Shown here one piece after another: positions 1-64,000 of a DNA stretch of 64,000 nucleotides (the first letter of the stretch is position 1; each line of letters begins with the position of its first letter). The DNA is from Lytechinus pictus (Eukaryota). A program made the translations under genes and the position numbers. Location of the stretch: NCBI RefSeq assembly GCF_037042905.1, contig NC_087251.1:4962001-5026000 (forward strand), given 5' to 3'. A model generated the notes under the pieces. It ran no database searches and was not told the DNA's origin. It saw only the letters and a program-made list of their open reading frames with translations.

Positions 1-2649
1 CCTTTTTTACACAGAATTGAGATCAGTTTTCTTTCCCTACCATACCACCAATCATCTTCATACAACCATCACCTACCGGATCTCGCTTGCTCTTTTACAT
101 TTTCTTTTCCCATATGTTTGTGCATCGACCAGATGTCCATGTATTGATCTTTTTTTCTGTTCTTGTTAGAAAGAAGAGAGACATAAAAAGAAGAGATAGT
201 GCGCTTTCCTTCCGTTTTTCCCAGCGATAAATTTGCCAAATTCATCGATAAAACCCAGGTCTGACTTTGGCGGTGATGAAGGAAGGCAAACTGTTCCTCC
301 GTGCTATGGCTACAGCTGATGAGGCCGAGAGCGCCCCCGAAGACCCCGGCTATTTCGATGAGAGAAGTTGTCTGTTTACTTTTGAAGACAATCCAGAGCT
401 AGCACCATGGTTATTAGATTAGTTGGCTGCTCGTAATATCAGCCAGATAGCAATGTCGTGGTAATCGTGCGCCTAGGGTATTAAGGGAGGAGAGAAATAG
501 GGAGATGGAGAGAGGTAGACATAACGACGGGACGACATCCTCATGGATGAAAATGATGAGGGAGATTAGAATAGGGCGGAGGAGGATGGGGATGAGCATG
601 ATTAAAGAGATGGAATCTAGGGAAGACAGACGGGAAGGATTTGGGTCGCTCTGATAGGAACGTGACCATAATCTTAATTTCTTCTTTTATTACTCTTTGT
701 TTCTTCTTTCGCCCCTCGTCGTTGTATAAAGCTCGAAAGAAGTTATCCGGAACACGAGTGAAATCCCCCAGTTTTGATTGGCAGGACCATCGTAAAGATG
801 AATGTATGACATAAATGCTTTATTCATAATCAATTCGTGTCCCAAACTTTTAAAACAATTCCAAAAATAAAAAGTGGTCGTTTTATTGACCGTTAAATCA
901 TTAGATTATTCTTGGTCAGGGCAGATTGATTTTCTTACATCTCTTTTCTATGATTAATTAAATTTTCCCATTCATGAAGTTTATCATGGAAGATCACTTC
1001 CTAATTCGTTTCGATGTTTTCTCTTGCTGAAATATTATGGCGAAATGTAATCAATACGAAATATTACAAAGTTGGAAAGTTTACTTTTTCGTATTAAAAC
1101 CAACATCACTGCATAATTTCCTCGCATGAATAAAATGTTTATCTTTTGTTATTGATAATTGAGGAATAATTATGAATTGAACAAATTAATGGAAAATGAA
1201 TTGTGATTTCAACTTTTAAAATAATGAACAATACGATATATAACAAGTTTACATCATGAAACAAAAACATGAAGAAATCCACCCATACACACCCTTACAC
1301 ACCCTACCCACATTCTGCCAGCATCTGTCTGATATTCTTAAAATAATGCTACCGCCCTCTTTTAGCAGACGATCCCATGGGATAACTTCCATCCACGATT
1401 CGATTACTGATAAATGAAAGCATTTCTTTTACACTGGAATAACTCACTTTTCCGACATTTTCATTCAAAAAAATCGTCTAAATATTGACTTATAGCTGAT
1501 AGATCTCGTTCTATCCGTTGATTACCTGCTTGACTAGATAAGTGAGGTCATTATTAGGGATGATATTCGCTATTATGATAAAAATGACTAAACCACAATA
1601 ATGAGAGAAGAGGAAAGGTTCTCTATTGTCTATACCGCGATGAATACCTCTCACAATGAATGCGAGCCAGTGAACATATTCAAAAGGACTTTTTCAAATT
1701 TTAACAAGTTTTGATGCTTTTAACAGCCATTTGTCTGTTATTCCGGCCATTGAGCAGCTAAAATGGAGAAATGTAAAGGAACAATAATAAGAGAACGTGA
1801 ACGCCACTTGTTTCACAGCACCGCGCCTTTTATCAGAAGAAGTGAGAGTATAGGATATTCTGGTTGAAATCTCTAGCGGTATAGGTATACCAAGATCGTC
1901 AGAGCACCCCTAGCTGGCAGCAGGCAGGCAGGTTGGCATGAACGCCACAGACAGACGATCGGTTGCATTGGGGCAAATCAGGCAGAAGACGAAGGAAAGT
2001 GGCGCCGTGGGTTGCCCGTTATACATGCCTCCAAAGTCCCGCTAAACCAGTAAATGAGACCCCTGGGAATACCATCGCTTCCTTTTTAAAAAGAGTTCAG
2101 ACTGATTCCTTTGATCCATCTAAAAACATGTATATAGATGACATGAGTTGATGTCTCTGTCGTATCGTACACAAACGAAACAAAATTAGAGCATCTATTA
2201 AAAAATCAGGCCTTGTGAATTGATGTAACGGCGGTTGATCGTATTCAGCCTATTGTTCATCAAAGTAGAGGATGAATTGGTGTTTACGTCTAACCCTTTT
2301 AAAGCCATTAACTTTTCAAAGGTTTTAATGTCACTTCTTGAAGTAAAGTCATCTCCCTCCCGCTGTGTCTTATAAGAGCTTCTAAAATGGTTGATAAAGA
2401 GTGCACAGCTAGTTTTAACACCATTTCAAGTGCATGTAAAGTACTGTATACTTAAGGTCTGGAATGGACCTTTTAACTTTTTCTTAATATTCTTCATTCG
2501 GATCATTTCTTTTGTCCTTATTTGAAATAAAATTTTGAAAAAAAAAGGATAGTTTCTTGCTGACAATATTCGTTTAATCCCCCCTCACTTCTACGACTCA
2601 ACCACTTTACCTATTCATTTCTCTCTGCCCATATATATATATATATATA

Positions 2650-2789
2650 AGAACAAGACAGAATACGGTACTCGGTAGGCATCCTGACCACAATAGTCTG
2701 TAATTACAGACGCTTCTGACGAAGTCTTATTAAAGACGAAAGCTAAAGCTAAAATGGTGTCCTGCACCATCTTTTGAGTTGGCCTCATC

Positions 2790-2792
<3 letters not shown>
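2650..2792 (+). mobile_element. Short hammerhead-containing element (Penelope-like/retrozyme-like) embedded in a (TA)n microsatellite
   Basis: 143-bp GC-richer segment flanked by (TA)n at 2631-2649 and 2793-2831. It contains the hammerhead, a 16-bp palindrome gtctgtaattacagac (2696-2711) and a hairpin atggtg-tcctg-caccat. Confidence 0.6.
2712..2749 (+). ncRNA. Minimal type I hammerhead ribozyme motif
   Basis: Helix I 5' GCTT (2712-2715); core CTGACGA (2716-2722) plus one extra A; helix II GTCTT-atta-AAGAC (2724-2737); GAAA (2738-2741); palindromic mini helix III AGCT; U16.1-A17 at 2744-2745; helix I 3' AAGC (2746-2749), complementary to GCTT. Confidence 0.75.
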
Positions 2793-2829
<37 letters not shown>

Positions 2830-3509
2830 TACACCTAACTTGTACCTTTTACCTTTCTATCTTTTCTTTTGTTTATTTTCGTATAGATTTTTGCCAGCGT
2901 ATATCCCGACTCTAAATCACTCCATTCAATGAGACAATACCTTGTTTACTTCTTGAATATATCAAGACAATAGAATGTCAACCCACCTTTTTCTTTCCCG
3001 CTTTTTCTTTGAAGAAAGAAGACAAACGATTTTGGATGAGAGAATCCCAAGAGCAAACTAAAGCTCTTACTCCACCCACGAAGTTATTGTTTATCATCAA
3101 TCCCTTACTATCCCTCACTCTCTCACAACTTTACTTTCCTTACCTCAGTTTTACCCCCCCCCCCCACAATATTCCAATAATTGTACTGTCAACATGGCCA
3201 ATACTGTTCATTTACAGTATATCATAGTCATTTATCACATTTTACTTTCTATGTTATTTTCCTTAAGTCATTTTATTGGGGACAATTTTTTTTTAGATAT
3301 CAGTACTGATATTTACTTCACATATACACACCCCTATTATCCACTCAGAACCCTTCTCTCTCTCTTTATTTTTATATTTTTGTGTTTTCATTTAAAATAT
3401 TACAGCCCTCATTTATATAAATATATTCTGGTAATCTTGATAAAAGTTCCTATACTTTCACGACTCATTATACGAACGTAAGTAACTCTTCATACATGTA
3501 CAGAATATT

Positions 3510-3655
3510 ACTATTTTTTCTTTTTAGTTTCCCCCTCTCTCACACCTTTTTCTCTCTCTCCCTCTATTCTCTCCCTTTTCTCTCTCTCCTCCTCTCTCCC
3601 TCTCTCTCTCTCTTTCTCTCTTCTCAATCTTTTCATATTCCCTCCATCCCCACCT
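3510..3655. repeat. CT-rich polypyrimidine low-complexity tract
   Basis: Imperfect (CT)n runs, read directly. Confidence 0.85.
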
Positions 3656-5203
3656 TTCACAAAGTCGCCAGGCATATCTTATACCAAGGTATTAATGACC
3701 CCAACCCAAAGAAAAGTCAAACACTCTTCCTCTTCACCATTCTTTGGAAACTACCCGGTTGTACCAGTCTTAAACAGAGAGACAAAGAACGAAATAAGAA
3801 GAATGCAAAACAATAGCACTCGAGTGTGGCATGGAGGGACCAGATCTTATTGGGTTATCTCCTTTTCTTCTTAACTTTTCAAGAGTGTTTGTTTTCACCT
3901 AGACGACATCGGGACGTGGGAAGAAAAATTTCCTTTTCAAGAGACCTTTAAAAATATGTACCCCTGATGAAATTTATTGAAGGGCAGGCCAAACTGAAAG
4001 GTCGCTTTGAAGGAATACCGCTCCCGAGGTACATACATTATTGAGAAAAATCAAATAGATTTAGAGTAGATAGAATATTCGTATGTATTTTCTGCTAGAG
4101 GAATATCTATTCCTTGCAACTATTCCTTGCAACACACCATTTTACCACACATCCTTTTGATTGCAAGTCAATGTAGTTTAGTAGCTGTACCTGTATTTCT
4201 CATTTTAACATATTTAAGTTTTATCTTTTATAAAACCCTCTCGTCCTAAAAGGCCTAATAGTGCAACAGTTGAAACTAGTTGATATTACTTCCATAGCAT
4301 TTTCAACATCATTTTTAACTCGACGCAAGACAAGAAATCCGCCTCATAATATATAAAATCATCATTAACCTAAGCCCCTTCTCAATAGCTTAAAGATAAT
4401 AAATATCATTCCGAAACGAGCCCATGACAAAGTGAAGCTCAACTAATTCTATTATTGACTTGTGCGTCCATTATCTCACCGGCTATAGAGGATCCCATGG
4501 CCATCAGTGAGCCAATCAACCATAGCTAAATGCATCCGTAATTTCATTAAAACTTCCATGTCCATTAAATGCAATCCTGGGATGAATGAATGCAGATATT
4601 CATTAACGGTTGAAAATCTCGGCTGAATACTTGTATTTCCTCTTTAGTCCTTGTCCGGCATCGCGGAGAAGGGAACATTTTAATGGATGTGATATCATGT
4701 CTTTGTTTTTATTTCATATATATTTAAACCACTTGAACGTGAACCCATTTTTTTTTCATCAAGTATGCGTAAGATTAACGTTTTCAGTTCCATCTGTTTA
4801 TCAACATGTTCCTCTATGTCTCATTCAAGCTCCCATTTGCCCCCAAGTATCTTCTTTAAGATATGAGTACTCAATTCCAACTATTCTTGCTTTTTTCATA
4901 TACTTGTATTTGCATAATTTATATATTTTTGTCATACCAATATGTTAGTAAAATTATGAATTCATGTAAAAAAAAAATCAGAACAACTTAAGTTAAACCA
5001 CGCGTTAGCCTATCTCCTCCTCCCCTTCTCATTACTTTACTATGACTTTTGTTATGAATTGACTCGTTATAATCCATGTGCATATTATTTCTTGCTTTAT
5101 GTTTGTTTATGTATATTCATTTTATGTTGTCCTGAAAACTGTTCATCTCAAACACATAACCTGGGCTCATTGTAATTGTTCACCTTTTTATCAATAAAAG
5201 TGG

Positions 5204-5205
<2 letters not shown>

Positions 5206-5256
<51 letters not shown>

Positions 5257-5405
5257 CATATCTCTTTTTTCCCTCTCTCATTCTTTCTCTCAATCTCTCT
5301 CTCCCTCTCATTCTTCATTCCCGGATATCTTTATATCCTCTTCCCTTTCTATTTCACTACCCTCATCTCAGTCTCCCCTCTCATCTCTCCTCTCTCGTTC
5401 CTCTT
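5206..5405. repeat. (TA)n microsatellite followed by a CT-rich tract
   Basis: (TA)n at about 5206-5252, then imperfect (CT)n. Confidence 0.85.
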
Positions 5406-5566
5406 ATAAATGTAAGTTATTGTACAATTACATATCGCTCCACCGTTTTTTTTTATGTCTTAATCGCATTGTTTTTACTACTTTCAAAAATTAACCGAAA
5501 ACTTGCATGCATTTATTAATTCTTCCCCTCTTTAATGTGTTTCCATTTCTATTCTTCCTATCTTTA

Positions 5567-5630
5567 CTGCGCTATGAGCATTTTTTTTCATGATGGACAC
5601 CGGGGCACTATATATATTTTATTAAGTATT
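5567..5630 (+). mobile_element. Decayed L2-type LINE/SINE 3' tail
   Basis: ctgcgctatgagca...gcactatata followed by an AT-rich tail; resembles the gcgctttgag...gcgctatata terminus typical of L2-clade elements. Confidence 0.35.
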
Positions 5631-8600
5631 GCACGATTTTTTTTTTTGTATTGTATCAACCAACTTTGGTGAGCGAGTTTCATCATTTCATTCTATAATA
5701 ATCTTATTTCCATTCATGTCTTTATTGTGACTTAGATTGCTTGATTAATTAGGGAGTATTTCGAAGTAATACACTCTCCTTGGGAACTGCTCTCATCAAA
5801 TTTTCAAGGAGAAGCCTCAAAGTTATATACTCAATAGATTCGGGCAAATATTTGTTATAATGTCACCTTGTCGATACAATTATTTGCGATATTGAAACTA
5901 ATAATTAGTGTGATGATGTTGATGTAAGTGGTACAGTTTTATTTTTAATTTGAAATATATTTGTACGAGAATATGCAACATAAATTATCTGTCAGAATCT
6001 GCATTTATATGTTGTTATGCCTTGGTGAGATTTTCCATGTTTTCATCTTTAAACCATGTAATCAAGGATTCTCAGTATGATATTTTATCTTGCATCCCCC
6101 TAATTAACATAGGAAAGGTATTTACTGTTATACATAACATCCGTGCTAACGATATGCTTTTGCTATTAGTAGATTAGTATTATTCTCCACTGTTGCTTGC
6201 CAATAAGAAAATCATACATTTAGTTAAGAGTATATCAAGACTTGTAAATTTATTTAGGCAAGAGCAGCACCCACCCACCCCCTTCACTCCGCATCATTCT
6301 ATCATTATTTTATTTGGCAATTATGCAAATACAACTCTCTCTCCCCTCCTCTTCTCCACTCTCTCACTTTCCTTCCCATTCTTTCTTTCCTTTCTATCTC
6401 TCAGCTTCGTTGACATACATGACAATTGCCTCCTCCTTTTTGCATATACCTGGGCGCCAAAAACATATATATATTTCGCGCGGATGGAAAGCTTGAATAA
6501 AATAGTAGGCTGTCGTCTGACTGTATGCATTAGTTTGCCTAGTGGACTGGGCAAATTTATAAATTCAACGAGAGAAGTTTGTTGGGTTAGTAAACACTAA
6601 ATCCAGAATTTGTCGCATATTTTATGTTAATTAATAATGTCGTGGAACTGGGCTGTCGTGTAGACATTCATCTTGGCGTGAAAGATATTTTTTTCACGAC
6701 TTGATGTGATAAAGATCTCGTTTGAAATTAATGACGTTGTGAATAATCAGTCCTTCTTTGAAAATATTCGTCTTCGTCTGAAAAAAAAGGAATAAATGAA
6801 GTATTTTCCCAAAAGTTTGTTTAATTCGTAGAATCAGAGATTCAGCTTAAATTGGTCCATCCATTATTTACTGCGTTATATCAAACATTCCTTCCTTGTA
6901 ATCTGTTTTAGTCCAATTTCCCAGTTATTGTAGGCGCGAAATCAAAAAGCAAAACATATCCAATGTTTGAAATACTGAAGAAGTAAGAAGAAATATACAA
7001 CGTTTGATGGTGTTTATATCAACAGTTTATTAGTATGCGAATAATATATGAAACGATATAACTCTTACCTAGCATGAAAATGTGTACATATCATCAACAT
7101 CAATGTAATATGGGTTTAATTTTCGATAATTTCTGCATTCGGGAATTTAGACAATTATAACATTACGTGCTCAATCCAGATATCATGAGGTATTTTAATT
7201 TTTAACCACATGTATATATGTTTATATATTTCGAATGTCTTCTCACTATAAAACATTTTGTATGTCTTTTAATGACATTTTTTAAGAGACGATTTATTTA
7301 TTATATTCCAGTATAACACATTTTGCATGATAATTCATAGAATACAAAACTAACATAGTTATGATTATTCGATAACCAAAGAGAGATCCATCCTTATGTC
7401 AAACTCAACTCAATGAAATATGGTAAGTTTCCATCAAAATTTGATGTAAAAGGAGCATTTTTGCAAATACATGTTGAAGATTTGCATGGTGTTGTGAGAA
7501 TGTGATATTCATAGAACATTATAAGATACCGTTAGAGAACGGTGTTACCTTTTCTCTTTTTGAAATGTGAAATATCCGAATTAAACTAGACCTTGCATTT
7601 ATAATTTTTACATGCTTGTACAGGTATCACAAAAATTTCCACTAATAGAACCCGGATCCGTTATCATGATTGAAATATATATCAAACAATAATTTGTATT
7701 TTTGTAGAAAATAGATATACGAAATGTGAAATAATTATTTCAAGAATATTTCAACTTTAAAGATCTGTTGTCCCAAACAGTTTACTCTTGAATTATATGT
7801 CGCTGATTCAAATCAAATTGATATCAGGAGGGTGTAATTTTTCCAATCAATTTGTACGACTCTGTATTATAGCAACCACATATATAATTCCTGACGAAGA
7901 CTTAGGTAATAAACTCCTAACGTAGGGCGTCAATATTTTAGTATAATAAATGCTTTATTGGTATAGATTAATTAACAATCATGTTCTTGATAAGAGGAAA
8001 TTTACTTACCTTAAAACCGCTTTTCATTTTCCCCTTTTGAATTTCATTATCTTTTCAGTGTCATATAATTATTTCATTATTCAGTCAATATTCAATACTA
8101 TCATCTTGTTCAGTTAAAATTGTTTAACTTTTATTTTATCTTCGTTTTTTTTGGCCGTGCACATTTTTTTTTTCATTTTTTTTTCATCTTTTTGTTTCAA
8201 GAACTTTGGAGTATTTATCATTAAAGATCTAATTAATTTTAGGACACTTTGTGAATAAACATACTGAAAATTAAATAAGCAAATTCCGTGTAGAATCAAC
8301 AGAATTCGATATTGTTAACTATTGTTTGGAGGAGATTATGACAACGATTCAAGCCATGAAGTGTATAGTCTATCTACCGTTTGCTTGACAAGACTGAGCC
8401 CGAAGCTAACCGCTCCGTCGAAGGCCGCAACTCGCTCAAATTCCCTGCCTCCAGAAGAATGTCGCGACGCCAATTCCAATCTGTGCAAAGGAAATACAAG
8501 AAATGAGGGAAATGATAGTTCATTAACAATAGGTAGACTGATGATTTGAATTAATAACATATTCATTTAATATCGGTACTTTTTAATAGTTTTGATATAA

Positions 8601-10345
8601 TAAGTGTTTAATCGGTTCTCGTTGTTCAAATATTTGTTGCCTAGACTGATAACATTCCCATAGGCCATTACGATAGCAGAAATTACAGATGCTAATAATT
8701 AAAAATATTTTACTATTGCAGGGCGTTGTGAAGGAGAAATCAAAAGTCTTGTTACAGCTAAGGAATTAATAAATACAGCGTCGTATTGAAAGGAGTTATA
8801 AATTTGAAAATATGGTTCAAATTTATATATGTACTGAAACGAATAAGTATATTTTTGCAAATTTTCCAAATAAATCTCTTTTTAAGCATTAACACGCAAA
8901 AAAAGAATAATTTTGAGAAACATTTTCAACTGATAAAATACACATTATTTATTATGTATCTGCGATCATTTCGTCAGAGAATGTAACAAAAGTCTACATC
9001 ATGATCATGATTTTTAAAAATCAGTTAATAGTATGAAACTTTCATAATTATTGATGATAACAGGTTTTTTCGTGATTTTACAGAAATGATTTAATGTCTG
9101 ATTATGAATCTCGTATGTTGACAAAAATATATAAGAAAGAAAGTGACTCAATAGAGCGTTTTCAGAGGAAGTTTAAAATGCTCCCATTTTCATCAAAATG
9201 AACTTTTACACATCTGGCGCACTTTTTGCATAGTCACTCAGCCATTTACAAATAGGAATTTTTATTTTTTTTATGAATTCAAGTTCACCATCAAAATAGG
9301 GAAAGTGGTCAGATGATTAAACCGTTCAAATTGAGTCTGACCTTCGAGCGGACTTCTCCGATTTCATCTAATCCATCAAAAATTCGTTTATGCCTTAGAT
9401 CAAACACTGCACTCTCTCCGTCTCTCACCTATGTCGATTTTTTACCCCAATTACCAAAAATTCGTTAACGCCCTATTGCCGCTCTTTTGTTCCCCAATCG
9501 TTTAAGGTGTCTGCAGGCTTCAACGCAGCTAACTCTCCGTGTAATGTATACCACCTAGCTCCAGCATCTGCAATATAGCGCCAATGCTCACTAAAATAGT
9601 ATTCCTTCCCATGCATTGGCGGAACTACCTCGGCGTGAAATTATTTCACAATTAACAGTATTTTTTTTAAATTCCCATAGCAATTTATTTGAGAACAATG
9701 AGAACAATCAACCAACGGAGGACCTAATACTCTTGTGACTGAAAAAAAAGAAAGACTATAAAACGAGGGCGAAAACGTTTGTCGGGTTTTCATTTCCGCG
9801 TTTCAGCTCCAGTGAATATTCGTGACTTAACAAAAAGGATTAATTCTAGGGGAAATAGATATTAATTCAATTTAAAAATATTTGTTATTTTGCTAGGTAA
9901 TCTACTTCACCTTCAGCAATATGACTGTTTTCGTTTGGCTGGTTGAAATCTCTTAACCTGCACTGTAATTCTTACAAAGATTCACTCGTGTTTATGGTTT
10001 TGATTATTAAGGGAAAGATGAGTTTCCCACGTTTTTTTAATTGTATCTTAACAGTTTAAAATGATTGGATGTAATGAATAAGATTTTATAAATAAGTATG
10101 ATACCAGTCGTATGTTACTTATGAAGATAGTTCCTATAAATGTAATTTTATTGTTCTAGTATAGGATACGTTTAAATGCAAATGTCATAATACTACAGCT
10201 AAATCAGAAGAAGAAACGGTGAAATACTAATTTAACCTTTATATAGGGATTATGCAATCACATTGGTTGAGAATGACGTTTACCTAATGACATAGAAGTA
10301 CATGTTTGCTTATAGTCGTATACATTTTTATGTATTTGCAATAAT

Positions 10346-10863
10346 AGGTCAAGTCTAATTTGACAACATGTTGATTTGGCTAAATAATTAATAGATCGAA
10401 CAAGCATAACGCTGATCATTTGATTAGAATAAGACGTAACACACTAATTTTCGTTGATTTTTTACAAGACAGATAAGGGTAAATGAGAAAATCGTGCACC
10501 TCTATCACACTCTCATTTTTATCATTATTTTATTTTGTAGATTTGACATGAGCGAAATTTTTTATTGAATCACATTATACTTACAGCAATGAAAATTCAA
10601 TGTAATTCCATATCATATTCATGCTTGTAATGCGAAAAAATACACTTTGATATCAAAGAACAGAATATAAAATGAATAGTATGTAGATATCGGTTCCCTC
10701 ATTTGCAAACCGCCTATACTCTTATGCGAATTAATTTAGTGAAACTTTGAAATGTCATAAATTTCTTATTTTACATCCGGTTTGATAACGTTTTCTGTAT
10801 CTTGCTTAATTTTTCTGTAATAACATAAGATAAAGAAAATATATGCTGAGGTGGACTTGGCCT
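10346..10863. mobile_element. Diverged TTAA-AGG (Kolobok/T2-type) MITE related to 37432-38030
   Basis: Starts aggtcaagtc and ends ggtggacttggcct. Retains the family blocks aacaagcataacgctga and gaaactttgaaatgtcataaatttcttattttacatccg. Confidence 0.65.
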
Positions 10864-12282
10864 TAAAGGAGCACTGCACATGTTTTGGATATAGATTTAA
10901 TACAAGAAAACGCCTATAGTTTGGGGAAATCTATCATTATGTAAGTAAGTTTATATTTACGATAATCATATAAAATTTTTGATAGCTAATTATCTATAAT
11001 CTTTCGAGATTGATCTTTAACCCATGATAATCAGGGTGAAAGGAGTTTCTGTTTGAACCCTTTTCTATAATAATAGGCAATACTTCGCTAATAGTGAAAC
11101 GTAAAGACGGTTCATACAGTTTGACTGTATACTTGATGTGATGGCGCTGTCCAGTATAAAAATCTGACCGGAAACCTACTTTCTGATGCTAAAATTAATA
11201 ATGCGGATAGAGACGCCATCTGACCCCCCCCCCCCAAAAAAAAAAAAAATACCCGTTTCGGGTGGTTTGTATGTATCTAAGAATTATGCCACTTGCCACC
11301 TATATAGGCTTACTATACACTCTAAACTATCTATCCAGATGAGAAGAATTACCTTGTCAGAAGGTCACTTAATATAGTTTCAATCAAAATATGACATTTT
11401 TCTTGCAAAAAATCTCTTATATTCATGATATTCAAAAAGGTATTTGAGTAATTTTTCAATTGAAAGAGATGTTAATCAGACAATGTACCTCTTCAATTTG
11501 AGTAGATTGACTCACAGTGTGCAATGCTTTGACATGGAATTAAATTAAAATTCTTAATCAATGGTACTTGTTTTTTTTTTCATTTCACTTTCTTTTTCAG
11601 TTTCGTTTTAAAACAGGTATTGAGAAATATATAAGATTAATAATCATAATATCGTAAACATTGATAAAGAAATTACTTTCCGATTCCTCTATTCTTCGTA
11701 TGTTAGCCTCTTTTAACCATATAATTTGTTTGAAAAGGAGACGGTACTTTATTAATTTATAATATTTACATGAGTTATTTTATGACAGAAATTCTGATAC
11801 AATTATAAATGGACACGGAATTCTCACATGATATTTTCTGACAATTACTTCATATTATATTACTGCTAAGCCCGTATAATTTCCCTGCAAAATGCAATTC
11901 TGACAACTGTTCAGTTAAGTTGCAATTTAGTGACATTGCATTCCTTTAATTTACTTTGTTGGGAACCTATCAATTTAATTCCATACATAACACATAATTT
12001 ATGTTCTTAGGTTTTCTCGTTAACTCATAACAATGTCATATTATTTTTTATCTAAATTGATTATGTAAAATATTTTTTGGCTTGGGCTCAGGTAAAGCAA
12101 GGGAAATTCTGCAATTGGTAGTGACTACTGTTAGTATGGCTTAAAAAAGCCAACATAATACCATATAGCCCATGACCACTGACCATAATGGAGTCAAAAT
12201 AGCTTTGTCACTGAGTCCTATAATGTAATTAAAAATCCATGATAAATATTCAATTTATCATGAACATGTGGTATGTCTGCCT

Positions 12283-12345
12283 CTGTGTGTGTGTGCATGG
12301 GTGTGTGTGTGTGAGAGAGAGAGTGTGTGGGTGCGTGAGTGTGCT
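12283..12345. repeat. Compound (GT)n/(GA)n microsatellite
   Basis: Read directly. Confidence 0.85.
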
Positions 12346-13103
12346 TGTATGTTTTCTTCTGTTTGACCAAACAAGCTAATATAAAACTTGGGGAAATGTA
12401 TTATAATTTTATTCGAATAAGATTTTAAGAATTCAACTGACTCGCCATTCGCAGCCTTACACATATACACACCCTCCTACCCACCCCATTCACCCGCAAA
12501 CACCCTCACACACAGTCCGTGTTCTTTCACCCCCCCCCCCCTGCTCCCTTTCTCTCCCTTTTTCTATATATTTATCGCTTTACCTCTAAACTTATTAAGA
12601 GTTCCCTATGTACTTTTTACCAGGAGTAAAAAATTGGAATATTATTAAAATCTTAAGCATCTCTAAATGGATCTCCATATCGAAGAAGTAGTCTATGAGG
12701 GCTGGGTGAGGGTGGTCGCCACTGCTTGACGTGGAGACCTTGGACCGAAAAGACTCGACAAGGATGCTCATATCCTGTTCAAACAGTCTCAACGTTTACG
12801 TAGCCATCCAAAAATTGCCACTTTTCTCAAATTAAGCCCTCATGTTCTGAAAGCGAATAGATCTTAGATGAGAAGCTCCGGTATGGTTTTATGACACTTT
12901 AGTGAGTGATAATGAGCATAACAAGTACGTGTTTCAACACCCAATGAAACGCACATTAAAATAACCAAACCTATTACAGAAAATTCACGAATCGTTTGCA
13001 GCATTGAAAAGGACGTACTTGTATATGAATTAAAAGTATCGCTTTGTTTTAGTGATGGAGTGTAATCAGAATTTTACAGTTTTCATCATAGCAAGGCACA
13101 ATC

Positions 13104-13595
13104 AGGGGAAGCTATCCCTGGCAAAGATGTAAAGATAGAAAAAAAATATATTGCTGAATGTTTGAGAAAAATCCATCAAATAATAAAAAATGTTTACAAT
13201 TTTGATTATTCGATTTGTGACGTCATATGCGAGCAGCTTTCCCATACTAGTATATCAAATGGTAAAAAAATCAATGAAATTTCATTTTCTCAGGAAATTG
13301 AAAATGTTTTTTACTGTACATTCAGTATATTGATGGACAAATCATTTCACACTCGTTCCTAAAAAGAAAACAAACATAAGTGTCACAACGAACTATGAAG
13401 AAAAATTGAAATTTATGCATTTTACATTACATAACATATGGGACAGCTGCTCGTTTATGACGTCACAAATCCAAAATTTAGAATTCTAATTATTTCCTTA
13501 ATCTTTAATGGATTTTCCTCAAACCTTTACCAATATTTTTAAATTATTTTTTCTGCTATTTTAGAACAAACTTTTCTTCAGTGTGAACTTCTCCT
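13104..13595. mobile_element. TTAA-AGG (Kolobok/T2-type) MITE, second family
   Basis: Right end gtgaacttctcct followed by TTAA (13596-13599); decayed left end aggggaagct. Internal inverted repeat 13212-13238 versus 13445-13471 matches at 25 of 27 positions. Confidence 0.75.
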
Positions 13596-15269
13596 TTAAC
13601 TCCAAAAGCCAAGCCTTACATTTTGATCAACCGTTCTTGTTTTCTGAACTTAGATGCATTGTATTTGGTTCTTACAATTTAAAAACTTTTAACATGTATT
13701 GTCAACTACAAAACAACAAAATTCAAATACTAAGTGATTGATAATGGTGACTTAAATTGACTTTAATTACACTGTAGTAACTGCATTGATTTTTCATATT
13801 ATTGTGGTCTCTGTTTTACTCTTGTATAAAGGCGTTGAGGCGTTGGGGTATGTCTCCGGCTCCATTTTCTGGGAACCTCCCCCCAAAAAACAAAACAAAA
13901 AAACCCGGAAAACATGAAGGGAAAAGGAAAATAGGAAAGAAGGAATAAGTCTAGGATGTTTATCCTGATAAACAATCAAACTAGATACCACTTTTAAAAC
14001 AGCCAATAGCATGGAAGGGTAAGCCGTCAGAGTTGGCCTGCGATTGATGCTCGTTATACCCACAAGACACCCTTGCGGATATCTCTAAATATGAGAGATC
14101 TGTTTCTTTTTCTAAATATTATTTTTGAGTAGTGAACATTAATATCATAGAAATATACCAGCCATATATTGCCTCATTATCAAGATAGATGAAGCTTCGC
14201 ACTCATTTTTACCAATGACCCCTTGAAATATACTATTTTACATGTAAAATAGTTCTATGAAATACTTATCAGTCAACTGGAAATACTGAAATCGGAATGA
14301 ATTTTATTTACTCATTTCGTGGCTATCCGTGCCCCCGATCTAAAATGGAGTAATTTAAAAGTGGAGATGGGGAAGAATGGGCAATACCTATGGATGTTGA
14401 CCTAACGCTCTGTCTGTTAATTTCCATTGTAAACAGGTATGAGGGGTGAGTGAGTTCAATTCTCAATCATGACTTGGCAATATAACCAGTTCCACACAAA
14501 ACATGTAGTTATTCCCGATCTCAATGAACATGTTGAACTACCCCAATATGGGAGTGGAGAGCTCCTCGATATTTTCTAGGTTACATAAGTAATCATAAAC
14601 TTACTCGATATTCGTTGCTCCGATTCTGATTTAAGTCGAACGAGGTGAATTGTAATGAACGGTTGATTTGAAGGATCCAGCCACGACACTTTTTGTATTC
14701 ATAATTATATCACTGGGCCCAATACTGAAGTATTTTGTCTATAAAATTCACATATTTCTAGTCCCAATGGATAGGGTTACCCGAATCAAAGTTATTACCG
14801 ACCCATAATGTTCAATGTCGGTCCCTTTTAAGCTTTCGTGGAGGACCATTTGGATAGCCCAAATCAAGAGTGGTCAAATATTGCCACTGAATGCAAGGAA
14901 ACTCGTATGGCTGCTGGATGGTGAAACCTAGTTTACAGTCATGAAGATCTTTAAAAAAAATTAAGAAGTCTGTTTCTAGGGTGCAGTGTACTCAACTACT
15001 GAAAGATTTTAAAACATTTGATCTCAATCAGTGCTATACCATTGGCCTATTTTATTAACGATTTATGCTACTTTTATTGGTTCTTTTACGAACTATCTCA
15101 GATTCCATAATCAAGTTATCTAAGACACGAATGAAATAATTAAAGATTAAAAGAGAGGGTTACAAAAAAAAAGTAAAAAAAAAATCAATTTGAGACATGA
15201 CTTACTTTTCATATCCACACATATTTTTTATGGCTAATTATCTGTGTTATCTATAAATTAATATGACAT

Positions 15270-15577
15270 GGCGTTTCATAAAGCTGTCCATAAGTTGAAC
15301 ATATCTTTATGGCCCCTTCTGAAGAAAAATGATTGAGATTATTAACCGCTTTTCCCAGTTTTAACATAGCTGAAGTAAATTTCATTTTATACTAATAAAA
15401 CTTATCGATTTTACATTCAGATGCATGTTAATAACGTTAATTTTAATATACGAAGAATGGATTTAAACTTCAGCTGATATGGATGATAAAAATTACACTG
15501 AAACACCTGACTTGGCACCCAAATGAACTATTCTTTGTAATCTTATGAGTTAACTTACGAATAACTATATGAAACAT
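15270..15577. mobile_element. Decayed PIF/Harbinger-like MITE
   Basis: ggcgtttcataaagctgtccataagtt and aacttacgaataactatatgaaaca form an imperfect inverted pair, similar to the TIR at 43781. Confidence 0.4.
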
Positions 15578-16557
15578 TATTCTGGAAGGATTTAGTACCA
15601 CTTTACTTCATCCTCATATTTCCAAAGCAAAGTCTAAAAAATATGACACGGGGCAAACACAACATAAATTATGCATCTATATTTCTCAAATGTGAATTAA
15701 GTTCAGATGCTGATATATAAGTGATATCAATTTAAAGTATCTGTTATTTCGAAATTCAATACAAACAAGCTGAATACAAAAATAAATCTCATCAGTCTTT
15801 TTGTGTTTTTTTTTTATAAAAAGAGCTTGACTAAAATGGACACTAGATTTGATCACAATATTTATTACAAAATAACTGTTCATTTATATAATCATTTTTA
15901 TTGTAGGAGATAATATTTAGATAAGTTTTATCTGATTTGAACCATCGTTTATGAGAGCATGCAAATGTGTATATGTGTAAAAACTTTCCAGTACGAATAT
16001 CCCCCAGCTCATTTCATTCAACTTTTAATTCATCAGAAGTCAAATGTTATAATCATACTGAATGTCAGTATGATCACAACAAAGTATGTCTTCAATAGCC
16101 ATCGAAGCTTGGGATTGGCGTGGAATTCTTCTAACATAATGATAAGAGATTCGTATCTACATGATTTACACAGACATTACCTTTTATCTTAACTAAGTGT
16201 GATACTGGATATTTAGTCATTGTACTTTTGTAAGGATTTTGTTATAATTGAGTTGATTCGAGTGAGCACAAAATAGACATTTTAATCTGTGGTACTGACG
16301 CCACGGGTAAATCGGGCGTCTCGTTTGCCAGCATTTAACCCGCCTTCTTCTTACGGTGTCCTGTCAATGATATTTCGCTAGAATATGTTACGACTTTCTA
16401 GTAGTGATTAAGCTTTCATGTAATAATAATGTTAGAGACACAATTTGTTGATGAAAAAAATGAAGAAGAAAAAATTCCGGAGGTTAACCCGGTAGGGACA
16501 GGTCGGAAATTAATTGCTGTGAGGAACCATATATCGGTATACCAATGATTTTTTTTT

Positions 16558-16618
16558 TTTACATCTACCATTTTTACCTCTGTCATTTTTACGTCTACCA
16601 TTTTTACCTCTGCCATTT
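16558..16618. repeat. Short tandem repeat, 15/30-bp period
   Basis: tttacatctaccatttttacctctgtcatt followed by tttacgtctaccatttttacctctgccatt. Confidence 0.7.
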
Positions 16619-17459
16619 GACATTGTATGGTGTACAAGTCATGATCCTTTGGTTTATAATCATTAGAATTGTTATCTGTCATTGACCAAAAAAATCCACG
16701 AATACTTTGTAAAAAAGAATATTGTTTTATGAATGTCTCCTTAGTTCTAGTTTTGACAAAGACAAATAAACTTTAAGGAAAAAATACTATCTGAGCAATA
16801 ATGATTAAGATAACGAAATGATAAGATTTACGAAAATATAAGAAAATTAGTTTTCGAAAACCGAATAGTACAATTATTATCAAAAAACGGGATACTGTAA
16901 TAAACGTAACTATGTGATACAAAGTATCTATCTATCTTTCTTTCTTGCTTTTTTACTTCATTCCTTCCCTTTTTATTAATCCTTCATTTGTTTTGTTTTG
17001 TAAGGTCGAATGCTGTCCTTGAAAAGTGGAAATATGAGAAAGGGGTTTGATTAAACCTACTGAGTCAAGGTAAAAGAAACAGGCGCCGTCTGCTCGTGTA
17101 ATTTTACCTCTATCCTTTATTATGGTCTGCTATTCAAATTGAAAATGTATAAAGGAGAACATTACGCCAAGACGATATTCAAGCCCAAACTGTTTTTTCC
17201 ACCAAAATCGGATGGAGGGGAGAAGAGGGGGGGGGGGGGGGTCTCTTATTTCAATCCGTCTTGCTGGGAGTTTTAGACCGTGGCCATTTGGCTTGGGATT
17301 TGGGGGATGGTGTGGAACCGTTGATCGGACGCGCTTAGAGCACGCCTGGCCTTTTATTTCGAGGCTTGACTCCATGTTCAGTGAAATCCCGAGATGGTTG
17401 CGAGTGCATGGTTTCGATGCTGCCCAACCTCTTTCTCAAATCTTTCTCTCTCGAAAAAA

Positions 17460-18190
17460 AAAAGAATGAGTGAAGATGTGGAAAAGAATGAGGAGGATGA
17501 ATTAAGACTGAAGAAAAGAATATGGTAGCTAAATAAAGGAAAACTTAATGAAATTTTAAGGGAATGTGAGAGACAGACGATGAGAAAGATAGAGAATGGT
17601 GAGAGAGGGAAATTTGTAACGTTGGCGCAAAAATATATAGCGAAATAAAATGTGAAATAGAAACATTAGAGAAGAAAATTGTGTATAAGGTATACATGGA
17701 AGAATGCAAAAGGAAGAGTTAAAGAAGATTATCAAAGGGAAATGAAGTCAAGTATTGAAGGTACCAGAATAACGTTATAAGCGAGTATAACATGATTCGA
17801 GAATTAAAAAAATGCATTATGGCATATATTATGAGAGGGAGAGGGAGAGGGGGGAGGGGCTGTGGAACGGTTTTGAAAGTGTGTGGAGGGGGAAGGGAAC
17901 TGACGATGCAAGAATCACAATCAGATGGTCATTTTTACATATTCGTACAAAGTTTCGGGAAAAAAGTGGGGGAGGGTACTGAAGCCCCCCCCCCCCCTGT
18001 TTCCGCTGCACCTGGTAGAGAGGGAGAATGAGGGAGGGGGAGGAATAGAGAGGGAGAGAGATTGTTGCAGGATGAGAGGAAGAGGTACACAGAAGAGAGA
18101 AAAGGGGGACGGATAAGTAAGAGGAAGGAGCATAGGAGCACGCAGAGAGATAAAGAGAAATGTAAGCAAGGGAATAAAGTGAGAGAGTTT
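17460..18190. repeat. Purine-rich (GA) low-complexity region
   Basis: Strong purine skew on the + strand, interrupted by the MITE at 17855-18014. Confidence 0.75.
17855..18014. mobile_element. Decayed hAT-like GC-rich MITE
   Basis: Left end aggggctgtggaac and right end tttccgctgcacctg are imperfect inverted repeats of the CAGGG...CCTG type, with G-runs and C-runs inside. No TSD resolved. Confidence 0.55.
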
Positions 18191-18920
18191 GAAGTGACGG
18201 TGGCGGGGGGGGGGTAGTTGTTCACCTTGGCAATCAAGCTCCAAGGTCGTTCGATTGGGGCCAAGGGGACGACGAATGAGAGCTTGAACAAACATGGCCG
18301 ACGTAGGGTAAGAAACCCCAAGGTCGGGTCTACATGATCGACACTAGATGCTAAGGGCTTACAAGCACAAGGCATCATGGGTACACAACACCTTCTCCCA
18401 ACAGCAACCCACTCAATAGAAACACGCAATCAATTCCTTTCGTCACACGATCACATTTCAAAACCATTTCCAGGTTTTCTTCTAGATATAGTTTGACGCT
18501 TTTTTTTCTCTCTCTCTATTTCTCATCATCGCTTTTCCCTCCCTCATCTCTCGCTTTTATTTCGTATTTCTCTCTCTGTCTCCATCTTCATCCTGTCTTT
18601 ATCTTTATCCATCATCAACTACCTGTCAGTTATAAGATTGACAGCTCTCTTTGTATGAATTCACGTCATCATCATACATATTCATAAAGGTCGTGCTTCC
18701 TGTAAGGTCATCATAGTAACCGGTAGTGATATGGTAACACTGTGGCATAGTCAGGTCTGCAGTTATGATTCTCGTGGGAAAACTGTGAGACGCAGTATAA
18801 ATCGACGACACAATTTATCATGAGGTTGAAAATTGCATATTGAACTAATTTATACAACTTGGTTACATTTATATATGCAGCATAAAATATTATACTGTTT
18901 TTCACTGATATATAGGTGTA

Positions 18921-19071
18921 ATAATTTGACTGTCAAAAATAGGCAAAATTTTATTTTTTCGTTTCTTGCGACTTTCCTTCTCTAGGAATTAAGTTGTTTT
19001 TAGAATCAATCTCTCCTCACAATCATTTCGAATATACTTGATCGAATCGCCTATTTTGACAGTCAAAATAT
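18921..19071. mobile_element. Small inverted-repeat element (MITE-like)
   Basis: ataatttgactgtcaaaaataggc (18921-18944) versus gcctattttgacagtcaaaatat (19049-19071): one mismatch and one indel. Confidence 0.6.
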
Positions 19072-19460
19072 GTAATATGTAAGATCACTTAGTTTGTGGA
19101 AACTTATTCTGAAATAAGATTTCAAACGGTTAGATTTCCATGAGCCGCTAAGCAGTAGTTTACCATCTTAAGTAGATCGCAATATACAAACTTTAAAAAT
19201 ATAAAAGGTTTCCTATTTGAGAACATGTTCAAGAAAAGAATTTAATATTATGGAAAATTTTGACAGGTTAATTTCTTGTTTACATTTAATCAATAAAAAC
19301 CAAATCAATATTACATTATTTCCCATCCTGTCTATCTTAGGTTTATATTCTATCAAGAACAATATGTACCATATTAATCATAGACATGTATGTTTAAAAC
19401 TTGAAAAGGAATAATACGAATCAATCTGAAGCAGATTTTTTCTTAATTTATTACAGATAA

Positions 19461-19530
19461 TGGTGATGATGATGATGATGATACACAGTATTTGTAAAGC
19501 ACCATATATCTGTCAAAGACATTCAAAGAT
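19461..19530 (-). mobile_element. Decayed L2-type 3' tail ending in (CAT)n
   Basis: The minus strand reads tttgaatgtctttgacagatatatggtgctttacaaatactgtgtat(cat)n. Confidence 0.4.
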
Positions 19531-22417
19531 AATTAATGTTCAAAGTTATAAAAGCTAAAGCAACCATAAATAACATCAGTGAGGATGTGCAGCCGATGCA
19601 GCGCAGTAAGTAGGAGAGTAAAATACCCTAAGTATTAAATATGTTGTAGAAGCGCACTTCGGTCATTATGTGAAGAATGCTGTCTATTTTAAGAAGAATC
19701 TACCAATGTCAAATGAAATCTACAAAAATCATTGAAAATAGAGTCTGGATTCTAAAAATACCCCTCTGATTCTAATGTTTATATGATATCATTAATATCT
19801 TATATTCAAATGCAGATTATTACAATAAACAGTAATGATTGTAAAGCTTCCTATTTCATTAACAGGAAATTAAAATGAAAGTTGATATTGTCTCAAATTG
19901 ATGTTTTTTATACTTCGCTAGAATGTAGCATTAAATTGTTGTTTTTAATTAACAATCGACTTGACTAATCCGAAACACTTCCAAATATGCAGATGAATAT
20001 TGAATTCAATTTCAACTTCTGCATATATTATGTTGATTACATTGTAAAATCACCCTAAAACAACGGGGTAACAAATCCAAAGTGATTCTCTGCCGGTCAG
20101 AGAGATAGGTCTGCGTCCGTGGTTGCGACCGAGTACTGTAACAAGACCATATTTTTTTAATAGACAGTGACAAGCTTTTCGCCCTGCCAAATATTGAAAA
20201 TGAGTAGATTTTCAACGAGCAAATTTGAAACGGCCAAAATATGGAGCTATAGATCATTTTATCATTATTGGTGACATTCGGGAAATGAACTATCATGCAA
20301 ATATTTACATCAAACACATTACCAACATTTTGATAATTTTTTTAATGAAACGATTTAAGTCCATATACATGTATACCAAGCACTATGCGGGAATAAAGTA
20401 TGGGATTGAATCTGTTTCAAAATGCAATGATTTGGATAATATTCCCACCATCAGAGATGTTTGTTTTTTGGCGTTCAGTTGCAATAAAAAATGAATCTTT
20501 ACATTCTTTTAATTTCGTTTATATTCTTAATTTAAAGAATGATTAGGTGCACGATCATATGCCCTGCTTTTAAAACCAGGATTTATATATTATGAAAAAA
20601 ATAATAAAAAGGTTCAATGCAGGAAGAAAACGATGTGGAACCCATCTTTTTTTGTTCTTGTCGAGTTTTAATTTATTTGTAAATAAAATCAATGAACGCA
20701 TACCTCATATTTGTGGATTTCCTTAGAAAGTCATTCAAGGCACTGACATATATTTTGATGGGAACACTGAGGTCGGATGCATGTATGTGGAGATGGCTAC
20801 GTAAGAGTCGGATCTTCTTCAGCTTCAGAAATCAGTACTACTGAAGAATTCTAGATCAGTTAGCAAAGTGTCTCATACCGACTCGAGCTGTTGTCCAAAA
20901 TCATTATGATGTTTGCAAAATTCTTGGTCGTGATATTTACTTCCAAAACAAGTGACAGGCATAATTATCTGTCTTCAAATTGACTAACAGCGCCTGAATG
21001 TGTTTGCAAGTCCAACACGTAACGGACACGGTATATTTGCCGTCAGCCTATTGACAAAGTGTACAGTTAACCAGACCTTAAAATGCAGTTGGAAGAGTAT
21101 AGGTAGTACATAAATAATCAAATGAAAATATTAGGTTTTCAGTTTATGATGCGAGGACACTTTGCGCCCTGAAGAAGTCACAGTCAACATCTTAATGATC
21201 TTTTGATTGTGATGGATTTCACTGTGAATAATAATACAGAACGACATGTAACAGTTGTATCCGGACTCTTGCTCCGGAGACAGTAAGGGTACCAATACCG
21301 AACCCGGTCCAGGGCCCGGTCCTGTAGTGTGGTTCATGGAGGATGGGATGGGTGAATTGTTTATGTACACTATTCGAAAAAGGAACTATTCACAATTCTA
21401 TGACTGGTATTCAAAACGATGACCAGAACAATTATCAAGCAATATTCATTCGAGTGATTTTATACGGTTTTCCATTTATGCTCAATTTTATACTGTTTTT
21501 ATTTACGAGGTAAGAATGTTCATCTGTAAAATTGTACCCAATTTATATTACTTTGTATTATGTTTGAATGGAAATGAAATAAAGAATTGAATTGAATACG
21601 GTTCGGATCAATGTTACCCGGATATCCTCGTTACACTGAATTTGGACCGGATAACCCTGTCCCAAACAGCTCCCAAACAAATTGTTTTCGTTACCGCTTT
21701 TGTCTGGTGTTGACATTGTCTTAAGAATTGTTGAATAATTATTTTTATATAATTTTATCATTGCTACTATTCTGGAAAAGAGATAAGACAAATCGTAGGC
21801 GTATATAGGCCTAATATCTTACTTCCAAAGACATCCCCTAAAAGTAACAATAAATACATTTTTCAGATTATTGATGAATACTATTTAACATAGTTCTATA
21901 CCTGTTATTTTATTTCACACTGACTGTTCGTGAATTTTATGGGTATGATAATTATGATTCAAAGTGTATATGTTTATATAATGCCTGGCACAATGTGTTT
22001 CGGGATATTCAGTAGTATTAATAACATAAAATATGATTATATTCTTGAAGTCTAGATTACTAATTTCATCCATTTATCATTACAACCCAACGATCTTCTT
22101 CCTCCTTCTTGCTTTTGACAGACTGATGTGTTATTTTGGTTAACATAGCATTCAATGAAATCTATCGGCACATTTCAATATGTTCATAATAAAGAAATAA
22201 GATTAGCGCCTACAGCAACATTTTATTCATTAATATAGACATTGACCAACTATATAAGTTAGATTGTATACTTATCTTCAGTTAACCCGGCTTAAGTCGA
22301 GTAATTCAATTCTAATTTGTATGATTTTTTAATTTGATATTTCACCATGATAGTTATTACAAATTTCGTTGTAATGAGCTTTGTATATACTAAATATCTT
22401 TTTTTCTTTCTCTTTCT

Positions 22418-22637
22418 TCCTTCAGCAAGAAATTTATCCACACTGTGCTGCACTCAACCCAGGTGAGATGAATGGGTACCCGGTAGGAAGAAATTCCTTC
22501 AATGCTTTGAGCGCCTAGGTAGCCCAGCTAAAGCCGGGGTAATAATAATAGCAGGGCCCGCTGGGAGAACAGTTTTCGGAACTGAAGCGGCTTCCCTGGG
22601 TAAATATACCTGTATTATTATTATTATTATTATTATT
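22418..22637 (+). mobile_element. 5'-truncated SINE with LINE-like 3' stem-loop and (ATT)n tail
   Basis: Central block gcactcaacccaggtgagatgaatgggtacc is typical of invertebrate tRNA-SINE bodies. Nested 3' stem-loop at 22552-22598 and (att)n tail to 22637. No tRNA head is present. Confidence 0.75.
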
Positions 22638-23914
22638 CCAACGCAATTATTAGGGACCATTTGTATGTTATATGGTATACATATTAAATGAGTTTTCGAC
22701 AGACACGATAGCATGTATCAAGTTACCGAAAGGTTAAAATAATTACCATGTTTTCCAAATGAAGACCCATATACTGCGTGTTTCGTCACCACTATCAGAG
22801 AATATTATATAAATGAAAGAAAAAATTGAAGCCTTAATACTATAGCAAGACCATACTTTATCAAAATATGAATAATCCGTACTAAGAAAATATTTGCAAT
22901 ATAACAATAATCCAAGAATTAGATGTTGTTATTCGACACGTTCTTGTTCATTAAAAAAATAAAAGGAATCCAGCGAATTTTCATGATATTAATGAATCAT
23001 AACTGAAGTATAGACATTTCATATACCGATTGGTCACTCACTGTAATATCATCATCTATATTTAAGGATGTAGCCTCATGTCAAAGTCATGGTCTGGACT
23101 TGACTGGCAGATGTATGGTGGCCTCAAAGAAGCACGAAGAAAAGTAATGCGACACTTTAACGACGCGGTCAGTCATATTGGTCTGCCTATGGTCGCCGTC
23201 GCAGATCTACAGTAAGAAAAATGAGAAAATGAAGAGAAATAGGGAATAATAAAGTGAAAGTTGAAGGCATGATGTTCTTTAATTATGGTAGCTCTCCGAA
23301 TTTCATTTGGATTTCTTTCTGGAGGTGATAGACAGATAATTGTGTCTCTAATTGCCGTGTCAAAAGTAGAGCTCTAAAGTGTTGAACGCTACGTGACAGG
23401 GACTCAATGTTGTGCCTTTTCAAACGGAAAGGTCATCTCAGGAACACAATTTCACCGATAGTCAATTACACCGCCTTACCTCATGTAAGTTAGTTAAGAG
23501 GGACGCAGTCTTATTCGCCGCCATTTGCCAACGCCTAGCATTTTCTCTCCTTCCTCTTAGCGTAGCACCATTTTTAGTACTGCTCTTTGTATCTCGCCAT
23601 CTTGCAGTATTTGCACACTTTATTTGTCGTCTTTTGACTGAAATGGAATTACAAGATGGGACTGAAATCTCATTTCCTCATCTCAATCTAAGAAATGTCC
23701 AAGTCTACGTCGTTCTAAAACGAAATAAAGTGACATGGGTAGGCTGGTGATGAAAGCACATTGTCCAGACCAATCGGCGACGAAAACGAGAAAAAGGGAA
23801 AACGCGGAAGCAACTAGCTATATAGTCAAGATTTAACTACGTCCAAATCATATTGGAGACTTCATCGAGCAGTCAGAAATATAAAATAATATTTTTAAGG
23901 ATTTACAATTTCAG

Positions 23915-24887
23915 AAAAACAAGTGGAGCACCTCTGGCAGTCTCGCCTGCAATACGCGATTCAATATAGCAGCAGTAATGACTCTGAAAATGACTATGAA
24001 ATAATTATTTAAAAAAAACACCATTCATATAATATGCTACTACGTTCATTGACCCTAAATGACATTTGACCTTGATGAAGTGTCATTTGACACTTAATCA
24101 AGTGTCACGACTTGTGCAAGATAAGCAATTATACTGGATTACCCCCATGTCCACATTATTTTCATTCATAAACTATACTTTCAAAGTTATGATAGCAATT
24201 CAACAATTACCTACAACATTGCCAAAGTTCATTTACTTTTAATGACCTTCGACCTTGGTCATGTGACCTGAAACTCACACAGGATGTTCAGCGATACTTG
24301 ATTACTCTTATGTCCAAGTTTTATGAACTAGATTCATAAACTTTCAAAGTTACAATGGTAATTCAACAAATACCCTCAACATGGCCAAAGTTCATTGACC
24401 CTAAATGACCTGTGAACTTGACCATGTGACCTGAAATTTGCACAGGATGTCCAGTGATACTTGATTACTTTTATGTCTAAGTTTTATGAACTAGCTCTAT
24501 AAACATTAAAAGTTATGATGGAAAGTCAACAATTACCCCCAGCATGCCTAAAGTTCATTAACCTTAAATGACCTTTAACCTTGGCCATGTAACCTGAAAC
24601 TCGGACAGGATGTTTAGTAATACTCATTACACTTATGTCTAAATTTCATGAATGTCCGTATACTTTCTAAGTTATGATGACATTTCAAAAACTTAACCTT
24701 AGGTTAAGATTTTGATGTTGATTACCCTTATGTCCAAGTTTCATGAACTAGGTCTACATACTTTCTAAGTTATGATGTCATTTCAAAAACTTAACCTTAT
24801 GTTAGGATTTGATGTTGACGCCGCCGCCGTCGCCGTCGGAAAAGCGGCGCCTATAATCTCGCTCTGCTATGCACGTGAGACAAAAAA
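23915..24887 (-). mobile_element. HINE/DINE-1/Tsp/pearl-like non-autonomous (Helentron-type) element with internal tandem array
   Basis: A-runs at both ends (T-runs on the minus strand); left end aaaacaag; subterminal inverted repeats gtctcgcctgca (23940) and tgcacgtgagac (to 24881); partial terminal hairpin; (gcc/gtc)n microsatellite near 24820; internal 163-bp repeats. Confidence 0.75.
24044..24818. repeat. Tandem array of about 163-bp units (about 4 copies plus a partial duplication)
   Basis: Anchor gccaaagttcatt at 24221 and 24384, with variant cctaaagttcatt at 24547; spacing is 163 bp. The first unit is about 20 bp longer. Confidence 0.9.
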
Positions 24888-25680
24888 TGGAGAGATGTTG
24901 ACTTCGCTTCGGAATGTTTGCAATCTGCTACACAATTCATATTGTATTTTAAAACATTTCCATCTTTAATTATTATAGAGCTAACATACCACTTTCATAT
25001 GTTTCCTATGAATGTAAATAAGAATGATATTAATTGCCGTGTTACTGTTAATAAACCTGCTGTCAAAACAGAAATTTCTCGTATATTTCTCCTAAATATC
25101 TCTAAGGGCATCCTTCTTTTATCTCACAAAGCATTGTATTAAAAATAATTAAAGTAAACTATTTTGACCATGTAGCCATGCCATGCATACAAAAGAGATA
25201 TCTGTGCATTTTTAGAGTATGGTAACGTAAAGATAAGCGTTTGGTATAAAAAAAAAACCTTTGGTATGAAAGCTATGCATACTTGCTATCAAAATGGAAA
25301 AAAAAATGAAAATTGTACAAACATTCATTTTTAATATCCTAATTGATTTTATTAATCTGTTTTCGCATTTGGCTCCTGACGAAGAATTTCAGAGATCAGA
25401 AATTGGTCGCTTTAGCCCGAAATGGGTTATAAGAGATTGACCTATTCAAGTAGGGCCTACATGTGCATTCTAAACCGCCAAAATTATATTGATTATACAT
25501 TTATATACGGCATATCCAATTTTAAGTTGAAATCTCGTGGTAATCACAATCAAAGAAATCGATCGTTTTACTATTAACCGTCAAAAATGATTTTGGAAAA
25601 TGTGTAGCAAGATGCTGGAATAATTGTTCATATATTAATATCTTTTATCAAGCAACAATTGAATGGTTTTTCAGCTTTAA

Positions 25681-26695
25681 ATGGTTACTCCGGGCTGAAA
25701 TTGATGTGATTTGAACAGATAAAGAAAAGTGAGACAAATAAATTGAAAATTTGATTAAAATCGGACAAGGAATAACAAAGATATGACATTTTAAAGATTT
25801 GCATTATTTCGATGAAAAAGTTCTGTGTATTTCTTCATGAATATTCAATGAGCAAACTGATAATGTCATGTCCCCACCTGTTCTTTTGTATTTTATTATA
25901 TGAAATTACATTTATTCAAAAATTCCCCCAAGAACTAAAATACTTGGATTGACAACTGATTTAATGTATTAGGTTTTCATTGCTGCAACTTATTTTATCA
26001 TGAGGGAGACATATCATTCAGATTCGTATGGAAAAAATGAAATAATTACGATGTCATGTATTAATATAGAAAAAGAAAATTGGAGATGTGACAAATAAGT
26101 ATCAAGAAAAGTAATCATTCTCTTCAAAATTACCAGTGTAGGATTAATCTCGAAAAACCAAAAACAAATTTTATAAGGGACGGCGGTCTCTATATAGGTA
26201 TTCAATTATTAAATTTCCTTACCCGTCAATTAGATCAGTTAATGCCATCGACTCCTAACTCATCTGCCGGGGGGGGGGGGGGGCTAGAGAATTTCTATAA
26301 TTTCTCTTCGCACTGCGGTGTTACGTAGTTTTACTTATCATTGTTTTTAATTTTAATTATGTATGTTTTTTATATTATGTGTTACTGTAATACTTTTTAA
26401 TATTTTCGTATTGTCTCACTTTTACATGTTTTTTAATGTTCACGGAATTGCTGAAAAGCAGTCTGTTATGACTGAATGTAAGTTTTACCGTGATTAAATA
26501 AATACAATACAATACAGTACATCAGCTCACCTAATAAATATTCATGACGACGAGTATATAACAGCTTTCATAAGATATTGCTAAACTATAAAATTCAATA
26601 ACGGTATTTGTTATCAGATTTTGATGAAATTTTCAGCATTTTGCTGGGTGCATTTTTTTTTATTGGATATAAATATTTTCAACCCGTGTACCCCT
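25681..26695. mobile_element. TTAA-AGG (Kolobok/T2-type) MITE, third family, interrupted by an insertion
   Basis: TTAA (25677-25680) then atggttactccgggctgaaa; right end tttcaacccgtgtacccct. The right copy of the inner inverted repeat of 25830-25876 is split between 26081-26093 and 26520-26550. Confidence 0.7.
26094..26519 (+). mobile_element. 5'-truncated LINE 3' end nested in a MITE
   Basis: T-rich UTR-like sequence; terminal stem cacgg/ccgtg (26441-26492) enclosing cagtc/gactg; then aataaa and a (caata)n tail. Confidence 0.6.
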
Positions 26696-27577
26696 ATACG
26701 TGCTTATCTGCAGTAATTTACGTGAAGATCAGGGCCGTAGTAAACTACACATACTTTGTCTTCAAATAACCACGTTTATTTTTCGGTTTCCTGTAAAGTC
26801 AAAACGTGGCATGCAGCAAACAATTGGATTATACGTACATAATTATAAAATACATACAGTTATATCATTGTACATGATACAGAGGCATCTTTCTAACGAG
26901 ACAAAAAATTGAAATGCCAAGCGTTCATCCGCGCTGGACTACTTCGATAATTTCATGCATCCTTGGTCATTGGTGTTTTCTTAAAATGCATAAAATGCTT
27001 ACGAATATGAAAAAGTATGGGAGTAAGATAGTGACTGGTCAGATAAAGAGGACGTCTATATATATATATATTTATATATATTAATACTGAAATTGAAGAA
27101 TCTGGTGCCTACTTTGAATGGAATTTCTCCAAAAAAATGCAATACAAGAGGTATGTTTGAAAGTTACAAATTGGGGGTTGGACCAAGAGGACCCACTTCC
27201 CCCGCTGCATATACAGTCAGTCACCTTCTATATGAGTTTATTTTGTACCATAGTCATTATGTGACAGTAATTTAACCATGATGAATTCTTAGTATGCTTG
27301 TTTAATTCTTATGCATATTAGATATATGATTTATGGCCTAGTCCTATAATTGCATTTCAATTTAGTCTGATTCAAGGTATGTTTTTTTTATATAAGTCTC
27401 CTCCAAATGGGTGAATTATTGGTCAGGTGAAAAAGATTTTAAACTTTAAACATTTAATTATTTTTGAGAAACTAATAAAAAGAAGATGTTGAAAATCTTT
27501 AATGTGACGACACATGGGGAGACCAGAAATAAAAAAAATATAGAAACTTGAAATTATATCACATAATTTATTTTCAA

Positions 27578-27798
27578 CACTTAAAAAAGGTTTACTCAAT
27601 ATTAGGTAAAATGGGAACATGCATGTTTATTGGGTAAAAAGATACCAAATATCTTGTAAATTTTACACAATGTTGCGTAGAAATTTACCCTTTAAACATG
27701 CATTTTGCCCAATATTGAGGGAAGAACTTACACAGCATACATGCATGTTCCTTTTCTATCCAATATTGGGAGAATTTTTGCTCTCTGTTTTAAAAGTG
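27578..27798. mobile_element. CAC-terminated (EnSpm/CACTA-like) MITE, diverged
   Basis: Ends cacttaaaaa and ttttaaaagtg; inner inverted pair caatattaggtaaaatgggaacatgcatgt / acatgcatgttccttttctatccaatattg. Confidence 0.6.
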
Positions 27799-28093
27799 AA
27801 AAGATTCCGGGTAAAAATTATAATTCGGGTTTGAAAAAAGAAATACAATTAATCCCTTCATAATTTGATGTTCTTTAAAATTTGTAATATTCCTTTGAGA
27901 TACGAAATCGTTTATGTGAATAACCATCACTATTCTGTTATTGGGTCGAATGATTTTAAGTTACCTGTTATGATACACAAACACAAGCAAATGAATAATA
28001 TAAACTTTCTACACTGTCCGGTAAAAAAAACCGGTTGGCTTAAACCTCCTATGTTTGTTAATTTTTATTAAAGACTATTTTTATGTCGAGGAA

Positions 28094-28163
28094 GCCCGGA
28101 TGGTTTGGTTGGTAGAGCGCCATTCATACATGCCAGGGTCCCCAGTTCAAATATCGGTCGGAG
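28094..28163 (+). pseudogene. Degenerate tRNA-derived sequence (tRNA-Lys-like; SINE head or pseudo-tRNA)
   Basis: gcccggatggtttggttggtagagcg...agggtccccagttcaaatatcggtcggag has A-box-like and B-box-like motifs at tRNA spacing. The anticodon and T stems are broken. Confidence 0.5.
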
Positions 28164-28974
28164 ATGTGTAATTTTTTCACATTCTAGGGCATTCGTTCAT
28201 ATAAAACTATGAAATTATTCGTAATTCCATTAAACCAAAAGTTGGCAAGGTTTGTAGGTTTTTATCTTAATCAGTTCTTGTGATTATTAACCATTTCAAG
28301 TTAGTATACATGGCATATATGAAAGAATGTTGGGGGCTTCCTGTCTTTGTTTTTAATTTCATTGATCCTTGCTAACCCTTTATCTCGATATTCATACCAT
28401 GTTACATAATTTTATTTTTCAAATGAAAATAACGAAAAGGTTCCTCTAGTGGAATATACTTGAAACCTTCCCCCAAATTATTCCCGTTAACGTTTTTGGT
28501 ATTTTTGAATTGCCTTGAAGTGTTCCTCATAAACGATCGTCAAACAATCATTCAGCATGACCATCATGCGTAATATTTACATTCTTCGGATCCACAGAGA
28601 GCAATCTATATATTTGAGAATTATCTATATTCATCCTTTGGAGTGTGAATTGGCAAATGAACTCAGAATATCTAACTCTAAATAGAAACCAATCTGGTCC
28701 CCTTAATCTGTTCCTCTTCTATTTTCCTAATCAATACTACAATTTGAAAGAAGAGAATAAAATCACCTGGCTTCCAAGTAACCAACTTCTCTTTATGGAA
28801 TACGTGCGCTTATTGCCGATTTTCATCTCTCGCCTTTCTTTATTATTTTACAGTGATCGTATAGGCTTTACTTTTTTGGATTTTGGTTCTCAATTCGACA
28901 TTGATTGATGACGATCGGGCGATGTGGACAAACAGTATAAGGGGTGAAGAATAGTTGGAAATATATCATGATGA

Positions 28975-29115
28975 TGGGGAGAGAACGACAGAGAAAGAGA
29001 GAGGGGAATGGATTATAATGTAGATTAGTTGAAAAGAGAAGGGAGAGAGATAGAAAGAGAGAAAAGAAGAGAAAAAAAAGACACAGAGGGAAAGAAGAGA
29101 ACAATGGGGGATGAG
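28975..29115. repeat. GA-rich polypurine tract
   Basis: Read directly. Confidence 0.8.
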
Positions 29116-30060
29116 ACGCCTACGTAATTTTCAAACAATTTCAACAATGAACCTCACATATTATAATGATTTTTTTATTTGCTCTTTGAAACATTACATC
29201 TCCCTTCCTAAAAGAGCATTTGTAAAATCTGCAATTTAAAGAAATGTTATGTTTACAGATACAATTGGTTTATACCGAAAGATTACAATAAAAAATGCAA
29301 GTCATGTTCTTACTGAAATGTAATACCCTTATAAAATATCTCACTCTGGAACTCACGATAGTCAGTGAACAATATGATCGAAATCATTGAGATGGCACAT
29401 AATAATAATACTTCTTAATGTTGAATTCCTTTTGATTTTGAATTATTCAGATGATCGAATTAATTATTTGAAATAAAATTACTATCAAACTAAGCTCCCA
29501 CACAAGATAAAGATAATAAAAGAACACCAAATTTTAAAACTAAAACACATAAAACACAATTTATTTATTTACGAGTTAAAAATTCCTTAAAAGCCTCAGT
29601 TTGAAACAATTTTTTTTTCACGTCTCAAAGGTGGTTTAAAATATAAGCATACAGTTTTGGGGACCTATAATAATTATATTTCTTTTATGTGTTGTAGAAT
29701 TAAACAAATAATGAATTACAATAAGAGCGGTATATGTTACGAGAATCAAAGACCATAAAATTATTGTGCGGATTAGGATATCTTAGCTTCGGTTATATCA
29801 ATACAATATAAAAACACAAATTTATTACAATAAATTTGTTGCAAACAAGGTTAGCTTTAAATTCTATATAGTTTGACCATGAGAGTTAGAAGTCAAGAAG
29901 CTATAATTACACGAGCATATTTACACCAATAGCGGATAGAGTATCAGGTACATGATATGTTTTTCGTTTTGAATTCTTCCGACATAGAATTCAACATCTT
30001 AATACCTTCGATACATTTGCAGATGATATTAAAGAAAATCTGTGCCCCAAGCGAAGCAGG

Positions 30061-30380
30061 AAAATGACATTCAAACGAATATGGAATAGTTGTCGTAAAC
30101 AGTATCTTATCACAAGTCAGGTAAGACATGGAAACGGGCATTTGAAAGTAAATATGAATGATTACATCAAATACGTAAACATATACTGATAATAAATCTT
30201 TGTAATAGAGCCCACAATCAAATTGTTATCTCAATGCAGAACGCAATACAATTTCCTTGGTTCAAAACGAGTTTCCCCTGTAATTTAGAGAGGAATGAAA
30301 AAAAAAACACGAAAAATGACATTCGAAGGATAGGGAATAGTTGTCGTAAACAGCATCTCATCATAATTCACGTAATACGT
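30061..30380. repeat. Diverged direct duplication of about 68 bp
   Basis: aaaatgacattc...ggaatagttgtcgtaaacag...atc at 30061-30129 and 30313-30380, offset 252 bp. Confidence 0.8.
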
Positions 30381-33065
30381 TTATTCGGCTTGAAACATTT
30401 TTTTTTTTGGTAATTGCATCAAATGACTATAAGAATATAGATAATTAAAAAAAAATAGATACTTCAGAGTGCACACTAACAATAAAATGATAATAAATAA
30501 GTACTGCGTTTTTGGCGTATACATTCGCAAAATGATAATTACAAAAATAGACTGCGTTATATATAACTTCATAATGTTTGCATCATAAGAATAAAGCAAA
30601 GAACAGACTGACGAAATTAGAAGAAAAAAAATCAGATTTAAAGAACTAACATTAAAATTAAATAGAGAAGATATTGATTTTGTTTATTTATGTATATAGT
30701 GTAAGCTACAAATACTTTGGACACCATTCTCTTTATTCTGGGAAAACTCAATGATGTTAATTATTGCTAAAAGTAACATGTAATCATGTTACTTTTTACC
30801 ATTTTATTCTCTCTGTTTTTGTTTCTATATGTAAATTCACCATACTAACAATGAACGCAAAGATGATTAGTTTCGAGAATAATAAATTCAAATAAATATA
30901 ATCATTTTACAAGACGTGAAAATTTTATATGTTAGTTTGAGTACATTGTCAAATGGAAATACAATTCATAACAAGATCATTATACACATCTATTTGCTTG
31001 ATATTTACTGCATGATATACGCTACCGATCGTGAACATGATAATGATTAAATTACAATTTATTAAGTTTACAAATTAAGGCGAAAATGGTGCTTATTTCT
31101 TTTATCGGAAAATTATATTGTATAATATTTAAATTGGTTATCCCCCCTTAAAAAATACGAAATAAAAAATAATTGGTGTTCATTTCAGTCGGAAGCCTAC
31201 ACCCATTCACTGGTATTAGTTTTGTGTCACAAACGTTTTGAATACTGTCTACTGAATATTCATTTATTTTATGATTAAAATGGGAAAAAAATATATCCAC
31301 GTTTTTAGTATAAACTGCCATGATGTATACTGCTTTACCATTAATGGTGAGCAAAATCAAGACATAGTTAAATGTGAAAACATAACAAGACGGGATAAGA
31401 TAATAATGGTCACTCAATGTGTGTGAGAGCGAGTGTATATGAGTGTCTTTTACTGCTCGTTTTCTGGTCCATATATATTTTTAGTTTGAAATCTTAATAA
31501 AAAATATACGATACACTTCATATGAATTCAGCAGATTGTATTTCCTATTTCATCTTCTTAATGAAGGATTCTTTTTTTCAATCAAACGTTCTGACACATA
31601 CACAAAGCACCGCGGAGAGCTCATACCGGTGTGTAACCTTGACTGCCAGCCGAAACGCCGGCGTGGGGGTTGTATGAGTTACCGGATTATTCATCACTCC
31701 AACTCGCATGAAACCACAGAATTCATTGTCATGATTGCAGACAACCTTTGAAATAAACCAAAGCTTATTAATAGCTAGTAAATTAAAATGTTTAATGATG
31801 CCCTATTGATTCGTCAATCAAGAGAGATTTATCATTTTTATTCTTAAATATATACAAAGAAAATATCACATATTTTGTATCATTTTTTATCTGGTTATTT
31901 TATCTGCGGTTAAGTATGTTGCACCTATTACAACTTTTTTCCACTTTCAATGTTCATTTCACCGGAATGTGCCATTGTTTTTACCTCTTCAAGTATGTGA
32001 ATTAATGCACTCCAAAATTATTTAACGAGCGATCTTATTGATGAGTAAACATGTCTACGAAATGAGTGGAAATCTGTATTCATTTATACTGGCCAAAGGT
32101 CAGGTTTTACGGGACGTCGGGTTCCTTCCAAGCCAGAGTTCTTGGCCGATGACTCGCTCGTGATTCGCCGATGATAGAAACATTCGGTTAATATTTGCTC
32201 GAAAAACGCTTTGTGCCCTTAACGCACATTTTTTAAATTCATTTCTTAGAATGGTATAAAATAAGAATATAAATATTCTCTATATACGGGTTTCTGTTAT
32301 TATTCTTTAAAAACCAGGTCTAAATGAATCCAGATGCAAAACGAAAAACCAATTTCATCACGTAAGACCTGATAATGTGTTATTCAAAATGAGTTCCAAA
32401 AATATATATGTCATCGGAATAATAAAGCAAGCTTCTAAATTAAAAGTAGAACTACATTTCATTTTCGGGGGCCTTTGAGATCTTATAAGCATAGTTTTTT
32501 TTTGACGGATGATACATTCTGTCATTTTTTCCGTATCCAATTCTTACATAAACATTTAATATCAAAGTTCAAATAAATATCGCAAACTTTTATGCACATA
32601 AGTCAACATGCCGACAGAATATATTTATTTCATTGGTGTTTCCCAATAAAATAGCATGCAAATTTAATGTCAACATTTTCTGTTTAAATATTTGTCCCTT
32701 TCTCCCAAATGGAGCCCACATTTATATTATTATCATGGCAAGATGTTATTTAAATACCGATAAAAAAATATTATACTCTAGATATCCTGGCTTTAACACT
32801 TTACTTTTAATGTAATTAAAAAATGTCGTATTTCTAACTCTATAGTAAATGAAAATGTTCGTATGTTTTGATATTAAATGCAGTCTTTGGTTCGTCTCTT
32901 AACTTAAATCCAAGAAACGTATGGAAAAAATATAACGGTCTGATGAATTGTTTCAAGAAATTTGAAAATGATTTTTTTGTTAACCTCAAACGGAATCATT
33001 TACTTTGTTGAGCTAATTATTATTGTATTTATTATACAGTTTTTATATAAGTATATATAAGTATA

Positions 33066-33242
33066 AGTTCGATTCCCGGCAGAGACATTTTTTCGGCATC
33101 ACCAATTTTTCCAAAAGGGTAGATAGCTCTGGGGAACCTTGATTTAAGCTACGCCTACCATTGTTCTCTTCATCCATTTCTTTCACACAATATTTAAATA
33201 AAAGAGTTGCCAAAGCTGTAGTACATGTATAACTTCACACAT
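33066..33242 (+). mobile_element. Possible truncated tRNA-SINE within TA-rich repeats
   Basis: Begins with B-box-like gttcgattccc; TA-rich repeat on the left and (TA)n at 33243-33266 on the right. Confidence 0.4.
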
Positions 33243-36200
33243 TTATATATATATATATATATATATCTTATTTCATTATTATATCATCGATAGGTATTAT
33301 AATGTTTGTTTTAACAGTATGAATTTTACTGTATAGGTCTAATTGTGCATAGATATAAGAATAATTTCTTTATATTCATTTCACATTTCAATTTTTATGA
33401 CGATATGCGAGAGACTTGGAGGTAAAAAAATACAAATAACATTAAATTCAGTAACCAAAATATTGCATTGAATTTATATAATTCGCGTATAGTGCGAACA
33501 AAATGTGTACTATGCCGATAACAAGAAAATAAATTTATATTCTTTGTGCTTAACATATCGATCATGCTCAATAATTTATGAGTTTTCAATGTATTCATAT
33601 ATTAATTTGTAAAGTTATGATATTTCATTTGATATATTTGATATATATTTTATTTTGTATATGAATTGATCAGAAGTTGTTAGCAAATTAAAACTTCTTA
33701 ATATAAAAAAATGCTAATTTTGATAACAGAGGCATAAAAAGTCAGATTCTGAATATGTTTATGAATTTCATCTCTTTATGTAATATAAAACTAATCAAAT
33801 CGGAGGTAATTATATTTTCGTTGATTTAATTCTGATCATGGTTCTTTCTGTATTACATTTGGACACATTCGATGAAATTTTATTTTCAAGTCGCGTCGCG
33901 TCATCTTTCCGCTTTCCGCCGATGTTAAACAAGTCAGATACACGACTGACAGAATATAACACTTCGAGATTTGAATCTAATATCTCTGCTTTCTATCTTG
34001 TTTCTTTCTTGTTACTATCCCAACTAGACCAAAAGCGATCGATTTTGCGATCAGTCAGTCGATTGCAGCCCCCAGGCCTGAGTCTTGTGGGGTAAGATGT
34101 TTCAAGAGAAGAAATTCAGTAGCACGATAAAAACAAGGACATGAAGAAGGTTCTCCAATTCTTGGAGTGGGCGCCATTTTGAAGATCGTGCTGTGCAGAC
34201 GGAAAAACCACGAAACTTTGCCGGTTTCATTCTATGTCAATCAATACTAAGCGACCTTGGTGAAATCTGCTACCATTTCATTTCATCAATAAAAAAAATG
34301 ATCATCTTCACTTTCTCTCAAAGGCGCCTATAAGCATCTTTCTCCGACATGCCTTTATCAACCCCTTTCTCTCTCTTTTTCTGAGTGCGAAGGAGGTAGA
34401 AAGGGAAAGTGAGAAAGTCTCTCAATTCCCTGGTTATAATTATGAATACAAAAGCATATTATGATCGCAACACACGATTTTAAGATGACCTACTTTTGAG
34501 GACTTGTAGATAAAGAAAAAAAATATTTGCGACCCGGCAAACTTATTTCATCTTAGTTTCTCTTGTCAGAAAGATCACTTCATAATTCTTCCTCTGATTT
34601 ACGGGTACCTTGTTCATCAGCTCTCTGGAGAGAAGGTGGATTAGTTCTCCCTTTTTTGGCTCACCAGACGATATGAAAGTCAGCGACAGACCGCCACCAA
34701 GCAACCGACAGGGGAAGCAGTTTGAAATCGGTCCAAAAACCAGAAAGGATTGAAGCTTGCTTGTTTTTCAACAGGCTTCAGCGCTTCGTAAAAGGAGAAT
34801 TTCGTGGACGATTTCAGCTCAATGGATCCTATTTAGCTTAAGAAAACACCATGGATGGGCTGTTGACTTTGCAGATAATCAATAAACATGGTTTCCAATT
34901 TTATGGAAAATACTACAGCCGACCTGATAATCTATTGATGATAGAACAGAATATATTTGAGATGAAGATAAAATACAAAACAACAACAACAACAATCATG
35001 GCTGTATGCAGCTTGATGTTGTAATTCTGACAAATATTTTGCCTTCTTCTCATTTTACACCAGAGACTGTAATATACAGGTGAACATTCCTAATATTTTT
35101 GTATGAGCTTCTGAAAGCCAGTGTATAGTGTTGATCAGTTAATAAAGTAACAAAAAAAAAACCTAGACCCGCAATACAACTATTTTCACCAAATTACTTT
35201 CAGGAATTATGGCGCGCCCCTTTTCCTCCTCGACTCTAATTTCGTCTCCCTTTTTCCCGCCAATACGTTCATTGTCATTCTAGCTGGTCGTCTGCTATGT
35301 CGTCGTATGGTCACGTATATCGGATGTAGGTCCGTCTCGCTCAAGTCTCTCTCTGTTCCGACCCCAAACCATATCACACTCGATGCTTTTACTATAGGGG
35401 ATTCTCTCACATGGATCCCACGTCTCATCTTCCTGCTCCCCTTCCCTTTTATGGCTACCCTCATCTCAAACCCTGCCCCAAAATCCGTGAACGTTCCTTT
35501 CAAAAGTTTCTGAAGATCAAAATGGCCACTGTTATCGATAATACTGAATGTCTGAAGGATTCAAACCTGACCGGTGTTAAGAATTTTAGGCAAGATTTGT
35601 CGCTACGACAGAAATGTATATAGAAGCAGTGCTTTATAAGAAATGAATGCAAGACTTACCGGTTTATGATATGGTCACTTAGATGGATAGCAAATGGAGC
35701 ATGTGGAACTGGTGACAGAACAGCAGTGTAATGGCGATTTTCAACCTTCCTTTTTCTCTTTTCTTTGCTGATTCTTTTTTCTCTCTCCACTTCGGTTATA
35801 AATTCGTCTGACAGCCTCCAAAAGGAGATGTAGAGAGAAGCAAAGGATTGTGTACAGAGTCGCTATGCATACAGTCAACTACGTTGTTCTGTTTGCTCTT
35901 ACCTACGACAAGTCTACCAGACAAGTTTGTCCTCCCTCCATCCATTTTCATCCTCACATTATTTCTTTCAAAATATTCAAAATTGAAAGAAGACATGACA
36001 ATGATATAATGTCCATCTCATGCCCATGTATCTGGCCTGAACTACAAGGACAGCACCTCTCTTTCGCGAAATTGACTTGCCTTTATGGATGACGAAAAAT
36101 GAGCGAATGTTACGAAAGTTTTTGGCGGTCATATTTTAGGCTGAAACCCAAACCGGCCATTTTCTCTGGTTCTATTTGTCAGCAAACCATTGCGCCATTA

Positions 36201-37431
36201 CGTTTCCTTTCAAGAAGCACGGCAAACCATCATACAAGGTTTGCTCCTGTTAGCTTTATAGCCCAAACCCCTTTCTCTATCTCTCACCCTTTCTCTTTCT
36301 CTCTTCACCGAATATTCGTTTGCTTAATTTTTCCCAGTTTATCTGGAACAAACATCCAAAACCATTCAATTACTCGACCCCAATTATTACAAGAGCAACA
36401 GTCTGCCATCTTGTAAGAAATGGATGACAAATATTCAAGGAGACCAACCAATAGAAACAAACAAGCAATTTCACTCATTTAGCATTATTTACGCAAATTA
36501 TTTAATTCTTACAAAATAAAGTACATAAATACAGAATAGTTTAGTTACATAGGTTTTGCCATAATCATGATAATGTACAAAATGTAAGTTGTCTGATTAA
36601 ATTAATCTCATAATTTAACCAGGATATCTCACAATTAAATCATTACTACCATGACTTTGAAATGAATTAAAAAACATCTTAGCTAACCAACGAAACATTC
36701 GCTAATGTATGCCTGCGATTCGTGAATCCTTGATGATAAATATTCAAAGGGATGACCAAAGAGACACATTTCATCTGAATAGGCAGAGGTTGTTTGTTGC
36801 CATGATGTAATAATTTTTTTTTCTTAAAATGTAAACTCAAATTTGAACAATAAGCTATAAAGAACTTTCCTCGATATATATTTGTCTTTTTTAATCCTGG
36901 AATGATTCATTTTTATATGGAGCAAATATTATGTAGTGATAAGGTTATCTTTTAAATATCGAAGTCAAATTGATGATAATGTGAAGACTTTTAAATAATA
37001 CTTCATTAATATGCCATATACTTTTCCAAATAACTTTACAAAGAACAAAATATTTCAAAAAGTTTGACGACCAAGAAAAAAAATACAGGAGAAAAAAGAG
37101 TGAAATTCTGATTATTTCAAAATCTATCTTAAAAGTTGAATTACTTTTTAACTTAAGAAGGTCAAAATTTGTGCTCGCTCGTTTCGCTTGCACGCATCTT
37201 TTTAGAACGTTTGCTCCAACTGCTGTATCTGAAAAAAAAATACTTCCCTATAATACGTCGTCATTTTTTTTTCAGTTAATTATTATAGAATAATAACGTT
37301 AACTAAAACATTTCCTAAAACAATTGATGTGCAACCATCACACAAAATAACGACCACATTATATCGAAATGTTAAGCTAGTGGAAAATAAAAAAGTGGAG
37401 CATTTACATACGTTTCCGTGATTGTATTTAA

Positions 37432-38030
37432 AGGTCAAGTCCACCCCCAGAAAATTGTTGATTTGAATCGATAGAGAAAAATCAAACAAACATAAACGCT
37501 GCAAATTTCATCGAAATTGGATGTAAAATAAGAAAGTTATGACATTTTTAAGTTTCACTTATTTTTCACAAAACAGTTAAATGCACAACTCAGCGATACG
37601 CAAATGAGAGGAGTCGATGATGTCCATCACTCACTATTTCTTTTGTTTTTTATTGTTTGAATAATACAATATTTCCATTTTTACAAATTTGACAATAAGG
37701 ACCAACTTAACTTAACCATAAACTGTTAAAAATAATGGTAATTCCACATGTTCAGGGAGAAATAAAACTTTGTTTCACTTGACAAGGAGGAGAAAATGAG
37801 AATATTTCATATAATAAAATACAAAGGAAATAGTGAGTGGGTGACGTCACAGTCTTCCAATTTGCATACCAGCCAGGATGTGCGTATAACTGTTTTGTGA
37901 AATTAAGCGAAACTTTAAAATGTCACAATTTTCTTATTTTACATCCGATTTTGATGAAATTTTCAATGTTTTGCTTGTTGGATTCTTCTCCTTTTTTTCA
38001 AATCAACCTTTTGTTGGGTGGACTTGTCCT
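37432..38030 (+). mobile_element. Intact TTAA-AGG (Kolobok/T2-type) MITE, 599 bp
   Basis: TTAA on both sides (37428-37431 and 38031-38034). TIRs aggtcaagtccaccc / gggtggacttgtcct extend into long imperfect inverted arms. A second copy lies at 50676-51253. Confidence 0.9.
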
Positions 38031-38214
38031 TTAATATCAACCGAATTGATATAATTCAAAGTGCAAGGGGTTATGATATACCCATGAACTAGATAAAATT
38101 CTTCTTTTTATGCCCATTCATAGCTAAATCTATAAGTGAACATTCACTCAAGCAATTTACATTGATGTTGGGCTACATACTGTATATACATACACAACAA
38201 TTGCTTGAAACTTA

Positions 38215-38354
38215 TCAAATTCTGGGTAGTTTTAAACCAATAATGTGTTCTTTGGGTGAAAAATACACAGTATTGGTTGAAAACTACCTAGAGTTGGATA
38301 CATTTTAATAAATTGTTTTGTGGACAGTATGTTGCCCAACGTTTTAAGAGTGTA
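38215..38354. mobile_element. Fragment of a CAC-terminated MITE
   Basis: Ends cccaacgttttaagagtg-ta; ttgggt-rich subrepeats resemble 51936-52201. Confidence 0.4.
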
Positions 38355-39606
38355 TAAAGCAAATGTTGTGGGGCTTCAACATTAATTGTTTCATATGATT
38401 TGAATTACATGGTAATGAATCGAATTAAGGGACTTTTTTTTTCTTCAAATTCGTCATTCGTCTGTATTTTTCCTCTCAATTGCACTATTCTCTGTCAATA
38501 TTTACTTAATTACTGCGTCTTCTATTTCACCTATATTTGGTAATAAATCAACCTGGGTCTCAAAGTTCATTTTTATCATGCTTTATGAATTAAGAATATT
38601 TTCACACAACGCTTTTTCGGTTGAAATAATTTTCTGATATCTTTTTCATTTATAATTTTCCATTGGTTTTGACATTCATTACTTTCACCATATTTCTTTC
38701 ACCACCAGATCCTTCGCTCACTTCTCTCTACTCTGTATACTACACAATGCTCCATTTTTTGTATTATTCACACCCAACCTCGAAATGAATGTTATTTGTC
38801 ATTCAAACTCAGTCCCTCTATTCTCTTTCTTTCCACTCCATGTCTATCTCCCCCTCTCTCTCTCTCTCTGCCTATGTCTTCTTACTTTAAGATAAAAAGC
38901 AGTAAAAGCCTGATTCTTTTCATACCGTAGCCTGCTTGATATGCATCGCCCAAGCTGCCCGGTCCGTAATGTAAATTTGCTCAGTTCTACCGGGCTTGAT
39001 AGCAGCCACCACGTTAAAGTGCCACTCAGAAACATTTCACAAGGAAATGAGACAAGGTCTGGTCTTACAAAGGACCTTCAGAACCACCCTTCTTTATTCC
39101 GTTTCTTTCCCTCTCATCAAACTCCCACCTGACAAGAAAGTTCAACTCACCTATTCATCAGTGCACCTCCCTAAAAAAGAGAAGATCCCTGATTTTCAAG
39201 TTCAGCGTCGATAAAGAGGAAAATGGTTCGAGTGACAAGGAGGGGGGGGGGGTGGGTTTAGCTAGATTTGAAGGTCATATGTCAGAGTGCTACTTTAAAG
39301 AAGCGAGTCTATGGTCTTTGAATCCGGTTGGAGGCATGTCATTCAAGGCATAACACAATTAGCGTAGCAAGGGGAGTAAACATAGAACATGAATGAATAT
39401 TATATATGTGTGTTATTATTGCACGGAGATAACCAGTGAAAACATTGCCGTCTTCTCTACGACAATGTTCGAATAAAAGGACATCAAATTATGATGCTAT
39501 GCGAGAGGAGCAAATCAACTATTATATCTGCATGAAATGAGTGATATAATTTGAATGCGACTTTCTAAAATTAAATTCGTTTTAAGATTTACTATGTCAA
39601 TTAGTA

Positions 39607-39772
39607 CATTCTAAGTAATGAAGTGCTAATTTAGCACTTAATGTCCTTGTATAGTGACTGCACTTTGAGTGCTGATTTTGTAGTTCAAATTTGAATACCT
39701 AAATCAGCACTCAAAGTGCAGTCACTATACAAGGACATTAAGTGTTAATTTAGCACTTCATTTTTTAGAGTG
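39607..39772. mobile_element. Fully palindromic CAC-type MITE (fold-back), TA flanks
   Basis: Arms of about 83 bp with a 44-bp perfectly complementary core and a self-complementary centre ttcaaatttgaa. TA at 39605-39606 and 39773-39774. Confidence 0.9.
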
Positions 39773-41939
39773 TATGGGTATAATAATCACTTCTTGTTTT
39801 TTAACATAATTTGGAACAAATTCTTTTCATTTCAATCTCTATATCACTAATCCCTTACCTGAAGAGAAAGTATATATGTTACCTGTAATGGGTGGGAGCG
39901 CAAAACCCTTTGAATATAAAAATATTACTCTGTTTTTCCTTTTTCGCGGTCTCGCGCCCCTCAAAGTGCCGACCAGGGCTCCGTAACTTAAAAGTTTGCA
40001 ATCAATCGCTAAATACGAATGACCGATCAAGATCATTGTTGCATGCACATTTTGTTTAAAACACTGACCGAGAACCAATCAGTGCGGTTTTTTTCATATT
40101 CGCGATTCATCGCAAACCTTTGTGTTACGAGACCCGGGTGATTTTATTTAAACTCTATTATAAATCATAAATAGATTGACTGTTAAGCATTTTAGTTACT
40201 GCTTTAAATTTTTATCTTCTGTTACTTGATATGACAATTTTTCTGAAAAGAGTACAATTCAGGACTTCTTCGCAAGACCATTTTATCTTCAGAGGAGCTG
40301 TTTTGGTTATTCATTCATATTATGTAGTTCATTTGGGGGGGGTCCAAGAAAAAATCCCTTCGAAAGTCATTGGCGTTTTTATCGTTCTATCACAATCTCC
40401 GATTATCTATCGGCTTGATTGTAAAGCGGTTACCATGACAACGGCCTCCAATGATGGAAGATGAGCTAGACATCTTCTATTTTATTCGATGGGTAAACAT
40501 TCTAGGTCTGATAGAACGTTGGCCCGCTCACCATTGTAATGAGCCATTTTACTCCTTACATTCTTTTACATTATAATGAATACCAAGAACTATGAGGGAG
40601 ACGATATCATACTGGAAGAAGTATACTCATCTTATATGCAGTATATCAATATTATGTTTATTCCTAAATGGTCATTCATGCATTTGCTTTTATTTTTCAA
40701 ATATCAGCCAAAGATCAATTATGGATTTGAAAAATTCGTATTCTAGACAAATATATTTTTATCAGAATCTATGTGAAGTCACATATAATGCGTATGACAG
40801 ATGTAATCTCTCTGAATAGTTAACATGTTGGAGTATAGTTAACCTTTAATACCCTAATTTTCACTAATATGACACTTTTCTGTGATACAATGTTGTATAG
40901 TACTGCTGGTCGAATAATATGTGGGTTTTTTTTTAATTCGTCGTTATTGTAACAAGTTGTTTCCTGTAAATATTTGCAATCCGACATTTTACCACACTGA
41001 CAGTACTTTTAAGCCATGTTTAATTTAATTCAATTGAATTGAAGTGTCATAATAATAGAGAAACGATGCACATGTATTACAATGTGTACAATCGTGTAAC
41101 TTGCCAGAATGTATAAGCGGATTAATTAATTGATTTTTTTTTTACATGTGTTTTTCCATATCTTTTGGACTTTCTTGTGTAATTCTTTTTTTTTAGTCCA
41201 TCCATATCTTATTGTCTCTATTTAATTCGCCTTCTTGTAATCCTTCCATGGTCACACGTTCTCTATCTTCTTTATTCATACATCCATCTCTTATCCCATG
41301 CCTCCCATCACGTCCATCTCCAAATCCCTTTCCTTCCCGCCTCGCTCCTCCCAACAACCCATCCGAGACTTCCCCCAAACACTTCTCGTTTCCGGCTTCT
41401 CGTGCCCCGCGAGACGAGACAATGGCCCTACCAACCTGGGTGACCTCGCCAAAGTTACCATCCCAGCTTCCGGTTTAATCCTCCTAGGATCTTTGTACGT
41501 TCCAGGATCATCCTTCATAATGATTATCATAATTATTCAACTTTTCATCCTGTTAACTTATGCAAAGACGGTGTCTGTGCAGGATAATGCGGCGGTAATA
41601 TAAGCTGATCCAAAATCACACGGTCATGCGTGCATGCTTTTTAACGAAAACACAGGCACAATATCTTCCTTACGGGTCTTTTGCAGTACTTTTTAACCAA
41701 ACATCTTTTCTCTCTAAAATTTTAACTCATGTGATTTGATTTATACGATAAAATACATCAAATTGTTCATTATTACATTAATATGTATTCCTATATTTGA
41801 CTGATTTGTTTGCCCAGTCAAAATCTGAGTAAGCAATCATAATGTATACTTTATCAAAAATAAATTTATATAGTGATAGTATATATTTATCCCAATTAAT
41901 GGCTGATATATAGTTAAATATTAGTTTTACCTCTTTATA

Positions 41940-42236
41940 GGCCTATAAGCATTCAATTCATATCCAAACAAGTTCGAGATGTCTGCCTTTTCTACTTGGC
42001 TTCTTTTTAGGTATAAAAGGAATGTTCTACCTATAATAGTTTGGAGTTAGGGTAAAATTGTTTTATGTAATTACTTTGTAATGTATTATTATGTAAGGGC
42101 CAATATTTTACAAGCTTCGGTTTCTTTTTTTGGTCTTAACCATTTTGTTATATATTATGCTTTTGTGATCGATTTATATTTTATGTTGGTTTAATAAAAT
42201 GAATGAATGAAAAGAATGAATGAATGAATAAATAAA
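41940..42236 (+). mobile_element. Decayed L2/Crack-like LINE 3' end
   Basis: T-rich 3' UTR-like sequence with ggcc...acaagcttcgg...ggtc, aataaa at 42193 and a (gaat)n tail. The 5' boundary is uncertain. Confidence 0.45.
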
Positions 42237-43610
42237 CTTTGTTTGGCCCAATCGAGTCACTTTCTTTTAAAACATTAGTGTCAAATTGTAAAGTCCTTTC
42301 TGAAAATCTCATGCATTTACTGTAGGTTTAAGATTCATCAGAGTGCTATTGTGTATACTTTATTTCTTAGAATATGTTTTGAAGTACGTGGTATTATTTC
42401 CTTTCAATCACACTCTCCGTTTCTGCCAGTCTGTCTGTCTGTTTGTCTGCCTTTGTTTCTGTCTCCTTCTCTGCTCATCTCCTCATTTTTTTTATGACGT
42501 CAAATATCGTACAGTGCATCCCTGAATTATTGGTCACCAGGTCAACAAATAAGCAATTCGCTTTGATTGTATACAGTAATGATGATAATACGTATTTTGA
42601 CCACCATTTAAGCTAATCCACTTAAAATAGAACGAAGTATTTAAAGAACTTTTCCTCGTTTCCAGTTCGACTGTCCATTTTCTGAAAAACGAGACGACTG
42701 TAAACACAAACATGATAAACAAATAATAAGAATGAACACTCTACAGAGAGTTGTTTGTCGATTTCACCATCCGAGGCTCTAAGATTCGAACCAAGGTTTA
42801 GTGTCAAGGTAAAGGGTTCTTGACCTAAGGACGTGGTTTGGTTTCTTAAGACAAACAAACTTAAAGAATAAACTGGTTGAAGTTGACTAGTCTTCTTGCC
42901 ACGGTTAATATAGACAATGCACTGACCATGAATGGTGGTTGTATGCTAACGATCACGTGACAGAAGAACGCAGACGATCCAAATATGTAAACATATTAAT
43001 CGCGCCAAGAACAATATGACGTCACTACCTCGGAAGGTCATCGACATTTTGTATGATCGAAGGTAGATCTGAAGTCATTCCAAGTTGCTATGTGTTTAAA
43101 GTCAACCATGTTAATCTAAAGGTCAATAACTTACATGACTCTTTTGTTTAGGGATTTTTCACGATGCTTAATGATATTAATGAGCTTTCTAAGAAAACGT
43201 TCCCATACAGGAAACAAGTTTTTTGTATACATATACTTGATGTGGGATAACTTTATGTCTTGGTATTTGGCTTTTAGTGGTCTTGTTCACTTTGTCTTTT
43301 GTGTAGACAATCTCTACCCGAAGAAGGTGCATCTCTAATAATCTTGTGACTTTAGCTCGAAACCCTAAACAGACGATAAAAATAGTTTGTTCTATTGTTT
43401 TAAGTAATTAGATTATCATTCTGATGCACTCCTTATTATCCCTTGGACATAGATAGTGATCTACAATTAAAAAAGGGAGCAAAGCGATCAAGAAAGAGCT
43501 TTCTCCATTTATGTGAGAATGCGATTCACAATAGGAAATGTTGAAATTAAATATATTGTTCGTTCACATAGTGAAATCTTTGAATATAAAGATTCACTCG
43601 CGAATATATA

Positions 43611-44109
43611 CACTGTTAGAAAAGTTATCCTTAAAATAAAAGAAGTTCCTGCAGCAGAGTCTCGAGAACACCTGTAATCTTACCAGATTGCGTAATCTAA
43701 CAGGAAATTGGTATTTGGTGTATGGAATCTTACAAATTTCCTTTAATAAAACACAATTTTCCCCTTTTTAAACAGACCTGGGGGTGTTTCACAAAGATTT
43801 AAGTATGATTTAAATCGCACTTAAATGCCGACGCGTATCTGAAATGCAACGCGCTATCTAATTGATCAATATACAATAGTGCGCGTCCTCTTTGCATGAT
43901 CTCACCAATGCGGTCATGGCTTTTGTGCCGCGCACAACTAGGCATTTAAGTGCGACTCTAAGTCATAATTAAATCTTTGTGAAACACCCCCCTGTTCTGT
44001 TAAATTGCATAAAAATTCTTGTTTCATGAATTTTCAGAATGATTCTGTACTTGCTTTTTGCAAAATCTTCTCTCTTTTTTTCTGTAAAATCACAGTTTTT
44101 TTTACACTG
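43611..44109. mobile_element. CACTG-terminated MITE with TA flanks (host of a nested element)
   Basis: ta-cactgttagaaaa at the left and tttttttacactg-ta at the right (imperfect TIR). Confidence 0.6.
43781..43990. mobile_element. PIF/Harbinger-like MITE, 210 bp, nested
   Basis: TIRs of about 50 bp, the first 22 bp perfect (ggggtgtttcacaaagatttaa). Direct repeat cctg at 43777-43780 and 43991-43994. Confidence 0.9.
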
Positions 44110-47100
44110 TAGGGGTCGCAATGTTAAATTTCATTAACTTAAGAATTTGAAGATGATTTTTCGTTGTGATTTATATGCACAGTAAACACAATCTGAGATA
44201 CGCTCAGGATATTGCATTCTTCCCCGCAGGTTGGATATAATTTATATTCAAAATATGATATATTTATTACGTTACATGAGATAACCATTTGCTTAAAGTG
44301 TAAGACTTGCATACATTTGTATTGTAAGTATTTTAGATCAATATTCAATAAAACAAAATCATTAAAATTAAATGAAAGCCATGTCTCCTTTCACGGGCCA
44401 ACATTTAAGTAAAAATCAGCGCCCTATCCATCCTCCCATAAATTATCATACCTAATTGTGTTAAATATTACAAGACATATCTATTCTTCTTCTCTTTAAG
44501 ACTGTATCTAGGAAAATAACCTCGTCATCGACCTTCTAAGAACTTCATTACCACTTGATGATTAAGGTTTTTTGTTATCTTATTCTTCAAGTAAACTGAT
44601 TATTGGAATTGGTAGGTCTTTTCGAAAATGATTGTGAATTTTCTATTTATCACTTAATTCACCCTGGTCCCTTTTCGATTTAGAGTTCTATCCCAGCCCG
44701 TCTTATCATGAGTTTATCTTTGCGAATAATATTACTGTTAGGTTCGTGTAAGAATCCACTAAAGATGTTAAAGAGGAAAAATAATAAATCCAAAATGGCG
44801 GCTTAGCAACGGGCGATGGTGATATCTATGCGGCCTTCGAACCCGTATTGCATGCCATTATGGGGAGTTTGGTTAATATTTAACTTAGAGCGGGTACAGA
44901 GAGAAGCGTACACCCCTCAATGACTAACATGGTATAGGATATATTAATCTTTGTCAGACTCTATACAGTGACTATGCAAATTATGATGGAAGAGGGATAT
45001 GGACAGATATTAAGGGGAAAGAAGCGGGAATAGGCATGCCATCAAAACCGTTCCTGTATTATGGACTGTATTGGGCAGTGCAGTCGACCGAAACTGTGAA
45101 AAGAGCACATTCCATTAAGAAATATCACATTAAAAGTACTGTTTGCCACGTCAGTAATGATAATTTAGTATGTAATCAATATTACAGGTGTTTTAAGTCA
45201 TACTGATAGAATTCTTTAAATAAAACTGGCTCTGATTAATTGTCTGGTTTATAACAACCATGAAATTATAACTTAAACAATTTCTATAATATTTTGGCTG
45301 CTTGCTTTACAGAAATGTAGAATAAAAAATACATATGAATCTAAACAATCTAGATTAAATTTGAGAGAAATATACAAAATCAACTTAAAACAGCTGCTAT
45401 TAAAGTTGCAAAGATACATTATAAACAATTCAAGTTTAATTTAAATTAAATTACCCCAAAAATAATAAATGAGTAAAAAAAAAAATCAACTTTTCCCTTC
45501 AGGTTTTCTCTTGTTTGATAAAGTATGTAAGGTATACATAATATATAAAATGTATTCTCTTACCATCTCTGTAATCATGACATAACAATATCCTTCAGAT
45601 GTTGTGCAGTATATAATATTAAAATGGCGGGGTAAAGCGACGTGTCTGATTAAAAAAAAAAACACGAAATGCCATGTCTAAAGGAATTGCGTGTCATGCA
45701 GGCATTAAATCGATCCCTATAAGCATAATAGAAAAAAGGGGGTATTCATGAATTATGATTACAAAATAAAAATCATGTCGATGTGAGGGAACCACCCCTT
45801 GATGTTATTCCCTAGGGGTTTGTGTGCTGAGAGGAGTACATGCTTGCCATGAATAATACTACCGGAATCTTCACAAGACAACTGATGTCTTGTCACAATA
45901 AGAGACCCTTACATCAATCAAAATCTTTTTTCTTCCCTAAGGTCGAAGAGAAATACAAATCTTATTCTCAATAAGAGAAGAGGGAATAGAATCATCTTGG
46001 TCTTCCCAAGACGATATTAGAAGCACAAACAAGATGGGATAGACTTAAACTTGAATAGATTGACCTTGGGAGGTTGGTGTGAAACTCGATTGTTTGGTCA
46101 CGAGGTACCGAGCAGTCCCAAGAATAGTTTGCACTCGAACGTGTCTTCCCAACACTTCTACCTTAGTACATAACTAAAGAACCCCCTTTAATACCTTGTC
46201 GAGGCATGACAGTCGTCAATGGAGTCTTTAAATTGAAATGGTGTTCTCGATTTAACAAGTTTTCGGACCGGTTTTTGTCCCGCACACGGCTGAGCTAACG
46301 CCTTCTATTGTGGAATGCAAGATGATAAAATAAGATTTGAAATCACGGCATCTATCATAATGCAATGACTGTATGCAGCTTGTCAAAACAAATTATTCCT
46401 CAGCTAAGCAAACTTTACCTATGAATTAGAAAATGTTTGCTTCCAGAAATTAATAAATACATTCTATATAATTCGCTGATATGGAGAGATGATTTAAAAC
46501 TTACCAGCCATTAGACTTTTGAGGCCGGAGATCTATAAATCTTTAGTACCAGCGGATTTTGTTTTCTTGTATATTATGGTCACAAAACCACTCGGAAATT
46601 CAAGCACTAAACTTGTTACAATATCACTTTGACAATTCTAAAAGCGACATACAATCGGTAAAACCATTAGTTATACCATTTTCAGACATATAGAAACCAC
46701 AGAATTATCTAAAAGAGAGAAAGTAAAATTAAAAAATAAAGTAAAGTAACATCTATCGACTCTTTGCACGTCAAAGATGCAAGAGATTGAATTATTATAT
46801 TTCTTTATTTTCACAATAATAGGTATACATGGAAAATAATACTTCGTGTAAATAATGTAAAATATTAATAAAGTTCGAAGCCACTGAAAGCATTGCCTGG
46901 TCTTTGATCTATGCTCGAGGTTGATTGAAATACAGTCGAACTGCTTTGTAATCCGACTATAATGCATAAAATTCACAGAAGATATTTTGTTGAGTTTGGA
47001 AAGGGAACAAAATGCGCTGATTTTTTTTTATCCTTCTGATCTTAGCCGCTTGTAAAGTGTTGTTCTTGCTACTTTAACGGTTTAATGCTTTATAATCACC

Positions 47101-48074
47101 AATTAAGTTTTACGATCAAGTTTAAGTTCTCAATCCTACAAAGACTGCGTCTGAGAATTCTATTCATCTTTTGTAAAAACAAAACCATCACTAGGAGCAA
47201 ACAAATGAACGAACAGAATAGGTGATCAGTTAAAGCAGTGTAATCTTTAATACAGTCGGTTATTGTGTTTACGGTTAAAGCAAAGTTTCGTAGACTAGCT
47301 CTATTCACCACAGTAATCCAATACTTGACTACCACTGATCTTGTAATTTATGACCCCAAATCCCTTTTATATAGTCATTCATACACTTGAGACAAAACGT
47401 CATCTAACATTCGATTTGTTCTATATTTTAATAACCCGATTGTTGTCTACCGTAAACAATAACTACTTAATATGTTAATAAACGTGATGTTTGCTTTTGT
47501 TTATCATTGTTTCATGTCACTGTTAAAAACAATAAAAACAGGATTAAATACACTGTTTTCTCACAGAATGTGATGCTCAAAAGACACGACCTAAGTCATC
47601 TGAAATGTCTTGAATTAGACCAAATGACTCCGCATCTATTGGCCTGGTATAATCCATCAATCCAGGATCAAAAGAAAAGTAGTGCCCGTTTGCAAGGCAT
47701 AAATCATTATCGGGCCCCTCGTAAATATCAAAACTATAGGTCCTCTTGTTAATTACTTTAAAAAATATATGCCTTCTATTATCAGTCAGCTGAAAAGTAA
47801 GGTATCACAGCCATAATTAAGCTCTAAACAAGTGGAGTTAGATTTTTTTGCCAGATTTTGGGTAAAAAATAGATATATATTGTAGGTATATATTATAAGT
47901 GATATAAATGATCAAATTTCATACAGCAATGTGTGGCGTATAGCCTACAAAGTATTTTGTGTTTTTAACCCATCAAAACCTATTTATTCCCCTTCTAACC
48001 CAATATTTGGTAATCGGTTTTTATGGTTTAAACAACCGTCAAAAATTAGTTAATCATTCATATACTGATTGCAT

Positions 48075-48819
48075 TGATTTAGCCAACGGTTTGGTTTGGT
48101 TAACTTGGCTCCTGAAGAAGTCCATATTGTTGCGAGTACAAAGATGTAACAAGCAATGATAGGATTGATATTATTACGTAACATTAAACAATAATGCTCT
48201 ACCCAATAAATTTGATATGATATCCATTTCAATGGTATATCCCTTTTTGCCAGAGAAGCTACCAATATAGAAGTGATAATGATATGAGGTCCAGACAAGA
48301 CCTACATTTTAGTTCGCTAACTGCGCTCGCTCATGAAATGTTTAATCGATATAATTTGAGTAATGTGATAACGATTCTCATATATTATTTATTTAGCAAG
48401 ATGTCTGACTGCCCCCAGCATACGTTGAATATACCCCCCCCAAAAAAAAAAAATGATGCGGACCTAATCGGTATTTGTGAAGGAATCTTGTGTTCGAACG
48501 AAAATATTCCCGTCTGTTACTCACTTTGCACATTGGTACACATGATGTATGTTGCATAAAAGAAAAGTGGCATCTTTTTGGCCAGAGTTTTCAATGTGTT
48601 ATTTACCAATGACATAACTTGGTGTGCCAGAGTTTTTATGGCAAAAAATGTATGCAAGGCCCATGTTGATGACAGAAATGTTATTTGAATAATGTGTCCA
48701 AGAATATATCTTGATTGCGAGTCATGTTGGTCTCGCACGACCGCCCAAATCTTTGTACTCGCAACAATATGAACTTCTTCAGGAGCCAAGTTAACCAAAC
48801 CAAACCGTTGGCTAAATCA
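48075..48819. repeat. 71-bp inverted repeat with a 603-bp spacer
   Basis: 48075-48145 versus 48749-48819, 70 of 71 complementary. The ORF track shows DLANGLVWLTWLLKK on both strands. Confidence 0.92.
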
Positions 48820-50675
48820 CTACAGCATTGTTTTGTATTTATCAGTTTTAACCATGACCACACTGCTCCTTAATGCCTTATATGAGTGTTTTTGTTTTTT
48901 GTTAGTTATTACCGTATATCGAATGTCGGGATGAGATTCTGAATTATTTTCGAATGATTTATATCAATAGGATCATTGGGAAATTTGAAGATAACATGAA
49001 GACATTTTATCAAGAGCGTGTACACTGTAAGAAACAAAATGAATATTGTACTTCAACCAATATGCCAAATCTGATGACATTTACATGATTTAGTAGGTGC
49101 AATATACATTAAATTTTAAGTGTACTGCTTTTCAGTGAAAAGGTTCGGAATTTCTGCTATGAATAAAAAAGTGAAAGATTAATGTAATACAATATTTCAA
49201 ATGACTTAATTCTGAAAGTGAATGTAATGCCAGGATACCTTGCAGCGTGACGTCCATTCATGTTTCATTTCCCAACACAGCTCTCTATTTATTGGCAGTA
49301 CTCAAGTGATGTACGCCTCGTCATAGTGGTCGCCCTTACTTCATTTTTAGCTCACTAATTCCACTAATTATTGGACCTTTGTACACTAGCAAACATCACT
49401 TAGGTGCGAGGAAATCTTAAACTACCCCATCGAAAAGAGCAAACACCACCCTGATTTTCTATAGCAATACTGATATACAAGACCTGGTGTGTAGGCTTAT
49501 GCATAAAGAATTTGAATCAGTTTCAGAAAGATTGAATAAAAATCACATAATATAGGGGGATGAACAGGTGTGTATGTTGGGTAAAATATTAAGCAAGAAT
49601 AATTTTCAGTGGTAATCTTTCACACACTGGGTAAAATGGGTAAAATTGGCGTTATGTTTATCCTGGGCCAAATTAGTCAAATTCTTTCTTTATCCAATAT
49701 GAAAAACTCCTTTTTTAATATAAATGCGAAGTTTCTCATTAACTTAATTTCAACCGTTTAATAACCTTCCAATAAATACAGACAACATCTTCTTATTTTT
49801 CTGTTTATTGATGAAGTTTTCCTCGATTTGACACAAAAAGAGTAAAACAATACTCTGAGGGCCCTATATAACATTCAATATGGTGCAAAACGTACGCCGT
49901 TGATTAATTCGGATCTAAATTAACACAATAAATAGTCCCCATTTTAAAACTAAATTTCCAAGGCTGTATATGAGGCCAAGAAAAAAAGTTTATAACTGGA
50001 ACGATCAAACCTCTAAAAAAATTTCCAAGACATTGACAAAATTAATTTGCTGTGCGGCATTTTAGGACCAAAAATATCTATCATTTTATGAATGTGTAGT
50101 TCTCTGCATTTCAGTTCAGTAAAAAGTAAAACATATGATGCCTAAGTAAAAAATATGATGCCTAAAACTAGTATTATTTTTTAAGACAGTATCAAATTAG
50201 AAATTTATAACACAGTAAACAAGGTTACAATACATATCAATATCCAATTAATGATATTTCACCTTGACTTTCTTATTTTTTATACTATTGAACCTAACAT
50301 TGACTGAAAAGTATAGGAGACAGGCAAATCATTAAGTTATTATCTTAGCATTATAACAAATTTATTATACGATCGGCATTTCTTTTATAATTTTAGTCCT
50401 ACATTACATAATGATGACCATGATGATAATAGGGCTCTGGTTATAGTGGTTTATGGGCACTCTTTCTTTAATCTATTGGATAAACAAAAATAAGGCTTTC
50501 TTATTGGGGGTTCGATTCCCATGTTGTTTTCAAACATCAGAAAAAAGAATGAAAAAACGGGTCAATATTTACTCAATCTGAGCTTCAACAAAAAGAAAGA
50601 GGGGGGGGGGGAGGCAGGGGGTAATGACATGATCATGGCGTATCTGTAGGGGTCAAGGTAGTATGCATCGGTCAT

Positions 50676-51253
50676 AAGTTGATTTGAATAAAAAGAGAAA
50701 AATCCAACAAGCATAACACTGACAATTTCATCAAAATCGGATGTTAAATAAGAAAGTTATGACATTTTAAATTTTCGCTTAATTTCATAAAACAGTTGTT
50801 TGCAAATCGTGATCAGTATGCAAATGAGGAGACTGATGACGTCATCCACTCACTATTTCTTTTGTATTTCATTATATGAAATGTGAAATATTCTAATGTT
50901 CTCCTCATTGTCAAGTGAAACAAAGATTAATTCCTTCCTGAACATGTGGAATTAGTATTGTTTTAATACTATATGGTTCAGTCAAATTGGTCCTTATCGT
51001 TAAATCTGTAAAAAATGAAATATTGTATAATTCAAACAATAAAAAAAAAAAGAAATAGTGAGTGATGGACATCATCGACTGTCTCATTTGCGTGTCACTG
51101 AAATGTGCATTTAACTGTTTTGTGAAAAAAAATAAGCGAAACTTTAAAATCTTTCTTATTTTACATCCGATTTTGATTAAATTTTTAGCGTTTTGCTCGT
51201 TTGATTTTTCTCTATTTATTCAAATCATCATTTTTCTGGGGTAGACTTGACCT
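50676..51253 (-). mobile_element. Inverted copy of the 37432-38030 MITE, left terminus lost
   Basis: Ends ctggggtagacttgacct-TTAA (51254-51257); the body aligns by eye with the reverse complement of 37432-38010. Confidence 0.88.
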
Positions 51254-51935
51254 TTAAGAAAAGGTGAAGACAAAATTTGAAAGTTGAATCTTATAAATCA
51301 CCCAAGAAGCTACGGGTGTCTAAGTTAAAAGAGGCAGTATCAACGCCAATCACCAAATTATCATTATGAACAAGATAAGCAGAATATTCCAAACTATCAT
51401 CCTACTACTTTTGATTTGGTATTTTTCTTTAAAAAAACATTCAGTAATTCGTGTTAATTACCTTATCACATATAAAAGAGCATTCTACTATGTTTTGGTA
51501 TGTGAATTATCATGTCATACATGTAATAAGCGATGGTGGATGTGAAAATGTAACCAGCGTGCCTTCATTGAAAAGAATTAAATTGAAATTGAACTGGTAT
51601 TCACTGAATATATACATATTTTGCTGACCCAAAGTGGATTTAAATTGTGAGTTATTGCTATATTACATGTACCGTTAACCCTATACTAGAATACCATCAC
51701 AATAGTGTGACGCCATCTGACGGGTAGAATGGTAAGCATGAAATTCAACGGCACAGACATGACAGAGGTGTCTAATTCATTATTAATGCTTCATTTCAAT
51801 TATTTCGATGCCAATTTTTGGTTGGTAAAGAACACTGAAATATAATGGTCCTATAGCAACTACTATTTCATAAACGAGACAACATAAATTGTATGCATAT
51901 ATTACCCAACTTATTTCAGATAAATTGTTTGTGCA

Positions 51936-52201
51936 CACTCTAAAAAATATTGGGTAAAAGCGCTCCATGAGGGTAATCATGGTAATTATGTGTCCAACCA
52001 ACATTGGGCATTTATTTTGGACATTCTTATTTGTCCAGTATGATTAAAATTTTACCCATTCTAAAGTAATTGCTTCTTAATTTTTTACCCTTCCTGGGCA
52101 ATATGCTTCCCGCATTGGGTAAAATACATGCCCCAAATTGGTTTGACAATTTAATTACCCTCGTGGTGGTAAAAATTTTACCCAATATTTTTTACATGGT
52201 G
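51936..52201. mobile_element. CAC-terminated (EnSpm/CACTA-like) MITE
   Basis: cactctaaaaaatattgggtaaaa at the left and ttttacccaatattttttacatggtg at the right; inner inverted pair gagggtaat / attaccctc. Confidence 0.75.
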
Positions 52202-55200
52202 TCTTTCAATGGTTTTCGCTTTACACTATTTTCACGTGTTTGTTTTTCTGTGTTGGTTGACTTTTGTTATCTATATTTTAAGATTATTAATAAAGGTATT
52301 TAGATTGGTTGCATGTTTTTCTTGTTATTATATACAAACCACCCCGTATCAGTGAAACTATTAGATAAAAATAAAAAAAGTTAATGAAACATCAATGAAA
52401 TATTGTTTTAATTCAAATTTGATTTTTTTTTATTTTAGGCAACATTATTGATCACATGTCAATTTTCAATCAATGAACAGAAATTATATGATACCAAATT
52501 CTTTGTTAGCGGTAATCCACCATTATTTTGGGCATACATAACGTGAAAAGAATTTATTTCAAACTTGTTGAATGCATATTATAATAAACGAATGGATTTA
52601 CAAAACCTTTCAGAAACATTTCTTTAATTAATTGTAATTATTTGTATTATGTTGAAGAATGAAAAATAAATTGAATTGAATTGAATTGAATTTCTAGGAC
52701 CACGCCTTAAGGCGTCGCGACTCTTAGAACAAATATTATCTTCTTCTTTTATTTTGGTTTCAATGACAATTATATGTTACTACCAAATAATAAGTTAGTA
52801 AATTGAATTGCAGGCACTGATGTCAGTATTTAAACTTTACAGTGTAAGGTACAGCGAGTCAGAATACATAGACGTCATGATCATTATATATTTATTGCAG
52901 TGTGATTTACACAACTCGATACCATCTATTGCGTATTCTATTATCATTCCATTTCATTATTTTGCATTATGACGTAAGAACAGTCGTTATATCCGTTCTA
53001 TAGCTGACGTGATAGTTTTGAAAGGGGTGTATTCAACAAAATAGAGTATTGAATAGATGACAACAAAACAAAAACGAAAATAAACGAGGGAGGGGACCCC
53101 AAAGCCCCCATTTTATCCATCAATATTTCATTGTACTCATGAAGTAGTAACAGAGGTTAAGCCGTGTTGATATTGCGGTGATACAAGTCAAAGTCGTGTT
53201 TTTTTTCAAAGACTCACGTATAAAAACCATCCATCAATTTACGTCTCATATTCCATGACTAACAATAGGAATTCAGTTCTTGCGAAGGAAAGCTCAGAAA
53301 TGGATCACAATTCTTACAACATGTGGCATGTGATATCATGCCTACGAAAATGTATTTTTCTCTTGGAAACTAAAAGCTTTTTGTATTTTTCATGTTGCGT
53401 CTTCTATTCCAGCTTCCGATCTCATCTGTTTAGTAGCTGCGCACCTGCCCTGATGAGAGAAGACTGGTTTTCATGCGATAGATTGATTTCAGTTTCGACC
53501 CGATGACTGTATTTAAGACCTCCAAGACTCTTAGAATTCTAATAATTCCATAATGACGATTCATTTTAATATGACTTCGCAGTTGTGATAGCCGTTCTTC
53601 AAGGTCATTAATCAGATAGCAATAACTCATTTATTATCATTGGAATGATTTGATACAGGCCTATATCAAGGAGTTAACTCCTCGCCTATATTGCTCATTC
53701 TAGTTTTGCCTATATGTATTATGATGAGGGAAGTATCAAATCACCACACACCTTCGGGGATACCGCATAGATAAGAGTGTTTCGCAAGGATTCTTCATAA
53801 TATAATGTTATTTCTGAAGTTATGAATACAACTAACAATAAAGATGATGAGTGATCAACCTCACAACATTTTGTTTTCAGATTTACAATGTTTTGATGCA
53901 CTGACGAAATAAGGCAAAACTTATAATTCTCGAAATATACTATGCAGTATTTTAGAGAGGTAAAAGTTAGCAAGCGAGCGCAGTGAGCAAGCTACAAATA
54001 TATAATTTCATATGAATAATGAATTTGATAAAAGATTTGATGATATAATCTGTTCAAATCGGCCAGAAAAAAAGATTTTTCAAAAATTATAATACAATGA
54101 TTTAACCTTTAAGATGCTCCTGTGAAAATGGGGGGGGGGGGGGCAGCGGTGGAGTAGCTCATACGGGTTAGATAATGATCATGCCCTTTACTTACGTAGG
54201 GATATATATTGAACAAATCTTCCAGCAAAGATTATGAATACATTTCTTTTAAAATTGAATGGAAAAATCATCTCTGTCATTATTTAAAAAGATATTGTCC
54301 ATGCCAGATATTCACATTGTAGCCTCAGTTCGCACTTTGCAACACGCCTGGTTTTGATATAGGTTAACATTACTGAATCAATTTTGTTTCTAGAATATAG
54401 AATGACTGAACCAAGAAAATAGTCTGGTCACTTAACGGCAATGTTCTGTTTTCTGAGATAAAAGACAACATATGTCATGCTACTAGTATAAAGCAGTCGT
54501 AAAAGTACCACCTCACCGCGAGATTATACGCCCATTGTGTCGGCGTAGTCTTTAGCCTGCCGCCCGCTACTCACAGAACAGTGTAGATCTGGCGCGTTTT
54601 ACTGCATAACACGGGGTCGTTAAAATCAAAATAAGGCGGTGAGAAATAAAGGGTAGATCTAAAATATTAAGTAGAATTTCTCATTAAAAGCCACAATGCT
54701 ATTATTAAATGAAGTTGAATGAACTCTGTATGTTTTATTCTTTGTAATATTAAGTGGGCTAATACTCAGTAACATATACCGTTAGAGTACTCTGAAGTTT
54801 TGCGAAGCGTATGAACAGCACAATAGAACAAAACATACTTCCAGCGAGTATTGTCAAGAATTATAACGATTTAATGTCGACTTTAGACATGAATGAATCA
54901 TAATCTAGTGTTCATCCCTAACTTTGTTCAACAAAAAATCTTCATCAAGATTCAATATTCAAGACTTTTGTTTCATTTTATCGACGATTCGTTGAACAAA
55001 TTTTTTGTTTGTTTTCGGGGGAAGGTATATAAGTTGGTTTTGCATTGTATTTTTGTTCCATCTATAAATTATATTTAATGAAAATATACATCTTTTTAGT
55101 TTAAAAATCTATCATCTATCTTCTATTAAAAAACACAGATATTCATGACAGCTACAATATGATTGGTTTCCATAGCAATCGTGATTGGACATGTATATTT

Positions 55201-55270
55201 ATAAACCTTAATGTTAAAAATTGCGAAGGCGTAAACGATGAAATGACAAACAACTGTAAATGCCTTGAAG

Positions 55271-55544
55271 CAGGGGCGGATCCAGGATTTTCCAAAGGGG
55301 GGGGGGGGCAAATTTTTCCCATGAAATGAAAATTTGGCAAGCAAAAGAAATAAAGACTTTTTTTAAACCTAATATCGGAGGTCATTTCATCCGCGGAAAA
55401 AAGTTCGTCACTTTCAAGGGGGGCACACTTGGGTAAAAGCGGTATATTTAAATTACAAATTTTGATTACAGCTCTCAAAGCACTGGCGGATCCAGGGGGA
55501 GGGGCACAGCCGTCTCGTGCCCCCTCCCCCTGGATCCGCCAGTG
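55271..55544. mobile_element. hAT-like MITE with 8-bp TSD and rearranged 3' end
   Basis: TIRs caggggcggatccagg / cctggatccgccagtg. Flanks ccttgaag (55263-55270) and ctttgaag (55545-55552) match at 7 of 8. Confidence 0.8.
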
Positions 55545-56295
55545 CTTTGAAGTGACGGTATGTTTCAAGATACCAATTTTTTCTCATATTCATCTTTATA
55601 ACTTCGTAGTCACACCAACGAAACCGACTCCAAACCGACCGTTGGTATGTCATTATAAATAACGTAATAGCTTTGATTGAATTGAATTGAATGGAATTAT
55701 TTCCGTTAAAAAAATCATATAAAATAACAGTTGAGAGATTGACAAATAAAAACGGGAGGATGACCCTACTCACTCAGCAGCATCAATCATTGTGCTGCTG
55801 GTCTACTGAGAGGTCCTCGGTCTGGAGACGGTTTCGATGATGGGACATGAATCATCATTCAATAATTTATGAATTATGAATTTGTATTTCAGTTATAAAA
55901 AATCGTTCTTGTGTATGTCAGTTTATGTGCATTTGCTCTCGTAATCAATAACCCCACCCCCCAAAATATCTACACTTCAATATATTATAAACTAGTCTTG
56001 TTCAGTTGTCATCATACCATTTTGATTTCACAAAAAATGGTGTATTACTAATACTAAACCATCTTTATGAACTAATACAGTCCTCAAAGTAGCACAACAA
56101 TAGCCTTAAACTTTTAATGAAGCGAAGCTATAAGCTTAGCGTTTTTAATTCTCCTGTTTTTTGTTATTAATACAAGTTATGCCTATCAAAGTCTGATTTT
56201 GCATGAAACATTTATGAAAAACAATGACAATGAAAAATGAAAACATTACTAGGTAAAAAGCCGAATTTTTCTTCAAATTAGAACAATCATATTAA

Positions 56296-56331
56296 TATTC
56301 ACCAAGTGGCGTATACGCCACTTGGTGAATA
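56296..56331. repeat. 36-bp perfect palindrome
   Basis: tattcaccaagtggcgta|tacgccacttggtgaata, with no spacer. Confidence 0.95.
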
Positions 56332-57189
56332 CAATGGATAATAATTACAGTCACACGATTCTGCCCTTTTGACATCCTATTCCGTCACACACGGATATCA
56401 AATTCATAAAGGCAAGTTTTATTGGGGCAGTAAAGAATTATATTCCCCCATTTTCTTTCTTTTCTGTTGCTTTAAAGTGGTGAGGTTACAGGATAGTTTT
56501 TGTGCAAGGCCTGGAGCTATTTGCCGTTTTACACGTGTTTCGAGTACTTACGTAGGTAACGGGAATGATGCACGATTCGTATGGCTAGCTGTGGCTATAG
56601 GAAGGGAATAGACCGCGGTGCAATCGCATTTTGTCGTTTCAAAACCTTGAATGGTTTATTTCGATCAGAGATATTTAATTACATGTTCCCACCTGGTCTA
56701 CTTTCTAATTCCAGAAATTCAGGTTAGCTTATTTCTGGTCTTTATTTGAGAAAAAGTACATTGCTACACTCTTCAAATAAAATCACCCATTCATTGATTT
56801 GCAATTTGCCTAATTAAATACTGTTATATATTCACGCAGTAATTGAAAGTTTCTTATAACCAGGTGACTATTATCGAACAAATCACATTGGATGTTACTC
56901 TTGTTTGGCACTGAAATTAATATAGGTTTTAGAAAAATCCTAAAATTTGAAAAACATTTTTATTCATTGAAAAAAGGAGCATTCTCATTTCTGAAATGTT
57001 ATTGCGCAAATAAGTTTGTTTTTAATGTTTATAACTGTTGTTTTATTGATTGAACTTTACAAACCGCAAACACCTGAGACCTAAACCTCTTCTTATCAGA
57101 CCATCTATTAATGTTCTGTATCCTTATCTTCTACAGTGTTGTAATATTTTCTTTAAAGTGTTGTATTTTAATCATGACACATAATGCTT

Positions 57190-57335
57190 AGCCTGAGTGT
57201 TTCAACGACTCAAGGTTCAAGCTTATGTTTTAGTCTTTGAGCTACATCTGATGATTTGTAATATTAGCTGTGTTTTATAACAGCGTGAACAAACATGAAT
57301 AAATGAATGCATGAATGAATTAATTAATTATGAAT
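57190..57335 (+). mobile_element. Decayed LINE 3' end with (GAAT)n-like tail
   Basis: Hairpin ctcaagg...caagctt...ctttgag followed by a degenerate (gaat)n tail; same layout as 42095-42236. Confidence 0.35.
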
Positions 57336-60300
57336 TTTGAAAAGTAATTAGAGGTGTAGGCCTATAAACTAAGTTTGTGTGTTCTGTTTGCAGTGTTCCA
57401 GTTATCTAAAATCAAGAACAGATGGGACATTGACACATAATATTTTGTTGACGAAATATGATTCTGGTAAATAATTATTACGAAAGCAACAGTAATCAGT
57501 GTAATTTGAATTGAGATTAAGACCAGGGTATATGTCACGTCATACAAGCAATGAAATATATCATCATGACTTGTTCGTGTGATGAATCAATGATCTTACC
57601 TTTGACCTCATCCTGTCTTCTTTCATTCTTGGCGCGCTTTTTATCATGGCCCGGTATCGCGATAACCTTTGGTCGTCTGTCTCCCCCTTACGGTGATCCG
57701 TCATAAACACCACGCTGTCATCACAGTTATTACCCCTCAAAGCACAGAGTTGCACCCTCATCGCACCCCAAGGATGGCGCCACGCCACGCCCAGGGTACA
57801 GTAGTGCTACCCTTTGCACTACGATATCGTCTTAAAGTTCATGTAATCTTCACTGTGTCGATATGATATCATGTCCAATATTTTCAAACAATTTTCCGTT
57901 ATGAAGTATAGAAAAATGTTTAAGTTAGGAGTGATGGAGTCCGCTCTATTCGCCGTTCATCGCGTAAACTATATAATCTAGAGATGGGTGATGTACTTTG
58001 AGACTGGCTTGCCAAGGACTTACAAACATTGAGCCGGGTCTGATATTTAACATAGTCACCGGCAGAATAAATGACACACTCTGTTATATATTACATTTTT
58101 ATTTGAAGTTCAGGGTTCCCATATTGACTTTACTAAGCAATTGCCTGCCCGGAGAAGTGTTGTGTCTGCAAGCAATTAAGTAAATTTATGTTTGAGATCT
58201 GTTTATTGATCGTTTGAAAATAAAAGAAGTCCCTAAGTTTTAGGACACATCATCTGCAACTGATTTATATCGCAGTGTGTGAGTGTAGTTCATATTAACA
58301 TCGGTCAAAATACAGCTTTGGTGGGTTAAGTGTATTGACATATCGTCTTCAGCTTGCCTACATCATCATGGCGAGGGAGGAGAAGAGAGAGTGCTTAAGA
58401 GAAAGATAGAGAAACTAGAGGATGAAGACAAGACAGACGGCTAACTGACGCGGTTGCTATGAAATCATCCTCTAGTTTAAACAGAATTTTCACTCTATTT
58501 TTTTTACTCCTTCTCGTCACCCATTTAAATACCCCATCGTCAGACGGTCTGTATATGATCGTGACCATGCTTCTAGTCAGAGGATGGTCTCCTCACAAAC
58601 CTCGATTAGCCCCTCCAACAAATCCGATTTCACATCAGAATTCAGGAATTCCTAGACGTTCAAAACATTCTAGCTCAAATCTTTCCTCCTCCATCATCCT
58701 CACCATCATAACCCTTTCTCCTCCTTCCATGCCTTGGAATGTCATGATAATACACCAAGCCTGTTTGTAAACACGACCCAATGTATTAACAACGGCCTAT
58801 GGTACACAAAATCAGTTTCTTCCAGTCCAAACCTATTTGCAAAACATCTAAAATGTTTGGATTTTCAGAATGCAAATTGGGGAAAACAGACCGAAGTTCG
58901 AACAAAGCTAATATGTTTTGTTCTATTTACCCAACAGTTAGCGAAGTTGTTTCATTAAATACAGTCAGATTATTTTCCTATTATTTACAAGAGTTAAACG
59001 AATAATTGTTTTTATTTGTCAAATACTAGAAGACCTGCAATTGGGATTGTAAGAGATAAACTGTTAGAGCAGTAGAAAGAGTCAATATTATGCCTGTGTC
59101 TGACCTAGTCATTTCTAACCCGGTTTATACACAGTCAGTTGCAATATAATTGAATCACATCTTGTTACAAAATATATGATTATAATCCTGTAGCACCCCG
59201 TGCATTTTCTTTCTTTTTTTGTTTAGTTATGTGAATATTCTGTTTCTTAGCGTAAATAATGGAAATATCTTTTTTTTTATAAACTAACATCGTCAGAGAA
59301 GTCTGAGAATAATATATCTTGAACACCAACATATACATTGATTTTGAATAGATCACAATTACTTGCTTTAGTCATGATTTTCTTTTTCTTAATGTCTTTA
59401 TAGAACATTCAGCCATCGTCATACAATTCATTAACAAAATTACAACGAATCCTCTTACATTTGTCAAAATCTAGGTTTCCTGACAATAAAATGAGCCCAC
59501 AAAATTTTAATATACTTACGAAATCATGGCATCTTGATCTGTCCATATCATCATTAACATTTCTATTTCATTGGAAATAGGATGAGATTGGATCATATAA
59601 GATATTTCTGTGGTATAAAAGCCAATTATTTGACAGAGAGATAAAATAATGGTAATGATGCAACGTTGTCATGGTTCGCCTACTGTAAACAAACTAGTTT
59701 AATTGTCTTGAGACCAGGATCACCCATGAAGGTCGAGAATTCATTTTCAAATTTCATTTTACCTCACAGTCAAAAACCCCCTTCTTAACTTTCTGAATGA
59801 CTAATGGAATGTTATTGTTAATATTTTCGTCTTCAATTTTCTTCCTACCATTGTTTTCAGCTCTCATCCCTCCATTCCTTTCATACATCCCCCTCTCAGT
59901 TTAGCTGGTGTCCTATTGTTATGGGTGCTCTTACGTCTTACACCGTGTGTGTTCTTATTTTCATGTTTTTCATCGAGAGTTCTCGCTTATCTAAGGACTT
60001 CTAGTGCACCCGGCTTTCCCCTGCTTGGCTCCTTACCCCCGCCTCACCCACTCACCCCGCTTCAGGCCCTCCACATTACCATAACATAAAGAGGGGAACA
60101 AAAGCTACCCCCTTCTCGCACCTCGTGCTCTTAATACCGGCACGCCATCAACATCTTAAGAGTTTCCACTTTACACCTTATATTCAAAAGAGACAAAAAT
60201 CTTCCCTGCGGTGTGGAAACAACTTTTCTGGCATCAGGGAGGAAGTTTTCTTCCCTCGTGCTTCTTTACTCACCATGGATTCACTGCGTTTACACCTAAA

Positions 60301-62787
60301 ACCAGACCTTCCATTCTGCATCTAACGGAGGGCATCATCAATCCTTTTGCTCAAACTGTTCGTCTTCGGTCAGACCAAGATTTCATTTCAAGTCAAGGAA
60401 TCCTGGGGGTTAGCTTGATAGAGTCACAACACTCTCCAATCATTACTATGTTCAAGCAGGCACGCGTAGCTAAGAAACTAAATAGTTATTGAGGCACGAA
60501 AATGATTAAATCGAATATTAGTGGGGTAGGGTTTGAATGTCTTCTGTTGGAAGCTATTGGATTTCCTTCACTTTCGTGTTTAATGGCTGCTCCATCAAAA
60601 TCAAGAAACTCACCAGCTTTAAATCAAAGGTCTTGACTTTTATTAAATGATATTGCAAACCATGATGGATCTTTATTGAAACAAACTTTTCGATTTCAGA
60701 TTGTTTCATTATAATATGACCCATTCAGTGTGGTTTTAGAGGTCAGAATGGATTCTTCAACGTGTATAACGTTATATCACACTATGATAACTTTGAATTT
60801 GGTCTCTATCTATAAATGTAGTCATATTAATGAATCTGGCGAAATGTGTTTCTTAAGTATTTTTTTTTTCTTTAGAATTTTCTATCAAAATGTATTTCCA
60901 ATTTAAAACGTAGATTCATTGTCCTATTTGATTATGGAAATATCCTGAAGTCAATGTTGCATTCAACCTCAACATTAATCGGAGATAGAAAAAAGGATAA
61001 TTTATGTACCATCTTTCTAACCAAATAGAAGAATCTTATATAGCTTTGGAAAGTTACTGACGTGTAATTGGACATTGTGTTGGCGACAATGTGCCATGCA
61101 GCAATTACTTAGTTTGTGAATGGGCAATGGGTAAAGCTTTCCGTAAGATTGTATATATTATTACGTTCAGTTTCGGCCATGATAGCATGGAATTCATGCT
61201 AGACTTAATGAAATTTTGGTCCTTAAGGTTAAGAGTAAAATTTGTTTTATTATCCATGTTATCCCTGGTTTAAATTTCAAGAACAACTTATTTTGCAATT
61301 TGTACATTAACAGACCCCCACCCCTTCACATAATACATGTAATATGTATACCCTTCGTCACCTTTCCATTTCAACGTCATTTGTGTTCATTCTCTATGGG
61401 TGAACTACCGTAACAAAGACATTTTTAATTCTGTCTCCAGTTTTCTTCGCCGTTGTCCATAAATTCATTGGCAGGAGGTACTGGATATGCACCACGTATG
61501 TTACCATTACCTCGCTTATATTGCATACGCCAAGACGATGGATGAGAAAGGGCGTGCGTTTAAATTCGCACTTAAAACTAAAAAATGAAAACGAGGGAGA
61601 GGGAATTTGTCTGGGGAGAGCAGCTACAATAGTCTTGTCTTACTGGGCAATGAAATATTTATGCTAACAGGGGCGATAGGTTCCTCGTCCCGCGAGACGT
61701 CCTAAGGATGCCCAAAGCGGCATCCAAATTCGCCACCCCGCGCGCGTACATCGTGCGCCTGACTGAGCGAGCGATTGCACTGGGTATACGCTGCGCATCT
61801 TGATAAACGTTCGATAGAAGTTGAATATTGAATTATTATGAACATCACATAGCCGATCTACACACATGAAGGCGAATCATAAAAATATAATAACAATGCA
61901 GCATCATGAGATTATTTTCATGATTTGGTCTTATACATGATATTTCCACTATGGTGCATGATTTTTACTGAACAGCCATGCCCGGCATGTCCGGTATGAA
62001 AAGGCTGCACCCTTCAGTTGGGTGCAATTGTGCACCCTAAGTGAAAAAAGGGGGGAAATTCACCTGTTTGTACATGTTTGCTTTGAAAATACCCGTTTTC
62101 CTCATTAAAAAAGTTGAAAAATTGTCTTAAAGGTACCACTTTGTACAATGCGTACCCTTAATTGATGATGAAAATGTAGCAATCTGCATGCACCCAAACG
62201 GCTGCAAAAGTTCGTATGTTCCAAATTTCCGACTTTTGCCCTTGGTTTGTAATAGAGACAACTTGGTCATGTTAGACACATGTCTACCCTTCAATCGACA
62301 GTGTCAAATCTGCTATTAAGTTGGTTTATTCGATTTCAATGGTTTGATAGGTTTATAAGACACTGTTTACCTGTAAATGGTATACGCAGAAATTGCTTAG
62401 ATCTTTTTGATTTTAGCAAATAATAAAATCAGTTAAAGGTTATACTGATCACATTTTTTGACACTTATTGATCAATAATTTATTGATGTGTCATCATAAG
62501 ACAAAACATTAATTAAAAGACACATTTTTACTTTACCCACATGACCTAGGGAAGGGTTGTTTTGCAACCATTGGATAATATAAGTATGGAATGACGCCCA
62601 ATCAGTCACATAATGAGGAACTATATGTAAATTACATTGAAAATACAGATAAAGATGCAGTACCCCCCCCCCGACACACCCACACTAACACCTACCTACC
62701 TATAGTATGGGGAATGTGTATTGCAGTAATTGAGTCACTCTTTGACTTACGCCATGAACATGATGAAGTTCTTTCCGTATTACCTAC

Positions 62788-63192
62788 GGTAAATTGCCAA
62801 TTCGTCTACTGCCAACTCGTCCACTCACCACATGGTCTACTTTAATTTAGTCTAATGCCATTCCGTCCATCAGCATTTCGTCCATTTGGTCCATTATTTT
62901 GATTCAATCATCACTTTGTCTAATACCCATTTTGTCTATTACCATTTCGTCTCATAACCAGGTGGTCATATATATTTCTTTTTCAGTCATTTTGCACAAT
63001 TTAACACTTAGTCCACTTTGAACAAATGGTATATGGACTAAATGGCTCTTGGTCCAACTAGTTATTAGACAGAATGGCATTAGATTAATGAAAGTAGACC
63101 GTGTGGTGAGTGGGCGAACTTATGGTGGACCAAATGATAGTAGACGAGTTGGCAATTGGAGGAATTGACATTAGACGAATTGGAAATAAACC
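62788..63192. mobile_element. GGT...ACC-terminated MITE with 15-bp subterminal repeats
   Basis: Ends ggtaaattgccaattcgtcta and tagacgaattggaaataaacc. Long inverted arms ccactcaccacatggtctacttt...tctaatgccattc versus gaatggcattaga...aaagtagaccgtgtggtgagtgg. TSD not resolved. Confidence 0.8.
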
Positions 63193-64000
63193 TTATCTAC
63201 ATGATCTACGCCCTCTGTCTCATGTCACCCCAAAGCTACACTGAGCCTCCCCCGGCCTTCCCCTCTCTCCCTCTCTTTCTCTCTCATCTACATCTTTCTT
63301 AATATAAAAATGGTCTTTATGACATCGTTGTGACACTCGGCTGTGACACTGTATAAATTTATTTCATAGACCTATTACAAATAGGTCCATGTTCAATCAT
63401 TTTGATTTGGGTTTTAAAAAGCATCAGATAAAGAAAAAGCGAAGCAGCTCACATTATATTCGTTATAACACGTTGGGTCCGACCTATCCTTCATAAACCA
63501 TTGTGATCTTTACCTTCTTTCAATATGACCAATGCAAATCTGCATGTCCTTACTGAATATATTTACCAAACACGAATCCTAAAATGGGACAATATTAGTT
63601 CATAGGGTCCTTCAGTATGAATTCAGCTATAATGCTGAACCTCGTGACAAAACTGTATTTGCAGTGGCTTTCCCCGGGCTATAGAATTCGGGTAAACGAA
63701 GGGTTTGTTTTATACAGCAAAATAAATACATACTTCTTGACGGTTGCTTGTACGTTTCCAGCTTGGGTCAAATGTGAATGGATATAGTAGAGGGATGGGG
63801 GAAGGGGTTGACTACATTTTGCAAGCTTCCTCGAATATGCGTAAAGCATTTGTCGTAGATATACTGTTAACATGGTTATTTTTTTAATGACAACAAATAT
63901 TTCCACCCTTTCAAGGAATTCCATCATTCATTCTATAAGAATTACAAATGAATTGAATTTAAAATGAAATGTATTTATAATAAAAACAATTATAAAAATG

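Follow-up and report, generated by a model that had tools for sequence, protein, structure and literature searches.

A 143-bp non-coding repeat unit with a Penelope-like minimal hammerhead motif, set between (TA)n tracts

The window, by which we mean the whole 64-kb stretch of DNA analysed, contains a 143-bp unit enclosed by two (TA)n tracts, as the first-pass annotation had described it (Table 1). A second copy of the unit was not found in the window. It has no open reading frame, its sole ATG 3' of the ribozyme (2754) running into a stop after 7 codons, and it has no tRNA-like head that ARAGORN (0 genes) or Rfam (none) could detect, although a decayed head could escape such detection. Neither the remnant of a Penelope-like element (PLE) coding region nor a frame with reverse transcriptase (RT) and GIY-YIG endonuclease was found in the 64 kb (tblastn best E 0.34), no gene was identified around the unit, and Pfam returned nothing above cut-off for 11 of the window's 60 long frames. 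The window also holds several MITE-like non-coding elements with long terminal inverted repeats (37445-38018, 50678-51241, 25705-25928, 48070-48824 and 62785-63195), two of them about 80% alike, as well as a degenerate 163-bp tandem repeat of about 3 copies (24044-24818), a near-perfect 170-base palindrome (39605-39774) and a perfect 36-base palindrome (56296-56331). An open frame of 117 residues on the minus strand (35207-35560), in a GC-richer stretch, reads like a coding exon; Pfam found nothing above cut-off in it.

Table 1. Coordinates of the features at the locus, in window positions
Feature	Position	Strand	Basis or remark
Left-hand (TA)n tract, probably belonging to the target site	2631..2649	.	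sequence
143-bp non-coding repeat unit	2650..2792	+	stops in all three plus frames; one copy in window
7 bases resembling a local duplication	2666..2672	+	absent from other copies with visible 5' part (by eye)
Stretch similar to the hammerhead 5' half plus helix II; may be an internal duplication that has decayed	2684..2712	+	alignment
Perfect palindrome of 16 nt, predicted to form a hairpin directly next to helix I	2696..2711	+	pair probabilities 0.87-1.0
Minimal type I hammerhead motif with a 4-bp helix I, a 5-bp helix II and an AGCU helix III that has no loop	2712..2749	+	
Additional A separating A9 from G10.1, a hallmark of the minimal hammerheads of PLEs	2723..2723	+	sequence; PMC4209133
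Predicted cleavage site, 3' of A17	2745..2746	+	hammerhead numbering applied to sequence
Predicted 6-bp hairpin downstream of the ribozyme	2754..2770	+	folding; most other copies keep the hairpin with two G.U pairs (changes at 2766 and 2767)
Right (TA)n tract	2793..2831	.	sequence

The hammerhead motif of the unit is real and correctly located. Its conserved core, helices of 4 and 5 bp and AGCU palindrome are all where they had originally been reported, and a match of equal quality appeared in 0 of 300 shuffles. Helix I consists of GCUU (2712-2715) and AAGC (2746-2749); between its strands lie C3 to A9 as CUGACGA (2716-2722, C3 at 2716 and A9 at 2722), helix II (2724-2728 with 2733-2737, closed by a 4-nt loop, G10.1 being 2724 and C11.1 being 2737), G12 to A14 (2738-2740, G12 at 2738), A15.1-G-C-U16.1 (2741-2744) and A17 (2745). 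The layout given by the first-pass annotation stands for the core and for helices I and II, but it left the extra A at 2723 unmentioned. On both strands of the 64 kb a loose type I descriptor, which yields 0.17 matches per shuffled 64 kb, has this motif as its single match, and a pattern written for minimal hammerheads finds one match in the window and none in any of 100 shuffles. Rfam listed no hammerhead among its 14 matches up to E 10 and had 0 matches at the gathering score.

The predicted fold of the 143-mer gives pair probabilities of 0.88-0.92 for helix I, 0.81-0.99 for helix II and 0.0 for helix III, so that on this prediction helices I and II form while helix III, palindromic as reported, is absent from the monomer. 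Cleavage is accordingly predicted to be poor for a single copy. The fold of the whole 143-mer is modestly better than that of shuffled sequences (z -1.85, 13 of 200). Six bases stand twice in a row at 2739-2750 and create a second AGCU at 2747-2750. We considered an alternative monomer fold that uses this second AGCU, with a Hydra-like helix III and a cut after 2751, and rejected it as the main fold, as it is 7.3 kcal/mol worse and has a pair probability below 0.01.

The closest known counterparts are the minimal hammerheads that Cervera and De la Pena 2014 (PMC4209133) located in PLE terminal repeats and found as thousands of mostly single copies per genome. These have a short helix I, a base between positions 9 and 10.1, a G10.1-C11.1 pair and palindromic positions 15.2/16.2; they were uncleaved as monomers and weakly cleaved as dimers, and the alignment includes examples from sea urchin and sea star (PMC4209133). 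The core of our motif (CUGANGA-H, G10.1-C11.1, GAAA and UH) agrees with their consensus, and the likeness extends to the type I arrangement, the short helix I, the extra base after A9, the loop-less palindromic helix III, the AU-rich 3' flank and the occurrence as mostly single dispersed motifs. Because the extra A at 2723 belongs to the PMC4209133 consensus, it strengthens the PLE reading, and the earlier identification of a PLE-type minimal hammerhead needing a second copy to form helix III fits both that consensus and the monomer fold. The unit departs from the rows shown there in the G-C order at 15.2/16.2, which is the rarer form (2 of 44 rows), and from the published minimal hammerheads in its 5-bp helix II, in having a hairpin rather than a U-rich stretch before helix I, and in that no adjacent open reading frame was found.

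A (TA)n context is likewise familiar among PLEs. Craig et al. 2021 (PMC8557442) report a preference for (TA)n in 26 of 27 Hydra-clade families, two of them from sea cucumber, and cite a microsatellite or (TA)n preference for Neptune and Naiad as well; the available text of a killifish Neptune paper says nothing on targets or hammerheads. Like the Hydra-clade elements (PMC8557442), the unit has a hammerhead near its 3' end, then a short tail and then (TA)n, it has 5'-inverted copies, and the group is present in echinoderms; by eye, the tail of the sea-cucumber Hydra-1 has in common with it a hairpin and a 6-mer before the TA. Unlike them it has neither RT nor endonuclease, and whereas helix III has 3-4 bp and a loop of 1-3 nt in 26 of 26 Hydra-clade rows (PMC8557442), the favoured register of the unit is loop-less. 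Minimal hammerheads, solo copies and (TA)n targeting have thus all been described for PLEs, and the family reported here joins a known kind; our literature searches returned nothing on the family itself.

Relatives were sought in sequencing runs of one organism, with the unit stripped of its flanks as query. Nine such runs were listed, three of them with words of the unit, and four of the nine were compared; the run index named no RNA holder, which says nothing about expression. The species of the runs need not be that of the window, though mismatches in the pieces recovered come to only 0 of 33 and 2 of 101 letters. Matches occurred in 3 of 514,112 contigs in one run (X1) and 6 of 478,486 in another (X2), and in 6 of 8,710,588 and 9 of 8,252,136 raw RNA reads, with about 6% of each run read. 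By their flanks the nine contigs sort into at least six contexts (X1 record 1 with X2 record 5; X1 record 2 with X2 records 6 and 7; X1 record 3; and X2 records 4, 8 and 9), and four reads of run X4, with two starts, give a seventh. These contexts, at least seven in addition to the window's own, bear out the earlier proposal of a dispersed multi-copy family. None of the copies recovered from the four runs is the window's own: depth falls to 0 at 2650-2669, where about 7 bases are missing from the other copies.

One context has an intact core, with two differences from the window copy, at 2766 and 2767. The core is broken in three others, one carrying changes at G5, G8, C11.1 and G12, another at G8, and the X4 copy a 6-base loss at 2737; three of the changed core places are CpG sites. 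Two more contexts show 2 differences each, one of which, from the depth sums, apparently lies in loop II. Of the listed changes none falls in helix I; the one in helix II belongs to a copy whose core is broken, and the loop is changed at 2729 and 2730. Among the run copies, which are few and too similar, no compensatory change was seen in helix I or II. In the flanking hairpins four of four changes keep plus-strand pairing as G.U, a weak signal in that half of all transitions do so and two pairs are linked. An apparent U3-A8 compensatory core in X1 record 3 was not counted, given that the 5' strand of its helix I is unpaired and its G8 change lies at a CpG. By comparison of the copies, these changes look like neutral decay after insertion. 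The X4 reads also carry A-to-G changes at 2708 and 2710, inside the palindrome, in four reads, and these could reflect A-to-I editing or a genomic variant or allele. X2 record 8 (731 letters, matching 2711-2742) is a diverged relative with only the ribozyme region in common; by eye, a pyrimidine-rich CAG stands directly before its helix I, and it may represent an autonomous PLE's terminal repeat together with its intron end.

The ends of the copies speak to the mode of insertion. (TA)4 or more lies within 10 nt of the 3' end in both of the other contexts with a visible 3' flank, against a background of 0.95% of window positions; letters beyond 2792 were not shown for three records, and one contig ended early. 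Together with both flanks in the window, these two cases uphold the (TA)n association first noted at this locus, in a small sample. Three contexts have a non-TA 5' edge to the match (X1 record 3 and X2 records 8 and 9, the matches starting at 2711 or 2717), and matches behind non-TA sequence count against a strict model of insertion as TA-in-TA. In the X4 reads a backward joint leads from 2698 to 2673, repeating only the 5' part and adding no second ribozyme, and the letters after the joint at 2698 start like 2650, which supports the 5' boundary. X2 record 4 opens with 2769-2792 in inverted orientation, followed after 6 letters by the forward unit from 2673; this is the inverted head piece known from PLE insertions (PMC8557442). 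Truncated, inverted and partially tandem insertions are therefore all represented, by the matches starting at 2711 or 2717, by X2 record 4 and by the X4 joint. A 5' end within about 10 nt of 2650 is found in three insertions (the window copy, the X4 joint and, presumably, X2 record 4), and different copies carry different 5' variants, as would suit a short unit that has subfamilies. Where the ends are loose, 30 letters of each were shown, and such copies may extend upstream into a longer element.

We lean, with limited confidence, towards reading the unit as one copy of a dispersed non-coding family with a PLE-type minimal hammerhead, likely copied into (TA)n in trans by the RT and GIY-YIG endonuclease of an autonomous PLE. 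The family carries the motif, has TA at its 3' ends, includes truncated, inverted and partly duplicated copies, and has lost the core in some of them. The 143-nt unit would be transcribed, and a PLE protein would nick (TA)n and prime reverse transcription close to a fixed position some 45 nt beyond the cut site; copying would then run to a fixed 5' end near 2650 or stop early, with any target duplication hidden within the TA. A lone transcript is expected to fold helices I and II and not III, and so to show little cleavage without help from a second copy or the PLE protein, and most copies would decay neutrally once inserted. The working model for this scheme is PAc, a Poseidon element of Anolis (Frangieh et al. 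2024, PMC11167929), for its AT-rich nicking, internal priming and protein-assisted cleavage: its endonuclease prefers AT-rich DNA, reverse transcription begins internally, downstream of the hammerhead, cleavage by the ribozyme required the PLE protein, in vitro insertion did not depend on the ribozyme, and no RNA-seq ends were found at the cut site. PAc is autonomous, with an open reading frame that starts inside helix II, whereas our unit has none. As it stands, the family is a further short addition to the PLE-type minimal hammerheads already reported in thousands per genome, and a further instance of (TA)n targeting; if the unit proved to be an independent, very short PLE passenger, it would define a minimal RNA template for copying by a PLE protein.

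The most substantial competitor takes the unit for the terminal repeat (its tail or a solo pseudo-LTR) of a longer PLE that is autonomous; either 5' truncation would have left it behind, or reverse transcription that started internally and ran to the 5' end of the PLE transcript. Most animal minimal hammerheads are single motifs thought to be truncated PLEs (PMC4209133), PLE reverse transcription does start internally and downstream of the hammerhead (PMC11167929), matches begin at 2711 or 2717 in three contigs, and the CAG before helix I in X2 record 8 resembles, by eye, the Drosophila Penelope intron end mapped at helix I (PMC4209133). The recurrence of the 5' end near 2650 in three insertions, the early stop after the ATG at 2754 and the lack of a PLE coding remnant nearby all point the other way. 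Because the 5' end recurs and the unit contains no open reading frame, we favour the short non-autonomous unit as the somewhat probable reading and regard the terminal repeat as possible but rather unlikely. That the (TA)n is instead a 3' tail belonging to the element itself, like that of LINE-copied SINEs, is very improbable: TA does stand at the 3' end of 3 of 3 copies with a visible 3' flank and is missing at the 5' edge of three matches, but it lies on both sides of the window copy, there is no tRNA-like head, and the inverted head piece and the hammerhead point to PLEs. Least credible of all is retention of the ribozyme by the host for processing a transcript of its own. The window copy has an intact core and its relatives lie inside longer, possibly transcribed contigs; against this, the runs did not yield the window copy, no gene was identified in its surroundings, the relatives decay at core CpG sites, and the monomer is without helix III.

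A solo monomer of a non-LTR retrozyme, with tandem arrays elsewhere that self-cleave, circularise and are reverse transcribed, is an improbable source, though solo monomers of such families are common and dispersed and the length of the unit lies within the reported range of 51-972 bp (preprint 10.64898/2026.07.22.740005). The unit resembles non-LTR retrozymes (PMC7229834; 10.64898/2026.07.22.740005) in being short and non-coding, with a type I hammerhead, a GC content below 50%, a proposed dependence on PLEs and solo monomers; it differs in that no tandem units or circles were seen, the ribozyme is minimal rather than canonical, reads are few and the context is TA. Animal retrozymes (Cervera and de la Pena 2020, PMC7229834) are tandem, form circles, are abundant as RNA and have hammerheads of the canonical type, in which the loops contact each other, whereas we count 15 reads in about 17 million, and the ends of the unit do not lie at the cut site. 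Tandem copies, for which the first-pass annotation had suggested a search, did not turn up: the window holds a single copy, and none of the 9 contigs and 15 reads has a head-to-tail joint returning from the 3' end to the 5' end. The reads run in both directions at very low depth, and among these 15 there was neither a circle nor a pile-up of read ends at the cut site. Small and circular RNAs are easily lost from such libraries, and TA-spaced arrays would break contigs. Li et al. (preprint 10.64898/2026.07.22.740005) propose that short hammerhead repeats arise from PLE terminal repeats, and observed cleavage in 1 of 9 dimers.

The 16-nt palindrome abutting helix I is not rare by its length alone, the window having 14 palindromes of at least 14 bases. 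For the overlapping stretch that resembles the 5' half of the hammerhead, 18 of 20,000 palindrome-preserving controls scored as high in a post hoc comparison. In folding models the palindrome could act as a hairpin stacking on helix I, or it could pair two RNAs. Co-folding of two monomers through the palindrome gains 12 kcal/mol, as any palindrome would, and pairing as a double hammerhead gains nothing over two monomers (-12.3 against 2 x -6.2). X2 record 8 seems, by eye, to keep a 4-pair stem with one double change and to lose the self-complementary loop, which favours the hairpin role. A more elaborate proposal would make the unit a self-contained 143-nt parasite of PLEs, its palindrome derived from internal duplication of the ribozyme 5' half and pairing two monomers into a trans double hammerhead that dispenses with tandem arrays; on the modelling above we consider this distinctly improbable, and our literature search found no such palindrome-paired trans-dimer. 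If it were true, palindrome-triggered trans cleavage would bear on the open question of what activates minimal hammerheads in vivo.

Scans of sequence collections for the hammerhead type gave 13 loci in metagenomes, 11 and 0 in prokaryote genomes, and 0 and 0 in viral contigs. None of the 24 belongs to the family of the unit (best blastn E 0.002, over the core only), and helix I reaches at least 3 pairs in only 6 of them, which suggests that many are chance or decayed matches. One metagenome contig (L002) holds an unrelated PLE whose RT frame is followed, 250 nt on, by a core of the same type, with a helix I of only 2 bp; in this contig (892-3956) and in L005 a PLE RT frame, a hammerhead core and GIY-YIG pieces are interleaved with long tracts of hexamer repeats. 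Eight contigs of one metagenome (L001, L003, L004, L006 and L009-L012) carry another family of hammerhead-like cores, many with a decayed helix I, and are probably DNA of the host animal. A well-formed minimal hammerhead with a 4-bp helix I lies beside a tandem repeat in a short contig of a sponge-symbiont genome (L017, 933-960), possibly a host contamination. In L007 (27-55) and L008 (45-73) a minimal hammerhead is followed downstream by TA-rich sequence and a long frame without a match in Pfam; the arrangement may represent the 5' end of a PLE-like element.
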